A stretch of 41,443 bases of DNA from Penicillus capitatus (taxonomy: Eukaryota; Plantae; Chlorophyta). Positions 1 to 41,443 of the stretch are shown in pieces. Both the position numbers and the translations under genes were made by a program. How positions within the stretch are numbered: position 1 is the first letter of the stretch; every line of letters begins with the position of its first letter. The stretch covers positions 2,006,181 to 2,047,623 of the forward strand of contig OZ287696.1 of NCBI GenBank assembly GCA_965649825.1. The letters are read 5' to 3'. The notes under the pieces are model-generated. The model did not search any database and had not been told where the DNA came from. It saw nothing but the letters and a program-made list of their open reading frames with translations.

Positions 1-2841
1 ATTTTGGCTAAGGGATACTCGTAGAACATGGGATACAGGTTCGGCCAGGAGATGAAGCAGTTTCCTTGATGGCCCCGTCACGTGCTTGAGCATTGATACC
101 AGAAGTGTAGGCGCTTTTGGATAGGAGGAGAGATGATGCAGTCGATGGCATAACTCTCGAACAATAGTGTCACCGAATTTCAGAACCAGATCCGACACCG
201 AGGCAAACCCAAGGCTCTGTTGAAGCTACCACACAAGAAACGATCCCAGCGATCGCGTATGTTATCCAGGGGTTACTGTGAGTAATGTCTTCTTTGCAGC
301 AGTTTGAACAAAAGGAGAGGGATCCGCACACCCTTCAAGAACGAGCAGCATCCAGGAGTCCATGATGTGACAGCCAGGCTCAAGAAGACAGGTGTTCAGT
401 ACCCAACCTCCGACACGAATCCATTCCATGAGACACCGGATGAGCATCATCCGCGATCCCATTTGATGTGACGTCGCGTTTGGATCTGCTTCACTTTTCT
501 GCAGATCCATTGCATCCACCGTCTGCACAACTCTCCAAACAAATGACGCCAGGTGTGATGATGAAGTCCCATCTTCAACATTACGAGCACCGTAGATGAT
601 CTCGGTAAGTAAACAGATGTGCGTCGTGACAGTCAGGCAACGCTGCGATGCATCCTGTTCACACGTATCCATCAAACCGTCCAAGATGCGGTCCACCAGT
701 ATCTGAAGTCCTGGTACATGAGTACAGTGATACGCTGCTGGTGGTTGGTCATTGAATGCACCAAATGGGATACCTGAAGCAGATATGCGGTTTGTGGCGA
801 TCGCGCTGCTTGCTGACCTGATGCACTGCGACAGAGCTGTGTATGTGTGATGCTCGGTCATAAACACCAGAGCAGGTGGCATCTTTGGAATGCCAGTGGA
901 GAGCAGAGGGCCACGATCTGACACTTTGAGACTTCGGATTCCGTCTGTGCTGCGATACAGTGCATCCATGGCACTGGTGTCAAAGGCAAAGGCCGCGATC
1001 CATGCACGATAGAGACACTCAAGTAGCTGCATGTCATCCAGGACCCACGAAGCAAAGCGATCGCTGCCTGCAAAATGATGTGACCTGATGTCGAGGATCA
1101 TTAGAAAGAACCTGCTACACGTATGGCTACAGTTAGTAGGTGTGCTGATGTTTGCGTGTTTGCTTCTGAGCTTCTGACAGCATCCGCCAAACCTGTGATC
1201 TGCTCCTTGACCAGAGATTCAATAGCAGCCTGTAAGCCAAGTGCGAAATCGCAACCTTTGGGCTTTCCTGACAGCTGCTCCTTCACGTAATCAATGGCAG
1301 ACTGACAGGAACTGGACACCTTAGTCAACGACGGCTCAGTTTCGATGGAGTGATGATGCGAGATGCTCACTTTAGAAAAGGGATCGAGGGAAAGTGTCAG
1401 AAGGACACGTAAGAGATCTTGCACACACGATTGCAAACAGATCTTGCAGTTTTGGATCAACTGACTGACACCTGCAAAGAAAAAGATCTCAGAAATCCTC
1501 CTCCATCGTTTGGCATCGTACAGACCTTCGGCCAAAGCGATTCGCACATTTGTATGAGTATGATGCACGAGTGGGCCGAGACACTGTTCAATCAGCTTCT
1601 CGACCTTTTTGCTGCTGAACTGAAACCATTCCCACGAGCCTACCCTCACCACGATCCTTCCCCAAAATGTGAACCCTTTTGCATGCGTCACCTTCAACAG
1701 CCGGCGATTTCTTGATGTCTTGCATTTGCGATAGATCCGTGTCCTTCTCTGTGTGACTCCCATCTTTGCGCATCCTCTTACTCATTTCTTGCAGTTGAAG
1801 CAGAGGCGATTTACTAGACCACAACGGGATGTTATGTATGACAAGGAAAGATCGCGTTTCAAGGGAACGTACGGTTTCATTGTCTGAGGTGGTACCAAGT
1901 GACGAACGTGCTCATCGTTCAGGACAAAGCATAAGAGGCGTGAAAGGAGGCGAATGGCATCCTCTGTCGTTCGAGACCATGGCAGAACTGCCTCTCTGCT
2001 CTGCACCATCTTTCCTGAAGAGACAGACATCTGGTCACACGCATGCCGAGACCGCCATAAAAGAGTTGTTACCTACGGCACTGAGCAACGCTGAGAGTTC
2101 TGTTGCGGCAGCGGGCAGCACTCCAAACCACAAGGCACGGACGGAGAACACATCCAGCAACAACCGTAACACAGCAAAAGCTCCCTTTGCAACCTCCTTG
2201 TCTCCTGGAAGAGTGATCTGGCTCAGAAACGAATGAGAAAAGAGTGAGATGCCTCGCGGATGTTCTTCATGTATTTTGGCAAAGCACTGGTAAACAGCAA
2301 AGGCAAGGCAGTTGTTTAGGTCTGTCTGGTAAAGAGCTTCTTCGTTCAGTCTCTTCGATTCCCGAATCACCGTTCGCAGCAAGACTGCTAAACACTGCAA
2401 CGTCAAAATCCTGATCTGCAATGCCAAGAGTACAGCATCCAGCGGTCACATCAACCTCACGCACTTCGTTTGTCGTCTGCCTCTTTTTCAAACACATAAG
2501 ATTGAGGAGATGCTGAAACAGCGTCCAATACATTGGTACAAGACTTGTCATATCATTCTCTTTAAGTAGGTGAAGCAGCGTCTCTGCGAAATCACTCTTC
2601 TGTCACTTCATCTTGTGTAAAAGAGTAACTCACCTAGACCCTTTTCCGCCACTGCTTCGCTCCTGAAGACGCTCGATGCGCATTCTGTTGAATCACGTTT
2701 CAATTTTGAAGCAGCGTAGGTTCTCAGGACGTCCATCAGTCGAACGAGAACTTCATGACAGATGGACGGTGGCATCTTCCCCACGGACTGCCATTTCTGC
2801 ATCACACGGAAGACCTGTGTGCGCGAGGCTGTGGAATCCAT
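1..2841 (-). CDS. TTI1: TELO2-interacting protein 1 (TTT complex HEAT/ARM protein), multi-exon, 3' end runs off the window
   Basis: Collinear segments match TTI1: LQIRILTLQCLAVLL..LAFAVYQCF, LWFGVLPAAATELSALL, IRLLSRLLCFVLNDEH, WFQFSSKKVEKLIEQCLGPLVHHTHTNVRIALAE, SQLIQNCKICLQSCVQDLLRVLLTLSLDP, and LGFASVSDLVLKFGDTIVRELCHRLHHLSSYPKAPTLL (about 225-20). Start is ATG 2841 or 2874. Confidence 0.8.
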
Positions 2842-2878
2842 TCCTCCTAGCTCCTCCTTCAAATCCCTCTGCATTTCT

Positions 2879-3256
2879 TCAGCTCGATGAGCACAATGCA
2901 ATTCCAATGGCCACACAGCTCAATCCCGTTAGCAGATAGCCCAGACGAAATCTCTCGCCGAGTGACAGGTCTACGAGGGTGTTCGCGGCGAGGGAGACTG
3001 CGTTTGCGACCGGTGCGACGATACTCAGGTCTCCAACCGTCAGCAATGCCGCAAAGGCCACAGAGCCGCACACGTTGAGTACTTGAGGTACGAGAAAAGA
3101 AGGCGTCGTTAGTAGAAGTCGTACGCTTTGCCACGCGTTTCGTTTCGTTGCGCACTGTGCCAATCGCTTTTCCTTAAGACAAGCGCTGCCAGTTTTGATA
3201 AATGGATTGGTGAAGCCCCAGACAAAGCCGATCACCACCGCAAGGGTCACTTGCAT
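2879..3256 (-). CDS. TMEM234: TMEM234-family small multi-pass membrane protein (EamA/DMT-like), intronless
   Basis: MQVTLAVVIGFVWGFTNPFIK (GxxWGxTNPF signature), PSFLVPQVLNVCGSVAF, DLSIVAPVANAVSL; ATG at 3256, TGA ending at 2879. Confidence 0.85.
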   Translation of the reverse strand: MQVTLAVVIGFVWGFTNPFIKTGSACLKEKRLAQCATKRNAWQSVRLLLTTPSFLVPQVLNVCGSVAFAALLTVGDLSIVAPVANAVSLAANTLVDLSLGERFRLGYLLTGLSCVAIGIALCSSS

Positions 3257-3324
3257 TGCAAAGCGTACGACATCATTGTGGTCGCATACTAATGATATCC
3301 ATACATGCATCTCTCTTCTATCCA

Positions 3325-4564
3325 TCAATCAATGAACAGATGTCGATCGGCATTATTTGGTGTACATTCCAGCCCAGGACTCTGATCAAACGACGAAAGC
3401 TTGAGTAATCGACGCGCCTAAAACGAAGAAAAGTATGATCTATAAGCGAATAAAAAGAGTGAATGCGTGAACCTTCATAATGAGACCGCGATACGTCAGG
3501 GAGTGCAATTCTTGCGCAGAATAACTTGAAATGATATGTACGAGAGAATGCGTAAACACACCAAACGACCGTCCTTCCGTGTCTACAATGACGCATGAAT
3601 GTCTGTCTTCATGCAAAGTGTGAGATGTCACACAAACATACCTGTAACTTCGTACGCAGATTCGTACGACTGACATGCGGATACTAGAATAGCTACAACA
3701 CACAAAGTCCTCGTTTTTCAAAGGATGATCGATAATCATTTACGAAACCTGGATCGTCAATGTCGGAGTGAAATTCCACGTCGTCTTCATCGTCCGCAAC
3801 TACCAACAGCACTCCATCATTTTTAAGCACTCGAGTGGTCTGGATACAGACCGGCATTCAGAGCATCGATGCTCTCTTCTCTCATGGCGGCGAAAGTCTT
3901 TTGCGATATGCAGCGATCTCGTTTGTCTGCTGCACTGCGGAGGATTCTTATCTCGGCGGCATCTTCTTGAGCACCGTTCTCCGAAGCCTCACTATCTGTT
4001 GTCCGTCCTTTAACTGCGATACGGCGATGATCGAGAAGACCACCACTCCGACTGCAATCAGCGACCATTGTGAATTTGACACCTGGTAAATCGCCACATC
4101 TATCAAGCATCTCATCCCAACAATCATTGGTGACCTGATGGAAGATCTGATACAATGCCTCGCAACTCATCGTCTGTGATGAGATTGAGATCGCTTGGGA
4201 CGATCGTCTCGTCGAGACCATCGTCTTCGTCATCACCGTTTTCGTCTGCAGGCACTTGAGCGCCATAACCGCTGAAATGAAAGAAAACGACATCTCCAGG
4301 CTGGGAGGCTTTGACAATGCGTCGCAGCTCCCGTTTAATGTTTTTGCCAGTTGGCCGGCCTACAGAATCGTCCCCTTCGTCGACGAGACGCGTCACGTTT
4401 CCATCTTCAAATCCAAAAGTGCGAGTGAGCACACGGCGCCAACAGTCGACGTCCGCCACGCATCCCTTCAACGCTGTTTTTGTGCTTGGATAGTTACAGC
4501 CAACGAGCAACGCGCGTCGTGTGTTTGAGGCGTTTTGGGCCTCGCGAGAAGACTTGGCACCCAT
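3325..4564 (-). CDS. Type II metacaspase-like protein with substituted catalytic dyad (probable pseudopeptidase), 6 exons
   Basis: p20: RRALLVGCNYP..LKGCVADV, PGDVVFFHFSGYG, DGLDETIVPSD, KFTMVADCSRSGGLLDH; acidic linker; p10: ILVSACQSYESAY, GRSFGVFTHSL, ARRLLKLSSFDQSPGLECTPNNADRHLFID*. Joined by GT-AG introns of about 50-60 nt. Confidence 0.9.
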
Positions 4565-4615
4565 CAGATTCGACACGACTTGTGCTGTCGGTTAGTGTAC
4601 GAACACAAGAACACT

Positions 4616-5979
4616 ATGCACGTCATCTCCGCGGCCGGCCGCGGCCAAACACTCGGACGCTGTATCGGCGTTGATGGCTCTCGTGTCACGCCACTCTTTT
4701 TCCATCAGCAACGGGACGCGCCCCGGAGGCACTCGATTGTCTGTCGAGCAAGATTCGACGAAAGCACGTCGGTTGAACTGTCGCCGTTGCGAAATGGAGA
4801 CGAAAAAATCGTGGCAGAGATGAAAGAGAAAACGCGAAGCTGGACGTGGCGGGACAAAAGCATTAACTACTTGGTCTGATCGAACGCATGCACGCAGGCA
4901 CACACGGTTGGGATGAGACGTGCATCTGGAATGTAGATCGTTGGAGAGGGACCCCCTGTGCTCCTCGTACACGGCTTCGCCGCATCCCTCCTGCATTTCC
5001 GACAAAACATCCCCGTCCTGGCACAGTCTTACACCGTACAGCATCCACGCTGCCTCATACCTGGCTCTTGTTGACAAGGAGTGATGTGGATGGAGGTTTA
5101 TGCTGTGGATCTGCTTGGATTCGGAGGATCTGAGAAAGCGCCTGTTAAGTACAGTATGGAACTCTGGCGTGATCTGATCATCGATTTCGCAACGGAATGG
5201 ATCGACGCACCTTTCGTCATCGTCGGCAACTCCATCGGCAGTTTGGCCTCTCTCATGGTGACATCCTTCCTCTATCTCTGACACGATTACACCACCTCAA
5301 TGCCATTCTTAGGCCACCGTCAAGATGCAGGAGCGAGTCATAGGCATTGCGCTGCTCAACTGTGCCGGTGCGATGAACAATAAAGGCCTCAAAGACGACT
5401 GGAGGATTCGTGTGTTCTTGCCGGTCTTTTTGCTCTTTGATCTCTTGCTTTCGATTCGGCCCATTGCCCAATACCTCTTCGATCGTTTGGCAACAGAAGA
5501 GACCATTCGATCGGTTCTCACCAATATCTATCGCAACAAAGAGGCGGTAGACGATGAACTTGTCAAGATCTTCTTAGCCCCTTCCCAAGACGAAGGAGCC
5601 CTCGATGTCTTCGTCTCCGTCCTAACAGGTCATCACCTATCCTGATTCCCACTACCTTGTCCGAAACCAATTCAGGTCCTGGAGGGCCGCGTCCACAAGA
5701 TGTGGTGCGGCAGATCGAATGTCCCATGTTGGTCTTATGGGGAAAAGAGGATGTCTTAACGCCATTCGACAATCCCGTCTCCAATTTCTTGAAGACATGG
5801 TCAGGGGCTACCTATATTCCTCTATCAGGTAACGCCTCTTTTTTCGGCTTCTCGTCGGATAACCATTTTCAGATACTGGTCATGCATTGCACGATGATCG
5901 TCCAGAGAAAGTCCATCAACATCTCCTTCCTTGGCTTGATCAAACATACACATCTCAGTCCAGTTGCGGAACCTCTTAA
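4616..5979 (+). CDS. CLD1: Plastid alpha/beta hydrolase, chlorophyll dephytylase 1-like
   Basis: Transit-like N-terminus; VYAVDLLGFGGSEK; nucleophile elbow GNSIG; NCAGAMNNKGLKDDWRI; EGALDVFVSVLTG/PPGPRP; LVLWGKED; GHALHDDRPEKVHQHLLPWL; TAA at 5977-5979. Confidence 0.8.
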
Positions 5980-6100
5980 CACGGATAACAGAAAACTCAA
6001 GCCTCTCAACGAAAGACGTTTTGCTTTTTACAGTTACTCTCGCTGGGCTGCGATGACGATAGATGTTTGTCAACAGCGAGAATCCCACCCACTTATTCTT

Positions 6101-6697
6101 TTAACGCATGTTTGAACATGCATAAACAAACTGATTAAAATCCAAACATATGCGCCCTTCGGAGTGCGGATCGAATGCAGAAAACGTCGCGGCGGCACTC
6201 TTAAGGAACAGTGTCATGGCGATGAATTCCGCGAGGCCCAATTGTCCATTCCTATCTGGATCAAACGCCCGTACCATAGCGTAGAAAGCATGTTCATCCA
6301 GGTTAAATCCTGCATCGCACACAATGATTATGACGACTCAGCAATCAGATGTGTGACCAGCATGCGTGACAGCTTGATAGAGTTCGTCCGGAGTGAGAGT
6401 GCCCCCTCTGTCTCGGTCGAAATAAGTAAAACTGTTTTGCATATCCACCAGAAAGTTGTGCAGCTTTCGAAATTCTTCCAGGTCAATCTCGCCTCGACCG
6501 TTCGTGTCATGTACGCGTATCATATGCGCGACGGTGCTCAAACTGAAGTTCAGATTGCCCATCGCAAGTGCCTTCTGCAGTTCGTGGACCGAAATCTTTC
6601 CGCTGCGATCTTCATCAACGGCTCGAAACCACTAAACACACAGCATATGTCGTTGGCTTACTCAACGCCGCTCTCGTACTTGTTCGAGATGTGCCAT
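6101..6697 (-). CDS. Penta-EF-hand calcium-binding protein (ALG-2/peflin family)
   Basis: EF loops DEDRSGKISVHE, DTNGRGEIDLEE, DRDRGGTLTPDE, DPDRNGQLGLAE, DPHSEGRICLDFNQF; ATG 6697; two introns. Confidence 0.85.
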
Positions 6698-7033
6698 GAA
6701 ACAGTCAAGAAAGGAAGATGTCTACGTCTGAGAAAATGACGTAACAAAGCATTGTCGTCATCGATTGTGACGTTTGCGTTGAAAATGCTGTTTCGGCGTC
6801 ACATCACAAACAATGACCTAAATGCGCTCAGGTTCACATTCACAGGGCAACAGTCTCATGATACATACGATTCGGCTTCGTGGCCCCTTGTCTGACAAGA
6901 CGGCTGACTGATAGAGGCATGAGGAAAGGCGCTGAAGATTCGGATTCGACTTGTAGGGGAGGGATATCCCTGAGCATCGGTCACATTCATTCGTGTCATC
7001 TCGGAGCAGAGGCAGAACGAGAGCATCCTTTCG

Positions 7034-9516
7034 ATGGCATTTGAGTTTTTGATCAAAGCTGAAGAAGGGAAGACGTTGGAGAATGGCATCACCACGTCGC
7101 CGGTTTTTCGCTCGACGATATCCGACGGGGATTTGCTAACGGACCTTGAAGGCGACCGCACACTCTTTGAGATCTTCACACGCAGCTGCGAGACCTATGC
7201 CGCACGACCTCTTCATGGAAAACGCGAGAAAAACACTGAAGACGAGGTCGGTGACTACGTCTGGCAGACTTACGCGTGAGAAACGCCATTCTATGCGATA
7301 TGCGGCGCCGATTTTTGTCTCTGTCTTTAAGCGAGGTGCAGGAAACGGCGTTTCATGTTTCGAAAGGCATGCGGCTGCAAGGATGCGAAAGCGGTGCTAG
7401 AGTTGGCATATATGGACCCAATTCTCAACAATGGACTCAAGGAATGCTGGTCGGCAGCCCCGAATTATGGGAGATCACCAATGGCCATTCTCTCTTGTGT
7501 CGCCTAGGCGTGTTTGTATTTTTCCGCCGTGTGCGTGCCACTGTACGATACTCTCGGGCCGGATGCCGTGGAACATGCGATCCTCCACGGAGAGATTGAG
7601 TTTATCTTCGTATCGGAGAAACACTGCAAGGCATTGGGCAATGTGGTAACGCACATGGGAACAAAAGCCAATCAGATTCGCGAGATCTGTTGGTGGTCCG
7701 ATTCCAATGTTCCGGAATCGGATATCACGGATGCCACCCAAGTGATTCGGAAAGGCAAAAGAGTGAGATGTGTGTTCGACTTTGGCATGTTTAGATATTT
7801 ACGAAAGCGGGAATCCAAGTGGAGAGCTGGACGGATCTGATTCAACGGGGAAAGGCAACACAGGCAACGGCACTGCAGAATCCTGTCCCGGCCACAGATC
7901 CAGCATCGATGGCGCTTTTGATGTACACCAGCGGAACGACAGGTTCTCCTCCGCGAGGAGCGAAATGCGTGTGACCATCTGACTCCTTGCAGGTGTTCCC
8001 AAAGGCGTCGTCCTTTCACAGAAGGCCATCACATCGACAGTCGCCTCTGCCGTCAGATCACATGTGTCCTTGACGTGATCGAGCATTTGTGCGGTGTCTG
8101 AACAGGTCGCTTACTTAAGGAAGATGCATCTCCTTCCTGAACAGGCTGTGCATTTGTCGTGGCTGACCTGTGCCCATGTCTATGGCTTCGTAATGGAAAT
8201 CGTTTGCATTGCGGTGGGAGGGAAGATCGGTTACTGGCAGGTGTCCTGCGTTGCGAACGGCTGGTCTGGAGATGACGGCTGTGTGATGCAGGGCAAAGTG
8301 GACAAGCTCATGGACGACATCGCCGCACTGAAACCAACTCAGTTCTTCGCCGTTCCACGTGTCTGGACACGCATCATGGACACAGCGACGCGGAAAATTG
8401 AAAGCAGAGGAACAGTTACCAAGTGTGTCGGATGCAAACCTTTTCCGTCTTCTCTTGCAAACGAGTGGCGATCATAGATATCTCTACGACTCAGGCTACT
8501 CTTACAAGAAATCTGTCCTGGAAAGTGGATCGCAGGGAGGTCTATTGACAGCGGGTTTGGATTATCTCCTTTTCTCGAGAGTGAAACAAGCACTCGGAGG
8601 ACACGTCATCTTCGTCGGCTCCGGTGCAGCACCTCTTCCCCGTCATGTCGAAGAGTTCCTCAGAGTGTCGCTCACTGTCCCCCTTATGCAAGGTACTTCC
8701 AGCACCGTTCGTGGATGATGATATGACGGGAGAGCTTCAGGCTATGGACTCACCGAGACCTGCGCACTGACCTGCGCTTCTCATCCGAATCATCACGATC
8801 ATCTCGGAACGGTGGGAGCTGTCATGCCGTGTGCCGAACTGCGCCTTCAGAGTGTTCCTGAGATGGGCTACGACGCACAAGGCTCTGCCCCTGCCGGCGA
8901 AATCTGCTTCCGTGGACCCTGTCTCTTCTCCGAATACTACAAGAACGCGGAGGAGTATCGGAAAGTGGTTGACAGCGACGGGTTCTTCCACACAGGCAGG
9001 TCACGCATTCTGTATCTCTCTTACCGACGTCGGCCTTCAGGGGACATCGGCGAGATTCAGCCGAGCGGTGTCATCAAGATCGTCGACCGGATCAAAAACA
9101 TCTTCAAGCTCTCTCAAGGAGAGTACGTCGCCGTCGAGAAGATCGAGTCTGTGCTGCAGCAGGCATCGACGGTTGGACAGATCTGGGTTTACGGAGATAG
9201 TCACCAGCGCTTTTTGGTGGCCATCGTCCATCCAAATGTCCACAAAGTCGGACACCTCCTGCACGACAGTGCCTCTCTCGACGAGATCTGCAAGTCGGAC
9301 GCCGTGAAGGCCGAAGTGCTGAAGGACTTGACGGAGACGGGCAGAGCTTCTGGACTGAAGGGATTCGAACGCGTGCAGAATATTGGGCTGGTAACTGAGG
9401 AGTTCACGGTCGAGAACGGACTGATGACGCCCTCCCAGAAACTCAAGAGACACGATCTCCTGAAGCGCTACAAAGAAACCATCGACGCTCTTTACAGCGA
9501 ATCGAGCACGTCTTGA
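7034..9516 (+). CDS. LACS: Long-chain acyl-CoA synthetase (AMP-binding), multi-exon
   Basis: VCVPLYDTLG, YTSGTTG/VPKGV AMP-binding motif, FFAVPRVW, SGAAPL, QGYGLTET, GEICFRGP, FHTG/DIG, IVDRIKNIFKLSQGEYVAVEKIE, NGLMTPSQKLKR. Confidence 0.95.
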
Positions 9517-9530
9517 AACAATGACAGCCA

Positions 9531-10657
9531 TCACTGAGACGAATGTAACGACAACAGTTCGTCTTCTATGGGATGCAGCTCCCCAGTGATAACGAGGCTA
9601 TGTAATGGTGCGCCGAAATCGATCCTCATGAGTTCAGACAGCGTTCCGAAGTGCACGCGTTGATCAGGCGAACCCAATCGGGCAATGCCAACACACAAGG
9701 TTTCCGGACCGTATGCCTTCTCTCCTCTCATCTCCACGATTTCCAGTAGCTGTTGAACGGCCTGCGACAGAAGTGCTTTAAAGTCACATCATGCGATCCG
9801 GAGGCACGACCGTCTGGATGGTCATGTATCGTGGTGGCTCATATATCTTCTTTCCCCTGCACAGCGCCTCTTCAGACGGTTCCTTGACCTTGATATCCAA
9901 CAGGCACAATGTGTGCAGTCCTCTCGAACGATTCGCTGCAATCTTTTCATAGAAGCTGTCCGGCCTCCAAGTAGGAGTGAAAAAGACAATGGAAACGACC
10001 TGAGCACAAAACAAAGGCTATTTAGCATTTGAGTGATAGAACATTGCATCACACTTCTCCAAAACGATACAGTTGCAGACCACATGCACCGACAGCATTG
10101 AGAATCGAAGCGTTGTGGATGATCTGCACTTCGATATCGAGTGATCGTGCCCTTAACTGCAGATCTGAGTGTGTCGTCGCCCTACATAGCTTTTGTCACC
10201 CTATCATGCTCGTCGATCAGAAAAAGCGATGACCCAAATGGATCGCCTACCACCAAGAACGCCACTGTTCCTTGAACTGCCTGTTGTAGAATCGCATCGA
10301 CTCCCTAAAATCCACTCTCCCCGTGACACAGATCTGACGGAAACACAGGAACAACCGTCTCCACCGTCTCTCTGTCGAGCAAAACGACAGGCTTCTCGTA
10401 GAGTTTCTCCTAGACAAGGCCAGGGAGGGAGGATATTAGTCGTCTCGTCTTCCGGAACGTCGTGTCTACGAGCCGTTCTTTGGGACAGGTCAAGACAGAG
10501 GTATAATTCTCCAAATACACATGATCGGACGCACGCACTGCCTCTAGTCCTCTGATTCCAAACAAGCAGCGTCTATCGTCTCTGTTGTCTCAGGGACAGA
10601 CCTAAGCGTGATATCTTGTTCATCGCAGAGCCCAATACCGATAAGATAGAGCACCAT
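9531..10657 (-). CDS. DPH5: Diphthine methyl ester synthase
   Basis: [17 protein letters not shown]; [19 protein letters not shown]; [14 protein letters not shown]; YEPPRYMTI; [13 protein letters not shown]; [19 protein letters not shown]. Confidence 0.95.
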
Positions 10658-10713
10658 CGGCGAACTTATTCGTGATGTGACGGCTGGGCGTGAGAGAGAA
10701 AGGCGAGCATCAA

Positions 10714-11817
10714 TTAACATCGATTCCAAGGAAAACACAATGGATCTGTCCAAACGAAAGACTCTCCGTTTGTAAAAGTGAGATGACCACGAGCGTTCTG
10801 CACTTTCTTTTGGACAGCGTGGGTATCAGGGTAACCATAGAAAGGCACTCCCAATCTCCACAGCTTCCATGCCTGGTAATAGATCCAGAAGGCCACTCGA
10901 TGCGGCTGAAATCCAAATCTGCAAAGACAACGTCACACATTACTCCTGGGTCTTAAATGATGGGCGGACTTCAGAAGAGTTCTGAGACCACAACGTTCGC
11001 TGCGTCCCTGTTTGACACTGCGCTTGACGTGTAAGATGGCTTCGAAGAAGGGACCCATTTCCGGATGACGTGCACGCACCGACAGTGTGAGATTATCTTC
11101 GCGGATATCGCTTTGAAGTGTCCAGGAAGATTCCATGTCCATGAAGGGAGACACATGCAAAGCCTTGTCCACCGTTTCACCTGTTGGATCAAAGGCGAAG
11201 CGTACCCGTGCACCCCATGGCGTATTCGTCACCTAATTTCCTTCGACGATGAACACAGAGATGCCCCATAAGCTGAACATCCACTCACCTCTGCGATGCA
11301 CTTCTCCAATGTGTCATAGGGAGAGTAGCAGTAGTAGACGCTGATGGGATTCTGCACGTAGCCGCATGAGGCAGGACTCGTCAAGAGTCTGACCGGACCT
11401 GCCAACGACGCGTCTTTCTTTTTGTGAGGGTGCGCAGGAGGTACCTTCCGTGCCGGCCATTTTGCGGACCTCCTTAGCAGACCAGTGATCTCTAGATTGC
11501 GATGCAAACCAGGAAGGGGTGTTGTCCAGGTCGATACACGCCAGTCGGATGGGGTACCTACATCAAGAAATTGGAGAGTGGATGAGAAAAGATCAGGCTC
11601 ACGTAAACGTGTTCTCCACTGGCTTCCGACGCCTGTGCACCACGGTGCCTTCGTAGAAGTCGCACGTGCCATCGGTGTCAAGATCCGACCTGCCGCAGAA
11701 GACAAGGCAGCAGGACCACAGGATAGCTGGAATCGCCGTTAGTATGCTGCCCAGCGCACAGGCCATGCTCAACAAAAGGGACACTGCCTGGCAGAGCAAA
11801 AACACCAATTCCTGCAT
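10714..11817 (-). CDS. DUF1365 family protein with N-terminal hydrophobic segment
   Basis: FYEGTVVHRRRKPVENTF, GPVRLLTSPASCGYVQNPISVYYCY, IAEV/TNTPWG, KALHVSPFMDM, AFWIYYQAWKLWRLGVPF; ATG 11817 (MQELVFLLC). Confidence 0.85.
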
Positions 11818-12671
11818 CACGGACGCGACAGACGACGAGAATCGCGAATTCGCCAAGTGCTGCGAATGAAGTCCATTTCTGCGATGTATGCATCATATCA
11901 AACAAAAAGCGAGCTATGCCGATGGAAGCAGCTTCTGTTGCGAGATCCGCGATACATGCAGTTCGCATAGGCGACGAAGAAAACTTAGGCGACGAGACGA
12001 GAACAGTAGTATCACATGTTGCTCTGTGACATGTGCATGAGTCCGTGTATCAACGAGGCAGTCATCTCTCACGGTCTATACTCTCGGCTTAGTTCAATGT
12101 GGACAGTGGTTATCGAAGCCCCAAGGACTGAGCAAATACAGATCTGGACTCCTGAATCCGTCGACAGTCTCTACTCAGACTTATACCCATGATACAAAGA
12201 ACGTTAAGCAGTGCACCTAATGTATGTATGTCGCAACGGCACCAACACGTACCCTTTTTGGAGAGGCCGGGGATTCCGTGTGTCTTTCGACGATCCATCT
12301 ACTCAAACACGCTCGACAGTTCCACAGCCGCTCGCTTGTGCAAAGAAAGATCGAAGCGTTGTTTACGAGGATTCTCACGCACTGACCACGTCAGCGGATA
12401 TCAGTCCTCATGAAGCACACATATTGTGTCCATCATATCATCGGATTCGAATGCGGACTGCCGACACATTGCTGTCACTCTTACATGGCATGTTTTTGAA
12501 ACAACAGCTTAGACATACGTGTGGTATTGCATCATCCGAGGGAATGCCCTTACCAAATCCAATCGCAGCCTCTAAAGAATCAATCTATCCAAGCGGAAAT
12601 ACACAGAGGGTGAAACACAAAGACTCATCCGTTTTTATTCTCGTAATCAAACCTTATGAGACATGAGGTAA

Positions 12672-15600
12672 CTAGCTTGTAGGGTGCATTGCCAGTTCTT
12701 TCAACTTGTCGGAAAGAAACGTCACTTGGTACCACATTTCTCCAATGAAATCATTGATGTGTGACATCGACCAAACCGGCTGCAGGTCGACAATCCATCT
12801 CAAGTCCAAGACTCTCTCTTCCATCGCAAAGGTCTTGGATATGCTCCTCGGTCGGCTCTTGACTCTCATCTCTTTCAGAACGAGAGTGGCACATCGCCAG
12901 AAGACTGTCACGTCTGAGCTTCTGAATTTGAATTCCTTCTGGGAAACGAGCTTGAACGCTTCGACACATGGCATGACTTCTGAGTGGATGACAGGACTGC
13001 CATCACCATCCACATTGGATACCTTTGGATGCAGTATCCCCGACAGGAATGACAGCATTTCCGGTTCTTCGTATGGAGTGCGTGATGTCAGATCGTACCG
13101 AATGTCCATCTCCTTCCTCTCCTCAAAGAAGCGCTTCACATCGATTGTCATCCAGTGCAGTGGAGGATAGAAGGCGGATGTCAGACAGAGCTCTGCATCG
13201 TACATCGCCATAATACTGTGGAACTTGCTGCGGAGAAGCAGTTCATAGCCCTCTCTTCTGTCAATCTCATCTAGACCGTACTCTTCTTGAAGCAAACGTT
13301 CCAGAGCAACGAGGGAAATCCTTGGATGCATACGAGGATAGAAAGCGGAGTGTGCATAGTCCTTTGTGGGATCGTCTACTGTCCATCTGAAATTCTCCAT
13401 CTCCTTCTTCCATCGCTGTGGCTGCTGCACATGTTGCTTCGCATCTTTGTCAATAAAGTCCCGCAGTTCTGCCAATGAGATGCCGTCTGGATCTTCCATC
13501 ATCTCCTTCGGCGGACAGATGAGATAGAACTTACCATAAGAGATCTCAAGCTTCAGAGATCCATGCACGACAGGACTGTAGCTCTCTTTATCGGCCTGAC
13601 GAATTCTCTGCAATCTCTTTATGAAAAAATTCCCGAACTCCTGGAACTTTGCTGCACTCAGGTCGTACAGCGCATCGGGAATCTTCTCAGACGGATGAAG
13701 TACGCGCAGGACATAGATGCCTCTGTAGTCATCCATTGGGTATCGAATCCCGACATAGTCTTCAAATGTGACGCCCTTCTCTTTGAGACAGTGGATCCCT
13801 TCGATGATGCACTTGTGGCTGTCTGGCAGAAAGAGCTCCATGACACCAGGGTATTCCCTCAATGTGCTGTTCCGGGCATCGACATTAGACTTGAACTGCT
13901 CCAGGAGTCGTTCGACAGAAAAGATGCCTGTCTGTGTGCCTATAATCTTGATAAGGAGGCTGCCGTCTCTTCTTCCCTTCTGGTGGACTTCGATCAATGT
14001 GTCTGTCTGTTTTGCATAGAGACGGGCAAAGAATTCTTCGGATCCCTGCATTCTCTTGGCGGAAGAGGGTGACAGGGAGATCACTTTTTCGGTCTCCACT
14101 TGTTCGAAGAGCGGCGGGATGGAACCATGAAACGAGAGCTTGTGGAATGCACGTTGCATCTCCTCTTGCAGCAAGTGTGTTGCGTCCGTGGTGCTCGTCT
14201 GGTTGTAACTTGTGTGACCGAATATTTTGACGAGACTTTTGTGCACTGGAGTCAGCGCACTCCTCTCTTGTTCAGAGAAAAATCCGAGCAGCAGCTCCCC
14301 CATCGGCGCAGCTGAACTGCAGTCCTCCTTCAATCTGTTGAGGATGTCGTTCCAGACTTCCGTCTGAGCAAAGCGTCCGAAATCTTTGATATCAGCAAGA
14401 ACCTGGAAAAGACCAAGTCCTTCAGAGACGCAGCTGTTATGGGTCAGTAGATGAACCTTGTCGACATCTACAGGTTGATGAATCTGCCCACATCTGAGGC
14501 CGTAATCTATCACCATCATCGATATGGTGAGACTGTCCATGAAGGAGTTCTTCCCAGACACCAGGAACCCCGTCGCCTGAGCCCATTTGACGACCACTCT
14601 GAGAAGAGGAAGGAGCCACGGATAGTGGTAGATGTACTCCAGAATTAGCTCAGACTGCGCCCAGCAGAGGGGATCCATCGCAAAATGTCCACTCGCACGG
14701 CAATTGAGTGATGGGATGAATCCGTCAAAGTAGATGAGCTGCCTTCTCCCGGCTTGCACCGTGCGACACTTGATATTATGCTCACGTAGACATTGCCGGA
14801 TCGTCTGCATCTGTTCTTTCAAGGCTTGCTGATGGAAAGGGTCGCCTTGGAAGAGATGACGGTCCAGACCACTGAACCACAGGAGCATTTCAGTCTCGGG
14901 ATAATCCACATCGTGCAACAAGTTATATGTCAGTCCATAGAGAAATGGAAGAAAAACAGGGTCTTGTCCTCCCAAAACAACCTCCTCCATGTATTTCCTA
15001 GATACGACACGCTTCAGCATGAATGCATTCAGAGAAGGCACAACTTGACAGCAATCTGTGCTTCAAAGATATGAAGAAGGCTTTCGGAATCCCTGTCGAG
15101 GAAACGGTAGACGGATCGTCCGATGCATTCCTTCACGCCATCGATGGACACCGAACTGCGTCTCCTCTTATAGAGCTTCAAGAGATACTCAGAAGGAATC
15201 CACGCAAAGCTCAGGAATGGCGCTGCTGTTTTGCCAACACTGTATCTCTCTGCATTCTCTGATGGACTGTAGCAGACATAGTGCCAAGCGGCCGCCTTGC
15301 ACATGGCCTTCTCCTCGTCGATCCACTCATCTGTGTGAATCCTCTTGTCCTGCAGCACACAGCTCTTCTCCAAATGGAGTGCCAAAACTGTTGACGTACT
15401 TTGTTAAATAGATCCTTGTACTTTTCAATGAGTTGTGTCTTTAGTGTGGAAAGAAGACCGGTCACGTCGTATGCCTCCTTTCCGATTTTGTCATGGAGTT
15501 TCTCAACGAAACCCGACATCAGTTCGCCTTCCGTGCGGATGCCATACATCGACATCAGAGCACGTAGGGCGCCATTGTATTGCCGACGGAGCTTGCGGGC

Positions 15601-18516
15601 ATCCTCTAAGAATGGTTTCATCCCATCGATCACGAAAATGGATCTGTCGAGTGCAGCATCGACGCTTGTGAAATTGATTCTATGAATGCTGCAGATGTTG
15701 AGAAACTTGGTGCATTCTCTGTACATGCGCCCAAGCACTTTCTCTGAAGGATAAGATGGCTTGTCCTGTTTCATCATGAAATCAGGATACTTGTCCAACA
15801 GTTTGCGTATATTGTATGGAATCATCGCCCATTTCCCTGTTTTGGGCGCATCCACCGCCTACATCCAATCAACCTTGCCAGAAACTGCACCGGCAACATG
15901 TTGAGCGCACTTGGCTGTGAATTCTGGCCAGTTCGAGGCACGGCGTCGAATCGATGCCCAACTGATCTGCCAAGGCTTTGTGTGCATTGTCGATCTGTCC
16001 AATGCAATCGTGCATAATGGTCTACACATCCAAATCCACTAGAGTGTGCCCACGAGGCTCTCAGTTTTCTCACTTGTTTTAGAAAGCGTAACATGTCTTC
16101 TGATGTGATATCACGACTTGTCTGTTCGGCCTTCGTCGTAGCGTACTCCATAGGTGGTTTGTTGGGTGTCTTTGGAACCAGATCACTGCTCCAGATGGTG
16201 TGATACATATCGCCATCCAAATCAGATCCAGACAGTTCATTGGGATGGGGTCTGTCACCTTTGCTTGGGAAAACAATGCAGTCACACATGTGATGTAACG
16301 CCGGACAGTCGACGGCATCGAACACACGAACATCCCCTGCAGCAACACTCGACATCTCTCTTTCTATCCATCGCAACAGACCTGGATGGAGGCAGGGGCT
16401 CTTACCGACCACAATCTTTTGTTGGAGGACGATTTTTTCGATACCGGGGTTGTTGAGGTACTTAGAGATCTGCACAAACACCTGACCGTATTCCAACGTC
16501 TGGGTCTCGTCCACCGTTCCTAACAGCATTCTGCCATCGGAGCGGGGAATCGGAATTCTGGATTTCTCTCTCAATCTCTTCATCTGCTGCCTACGTTCAT
16601 GACACATAGCATTTGCAAACCGTCCGTGTATGTGTGATCGATGCCAAACCTGTACAACGCCATCAGCATCGATCTGAAGTACGGATCCATTGTCACGACA
16701 AAATTCGCTTCACTCAGCTGTTCCCAGTTGATCCCACAAGACACCGAAAGCAATTTGCTTCGTGCGATCTCTTCATTGACGAACATTGCCGATAGACTTT
16801 CGAGATTTGCTTTCAACAGCTCCAGAAATACGCCGTCTGAGATGCCCAAATGACTGAGTAACATGATCAGCTGCATAATCACCACATATCTTCAGAAAGC
16901 GATTTCTGAAAGAGCAATGACCTGTTGGTTGAGATGAAGCTCTTGCGGACGGGAACAGTTTGACAAGACTTCGATCGTCATATGTGGTGACCAGTACTTT
17001 AACATACTCGTGCGCAGACAGAGCTTCTTATTAGGATGCTTCCGTTGAAGGTCTGGATCGACGGCGACCACTCCTTTACATCCTCCAAATCGAATCTGAA
17101 AAGCACAAGGCACTGCACTCGGCAATCCCAGCTTTACAGCCACCTACACCAGTCACATCACGACATCCACTTCTCTACCTTGTCCAGCACACACACCTTC
17201 TCAGCCAAGTCCTGTGAGATCTTGCCGATGCCATCTGTAAAGCAGTAGTCCCTCACAGTGACGTCTTGGATACGGACACAGTCGCTTGGATTAATTGCGA
17301 CAGTGCTGGTGGATGTAGAGAAGATCTGTCCCAGGCGTGAGATGTACTTGGCCACGTTGTGAATGCTCTCCAGATTTCCAGCCCATGCTCGAATCTCCAT
17401 GGCAATCTCTTTCTCCTCCGTCGCGTCCACAAAGAAACAACCATGATCACGGACTTGGTTGTTGGAACATCCCAGAAACTCAAAACGTTTGCTGCCAATG
17501 ACCAGGCCCTCCTTCAGCTCATCATAGATACATTTCAAGACGTGTTCCTGATTGCCTTTGCTCGAACTGAGCTTCGAGAAGTTATCGTCTCGGATCGTCA
17601 CTCTCAGAAACTGCGCTTTCTTACCCCACTCTCTCAGCACTCTGTTGGATTGAATGATGTCTGCCTCGTAGAAAATCCTCCTTGTCGGGGTCAATACCAA
17701 TCTGGGCACTCTGCAATGCTTAGCAGGGTCCTGCACCTCTGTTCTGGGAAATCCGCGTTTCAAAGCGTCATCAAATGCCTGGACTGGATCCACGAAGAGA
17801 TCATCACTCATCTGTCTCGTCAGTGATTGCAGCACATCCACAGCTAGAGATTCGGTGCAATCATTTAACCGTTCAAAGAACGCATCCGTAAACCGTTCTC
17901 TTACGAAACCCGGCGACGAAACGAGGCAGAGCCAAGCCCATTGCACTATCCACGCCTCACAATGTCGAATCTGTTGCGGAATGTCGTAAATGTGTCCGAC
18001 TGTAGCGGCATCTTCCACTGTAATCTCTTTCGCCGTGATCTCCTTCCCGACCGCCAGCAGAAATCCGAGAAACGTGTCGAGCACGGATCTCTGGTCGCTC
18101 GTAAACCTCCAGCGAAGCGTACGACAAGTGGCGAACGTCCAACGCGATACCCTTCGTCCAGCAAGCTCGAGTTCCTGCTGTCTCATGGCGAACTCGAGGT
18201 CTTCTCGGTGGTCCTTGTGCTTGTAAATGCGAGGAGGATGCTTCAGGGTGATGAAAACTGACGCTGTGGGAGTTGTCTCGTCGAGGAAGACGGCGTCGTC
18301 GAGTTCTCGAGTCAAGAACTCGATGCAGATGTTGGCGGGGAGGAGAATGGCCACATCACGCACACAGAAGTTGAGGAAGGCCTCCGTACGTGATGTGGCC
18401 AGCCTCTCCACCGGTACAAAGCGCGTCCGGGTGACGAGGCGCCCGAACTCGATGTCGACAACCGGAAGACGGGCCGACCTAGCCCGAGGTTCGACGCGAC
18501 CCACACTGGAAGACAT
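12672..18516 (-). CDS. RDR: Eukaryotic RNA-dependent RNA polymerase (RDR1/2/6-like) with long C-terminal extension (degenerate nucleotidyltransferase, KH-like and unknown domains); about 1,800 aa if fused
   Basis: LVLTPTRR, SNRVLR, FLRVTIRDD, RFEFLGCSNNQVRDHGCFF, NVAKYISRLGQIFSTS, YCFTDGIGKIS, AFQIRFGGCKGVV, KSPCLHPG/DVR, DCIVFPSKGDRPHPNELSGSDLDGD (DLDGD at 16209-16223), KAAAWHYVCY..FLSFAW. RDR identity is firm; fusion to the 12672-14997 exon depends on a predicted 47-nt intron at 14998-15044. Confidence 0.9.
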
Positions 18517-19767
18517 GGAAACGTCTGAGAATGCTGATGCAGGAGATGGGGTGGAATGTTTTTTTTTCGCGTTAAAATGCGATAAAGCGTCGGTCGAGAC
18601 GTTTTGAAACGACGTATGTTGCGCTATGACAGACGATTGTGCGTGACGCGACTAGAAGCGACGAATCGCGACGTTGAAGGGTGTTCCGTCGTCTGCAGAG
18701 CTGTCAGCAAAACCAAACGAGCGAAACTGCGCGAATTCTAGCCGAAAAGACCTGCTGAAGGTGCGGTAGTCGAAACGTGTTGCGAAGGAACGGATACCGA
18801 CATCGTCCGTTGTGCTTTCTTTTGCGGACGGACTGCCTCAGGACTTCGACGATGACGACGGTCGGCAGACAATGGTGATAAGCAGCTGCATTGCAGTTGC
18901 TAGACTCTCGAAATCGAGAGACTCTATGGGAGAATGGATGTGTCTGGACAGGGGCAGTACTGTTATGGTTATGGCCAAATCGCAGTACTCATCCATAAGA
19001 GTGATTTTCAAAGACACAAAGATGCCAGCCGTGTCTTCACACTGTGCCAAAGCAGATTGGTACGAAGCTGCGAGGAAGCACATCGTCCTTCAGATGTCAC
19101 ACGAACTCCCGATGTGGTGGGTGATGGTCGGTGGATGTTACCTAGAAAGATAGGTGTGTTATCTGTGCCCCCTGCATGGAGCCGTGGCCCATGAAGAATC
19201 TTTAGCAGAACATCGAAAGCTGTCATGACTGTCACATCACCGACAGACCAACAATAGTCAGAGGAGTTTTTGACGCATTCGATTTTCAGAGGGCGAGAAA
19301 CTCTGGGCCAGAAAACCGAAATCGTAATGTTTAGGCACATCCTTCAGAAAAGCGCAAGATGCTGAACAAAGGGCAACGGATCTCTAAAGAAGGTCGATGC
19401 GTTAGATCAGTTTCCAGTGACACGAAGGCGATTCTCAATGACGTTCCCTGCTCTGCATCCGTCTGGAAGAAACGCCGCCCCTGAATGCAGTTCTAAACTA
19501 AACCCCCTCCATCTTCCTTTCGCACTTCTATTGTCACATCATTCGATCGAGTCTGACTAATATTTTATCATATCTCATAAATCTCATTCAACTCTATCAT
19601 CGGATAGAGTGAGAAAGACAGGTTTCACATGATTTAAAGGTACTCTATCGTGTGGCTGTTAAAGCAGCCTCTAGATTCTGCATGAATGTCTTCCTGTCGT
19701 CGATATGGACCGCCGACTCCATGAGCTAGCTTCTTTGTTTCTTTGCACTCTTCTCCCATTGCACACG

Positions 19768-20697
19768 TCACATCTTATGTCTCTTCGACGGCGACCAAGA
19801 CTTCAGAACGGTACCCCGATACGTGCCTAAGACCTCTACGAGATTCGGCCGTTGTTCGCGTGGACAGTCCTCTGACAAGAGACCTCTCGCTATGTCTTCA
19901 TTAAAGAGCTTGCCGTAGATTCGGTTCGATCGGGATAACCCGCCCACCCGTCTGTATATCTTTTCAATCTGTAAGGCGTCCTCATTCTTTCTAAAGATAA
20001 CGCCGCCGCCGCAAGATGTGTTCACTGTAGCTGTCACATCACATGTGTGACTTAAGACGGCGCATCGAGTCTGTGAAAAATGCAGAAAGATTACAAGTGT
20101 TGATGGTCTCCCGTTTGAGGAAGAACAACATTCATCTTTACCGACACCTTCGCATAACAACAGCCAGCTGACATACACATCCTGCATACGCGTTCTCGGA
20201 AGAAGAATCTTCACCCGAACCCTTGAACCCATCCCGTGTCTATACATGGATCCTTTATGAGAACACACGTTTGTTTCGGAAAGTTATCTTCATAGCTCTG
20301 TGTCTATTTCTCAGAACAGGCAACGAACATATGTCAATCCAGAACTTGTCCGTCACAGCTTTGCAAAACCACCAGATCAAATGATGAGATGCGTATGATA
20401 GGGAGGAGACACACAACACACAGTACAACTTCGCAATAGGATACCAAAGACAAAAGCATTGGGCAGCGAAGCCGTCGAAATACCTAGAAAACAGCTCCTT
20501 CTTTTCTCCCTGCCCCACACAAAACATAGAGAGATCGTGTCGTGTCCGACAGTAACAAACGAGTCGACTAGGAGAGAAATCCCCGAAACGTGACAAAATT
20601 CTGCCAAAAATGAATCAAGGAGGAGCAGGAAGTTACGAGGCTTGTCTGATCTACTTTCAGATAAAAAAGGACATCTGTCTCTCTGTTGTTGTACCAT
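19768..20697 (-). CDS. Possible hypothetical multi-exon protein, structure unresolved
   Basis: Three consecutive minus-strand ORFs (20377-20697, 20255-20596, 19768-20268) and a good acceptor (ttttcacag) before TRCAVL..YGKLFNEDIARGLLSED; no family recognised. Confidence 0.25.
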
Positions 20698-20800
20698 AGA
20701 AGCAGCAGTTTATCCTCTCACAAACCCACACGTGTCGATGTCCTTCGAAAGGACTTGATCAGTAAGAACGATAGAGGTCCAGCCGACGGAGGCTTCCTTA

Positions 20801-22128
20801 TTAAACTGGAACAGCAGCAGCAGCAACAGTGGCAGATGTGACAGTTGGTGCAGAATTGAGTGTTGATGCCAGTGTTGGAACGATGTTGTTATTGAGGTCA
20901 TCGTTCGATTTCGAAGGATCCTCTTCACCTACGTATCTCCGAATAAACGGATGCTCCAGTGCTGCGTTGGTGTCCATTCTGGTCTTGTAGTTCTTGTCCA
21001 GGAGTTTTTGGAGAAAATCCAAACATTCTGCGGAGATGCGATCGAACGGTTCGTTTGTGAAGTCGGGATCGTTGAGATGTACAGTTTCCATCACGTCTTG
21101 CACCGAAGACATCAAAGCCGTCTGTGTCGAGTCCCAAAAAGGAAACCGGCCAGAGATCAACTGGTACAGAACAATTCCCAGACTCCAAAGGTCGGATTCA
21201 AAAGAGTAATCGCGATCGAAAACCTCAGGAGCCATAAACACGGGTGTCCCCACACGAGACGACATACGTTTGCCATCTAACACGTCACATCATGGCTCAA
21301 ATTCAAGGATGGTCACACTTTTGTGATGGGACTTACTTAGAATGTACTGACTACAGCCAAAGTCGATGGCCTTGAGCCATCCCTTCGTCAAACCACTGGT
21401 ATCGTTCGTCGCAAAAGGGTTCTCCTTGGATGAACGCAGAATAAAATTGGCTGTTTTTACATCGCCATGCACGATACGATTGGCATGGCATTTCTTCAAG
21501 GTGAGCAAAATCTCGTAAGCCACATGAGCTGTCACTTCTTCCGACGCAGGTCCGTATCGCTAAACACCCATCACACATGTCCGTCACATCATCATGCTCA
21601 CAACAAGCAGCAAGTACGCACTCTTATTTGCTCTCTCAGGTCTAAGCCCGAGCAATACTCCATGACGATGCGGTAACTGTTGGGCAAGGCATGACATTCT
21701 TTGAACTGAACGGCAGCGGGACATGTTTTCACATCTTGCATGACGCAGATTTCGCGATCGACTTTGGCAAAGGTCCCTTCAGCTGTAAGTCGTCCCCTGC
21801 GTCGCGGCATCTCTTTTACGGCGACTCTTTGACGCGTCGCCTTTTCCGTGGCTAACCACACTTCCCCAAAACTGCCACGTCCTATGCTCTCTTCAAGGAT
21901 GAAACGCTCGTTGAAATCGTCCTTCCATGCAACCAAAGAGGCATACGATGCCGGACACGTCGCCATCGCTCGATTGAGTGTTGTCCGGCGTCGACTGTAT
22001 CGCAATGCAAAGGCGTCTTTCCGGTAGAGACGGGAGGACGGTGATGTAGAGAGTGATGATCTCAGTCCATTTCCACCTCGTGACCCGCCGGGCAGGGAGC
22101 CCGAACGAACATACACACGTTGCATCAT
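20801..22128 (-). CDS. CDPK-related Ser/Thr protein kinase without EF hands
   Basis: IGRGSFGEV, VAVKEM, HGDVKTAN, KAIDFG, GTPVFMAPE, SDLWSLGIVLYQLISGRFPF; two introns; stop follows soon after the kinase domain. Confidence 0.9.
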
Positions 22129-22254
22129 CGCCGAGGGTGGGTCAGCACTTCGCGCTTCACGGACTCTCGAATGCTGTCTGACAACGTGGACTCTGATAGA
22201 AGCTGAGATGTCTGGACTTGGAAAGAAAAAACCGAAAATGAAGAGAAAGCAACG

Positions 22255-22605
22255 ATGTTGAACACGCTCTCGCGGATGACGCGACGCCGAGCCGCGCTGA
22301 CGTCACCTTCGACGTGGTACCCAGAAGACATGCACGGTTCATGCGCGCGTGTGTTCGTTCGTTCCAGCTCGCACGAACGCACACACACACGAAGCGGAAT
22401 GAGTCCGATGAAGAAGCTGAGCAAAGGATTGGCGTTTGGGACGTACTGTGCGAAACGCCTGGCGTTGTCAACGGGCAAAGCTGCGTGGATACTGGGGACG
22501 TCCTTTCTCCTTGTGGTATTGCCAGTGATCATTGAACTCGACCGAGATCAACACGCCATGGAACTCGAAAATCAGCAAATCGGTGTTCTAACGGGGCCTT
22601 CTTAG
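22255..22605 (+). CDS. TOM9: Plant-type mitochondrial import receptor TOM9/TOM22
   Basis: STGKAAWILGTSFLLVVLPVIIELDRDQHAMELENQQ matches the plant TOM9 TM and C-terminal signature; start and a possible intron near 22314-22394 are uncertain. Confidence 0.85.
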   Translation: MLNTLSRMTRRRAALTSPSTWYPEDMHGSCARVFVRSSSHERTHTRSGMSPMKKLSKGLAFGTYCAKRLALSTGKAAWILGTSFLLVVLPVIIELDRDQHAMELENQQIGVLTGPS

Positions 22606-23463
22606 ACATCCCTTCCAGTCAACATGATAAAAGAGAGAGGCCTGAGTAGTAGTCCGTCGTCGTCAACGGGCGGACAGGATGAAACGTACGGCTTGTTGAT
22701 GTACGGATGTCGTTTTCGGTTGAACACGAGCGGCGCGATGCACGCGATTGACGTTGCGACGTACAAGAGAAGCGACACGAGAGGGGAGACGGACTACATG
22801 GACGGTTCTCTGACCACGTGCCGTCCGTTCGTCACCGGACAGTCGAAAGGAGCATTGTGTGTCGAACAGGAACCGCCGTAGAGACGCTGCGCCTTTGCTG
22901 CTGGACGCGAATGATGTCCTTCAAAGATAGAAAGCGTATGCGTTGCGATGCGATAACGCGAAGGATGTCTCAGAAATCGATGGAGTAAAGAGAAGAGCAT
23001 CGGGGAATCTGTCCCTCTGCGTCGTTGGGTGCGTGATGGCGCAAGATCAGAGGTCGGACAGGAACAGAGAAAGCGACAGTCTGATCGGTGTCATGGACGC
23101 GAGTCGTGCCGTCGCTGTTTTCGCTGGGATCGTTTGAGGAGTCCTCGATCAGCGTCCGCGTCTACGGCGCCGATGGTATGGGCAGAAATGGCATCACGGG
23201 CAAAAGCGACGGGCTTTCTGGAAGAGAGCATAGGGAAGGAGGAGAGGAGATGAAGGGATGTGTCGGAGTGGAAGTACATCGGAGTTGGTTACGTCTGTTT
23301 CGTCAGATCTGAGTTCTGCACGTCCTGTCTCACGTCACAACCATAATAGAGTCCCTAGAATTCGTGGCTCCTCGATTTTGACCGCCATTTGCGTTTTTCT
23401 GCGAATTGCATCTGAGACAAAACGCATCTCAGAAAGAACGTCGTTGTGAAGCTGCTTGTTTTC

Positions 23464-26400
23464 ATGAGGGTTGTAAGTCTCTTCAGTGGTGCTGGTGGAC
23501 TGGACTTGGGGCTCAAGAAAGTAAAAACCTCTGTTGTAGACAGCGAATAGACTTTTTGAATAACGGCGCGAAAAGTCTCGCCTGGCGTTCTCATAACCAA
23601 TAGAGTGCTGTGTGTGGACTCTTTTTGCCACTGCGGTTGTTTCTATTTTATTGGAAGCCGCTACGCTTGAGTCGTTTTATGAAGTGAGTTGAGTGGTTTG
23701 GAAAAAACAATGCGGTTTTGGTTATTCAGGCGGGACACGAGATCATTCTTCAGTGCGAACAAGACCCAGGGGCTCAGCAGGTAGGCATGCGACTGACGTC
23801 ATGTCATCGCCTCATGTCGGCGCTGTTCCTAGGTCCTACGGCAGAATTTCCCAGGGACGCTTTTGCTGCCAGATGTCTGCAGTCTAGAAACCCTTCCCAA
23901 AGCAAAACCCCCCTCACACTTATCGCCAATGAGACAGACATCGTGATGCCTTGTCTAGGGATGCGAACTACTGGTGGCAGGATTCCCATGCATCGACATC
24001 AGCCGAGCAGGACTGAGAAAAGGATTCGATGGACAAGTGAGCATATCATGACACAGATCCCGAGCTTTCCAGCAATCTATGCTGTTGCCGGTGTGGCGCT
24101 GACGTTGGCTGTGGACGAGCAGAGTTCAGGATTGGTGCGCCATGTCTTCCGCTTGTTGCAGGACGCCAAAGAGAAGCATCGACCCGTTCCATGGGTGCTG
24201 CTCGAGAATGTGCTGCCCACCGATCATCCATCCCTTGCTGAGTTGGGCTGTCTTGTCAGGTGGAGGCACTGTTGGACAGAGGTGCCAATGGTGTGCCCCA
24301 TGTGAAGAGTCTTGCCGATACATTTGAAGTGATTGGCTATTCGAGCTGGGCACACCGTGTCATTTGCTCAGCAGGTTTGCATGTCCTGGATGGAGATCAT
24401 GGGTTTTCTTACCCCTGATGTGACTCTTCAGGATTCGGTGTGCCAAATCGTCGATCGCGTGTGTTCTTTCTGGCCTCACTCTACGGAGATGCGCGCGATG
24501 TGCTTCTTGCACAGGTGATGTCATACAGAAGAGGATCTTTTTGAGCCAAGGGTGTGATCTGCAGGGCCCACAGAATTGTCTCGGATCCTGTGTGGGGCAG
24601 AATGGAGAGAATGCCTTGGTGGATGTCTGCTATGAGTGTTTCCAAGGATGCGTCTCGCCAGAAGATGAACGCGAGTATTCCTTTGCTCTGGATCTGGGCA
24701 ATGCCAGAAGTGCACCCGGTGTGGATGTGGTTCCGACCTTCACCACAAACAACGATCGCATCTGCCTCTTGCTCTCCACTCAGAAGATGGGGATGCTGAG
24801 AATCGAAGATGCCGAACGACTACAGGTGTTTCGATCCAGGAAGGAGGCAGAGAGCATGAAGATGTCTTCAGGGATTTCCGGAGGGCTTCACATGGTCCTG
24901 CTATCCAATTCAGCCTCCCGGACTGAACGCACACAAGAACAAGCATATCAAAGATTCAGAAGTGGATGTCTGGGAGTCCAGAAGATATGCCTTGCTGGGC
25001 AATGCTGTTACTGTCAAAGTCAGGAGAGGCGTTTCGCATTGCCCTGTGTCGACGAGGCGTCATGTTTTCAGGTGGCCGAGTGGTTGGGAGAGAGACTGGC
25101 AACGCCATACATGTTCAAGTATATCCCCAGCGAACGGGACAGACCTCTGACATCCGATTTTCAAAACAAGCACCTGCTTACCGTGATGCCATCCGCCATC
25201 CTCCATTCCGGATCCATAAAGAGACGTGTGACCAGAAATCTGTTGAGCATGGATTGTGTGGGGAGGGTGCCAATGGGTTACTCGTGCGTCCCTTCAGAGG
25301 GGAAGCCAATCATCGAGCGAGAGGCAAGGACTTCAGAGCCATCACCCCGAAAGCCATGACATCGATTGCTCTTTAGGTTCAGATGCCATAACAATGGAAT
25401 ACATGGTGCATCCAAATCAGGTAGAGATCGAGAGCCAGATGATGGCATTGGGGTTGCCCTGACTTCTGTTGTCCATCAGAGCAACAGCACAAAGACGTCG
25501 TGGCCCAGAGCAGCTTGGTATGTCACCGGAATCGGAAGGTGAAGAGATTTGAGGCCTTTTGGCAACATCCACGTGCAACTGGTGATCTGTTGTGGCAGAT
25601 TTGGTGTCGATGACATGTCTGAATGCCCAAAGAAGATTCCTTTTCGACCTCTTGGAAAATTTATCACACAAGTCACATCAACTGTCTGTTGAGACTGTGG
25701 CATGAGGTGTCTGTCCATGGTTCAGGTGGGAAAGCTTCCAGGTCCAGATGTCATCAATACCTACATCATGAGACTGAGAGAACAGGGATGGAATGTCGAG
25801 AACATAGTCAAGAAGGCGACGAAATGTGGACTGCATTTGATCCGAGAGGCACTTTGCTGCAGAGAGGGATCATGGGATAGCGAGTTTGGTGCATTAGGTG
25901 TCTGAAGTGATGCGTATGCAAGGGGTTCCGCAAGATCCGGATCAGATCGGGACGCTTGTGTGGTGCATCTGTCGCATCACCAAAGTGTGGTGGCCGGGTT
26001 ATATGCTTGATCCTTTTGATCTTCCATCTCATACATCTATTCCTGAGCCCGCTGTCCGTTCCCTCTCTTCAGGCATGCGGCCCGCCGCCAGCAGCCACTG
26101 ATGATCGATGTCTGTATGCCTGCAGCTGAGAAGAAGGCGTGGCTCCCCGTTGAATATTGGGATGCGGAGAATCCAGACGAGCAGACGAATAAGTCAGACG
26201 GGACTGTGAGGAAAGAACAGGCGTTGATGAACGGTGTGCTGATCTCTGTGTGGATCTGTTGCCTATTGGGTTCTCGTGTGCAGATCAGAGAAAAGTTGTC
26301 GTCGTTTTCTTTGGAGATAATTGCCATGACTGGGTCTATGCGCACGACACCATCGACTACGAGAAAAACAAAGCTGAAAAGGAGAGAGAAGCACGAACGC

Positions 26401-27691
26401 TGCATGAGTCCGGTAAAACATCGCTTCCGTTCTGCATCGGCGTTCTGTACATTGTGCCATACAGGCAATTTGAAGCGTCCAAAGCTGTTTTTCAGAGCCT
26501 TAGAAGATGCAGATTTGTGGGTGGCTGCCAAGAAAACCAACAGAAAGAACGGCAGATTGGCTTCGGCCGTTGCATCCAGAGCTGCCTCCCTTGCCGCCGC
26601 CGAAAATAAAAAGCCGAGGTGATCTTCCGTCTCCATACACGGCACACAGTCCCTGTGTTCTCTGCAGATGTGGAAACTGTGAAGCATGTTTGAATAAAGT
26701 CAATGGCGGCAATGCCTTTAGCAAACGTTGTCTCTATGTCCGTGCCCAAGCTGCTGCCGCTGCCGGTCCAGCCCTCAGCATCGTTCTCCAATTCTCACTC
26801 TTCCTGTGGCAGGTCACGTCGGTGCGCAAGTGTCGATTCACAGGGAAAGAGCATTGGGCGCCAAGTTAGAAGTTTACTGGCCATTGGATCAAAAATGGTT
26901 CCCCGGAATGGTGATGCCCCATCGTCTTCCGTCTCGAGATCGCACTCAACACAGATATCGCTGTTCTCTACAGGTCACCGGCTTTGACAGGCTTCGTCTG
27001 CGACATACTGTACTTTACGAAGACGGAGATCGTGAAATCATCGCACTGTGGTCTCCCTGTCAGTTAGTTAGAGTGCTAAATCAGCCAAGAGATTGGCCAT
27101 TGGCCGCCGAGGAGCAGCAGCAGAAAGAAGAGGAGGAGAGGTTGAGAAAAGAACAACAGAAGGCACGTCTCTTTTATATCCTATCCACAATGTCGTTCGT
27201 GTTCTCGACAGGAGGTTGCCCAACGAGAGCCGATCTCGTTGACAGACTACGAGGCAAATCGCAAGCACATGATTCAGAAGAACAAAGAGATTCTGTCCAG
27301 TCTGCTGGAAGAAGGACCAGAGCCTGCATCACAAAAGCCTGTTGCACAGGAGCAGGATCGAAGAGAAGAAATCATCGCCTTTACTTCGATGGCAGATATT
27401 CAGTTAAGCGCTGAACGCGTACAGCAGATGTTGGGCCATGTATCGCCCCGACCTGCGGGAGATATACCAGACATTCCTTTCGGCGCCACAGCGACGCCGG
27501 GTCAGAGAGAGGAAGGCATAGCGGAGATCGATGTCTATTCGATTCTCGATTTTGGTGGACCCTGTCGTCACACTCGATCTGCCCGACGAGAGCTGACAGA
27601 TTTCTTGGTGAATGAAAAGGCCGATTACATGACTCCAGCTCCAAAAAAGATCAAGACAGATGATACTCCCGCATCCGAAGACACTTTTTGA
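23464..27691 (+). CDS. Chlorophyte-type C5 cytosine DNA methyltransferase with C-terminal PWWP, CXXC-like and Tudor/PWWP-like modules
   Basis: Motif I MRVVSLFSGAGGLDLG (23464-23520), AGHEIILQCE, motif IV AGFPCIDIS, motif VI LLEN/V, motif VIII GFGVPNRRSRVF, IEDAERLQ/GFP, motif X LLGNAVTV; then VWWPG..VVVVFFGD, CGNCEAC..KRC, LEVYWPLDQKWFPG..HTVLYEDGD; NLS-like PAPKKIK. The splice path around 25150-25380 is not fully resolved. Confidence 0.85.
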
Positions 27692-27976
27692 GAATGTTTT
27701 TTGGACATACGACATATCGAATGAAACGTCCGTTTAAGGATGTTACGGACGGTGATGGAGATTCCTATCCTTTCTTGCTCTTTCGGATCGATAGCATGAT
27801 TTAAATCGCGTAGCAGTGAAAGATCGACGCTTCCGTCCAGACATCGCTCGATTGTTTCGTTCAGATGGCGTACGAGAACGGACCCGTGATGATGTGACGT
27901 GTGGGTCAGTTCGTCATGCGTTGGATCTGTTGACATGGCTGACGTGTCATCCGACGTTTGACATTCGCGGGTTTCG

Positions 27977-29084
27977 ATGAAGGTGGCGGTCAACAACCAT
28001 GTATCATTTCGTCTGGTCTCGGCCCGGCGACCTAACCTCCATCACACCGTGACGCGACGTCCTCTCTTAGCGAGAGCTGCTGCTGCTCCACCGGACCAGA
28101 TTGAGAAAGGTGCAGCGAGAGGGGGAGACGGTTACGTAAAGCGCATCATCCCTCATACGCCATCTCTGGCCAGATTTTGTCACCGAGCTGAAAGAAGTGG
28201 CAATGAGTTTGCACACAAAAGACAAGGCCAGTACGGGAGAACAGGAAAAGTCTTCGAAACCGTTTTCATCGGTGAGCCCTTCTGGCAGATGATCATTTGG
28301 AGATATGGGTGTTCTCTTCAGTGGAAATACACATTGGAAGGATATTTGAGATTCTTGGCGGAATCGAGATACGTCTACCGCACCTTCGAACGCATCATCC
28401 AATCCGACGACTCATGTACGGCTCCATCCCATCATACCGTCGAGCGATGGCGGCGGAATTGTGTCCAGTTGCTTTGCTTCGCGATTCTGGTCTCGATCGT
28501 GTCCAGTCTCTGGATCATGACATCGCGTGGATCGCCGAAGAGCACGACTTGTCTATACCCGACATCTCTGACGACAGCCCAAGCAAAGACTACGCAAAGT
28601 ACGGACAGATGTGCCAGCGGATGTTTATTGCGAGATGAGGGGCGCGTGACTGTCAAGGGTATTGGAAGAACTGAGTCGATCGAACGTCCCTGCATTCGTC
28701 TGTCATTTCTTTAACTTCTACTTGGCGCACACGGCCGGCGGAAGAATGATTGGAAAGAAGGTCTGTACATCTTGCCTATCACCATCCATCCGTCAGAAGC
28801 GTGGTCTGGATGCACAGGTGGCAGATGCCGTTCTCTCTGGAGAGTTTCGTCGACTGGCTTTCTATCGCTACGATTCCAATCTAAAGCAACTGGTAGACGA
28901 TTTCAAAGCTTCGATCAACAGCGTTGCACTGGACTGGACGAGAGAAGAGAAAGAAATGGCTCTGGCTCAATCGGTCGAATCGTTCAAGGTACGGCGCCCT
29001 CTTTTACACATCCTGTATGAAAACCATCTCCAGTGTGTTGGCACCATCATGAAGACAATGCTCAAGGAGGACGACGAAATGTGA
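27977..29084 (+). CDS. HO1: Plastid heme oxygenase (HY1/HO1 type)
   Basis: Transit peptide; FVTELKEVAMSLHTK (heme-ligand His), WKYTLEGYLRFLAES, SGLDRVQSLDHDIAW, AFVCHFFNFYLAHTAGGRMIGKK, WTREEK. Confidence 0.92.
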
Positions 29085-29433
29085 ATGGCGTTTGGGTCGC
29101 TATTGGAAGTGCGGGAGTGTTCTTTGCTTAAGCAATTTTCTGGAGCGTACGCTTCAGATGCCGATTCTTTATCATTCAATCTTAGCCAAGGTCGACATGC
29201 GATCGTTGCATTGCGCCTGTGACTATTTGGTATGTACTGTGAAGAAAGCATCATCTTACGCCATTGTTTATCCTTCTGTCCGCTGTGTCCATTCGTGGAC
29301 ATCTCGAGCAATGACTCAAATGCCGTCGCAATGACCTCTGTCAAATACATTGCCATTTATGATCCATGATTTGAACGTTTAAGGAATGTGCGACAGTGTG
29401 CAAAGGCGTTTTCCATCTATACGGACATCCGCA

Positions 29434-30087
29434 ATGCTCTCTTTCGCCGAGTATCCTGACAACGCTCCGATAAGGACGGGCAGTAGGAGACGCGCAAATC
29501 TGGTGACGCCTTTGCAAGCTGCGAGAGACGTCGCGACCCGTTTCCTGCGCACCCCTGGTGAAGTGCGTGTTCTTCGGGATGCTCTTCTGAATGGAGATGT
29601 CGAGACGAAGCGGCCGCCCATTCCGAAAGAGGTCGTCTCAAAGATTCTCAATCTGGCTGAGTTCTGGTGTTGTGTCCAAAAAGCCGCCTACAGCGAATTC
29701 CTCGCCCAAGGATTGGACCTCCAGCTCTTCACCCTGGGTCCCGTTCGTGGAACCCCTCACGCACTCGAGTTCTCTGCAGAGTTGTACGAGCAACTGATCG
29801 AACAGAGCGGCGCTGCAACTCCAGGCGATGCCGGGACATTTGGCGAAGTCCAACTCAAACATCGATCGGGTCACAGAAAGGCGATGGGGACGCAGCTTGT
29901 CTTTGCCAATTTTCCGACAGCCGCCTGGATACGACAGGAAAGAATATTCGATAAGCAGGACCATTTCATGGCGCATTTCGAAGAAGGAAATCGACTGGAG
30001 TTTCGTGTTCAGGCATGTCACTGGCCAGCACGGTTTCTCTATGTGAGGAACGCGTGTTTGAGACTGCACTACGAGCCGTCGTTGTAG
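29434..30087 (+). CDS. Hypothetical intronless protein with F-box-like motif
   Basis: Open 233-codon frame (alternative ATG 29386); IPKEVVSKILNLAEFW resembles an F-box helix; the beta-rich C-terminus ends GNRLEFRVQA..FLYVRNACLRLHY. Confidence 0.55.
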   Translation: MLSFAEYPDNAPIRTGSRRRANLVTPLQAARDVATRFLRTPGEVRVLRDALLNGDVETKRPPIPKEVVSKILNLAEFWCCVQKAAYSEFLAQGLDLQLFTLGPVRGTPHALEFSAELYEQLIEQSGAATPGDAGTFGEVQLKHRSGHRKAMGTQLVFANFPTAAWIRQERIFDKQDHFMAHFEEGNRLEFRVQACHWPARFLYVRNACLRLHYEPSL

Positions 30088-30565
30088 AGGGAAGGTCGAG
30101 AACAGAACTGCATTCGCCCTATGCCGAGTCCAGTCGCCTGAGCGTTATTCATACCATGCAGCCGCCAGTATCTCACCACCAAACTGGGTGTCCACTTCTG
30201 ATAGAGCTCAATAGAAGACCCCGATGGTTTAGCGGCAAGGAACGGTTGGTGTGAAGGAACCGTACTGCTTATGCAGATTTAAATGGGCGTCGAATGGCGT
30301 TGTGTTTTGATCTTTGGAGTATGGAGATTCGGCGGCGCTGATCGATCGTCGTCGACATCATCATCTCAAGTCTTTGATTTGGATCGTAGGCGACATGACT
30401 TTCGCGGTTTTCCGTTCGAAGTCTCTTTCGCTGAGCGACGGAGGACGTCAATTCCATTTCGGACAATTGAACGGCGCATCAGACAAAGCGTAGAAACCGT
30501 GTCAAATCAAAAGACGCCTCGTTATTCAGAACGCGGTACTTCATTTTAGCAAGGACCGACGCACG

Positions 30566-31853
30566 ATGAAGTCGACACTGTCCGACCTGGATATGTCTGT
30601 GCGCCTCGGCGCGTTTGTCATGGCGAATTTCCTGATGTATGCTTGGACGCGATACGTTGTTGCACCAGCCCGGGTCGGGTGGCCGCGTCTCTTACTGTCG
30701 ACGTTCCTGACCCCTCTGATTTTCCTCGTCTGCATCCTCTTCGACCAAGATAAGAACGATGAATTCACCGCTGCTGCCTACTGCCTCTGCAACTTTCTGT
30801 GGCTGACCCCATTGAAGATATACTCGTTCTGCATGAATCGAGGACAACTCGTCAAGGCATACGACTGTGGCAGCAACGCCGCCTTTGCTGTCGGGCTTCT
30901 CTTACCTGTCGTTGTCGCCTTCGATGCAAAACCTGTGCCGAAAGAGGCCGAAGATGAAGCCAAGAAACGCCATGCTTACAGAGACGCTCGATTCGCAGTC
31001 GTCCGTTACAAAGAGGGCGCCCGAAAGGAGGCCCTCCTGCAGTTTACCTACGCCATCCTTGAAGTCCGCCCACCCTTCTCCTTCTCCCTTCCTCATCTCT
31101 GTCTGTGTGACGCAGTTCGCGTTCATGGTCTTTCTCAGATACGCCCGCAATCGTCTTGCCGATGCTGGGCAGATGTTCTTGAGCGATTTCTGTATTGGAT
31201 GGTATGTCTATGGCTATACGACGTTTGTCGAAGCAATCGTCAGTCTCTGTATCCGGTTCACCGCCAACATGAAACTGGAACCCAGTTTCAACAGACCCTG
31301 GCTTGCTCAGTCCGTCAAAGAACTCTGGGCCATTCGATACAACCTCACCTTTGCGAAGACGCTCAGAAATTTTGCCTATGATCCTATCTACGAAGGCAGG
31401 ATCCATACCCCACGCACTCCTTCTGTTATCTCTTATTCTGTCTGAGCAGGGAGTTGGATTGCGGGCCCGCGCTACTTTGATCACAAAAAGGCGTCGAAAC
31501 CGCGCAGAAGGACTGCTCTTTTTTCCACGTTCGTCCTCAGCGGCATCATGCACATGGTCTTTTCGCGTGCCATATGCACGCCTAGCTGGCCGTATCTCCA
31601 TGGCGGGTTCTTTGTGCTGAATGGTATCGTCGTTCTCCTCGAAGACATATTGAAGCCAATGGTGACATCGTGGAACCTGGGGTCCAGAATCCTCAATGCA
31701 CTACCATCTCTAGTCTTTACGCTTTACGTCTTCGCGACGCTCACCATACTGAATCACCTCCTCTTTTGGACAGAACTGGAGGCATGCGATTATCGCAGAA
31801 GGTTCATAAATGGTGGTCTCGCTTTGTTGCCTGAAGACACATGGCTTCAGTAG
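30566..31853 (+). CDS. MBOAT wax-synthase-like O-acyltransferase (MBOAT_2)
   Basis: Multiple TM segments; LEPSFNRPWLAQSVKELWAIRYNL (PFxxPWLxxSxxEFW motif), TLRNFAYDP, TFVLSGIMH with catalytic His; two introns. Confidence 0.88.
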
Positions 31854-32254
31854 AAAGCCCAACAATCAATGCTCCAATCGGCAGAACGCACGTCCTAGAT
31901 TGCCAGAATCTCGACAGTGGCGGCGCTGAACCTCCCTGTCCGTTGCCTAGCGACTGACATGCGCTTGTGTCTGAATCCAATTCCAGAATTCTGTGACGAA
32001 TGGACGCGTCCTCTCTGTCGCGTCGCTATTCGACGTTCCTGTTTGAGATGGCTTCAAATATGACAGACCGTACGACACAGCTTCGCTGATGGGCGGTTTC
32101 TAGACGTCTGTCCATTGCTCGTCTTCTGCGTACCTTCAACGTCACATCAGCATGGCGTGCAAACATCTTCTCGATTCACCAAATCCAATCGAGCCTGTCC
32201 ACACGTGCACCGTTCTCTGTTCGTTGCCTTCTTCTGTCCGTCATCAACTGACAC

Positions 32255-34263
32255 ATGGTGGACCTTGTAAGCACGTTAAGCGCCATCGTCGTGGCGTGCG
32301 TTGTTTTCTTCTTCGTCCATCGCGTGGCAAATCTCTTCACCTCTAAAGACGAAAACCTCCAACACGGAGACGCATCGGAGGAGAACAAAGGCAATGACGG
32401 CAGCGAAGCGGTCTCAAACGACGAACTCGCCATACGAATTCTCTTCGGAACACAGACGGGCACGGCCGAAAAGCTCGCCAAAGAAATGCGGTCCAAAATT
32501 TACGAAGTGTATGGTACCGAAGCTGTCAAAGTCTACGTTGAAGATGTCGAATGCTATCGACCCAGTGAACGCTTCCACAACGAACGCTATGTGTTTCTCT
32601 TTGTCGCGACCTATGGCGACGGCGAGCCCACAGACACGGCTGTGGAATTTGATCAGTGGCTGACAGGAGCCGAAGAAGTGGGCGAAGAAATCCTGCACGG
32701 CGTCCGATTTGGCGTCATGGCTCTGGGCAATCGAGAATATGAACATTTCTGTATCTTTGGCGCCAAGGTCGATCAAGCAATGGAACGCCTCGGAGCGCAG
32801 CGGATCGTTGACCGAGTGGACGGAGATGACAGCAAATGCATCGAAGACGATTTCGAAAACTTCGCCAAGAATGCCTTGGACGCGTTGGCCAACGAAGAAG
32901 CCTTCCGGAACATCGAAGTCGATGTGCCACAGAAACTGACGGTGCAGAACGTTCCGGCGTACAAAGTGATTTTTGATCCGGCTGAGAAAACGCAGACGAC
33001 GCAGAAGACACGAGCCGCTGGACAGACGACAGACATCGCATGCGTCTCGTCGATTCGCGAGCTGCATACGGAGCGATCCGATCGATCGTGTGTTCATGTG
33101 GAGTTGGATATCTCTATGAATGATGTGACGTATCAAGCAGGCGATCACGTGGCCATTCAACCGGAGAACTGCCCTGAGCTCGTAGAAGAGGCGGCAGCTT
33201 TTCTGGGATGTCCACTCGATACACGCTTCTCCCTGGAGATGCCATCGGACAACGAAGAAGACTTGGAGCCGCCGTTTGCCGGTCCAGTGACACTCAGAGA
33301 GGCCCTGATGCGATATGCCGATCTGACGAATCCCCCACAGAAGCACTCGATGAAACTGCTGTCTGCCTTCGCCACGAATCCAGACGAGGCAGAACAGTTG
33401 TTGTTCTTATCGTCTGTGGATGGCAGAGAGAAATTCACACAGATGGTGCACAACAACGCCATGAGTTTGCTGGAGCTTATGCAGGAATTCCCATCTGCCA
33501 AGCCAGATCTGGGTGCCTTCTTTGGATCGATCTGCCCCCGTGTGCAACCGCGCTACTATTCTATTTCGTCCTCCCCAGCCCAAACGCCGCAACACATTCA
33601 CGTGACGGCAGCCGTGGTGCATGAAAAGAAGCCGAGTGGTAAGATCCACAAAGGCGTCTGTACAAACTGGCTCAGTACTCGAGAACTCGGCGCTCGTGCT
33701 GCGATTCACGTTCGGACATCGCATTTCAAGCTTCCGTCTGATCCAAGCGTGCCCGTTGTGATGGTTGGGCCCGGAACAGGAATTGCTCCTTTCAGAGGTT
33801 TTCTGCAAGAAAGGGCCAAGTTAAACGCCAATGGGGTGTCATTGGGTCCAGCTTTGCTCTTCTTCGGTTGTCGCCATCCCGAAACGGACTATATCTACCA
33901 GGAGGAATTGGAAGGCTATGTGAACGACGGTACCTTGACCGCACTCCATGTCGCCTTCTCTCGCGAGACCGACAAGAAAGTCTACGTCCAACACAAGCTC
34001 CTCGAGAACAGTACTTAATCCGCACTCTCACTCTTTTTCTAATACATTGTGTGATGTGACCCGTAGAGGAAGAAGTGTGGAGCCTGCTACATGAAAAGGG
34101 TGGTTATTTTTATGTGTGTGGCGATGCGAGTCGTATGGCACGCGATGTCCATCGAACACTGCACGAAATGGCAGAAAAAGTAACGGGTGTAACAGGGTCA
34201 AAGGTGGAGCAGATCATCAAGACTCTTCACGATCAGGGACGTTATCAAAAAGACATCTGGTAG
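32255..34263 (+). CDS. CPR: NADPH-cytochrome P450 reductase
   Basis: N-terminal membrane anchor; FGTQTGTAE (FMN), ATYGDGEPTD, LGNREYEHF, RSCVHVELDI, QPRYYSISSSP, VMVGPGTGIAPFRGF, LFFGCR, YVQHKL; one intron; YVCGDA..RYQKDIW*. Confidence 0.97.
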
Positions 34264-34372
34264 AAGAACACCTCGGCCGAATCGCGTATGCTCTTATTGA
34301 CATTATCTATTCATTTATTGGTACGGGGGACAAATGGCAACGGTCAATGTGTTCTTAACAAGAAACACTGTC

Positions 34373-35473
34373 TTAAACGTTGCTTGAATGCAGATAGAGC
34401 ATGGTCATTGTGATCAGACTACCCAGTGCAGCAAAGAGTAACAGTAACATCTTGCCGTCAGCTGCTCGATGTCGCCTTCGCTTTTTGACACTCTTATCCT
34501 CATTTCCAGGCGATCTAAAGAATCGTCAACAGGCCTGGATGAATGCGGCGGCGGCGGGGGTGGACTTGGAGGTGATGGGCAGTCCAGGTGTGAGCGCTTC
34601 TGGAAATATCCGTTGGGCCAGTCGCTTCAGCATCGTACTGCGTTTGACATACTTTTCTTCATCTACCTCTGTCGCTTCTCCGTTGCCAATGATCACCCCG
34701 TGTCGTCCTTTGCTATCCGCCACAGACTAGGTTCACCACAGGGACACTCTCGCGTCCGAACAACACTGATGTGGATCGCACCGACGCACGATGCATGCGG
34801 GTTGAAGGAGAGGAGGCGATTTGAATCTCGGACGTCGATGCGTCATCTGCAGCACATTGCCAGAACGCTGAGATGTTAGATGTCATACTTCTTGGATAGG
34901 ATGTATGGCCTCCACTCGATTCTGCCATACCCGCCACTGCCTGAGCACTGCACCTCATGGACAAAGGCACGCCAAACAGCAGCTCACCTCTTCGACATAG
35001 AGCTCGTCAATGTCTTCCAGTCCATCCAATGACGAAATGCGTTCGCCCGTCTACAGCAAGACACGTCACATCACACAAAAGTGTGACATGTGCGAGATAC
35101 CGAAGCAAAGTAGACAGATCCGACGCCTTCTAATCGCAGCTTGGCTTTCACCTGGTCTCCGCGAAAGAGAATCGAAACGATGGGACAAAGACTGGCGAAC
35201 CTGTTCAATGAACTCCTCCCAGGAGTATGTGTCTGGAACAGGCACAGCCACTTTCCTGAAACAGCCGCACTCCGTGGCACAGAGACAACGTCTGACAGCA
35301 TACCGTTTAGGCACGGAGTTGCGCAGCGAGACGAAGACTAAACGCGATGCCTCCTGTCACCAACAACCTCTTTATCGATCGTTTTAGCCAGGAACAGAAC
35401 GCGAGTCGTCGTCTCTTACGACGTCCGCTTTTGTGATGCCGTAGCCTCGTGTCGAAGGACCGGTATGTGACAT
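34373..35473 (-). CDS. Unknown tail-anchored membrane protein with an N-terminal ubiquitin-like (KHA/PB1-like) domain, multi-exon
   Basis: Assembled LFVSLRNSVPKRKVAVPVPDTYSWEEFIEQVKAKLRLEGVGSVYFAS..GERISSLDGLEDIDELYVE; C-terminus KKRRRHRAADGKMLLLLFAALGSLITMTMLYLHSSNV* (TAA 34373-34375); phase-consistent GT-AG introns. Confidence 0.6.
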
Positions 35474-35953
35474 CGCGAAGTCATGCAACGAATGCAGCGC
35501 CAATGATGTAGATAGGGTGCTAACCAACGACTCTCACTCAGCCTGAATCGAATCAGACCACGCAGGCGCTGTGGCTCCACAAAGAGCCATCCCAGGGCGA
35601 CACTTCGAACACCGAATGCCCATACCATCGGCAATGCAGCCCAACACTTAACGCCAACGCGTGATTCTAAGCTGTTCATGAATACCGCATGTTGTAGGAT
35701 GATTTCGCCGAACTCGTCGCGCTCGAGCATCGGCAAAGGAGAAAACGGCTGTGGAGTGAGAGATACGTTACGCCATCGGCAGAAAGATACTGTTCTTGCT
35801 CTGTCAGCATCGTCCCTGCCTTTCGGCCGAAGATTTTTGCGCCGATCCATAGTTCTTCCGGCGTCCACTGGCCAATTGGCACGCGTGCCTTAACGACCGG
35901 ACATCAGATTGGCAAGCGTCCGGTGACATATAAATGGAATATTCTGTCGCTCT

Positions 35954-36772
35954 TTGTCCTGCAAACAACCCGTCTTCACATTCTTTTCGCGTCCACCCAT
36001 GGGCCTCGCCGCATCTGTTCTGGCTCCGTCGTGCCTCGTGGGCACCGGCCTCTGTCTGTTGAGCGGAAACGTGCCGATGCTGCTCGGATGCGTTCTTCCG
36101 TTTGCTTGCGAATTGGCGCACGTCATTACCGACGAAGCTTTGATGTCCGAAGGCAAAATCTCCATCGACGACAACATCGCCGACGTTGCGCATTGGAGCG
36201 TCGTCCAGTTCGGCATCCGTTCCTATTCGCTCAATTGCTGTGGCCGCTGGAATCCACTCCTCGACACACTGCGTCTGATCTTGGCCCCGTGTGCTGCCTC
36301 CTTTTCGGGACGTATGATCCACGATGTCGTCGTTGCCTTTATCTGTGATCAAGAGAGTGGATCTGAAGCACTCCTCCTTCTTTCCAGAGCACACAACGGC
36401 GATCTGGACATCTGCCTTTGTGAGACGGTGGAGGAAGTGGATATCAAAGGCAAGCCCGAAATCTTTGGCATCCCTAAGAGGGGGTGGTGGAAAGCACGGA
36501 CAGAGAGTCCAGTGATGCGTGTGGGAGATCTCGTGCAAAAATGCCGCGCCATGCCTACGGAGTATCAGCCCGTTTCGAATAATTGTCATCATTTTGCGAA
36601 GGAGCTCTGGAACTGGCATGCAGAGAAACTCAGCGAAGAAGGAAGCACGGTGCGACGGATACGGTTGCCACGCAGTCGGCGGCGATGTTCATCGAAAGGA
36701 CCGGCCAGATCGCTCATCTTTAAGCGAAAACCTTTTGAGAATTCGATCACCATTGCACATTCTTTGCAATAG
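35954..36772 (+). CDS. PPPDE/LRAT-like permuted papain-fold protein with N-terminal hydrophobic segments (start uncertain)
   Basis: YQPVSNNCHHFAKELW matches the YxxxxNNCxHF motif; upstream MIHDVVV is a candidate catalytic His; first in-frame ATG at 35999. Confidence 0.5.
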   Translation: MSCKQPVFTFFSRPPMGLAASVLAPSCLVGTGLCLLSGNVPMLLGCVLPFACELAHVITDEALMSEGKISIDDNIADVAHWSVVQFGIRSYSLNCCGRWNPLLDTLRLILAPCAASFSGRMIHDVVVAFICDQESGSEALLLLSRAHNGDLDICLCETVEEVDIKGKPEIFGIPKRGWWKARTESPVMRVGDLVQKCRAMPTEYQPVSNNCHHFAKELWNWHAEKLSEEGSTVRRIRLPRSRRRCSSKGPARSLIFKRKPFENSITIAHSLQ

Positions 36773-36837
36773 CGTCAAAAGAATCGGCGGCGTGAACACG
36801 TCCAAAGCGTTTGTGTGGTTACTGTGTTCACGATCAA

Positions 36838-39268
36838 CTAGGGCGAAAAGGAGGGGGCTTGTTTCTGTCCATTGCTGCTGCCTTCATAAATCACTCGTTT
36901 GACCAAGCTACGATAAGGATCTTCTGTAGATTTCTGACGCAGATACGCAATATTGTTCTCCAAGTCTTCTTTGATCTATTCAGCACGCGCCGTGGCATCC
37001 TGAGAAAGCACCATAGTTCACGCACCTCTCTGTAGAGCTCCTCACACGTGTCTCTCTCGTCGTAGTGGTCTTGTGTTGTGACAAACGGCTTGCCGAAGAG
37101 GAAGTACTGTCTCTGCGGTACCTTCGGTCGAACCAAGGGCTACAACAACAGAAGACTGGATGCAAGGATAAGAGGATCGATGCATGATTACGGGCAGAAA
37201 GAGATCGCCGCGTTTCTCACTGAGTCCAGGACGCGCTTCGGGATGGCGTTGGAGCTGTTGTCGAGCAATGTCTCCGAGAATCGGTGTCTGCATGATTTCG
37301 TCCCGATCCATGACGATCTCGAAGGAATCTTCGACGCCGACGGAGGCCAAGGTCACGATCGTGGCATTGAATTTGGCTGCCATTCGCACGAACTCTGGCT
37401 TCTCTGGCCAAAAGAGCTGATAGGTTTCGTTCTTGAGCTTAAAAGACTCCCGTGCACCGCCCGGATACAACAGCACACATTCGTTCTGCTTCAGCAAACC
37501 GTAGAGATTCTTGGGACTGACTCTCACAGCACCGTATGTCATCATCAATTCCGACATCCGTCGCTGACCACGATTGCTTTCATTCTCCATCTTCAGACAC
37601 AACAACCGTATCGACAGATTCTGTCAGCAGACAGGCAGCAAACGTCAAAGACGAGAGGATGCGTCAGTCCTCTAATGAGAATGCCCTTTTCACGAAAGAG
37701 CGATTCCACAAGGAGCGCAGTATCGGGAGCCAACAACTGATGATTGCCCACGACGAGCAAAGGTCGACGATCAGGCAAACCATCCAACCCTTGGATAACC
37801 CTAAACAGATGCTGTCGTAGAAAGTATGGATGGATCGGATCTTGACGTGTTCTCCGTCGGAGTGGAGTAGAAAACAGGACTGACCAATCTGTTCAGAGAG
37901 ACAAAAGGCCTGCCCAGTCTTGCGTGCTCTTTTTCTGTGGGGAGCTCGATGGGAGCTGCCGTTCCAAAAGCATTCGGCTTGGATGGCTTTCCGTTCGATG
38001 ACGTAAATCGTCGTTCCGTTACGTAGAATCCTTCCTCTTTAAGAATCTGCAATAGATCCACGCCAGCTTCCTGCAAGAGTGCATGACTTCGCATTCCCAT
38101 GGAATGCACCGTGCATCGACGCATGAGTGGAGCCAGACGGTTCTTTTCATTTCCAGATGGCAACATCCAATCGCCGTCGCTGACCAACAAAAACGTTCGC
38201 TGCCTGATCTGCACGCGAAACCACATCTCCCTCGTCTACGCATCATGTATGCGATGGAACCTGAGGTATCAGCGGAGAGATGGTCTGAAACCCTTGTCGG
38301 ATAACCTCCAGTTTCCAAGCAACGCACTCAGGCGTCAAAACGTCGCCGATGAATCCCAGTGTCCCAAACAGTTCCAATGTTCCCTAAACAGACAGGTAGG
38401 TGTTTTCTTTGGGCACACGTGGTACGTCGTCCGACCTCGATGATGCTGTCCACTTGATCAGGGATCGATAGCGATGCATCGAGTTTCTTCGCAAGCAGTG
38501 AGATGGGATTGCCAAGCAGAGGCGCCATGGCAAAAGACAGGCCCATGTAGAGTTCGTTAGGAATCTGTGGCAGCAATGGGCCCAATATCGGCCAAATCGA
38601 CTGTTCATAGCTCGATGCAGGATTGACCAAAACCAGCCGATCCACGAGCTCACTGCAGATGCGATGCCATTCTCGATCGGCAGGGAAAGAGGCTTACGGG
38701 CAGCGATGGGCAGCAGCGATGGCCAAGAGTCCTCCAAATGATTCGCCCAACAGATACACGGGCCGTCCCTTCTCGTTTTTTCCGATGCAACGTTTCATAT
38801 CGGAAACAAAGTGATCGAGCAGTTCGCTGAACGAGCTTCTGTCGTCCGGCGGCGTTGCATATGTGACAAAGTCAAATCCCTTCATCAGGAGAGGGAACTG
38901 AGGCGTTCCAGCCATGCCTGTCCCGTCAAATCCAGGCACATAGAACATGATTGGCAAGGAGGTGTATTCCTCCGTCGTCGTGCTCAGTTCCAAACACGGA
39001 CTCCATAATCGCGAAGATCCGCCTGAATGCGAAGGGATGGTGTCAGGAAAGGGAGGCACTCGGGAAAGTACATACCATCATTGCCTAACTGATCGTAGAG
39101 TGAAACTTGGTTTCGCTCACCGTTTCTCCCGAAGATGGTCGGGAAATTCAATCCGGCTGCGAAGAAAGAAGTGTTGCTTGAGTTGGTACTCCTGACTCGA
39201 GTGCTGACGCCAGAGGAACGCGATGCGATCGACTTCGTCGGCGCTTTCGTCGCAACGACAGCTCGCAT
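36838..39268 (-). CDS. PES: Esterase/lipase/thioesterase-type acyltransferase (phytyl ester synthase PES1/2-like)
   Basis: YVPGFDGTG, VYLLGESFGG, LVLVNPASSY, SHALLQE, LLVVGNHQ (acyltransferase motif), VLLYPGGARE, QLFWPEKPEFVRMAAKF, RQYFLFGKP, AYLRQKSTEDPYRSL..APSF*. Confidence 0.92.
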
Positions 39269-39688
39269 TCTGTGCCCTCCCTTCAATCGCACGCGGAAGG
39301 TGATCGCCAAGCAATGACTAAGGAAGCACACCACTCGACGTGATGTGACGTGACTTGCAGGCCGGTTTGTAAGCACTTAGCACGAAAACGACGCTTTTAG
39401 AGATGGGCGAGCGGGTGGGTCATTCAGAAAGAGTTCCCAAAATTGTGACTGGCTGCATGCCTTCTGCGCCAGGAACAGTTTTCCCGAGCCTGTTTACGGA
39501 GAGACACGTAAAAATGGAATCGGATCACTTTATGACAACAGAAGGGGCGTTTTAAGAATCTCGAAACAAAGACGCGGCCTTCAGCACAAGAACGATTTTT
39601 GTGCTTAGAAATAAACAGTGTCAACAAGAGATGGCGCAGAGCGCAACAGTTCGGCACAGTTATGGAGCTGCTACAAGGACGAACAAAA

Positions 39689-40726
39689 TTACCCACTCGG
39701 TCGTTTGAGCGTTCGGCTTTTGGACGAGGATGGTCTGCTTTGCTGCTTAGTCGCAATCGTGTTCCGGAAGCTATCGTTTGCTGAGTGCTCGGCGTTTTCT
39801 TCGTCGGACGACGATGGATCTTCATCTTTTTTGCGATCTCCGACCAGAACTGCGAGGAGAAATGCAAGGAAAGACAAGAGGATGATGATTCCGGCGGTCG
39901 TCCATGTCGGACGTGGGGTTCCGACGATCGATGTCGACCCTGAATTCTTGTTTGAAGGCACGACGTCTTCGGAAACGGAGTCTGGCTCTGTGGCTGTCAC
40001 GGGTTCAGATGCGTTTCTGCCCGGCGGCGAAAAGGACGGCGGCGTGAATGCCTCAGACATTGCGGGCGACATGCCGATCTCAGGGAGCGTCAAATTCGCC
40101 GTGGTCACATTGGGTAGTGATGTGACTGGAGTATCGCGCTCTGGAAACTCACTGCCAGACGGTCGCGTTTCGGTTGATGAGTTCACAAACGGATTTTGTG
40201 CAAACCCGGGATTCAAGCGCGGCGAAAACACCGTCGGCGATTCTTCACGGGACTCCGAGGACTCTTCCTCAAGCGACGCGTCATGAGAATTCGGAGACGT
40301 TGCCTGGCAGGTATTGATATTCGGTAAGACATCCACACACGGAAGGCCGTTCTCGCACGTCTCGTTCTTGCAGCACCCAAGCAGAGGCGCAAATAAGCTG
40401 CAGGATTCAACGCCATCCATCGTTATCCACTGCTCGCACGCTGTATAGGTCGAAGGCAAGACACTGCAATGCTCTTCGAAGCATGGCTCCGAGTAACGAA
40501 ATCTCGGCGCTGAGTCGATATTTGTCAGACAGGGATCCACCAGCCAGCAGTAGTAGAGAGGCTCGTGGACGCCAGTATACGGAGAGCATAAGGTCTCGCT
40601 CTGTGTCGACCGCATGAAGCTTCCCACGACATTCAAAAATTTGCGACTTTCCACGACTCCTATCCAGTAACTCAAAAGAACCACGATGCTCAAGGAGCTT
40701 TTTTGCCAGTGGCAGAAGCCCCTCAT
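39689..40726 (-). CDS. Orphan type I membrane protein: signal peptide, 12-Cys domain, Ser/Thr/Pro stalk, TM, short tail; intronless
   Basis: Single 369-codon ORF (upstream ATG 40798; ATG 40726 precedes the signal-like SLSIVVLLSYWIGVVES); TM AGIIILLSFLAFLLAVLV followed by DRKK. Confidence 0.7.
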   Translation of the reverse strand: MRGFCHWQKSSLSIVVLLSYWIGVVESRKFLNVVGSFMRSTQSETLCSPYTGVHEPLYYCWLVDPCLTNIDSAPRFRYSEPCFEEHCSVLPSTYTACEQWITMDGVESCSLFAPLLGCCKNETCENGLPCVDVLPNINTCQATSPNSHDASLEEESSESREESPTVFSPRLNPGFAQNPFVNSSTETRPSGSEFPERDTPVTSLPNVTTANLTLPEIGMSPAMSEAFTPPSFSPPGRNASEPVTATEPDSVSEDVVPSNKNSGSTSIVGTPRPTWTTAGIIILLSFLAFLLAVLVGDRKKDEDPSSSDEENAEHSANDSFRNTIATKQQSRPSSSKSRTLKRPSG

Positions 40727-40912
40727 CGTCTTGACCAAGCTAAGAGATCGACGATTCGTTTGCCGCGAAGTGCCTCCTCTGTCGTACTGTATGTTCATCA
40801 GATCATCATTTTCGTCGTTCTGCGTCGCTTGAAGGGTTAGAGGTCATGCTCTCGACGCGAAACTTATGTCGCGTTAAAGGAATTGCCGGTCGTCAGCTGC
40901 TGACAGATCTCA

Positions 40913-41443
40913 ATGGCCTGTTCTCAACATCTCCGCCCTCGATCCTCTCGCGGCGCGCGATTTCTCGACAGTAGGGCACACAAGTGGTTGTGTATTGTGT
41001 AACGAGAGCGATGCTATGGACTGTTCAGGTCCAAGGCGGCGTCCATGTCGCTACAGACAGGCATCGTCGGTCTGCCCAATGTTGGCAAGGTATCTATCCG
41101 TTATCGTCTTGTCTGTCTCTCCTCTTCTGAAGATCTCTTTCCCAGAGCACTTTGTTCAATGCCATCGTCGAAGGAGGAAAGGCACAGGCGGCCAATTTTC
41201 CATTCTGTACCATTGATCCAAATGTCGGCATCGTTAGTGTTCCGGACACACGTCTTCGGGAACTTTCGTCGATTTCAGAGTCGAAGTCGACGGTGCCTTG
41301 GTCATAAATGTGCTCTCGCTGAGCCTGCCTGCCCTCTTAGGTCGCAACCGCGATTGAATTCGTCGACATTGCTGGACTGGTGAAAGGAGCCAGTAAAGGA
41401 GAAGGGCTCGGCAACAAATTCCTGAGCAATATTCGGGAAGTGG
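40913..41443 (+). CDS. ychF: Obg-like ATPase YchF/OLA1, probably organelle-targeted; 3' end runs off the window
   Basis: [59 protein letters not shown]; transit-like first exon from ATG 40913 is inferred. Confidence 0.93.

Follow-up and report, generated by a model that had tools for sequence, protein, structure and literature searches.

Several RDRs are known to cooperate with a nucleotidyltransferase that acts in trans, as in the S. pombe RDRC (Rdp1-Hrr1-Cid12) and the Tetrahymena RDRCs (Rdr1 with Rdn1 or Rdn2), and C. elegans MUT-2/RDE-3 works with RRF-1. All of these combine an RdRP with a Cid1-family nucleotidyltransferase, some of them also with a helicase. RDRs with extra domains on the same chain are known as well, namely the Dictyostelium RrpA-C, oomycete, Hydra and Nematostella helicase-RdRP proteins, for which only the helicase and RdRP domains were described and a nucleotidyltransferase-KH-tunnel module was not mentioned (PMC4791657, PMC3661229). 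A third relevant system is RESC1-RESC2 (GAP1/GAP2; PDB 8cdp, 8fn6) of trypanosome RNA editing, which forms a domain-swapped dimer through its tunnel fold; RESC2 binds the 5'-triphosphate of guide RNAs in this fold non-catalytically, both proteins lack two of three metal-binding glutamates and are catalytically dead, and homologues outside kinetoplastids were reported to be absent (PMC10201420).

We analyzed a stretch of Penicillus capitatus DNA of 41,443 nucleotides (hereafter the window), which encodes a single 1811-aa protein consisting of an RdRP followed on the same chain by a three-domain extension (Table 1). Unlike the helicase-RdRP proteins, it contains no helicase. The gene model was built from GT..AG boundaries; all eight introns are 45-59 nt long and bounded by GT..AG, and the last exon measures 2.3 kb. 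The same splice boundaries yield an open 1811-aa frame in the syntenic, approximately 88% identical contig L001. Between the two, exons are 85-94% identical with indels in multiples of three (the sole exception being a 2-nt difference directly before the stop codon), whereas introns are 67-85% identical with indels that are not multiples of three. The RDR part has a dN/dS ratio of 0.10, the extension one of 0.13. No transcripts, protein data or biochemistry are available for the gene.

Table 1. Features of the RDR gene in the window (all on the minus strand)
Feature	Position	Basis or remark
Whole RDR coding region	12672..18516	9 exons, 8 introns, 1811 aa; stop 12674-12672
Exons 1-5	18516-17197, 17143-16922, 16870-16650, 16590-16382, 16336-16074	GT..AG-based model
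Exons 6-9	16021-15911, 15858-15400, 15349-15045, 14997-12672	GT..AG-based model
RDR part, protein residues 1-1037	15045..18516	Pfam PF05183 on every exon-sized ORF
Junction intron, 47 nt, GTTGTG...TAG	14998..15044	Size and splice sites like the other seven introns
Nucleotidyltransferase palm sub-domain, degenerate; extension residues 14-107	14676..14957	Family alignments, AF2, Foldseek
PFLYGL	14948-14931	
ETEML (E-T-E 14897-14889)	14897-14883	
SGHFAM	14690-14676	
Helical central/PAP-associated-like domain; extension residues 108-298	14103..14675	GLD-2 matches
VKWAQ	14591-14577	
MGELLLGFF	14303-14277	
KH-like domain; extension residues 300-375	13872..14099	AF2 secondary structure, profile matches
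Triphosphate-tunnel domain, ~390 aa; extension residues ~385-770	12687..13844	AF2, Foldseek, conserved columns
LKLEISYG	13556-13533	
DVKR motif	13145-13131	
DIRF/Y	13106-13095	

The polymerase part is conventional. ORF pieces between 18516 and 15211 match the Pfam RdRP family PF05183 (E 7e-41, 4e-19, 2e-7, 8e-51, 2e-5), its N-terminus gives a weak PH-like match, and the head region closes with KAAAWHYVCY..FLSFAW in exon 8; PF26253 (RdRP_head) was found on the corresponding L001 pieces. The catalytic motif SGSDLDGD is intact, with DLDGD from protein residue 693 onwards, and the polymerase looks active as judged from sequence alone.

That the extension belongs to the same protein is supported by the behaviour of the junction intron. 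A TGA in the RDR frame, at 15031-15029, would otherwise end the RDR but sits inside this intron, whose removal joins ...EAQIAVK to KYMEEVV... within a 789-codon open frame (15041..12672). In L001 the intron is 51 nt long, a difference of 4 nt, and only 69% identical, compared with 85-94% for the exons; both versions splice in frame to 1811 aa. Furthermore, in more distant relatives a single uninterrupted ORF or gene model spans both RdRP and extension (P0003, P0008, P0009, P0013 and P0050-P0057), among them proteins of Caulerpa (P0003), Bryopsis (P0051), Ostreobium (P0054) and Crassostrea (P0057). A preliminary description had placed an RDR gene at these coordinates that continues into an intronless 2.3-kb exon, apparently as a fusion; the gene does lie there, on the minus strand, and the fusion is supported.

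The first domain of the extension has a Cid1/GLD-2-type nucleotidyltransferase fold with decayed catalytic residues. A single-sequence search of the PDB matched only GLD-2, at the VKWAQ..MMVIDY stretch (E 0.15), but the profile of the whole family matched GLD-2 (1.7e-11), TbTUT4 (2e-7), Cid1 (3e-5) and also URT1, CutA and TUT4/7, and a profile from the degenerate subgroup alone still had GLD-2 first (1.1e-4). PF22600 was detected in 4 of 20 family members (best 2.6e-17), and NTP_transf_2 matched family members as well. In the AF2 model (pLDDT 84.3), palm strands comprise residues 15-19, 34-41 and 76-106, and the top 50 Foldseek PDB matches are all TUTases or non-canonical PAPs. TM-scores are moderate (0.4-0.6), and the alignments behind the AF2 models contained only 20-21 sequences, canonical members included, which could pull the degenerate palm toward the canonical fold. 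With GLD-2, Cid1, TUT4-7 and TbTUT4 (PDB 4zrl, 4fh3, 5w0n, 2ikf) the domain has in common the palm plus central (PAP-associated) bi-domain fold and the motifs ..Y...P.LLPL.RV.K.W.. and ..LGELL..FF..; the central domain includes YIYHYPWLLPLLRVVVKWAQATGF, MDSLTISMMVIDY and MGELLLGFF. In contrast to these stand-alone enzymes, it is an internal part of an RDR, is only 12-15% identical to them, and, in alignments with the canonical family members P0013, P0022, P0024, P0055 and P0056, shows YGL in place of hG[GS], E-T-E for DxD and the His of SGHFAM for the third Asp. In the nearest relatives the corresponding positions read K/E/C and E/E/C in two Caulerpa copies, Q/E/V in P0011, E/E/R in P0007 and E/D/H in Bryopsis; the three catalytic positions thus vary freely, a pattern of lost catalytic constraint.

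These results support the claim of the preliminary description that the region has a TUTase/pol-beta fold. The strings on which it relied lie within a few bases of where it had put them, and their resemblance to TUTases is more than chance because GLD-2 is recovered in both single-sequence and profile searches. Its label of a probable pseudo-enzyme agrees with the substituted motifs and with the closest relatives, which have K, R, Q, C and V there, but the residue at the third Asp is His, not Gly as it had stated. It also missed that, of the 774 residues in the extension, only some 300 are nucleotidyltransferase-like and that KH-like and triphosphate-tunnel domains make up more than half of the extension.

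The KH-like domain is predicted to fold as beta-alpha-alpha-beta-beta-alpha (E302-308, H310-316, H320-331, E334-340, E346-353, H355-374 in the AF2 model) and matches by profile the KH domains of IGF2BP1/2 (5e-4) and hnRNP K KH3 (0.01), but it has QGSE instead of the GXXG loop. The C-terminal domain is of the triphosphate-tunnel type (TTM/CYTH, Cet1/RESC1-2-like; AF2 pLDDT 86.4, pTM 0.88). With the C-terminal 419 residues, the best Foldseek PDB matches were RESC1-RESC2 (4e-12 to 4e-10, ~390 aligned columns); Cet1/Pct1 matched the tunnel domain at 2e-6 to 1e-4 (Cet1 2e-6, Pct1 4.5e-5), and giant-virus mRNA 5'-phosphatases were found in the viral set. At the sequence level no significant match of this domain to Cet1 or RESC1/2 was found, PF25477 (E 0.018-0.065) remaining below threshold. 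Family motifs of the domain are hhhEG, EDY..HP.HD, HG...L.h.FG+.Y (LKLEISYG in the window), SFF, W...DVKR, DIRF/Y and SRP. In green algae, animals and protists alike, the K and R of DVKR and the R of DIRF hardly ever change. We infer that such conservation of basic residues speaks more for a ligand-binding role than for mere scaffolding, although their position in the tunnel lining has not been shown. The domain resembles RESC1-RESC2 in its Cet1-like tunnel with incomplete metal-binding glutamates; however, those are free-standing mitochondrial proteins, and while RESC2 holds the triphosphate at the 5' end of a small RNA that is a primary transcript, 5'-triphosphate binding by the RDR domain is only inferred. 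Compared with Cet1/Pct1 and the giant-virus 5'-triphosphatases, which have the fold in common with it and whose ExExKFG-like strand occurs in some family members, the window copy carries a K-x-E-x-S strand, has no guanylyltransferase partner and belongs to RNA silencing, not capping.

The four-part architecture is an old and conserved one. It is also present in Caulerpa, Bryopsis, Ostreobium and oysters, in partial form in Nematostella, scallop and hemichordates, and it is absent from plant and fungal RDRs; the best named relatives of the window protein are from Bryopsidales (~40% identity). Canonical GS/DxD/D motifs are kept in some family members, mostly those with an N-terminal helicase. 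The helicase-bearing paralogues P0050, P0054, P0055 (from Bryopsis, canonical) and P0056 combine all three of helicase, RdRP and nucleotidyltransferase in a single polypeptide, mirroring Hrr1-Rdp1-Cid12, and P0056 (LOC5511133) is a Nematostella helicase-RdRP protein. Whether the architecture was already catalogued had been left undecided; it is not peculiar to P. capitatus, and no paper describing it was found in the literature searched, so that the arrangement is apparently undescribed.

What the extension does can be proposed only by analogy. The reading we favour, with moderate confidence, is that the polymerase carries its own module for handling RNA ends. Both accessory catalytic centres of the window copy look inactive, so this module would bind RNA and neither tail nor dephosphorylate it. 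The template, by its 3' end or its single-stranded body, would be held by the pseudo-nucleotidyltransferase together with the KH-like domain. The 5'-triphosphate, which all RDR products initiated de novo bear, would be gripped by the tunnel domain in the way that RESC2 grips that of guide RNAs, and synthesis would thereby be coupled to product hand-over; in relatives with intact motifs the triphosphate might be hydrolysed instead. Any binding of a particular RNA end by a particular domain is inferred, and the template 3'-end recognition suggested previously likewise remains an inference. One protein would thus combine tasks that elsewhere are distributed over several partners. In contrast to the S. 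pombe, Tetrahymena and C. elegans systems the parts are covalently fused, and the nucleotidyltransferase of the window copy, unlike those trans-acting partners, has lost its catalytic residues; to our knowledge, the KH-like and tunnel domains have no counterpart in those complexes.

An alternative that remains possible is that the extension serves chiefly as a scaffold for dimerisation or for recruitment of Dicer or Argonaute, its enzyme folds no longer touching RNA ends. The dimerisation of RESC1/2, the missing GXXG and the degeneration of both catalytic centres are consistent with this, and Cet1 is also a dimer. On the other hand, the basic residues of the tunnel motifs are nearly invariant, and within the nucleotidyltransferase conservation is strongest in those motifs of the central domain that in GLD-2 line the cleft for NTP and RNA.

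An enzymatically active tunnel domain is unlikely; it would act as an RNA 5'-triphosphatase and convert RDR-made ppp-RNA to pp- or p-RNA usable by Dicer or Argonaute, a conversion that C. elegans PIR-1 performs in trans. The fold matches Cet1/Pct1 and viral mRNA 5'-phosphatases, and a strand resembling Cet1 motif A, E-x-E-x-K-F-G, occurs in part of the family (AELEIKFG in P0030). However, this strand reads K-L-E-I-S-Y-G in the window and is also incomplete in Caulerpa, Bryopsis, Ostreobium and oysters, its equivalence to motif A is inferred rather than shown, and the best structural matches are the dead RESC1/2. Similarly improbable is a nucleotidyltransferase that still binds metal through E-x-E and His or nearby acidic residues and tails, in cis, the 3' end of either template or product. 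E-x-E is kept at the DxD position in the window, L001, P0005 and P0007, and with the His it could still bind metal; extension residues 1-150 are under purifying selection as strong as elsewhere (omega 0.12), and paralogues with canonical motifs exist. Yet the Ser of G[GS] is now Leu, the third carboxylate is His, and the same three positions vary freely in the nearest relatives. Finally, two genes or a mis-joined model would have the RDR stop at TGA 15029 and the 2.3-kb ORF start separately at ATG 14990. In window and L001 alike the in-frame TGA is followed, 39 nt further on, by an ATG in the next frame, and transcript data are absent. This reading is nevertheless highly improbable, as some 40 nt are too short for a terminator plus promoter, the RDR frame between donor site and stop reads LCLL* in the window but nine different residues in L001 and so shows no conservation, the interval acts like the other seven introns of the gene, and relatives hold RdRP and extension contiguously in uninterrupted ORFs.

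The last exon of the Penicillus capitatus RDR gene belongs to the RDR protein and supplies it with a C-terminal extension (coordinates are listed in the table). The RdRP core lies above the Pfam gathering score, with 141, 69, 30, 174 and 24 bits for PF05183 on successive exon ORFs (cut-off 23.8); several open frames of the gene each match this family at E-values of 7e-41 to 2e-5, the full-length protein as query matched RDRs at E-values down to 0, and the catalytic DxDGD loop is intact (SGSDLDGDMYH at protein residue 693). Downstream of the RdRP frames follows an open frame of 789 codons, and GT..AG joining yields nine exons encoding a single protein of 1811 amino acids, with eight introns of 53, 51, 59, 45, 52, 52, 50 and 47 nt. 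Past KAAAWHYVCY...FLSFAW the RDR frame meets a TGA, which falls within the last intron; removal of this intron splices ...EAQIAVK onto KYMEEVVLGGQDPVFLPFLYGL... The sequence strings quoted in the preliminary description were all found where it had placed them.

Features of the window and of the extension of its RDR protein
Feature	Position	Strand	Remark
RDR gene	18516..12672	-	open frames matching PF05183
789-codon open frame	15041..12672	-	downstream of RdRP frames
Last intron	15044..14998	-	
TGA in RDR frame	15031-15029	-	
2-nt indel near stop	12672-12700	-	~12300-12322 on contig L001
Modelled tunnel part	12675-13931	-	
KH-like domain	extension residues 300-375		
Triphosphate-tunnel domain	extension residues ~385-770		
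DUF1365 fragment	11229-11705	-	
Protein-kinase fragment	21598-22128	-	
P450 reductase-like ORF	32255-34018	+	587 amino acids, uninterrupted
Exon-sized ORF	8812-9516	+	
Exon-sized ORF	1101-1763	-	

Among 5.8 billion proteins the sole close relative of the extension is P0001 (88% identical), which is encoded on L001, a 646-kb metagenome contig syntenic with the window (kinase, RdRP pieces, extension, DUF1365). Applied to L001, the exon boundaries of the window gene give GT..AG introns of 45-55 nt and an uninterrupted frame of 1811 amino acids. Aligned at the nucleotide level, window and L001 have 85-94% identity in the exons, where every indel but one 2-nt difference right before the stop is a multiple of three; identity is 67-85% in the eight proposed introns, five of which contain indels of lengths not divisible by three. 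The intron at the junction is 69% identical and measures 47 nt in the window versus 51 nt in L001. For the RDR part the dN/dS ratio is 0.10, for the extension 0.13, and every block of 150 codons stays below 0.2. The point is settled by distant relatives, in which RdRP and extension follow each other within single uninterrupted ORFs or gene models: the homologous proteins P0013, P0008, P0009 and P0050 (2488 aa, N-terminal helicase included), Caulerpa lentillifera g8969.t1 (1766 aa) and the four proteins named next. The Caulerpa protein covers 99% of the 1811-aa query, as do a second EukProt protein (P0052, 1801 aa), Bryopsis sp. KO-2023 BSKO_01283 (2034 aa) and an Ostreobium quekettii protein (2571 aa); a Crassostrea virginica protein (1760 aa) covers 89%. 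The fusion is thus shown by these gene structures, in the absence of transcript data.

Several smaller observations concern the gene and its surroundings. Intron sizes are tightly bounded (45-59 nt in the window, 45-55 nt in L001), and donors are variable (GTNNNN) and acceptors [CT]AG in both. The 2-nt indel near the stop alters the end of the protein (AMHPTS* versus AKYPPQAN*), so that conservation does not reach the extreme C-terminus. The RDR gene is flanked by a DUF1365 and a protein-kinase fragment in the same order as in L001, so that synteny reaches past the RDR gene.

The preliminary description had claimed that the RDR is fused to a Cid1/TUTase-like nucleotidyltransferase fold, and this part held. 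On the 789-aa ORF itself no Pfam family matched at E<=1, including PF22600, PF01909 and PF03828; the fold could therefore be reached via homologues only. A single-sequence search of the PDB gave two matches, both to C. elegans GLD-2 and both in the VKWAQ...MMVIDY segment (E 0.15). Word-indexed searching found one relative with the extension alone and two proteins with a first alignment of 37 sequences, which was swamped by RdRP words; the family was uncovered by the full-length query and by exhaustive HMMER search, which returned 36 relatives of the extension. Textbook motifs are present in P0013 (VIFGSS..SDIDL..ARIPIF..CVDLCA) and similarly in P0022 and P0024, and Pfam recognises the MTPAP-like palm PF22600 or NTP_transf_2 in these three homologues as well as in P0055 from Bryopsis and P0056 from Nematostella. 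Searched against the PDB, a profile of 20 sequences covering extension residues 1-375 matched GLD-2 (1.7e-11), trypanosome TUT4 (2e-7) and Cid1 (3e-5), and also RET1, URT1, CutA, TUT4/7 and mtPAP. As a control, a profile restricted to the helicase-less members whose motifs are degenerate still placed GLD-2 on top (1.1e-4), for the central domain only. The AlphaFold2 model of residues 1-375 (pLDDT 84.3, pTM 0.85) returned, with Foldseek against the PDB, non-canonical poly(A)/poly(U) polymerases (TUTases/PAPs) as all of its best 50 matches (probability 1.0).

None of the catalytic motifs is kept in the window copy. The hG[GS] motif reads Y-G-L versus F-G-S in canonical members, the DxD pair reads E-T-E (K-L-E, R-V-E, Q-I-E and E-V-N in relatives), and the third catalytic Asp, as present in CVDLCA, SCDISA and RIDITA, is replaced in the alignment by the His of SGHFAM. 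Among the closest relatives the three motifs read GI/KLE/C and GT/ELE/C in Caulerpa, GL/EAD/H in Bryopsis, GM/QIE/V in the homologue P0011 and GL/KIE/E in Ostreobium; because these positions vary freely, catalytic constraint appears to have been lost. The nucleotidyltransferase of the window thus probably is catalytically dead, an inference from sequence alone, since nucleotide addition has not been assayed. The Asp of FAMDPL had been considered as a kept third catalytic Asp and was dropped, as both MAFFT and hmmalign place the His of SGHFAM at this position and the Asp four residues further on.

Two further domains had been overlooked in the preliminary description. The first shows a beta-alpha-alpha-beta-beta-alpha topology in the AlphaFold2 secondary structure (residues 302-374), and the 20-sequence profile matches the KH domains of IGF2BP1/2 (about 5e-4) and hnRNP K (0.01). 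The GXXG loop between the helices of type I KH domains is absent (Q-G-S-E in the window, [AG]-G-[SK]-E across the family), and we therefore refer to the domain as KH-like only.

The second is a Cet1-type triphosphate tunnel, which is shown at the level of the fold from a predicted model whose coordinates were not inspected. Its motifs are conserved across the family (hhhEG, EDY..HP.HD, HG...L.h.FG+.Y, SFF, W...DVKR, DIRF, SRP), and it has no significant sequence match in Pfam or the PDB. Sequence searches gave noise only (bromodomain and Ki-67 at E~0.5-1, PF25477 and DUF7903 below threshold): the RESC1/RESC2 family PF25477 was not reached (best E-values 0.018 and 0.065, 12.5 bits versus a cut-off of 27), and HMMER gave no match with the RESC chains of the PDB. 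With the AlphaFold2 model (pLDDT 86.4, pTM 0.88), the top six Foldseek matches in the PDB were RESC1/2 chains (E 4e-12 to 3e-8, about 390 aligned columns), led by 8cdp_B (E 4e-12, TM 0.51/0.61, 387 columns), followed by yeast Cet1 (1d8h, 2e-6), S. pombe Pct1 (4.5e-5) and T. cruzi Cet1 (6.7e-4), these three with probability 1.0, and behind these by CYTH/TTM proteins; the viral library returned giant-virus mRNA 5'-phosphatases (1e-5) and capping enzymes. It was also seen that RESC1-RESC2 (PDB 8cdp/8fn6) match the model better than Cet1 does. A candidate ExExK-like strand reads A-E-L-E-I-K-F-G in the family member P0030 and K-L-E-I-S-Y-G in the window, and is similarly incomplete in most named members; that it represents the metal-binding motif A of Cet1 is inferred from the pattern, without superposition. 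The K/R of DVKR and the R of DIRF, candidate basic ligands of the gamma-phosphate, are nearly invariant across the family, their placement in the tunnel being unverified. The study of the trypanosome proteins RESC1-RESC2 reports that in RESC2 this tunnel fold binds guide RNA by its 5'-triphosphate, that RESC1-RESC2 lack two of the three glutamates that bind metal, and that homologues of these proteins were unknown outside kinetoplastids (PMC10201420). An evolutionary link between RESC1/2 and the RDR tunnel domain is possible, with a structural match as its only support.

The module is under purifying selection and phylogenetically old. Local HMMs of both extension halves, run over 119 RDR homologues (P0051 onward), found it in 16 of them, and among these 119 it was absent from plant RDR1/2/6 and fungal RDRs. 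Carriers include the green algae Caulerpa, Bryopsis (two paralogues) and Ostreobium, the bivalves Crassostrea and Pecten, and several metagenome or transcriptome proteins, some with helicases; only the tunnel part was found in Saccostrea, only the nucleotidyltransferase part in Nematostella, and only its central region in the hemichordates Ptychodera and Glandiceps. Even with its best named relatives, the Bryopsidales, the window protein shares only 39-40% identity. We also noted a second type of paralogue with the order DEAD/Helicase_C, RdRP and nucleotidyltransferase, in some cases plus the tunnel (P0055, P0056, the Ostreobium protein P0054, P0050 and P0142), a single chain that mirrors the composition of Hrr1-Rdp1-Cid12. 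The GS and DxD motifs are canonical in the helicase-bearing Bryopsis BSKO_02950 (P0055), Nematostella LOC5511133 (P0056) and P0050, and degenerate in the Ostreobium copy. Furthermore, three Logan/JGI proteins (P0128, P0129, P0142) are Asn/Lys-rich RDRs with nucleotidyltransferase and tunnel domains, P0142 with a full helicase and the other two with a Helicase_C match. Their composition suggests AT-rich protists such as dictyostelids, in which case Dictyostelium RrpA-C may share this undescribed module.

The RDRs of S. pombe, Tetrahymena and C. elegans rely on separate Cid1-family enzymes, and we take as a premise that RDR products start with a 5'-triphosphate; on these grounds we propose a role of the module in handling RNA ends. 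The template 3' end or a single strand would be held by the KH-like domain together with the cleft of the (pseudo)nucleotidyltransferase, and the tunnel would bind the 5'-triphosphate of the nascent strand, by analogy with RESC2; relatives whose motifs are intact may instead tail or dephosphorylate. As both accessory centres look dead in the window copy, binding is its likeliest role. We lean towards this reading, an RNA-end-handling module that binds rather than catalyses, by a modest margin only, as it rests on analogy and binding data are lacking.

Three other roles are conceivable and each seems unlikely. The nucleotidyltransferase of the window might still be active, as its counterparts with canonical motifs may be; against this stands the loss of all its catalytic motifs. 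The tunnel might be an active triphosphatase, as in Cet1, against which stands its incomplete candidate strand. The extension might be purely a scaffold or dimerisation unit, with which the nearly invariant basic residues of the tunnel motifs agree less well than with ligand binding. A two-gene model, with the RDR and the last-exon ORF as separate genes, is all but excluded, since it would require a terminator and a promoter within about 40 nt.

The RNA-end-handling reading can be extended to a bolder one, which as a whole is no more than a possibility: nucleotidyltransferase, KH-like domain and tunnel would be the ancestral companion of one RDR lineage, retained across several animal phyla as well as in green algae and other protists, and would clamp both RNA ends. 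The template 3'-OH would lie in the (pseudo)TUTase cleft and the nascent 5'-triphosphate in the tunnel, and clamping would set the start of copying and protect or pass on ppp-small RNAs; RESC1/RESC2 would be free-standing descendants or siblings of the RDR tunnel domain. If true, this would link RNAi amplification to U-insertion editing, which also pairs TUTases with a 5'-ppp-RNA binder.

RDRs are known to depend on partners by which the ends of the template are marked or held, and how the 5'-triphosphate ends of their products are handled is an active question in the small-RNA pathways of nematodes and others. What is likely to be new here is that the nucleotidyltransferase partner of an RDR complex is built into the RDR chain, together with an additional 5'-triphosphate tunnel. 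Family members are already present in public databases as 'hypothetical', 'uncharacterized' or 'RNA-dependent RNA polymerase', and Pfam marks PF22600 and PF05183 jointly on canonical paralogues, so that their co-occurrence is catalogued automatically. In the literature searched, neither an RdRP-nucleotidyltransferase fusion (that of Nematostella included) nor an RdRP with a triphosphate tunnel in RNAi is described; an earlier mention in Burroughs/Ando/Aravind 2014 (PMC4066877) cannot be excluded. Papers on animal RdRPs, on helicase-RdRPs of oomycetes, Dictyostelium, Hydra and Nematostella, and on Dictyostelium Rrp proteins report helicase and RdRP domains only and do not mention a nucleotidyltransferase (Pinzon 2019, Bollmann 2016, Wiegand 2013). 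About 700 residues of conserved domains were apparently missed in published helicase-RdRP descriptions, and the module is present, wholly or partly, in animal RDRs whose function is unknown, those of oyster, scallop, sea anemone and acorn worm. The module may also supply the first relatives of RESC1/2 outside kinetoplastids. A single chain with RdRP, TUTase-like, KH-like and tunnel domains is a ready object for studying coupled template choice, initiation and product hand-over, and the family offers versions with active-looking and with dead accessory centres. RNAi by dsRNA is reported to work in Bryopsis in a paper that does not mention an RDR (PMC12961179), and the Bryopsis genome encodes one paralogue with a dead and one with a canonical nucleotidyltransferase; this makes genetic tests feasible.

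Elsewhere in the window, two exon-sized ORFs show weak matches to the C-terminal domain of AMP-binding enzymes and the N-terminal TPR domain of TTI1, and the large ORFs not named here have no Pfam match. One further ORF contains Flavodoxin_1, FAD_binding_1 and NAD_binding_1 domains, resembles NADPH-cytochrome P450 reductase and, unlike the RDR gene, is intron-less over its stretch.
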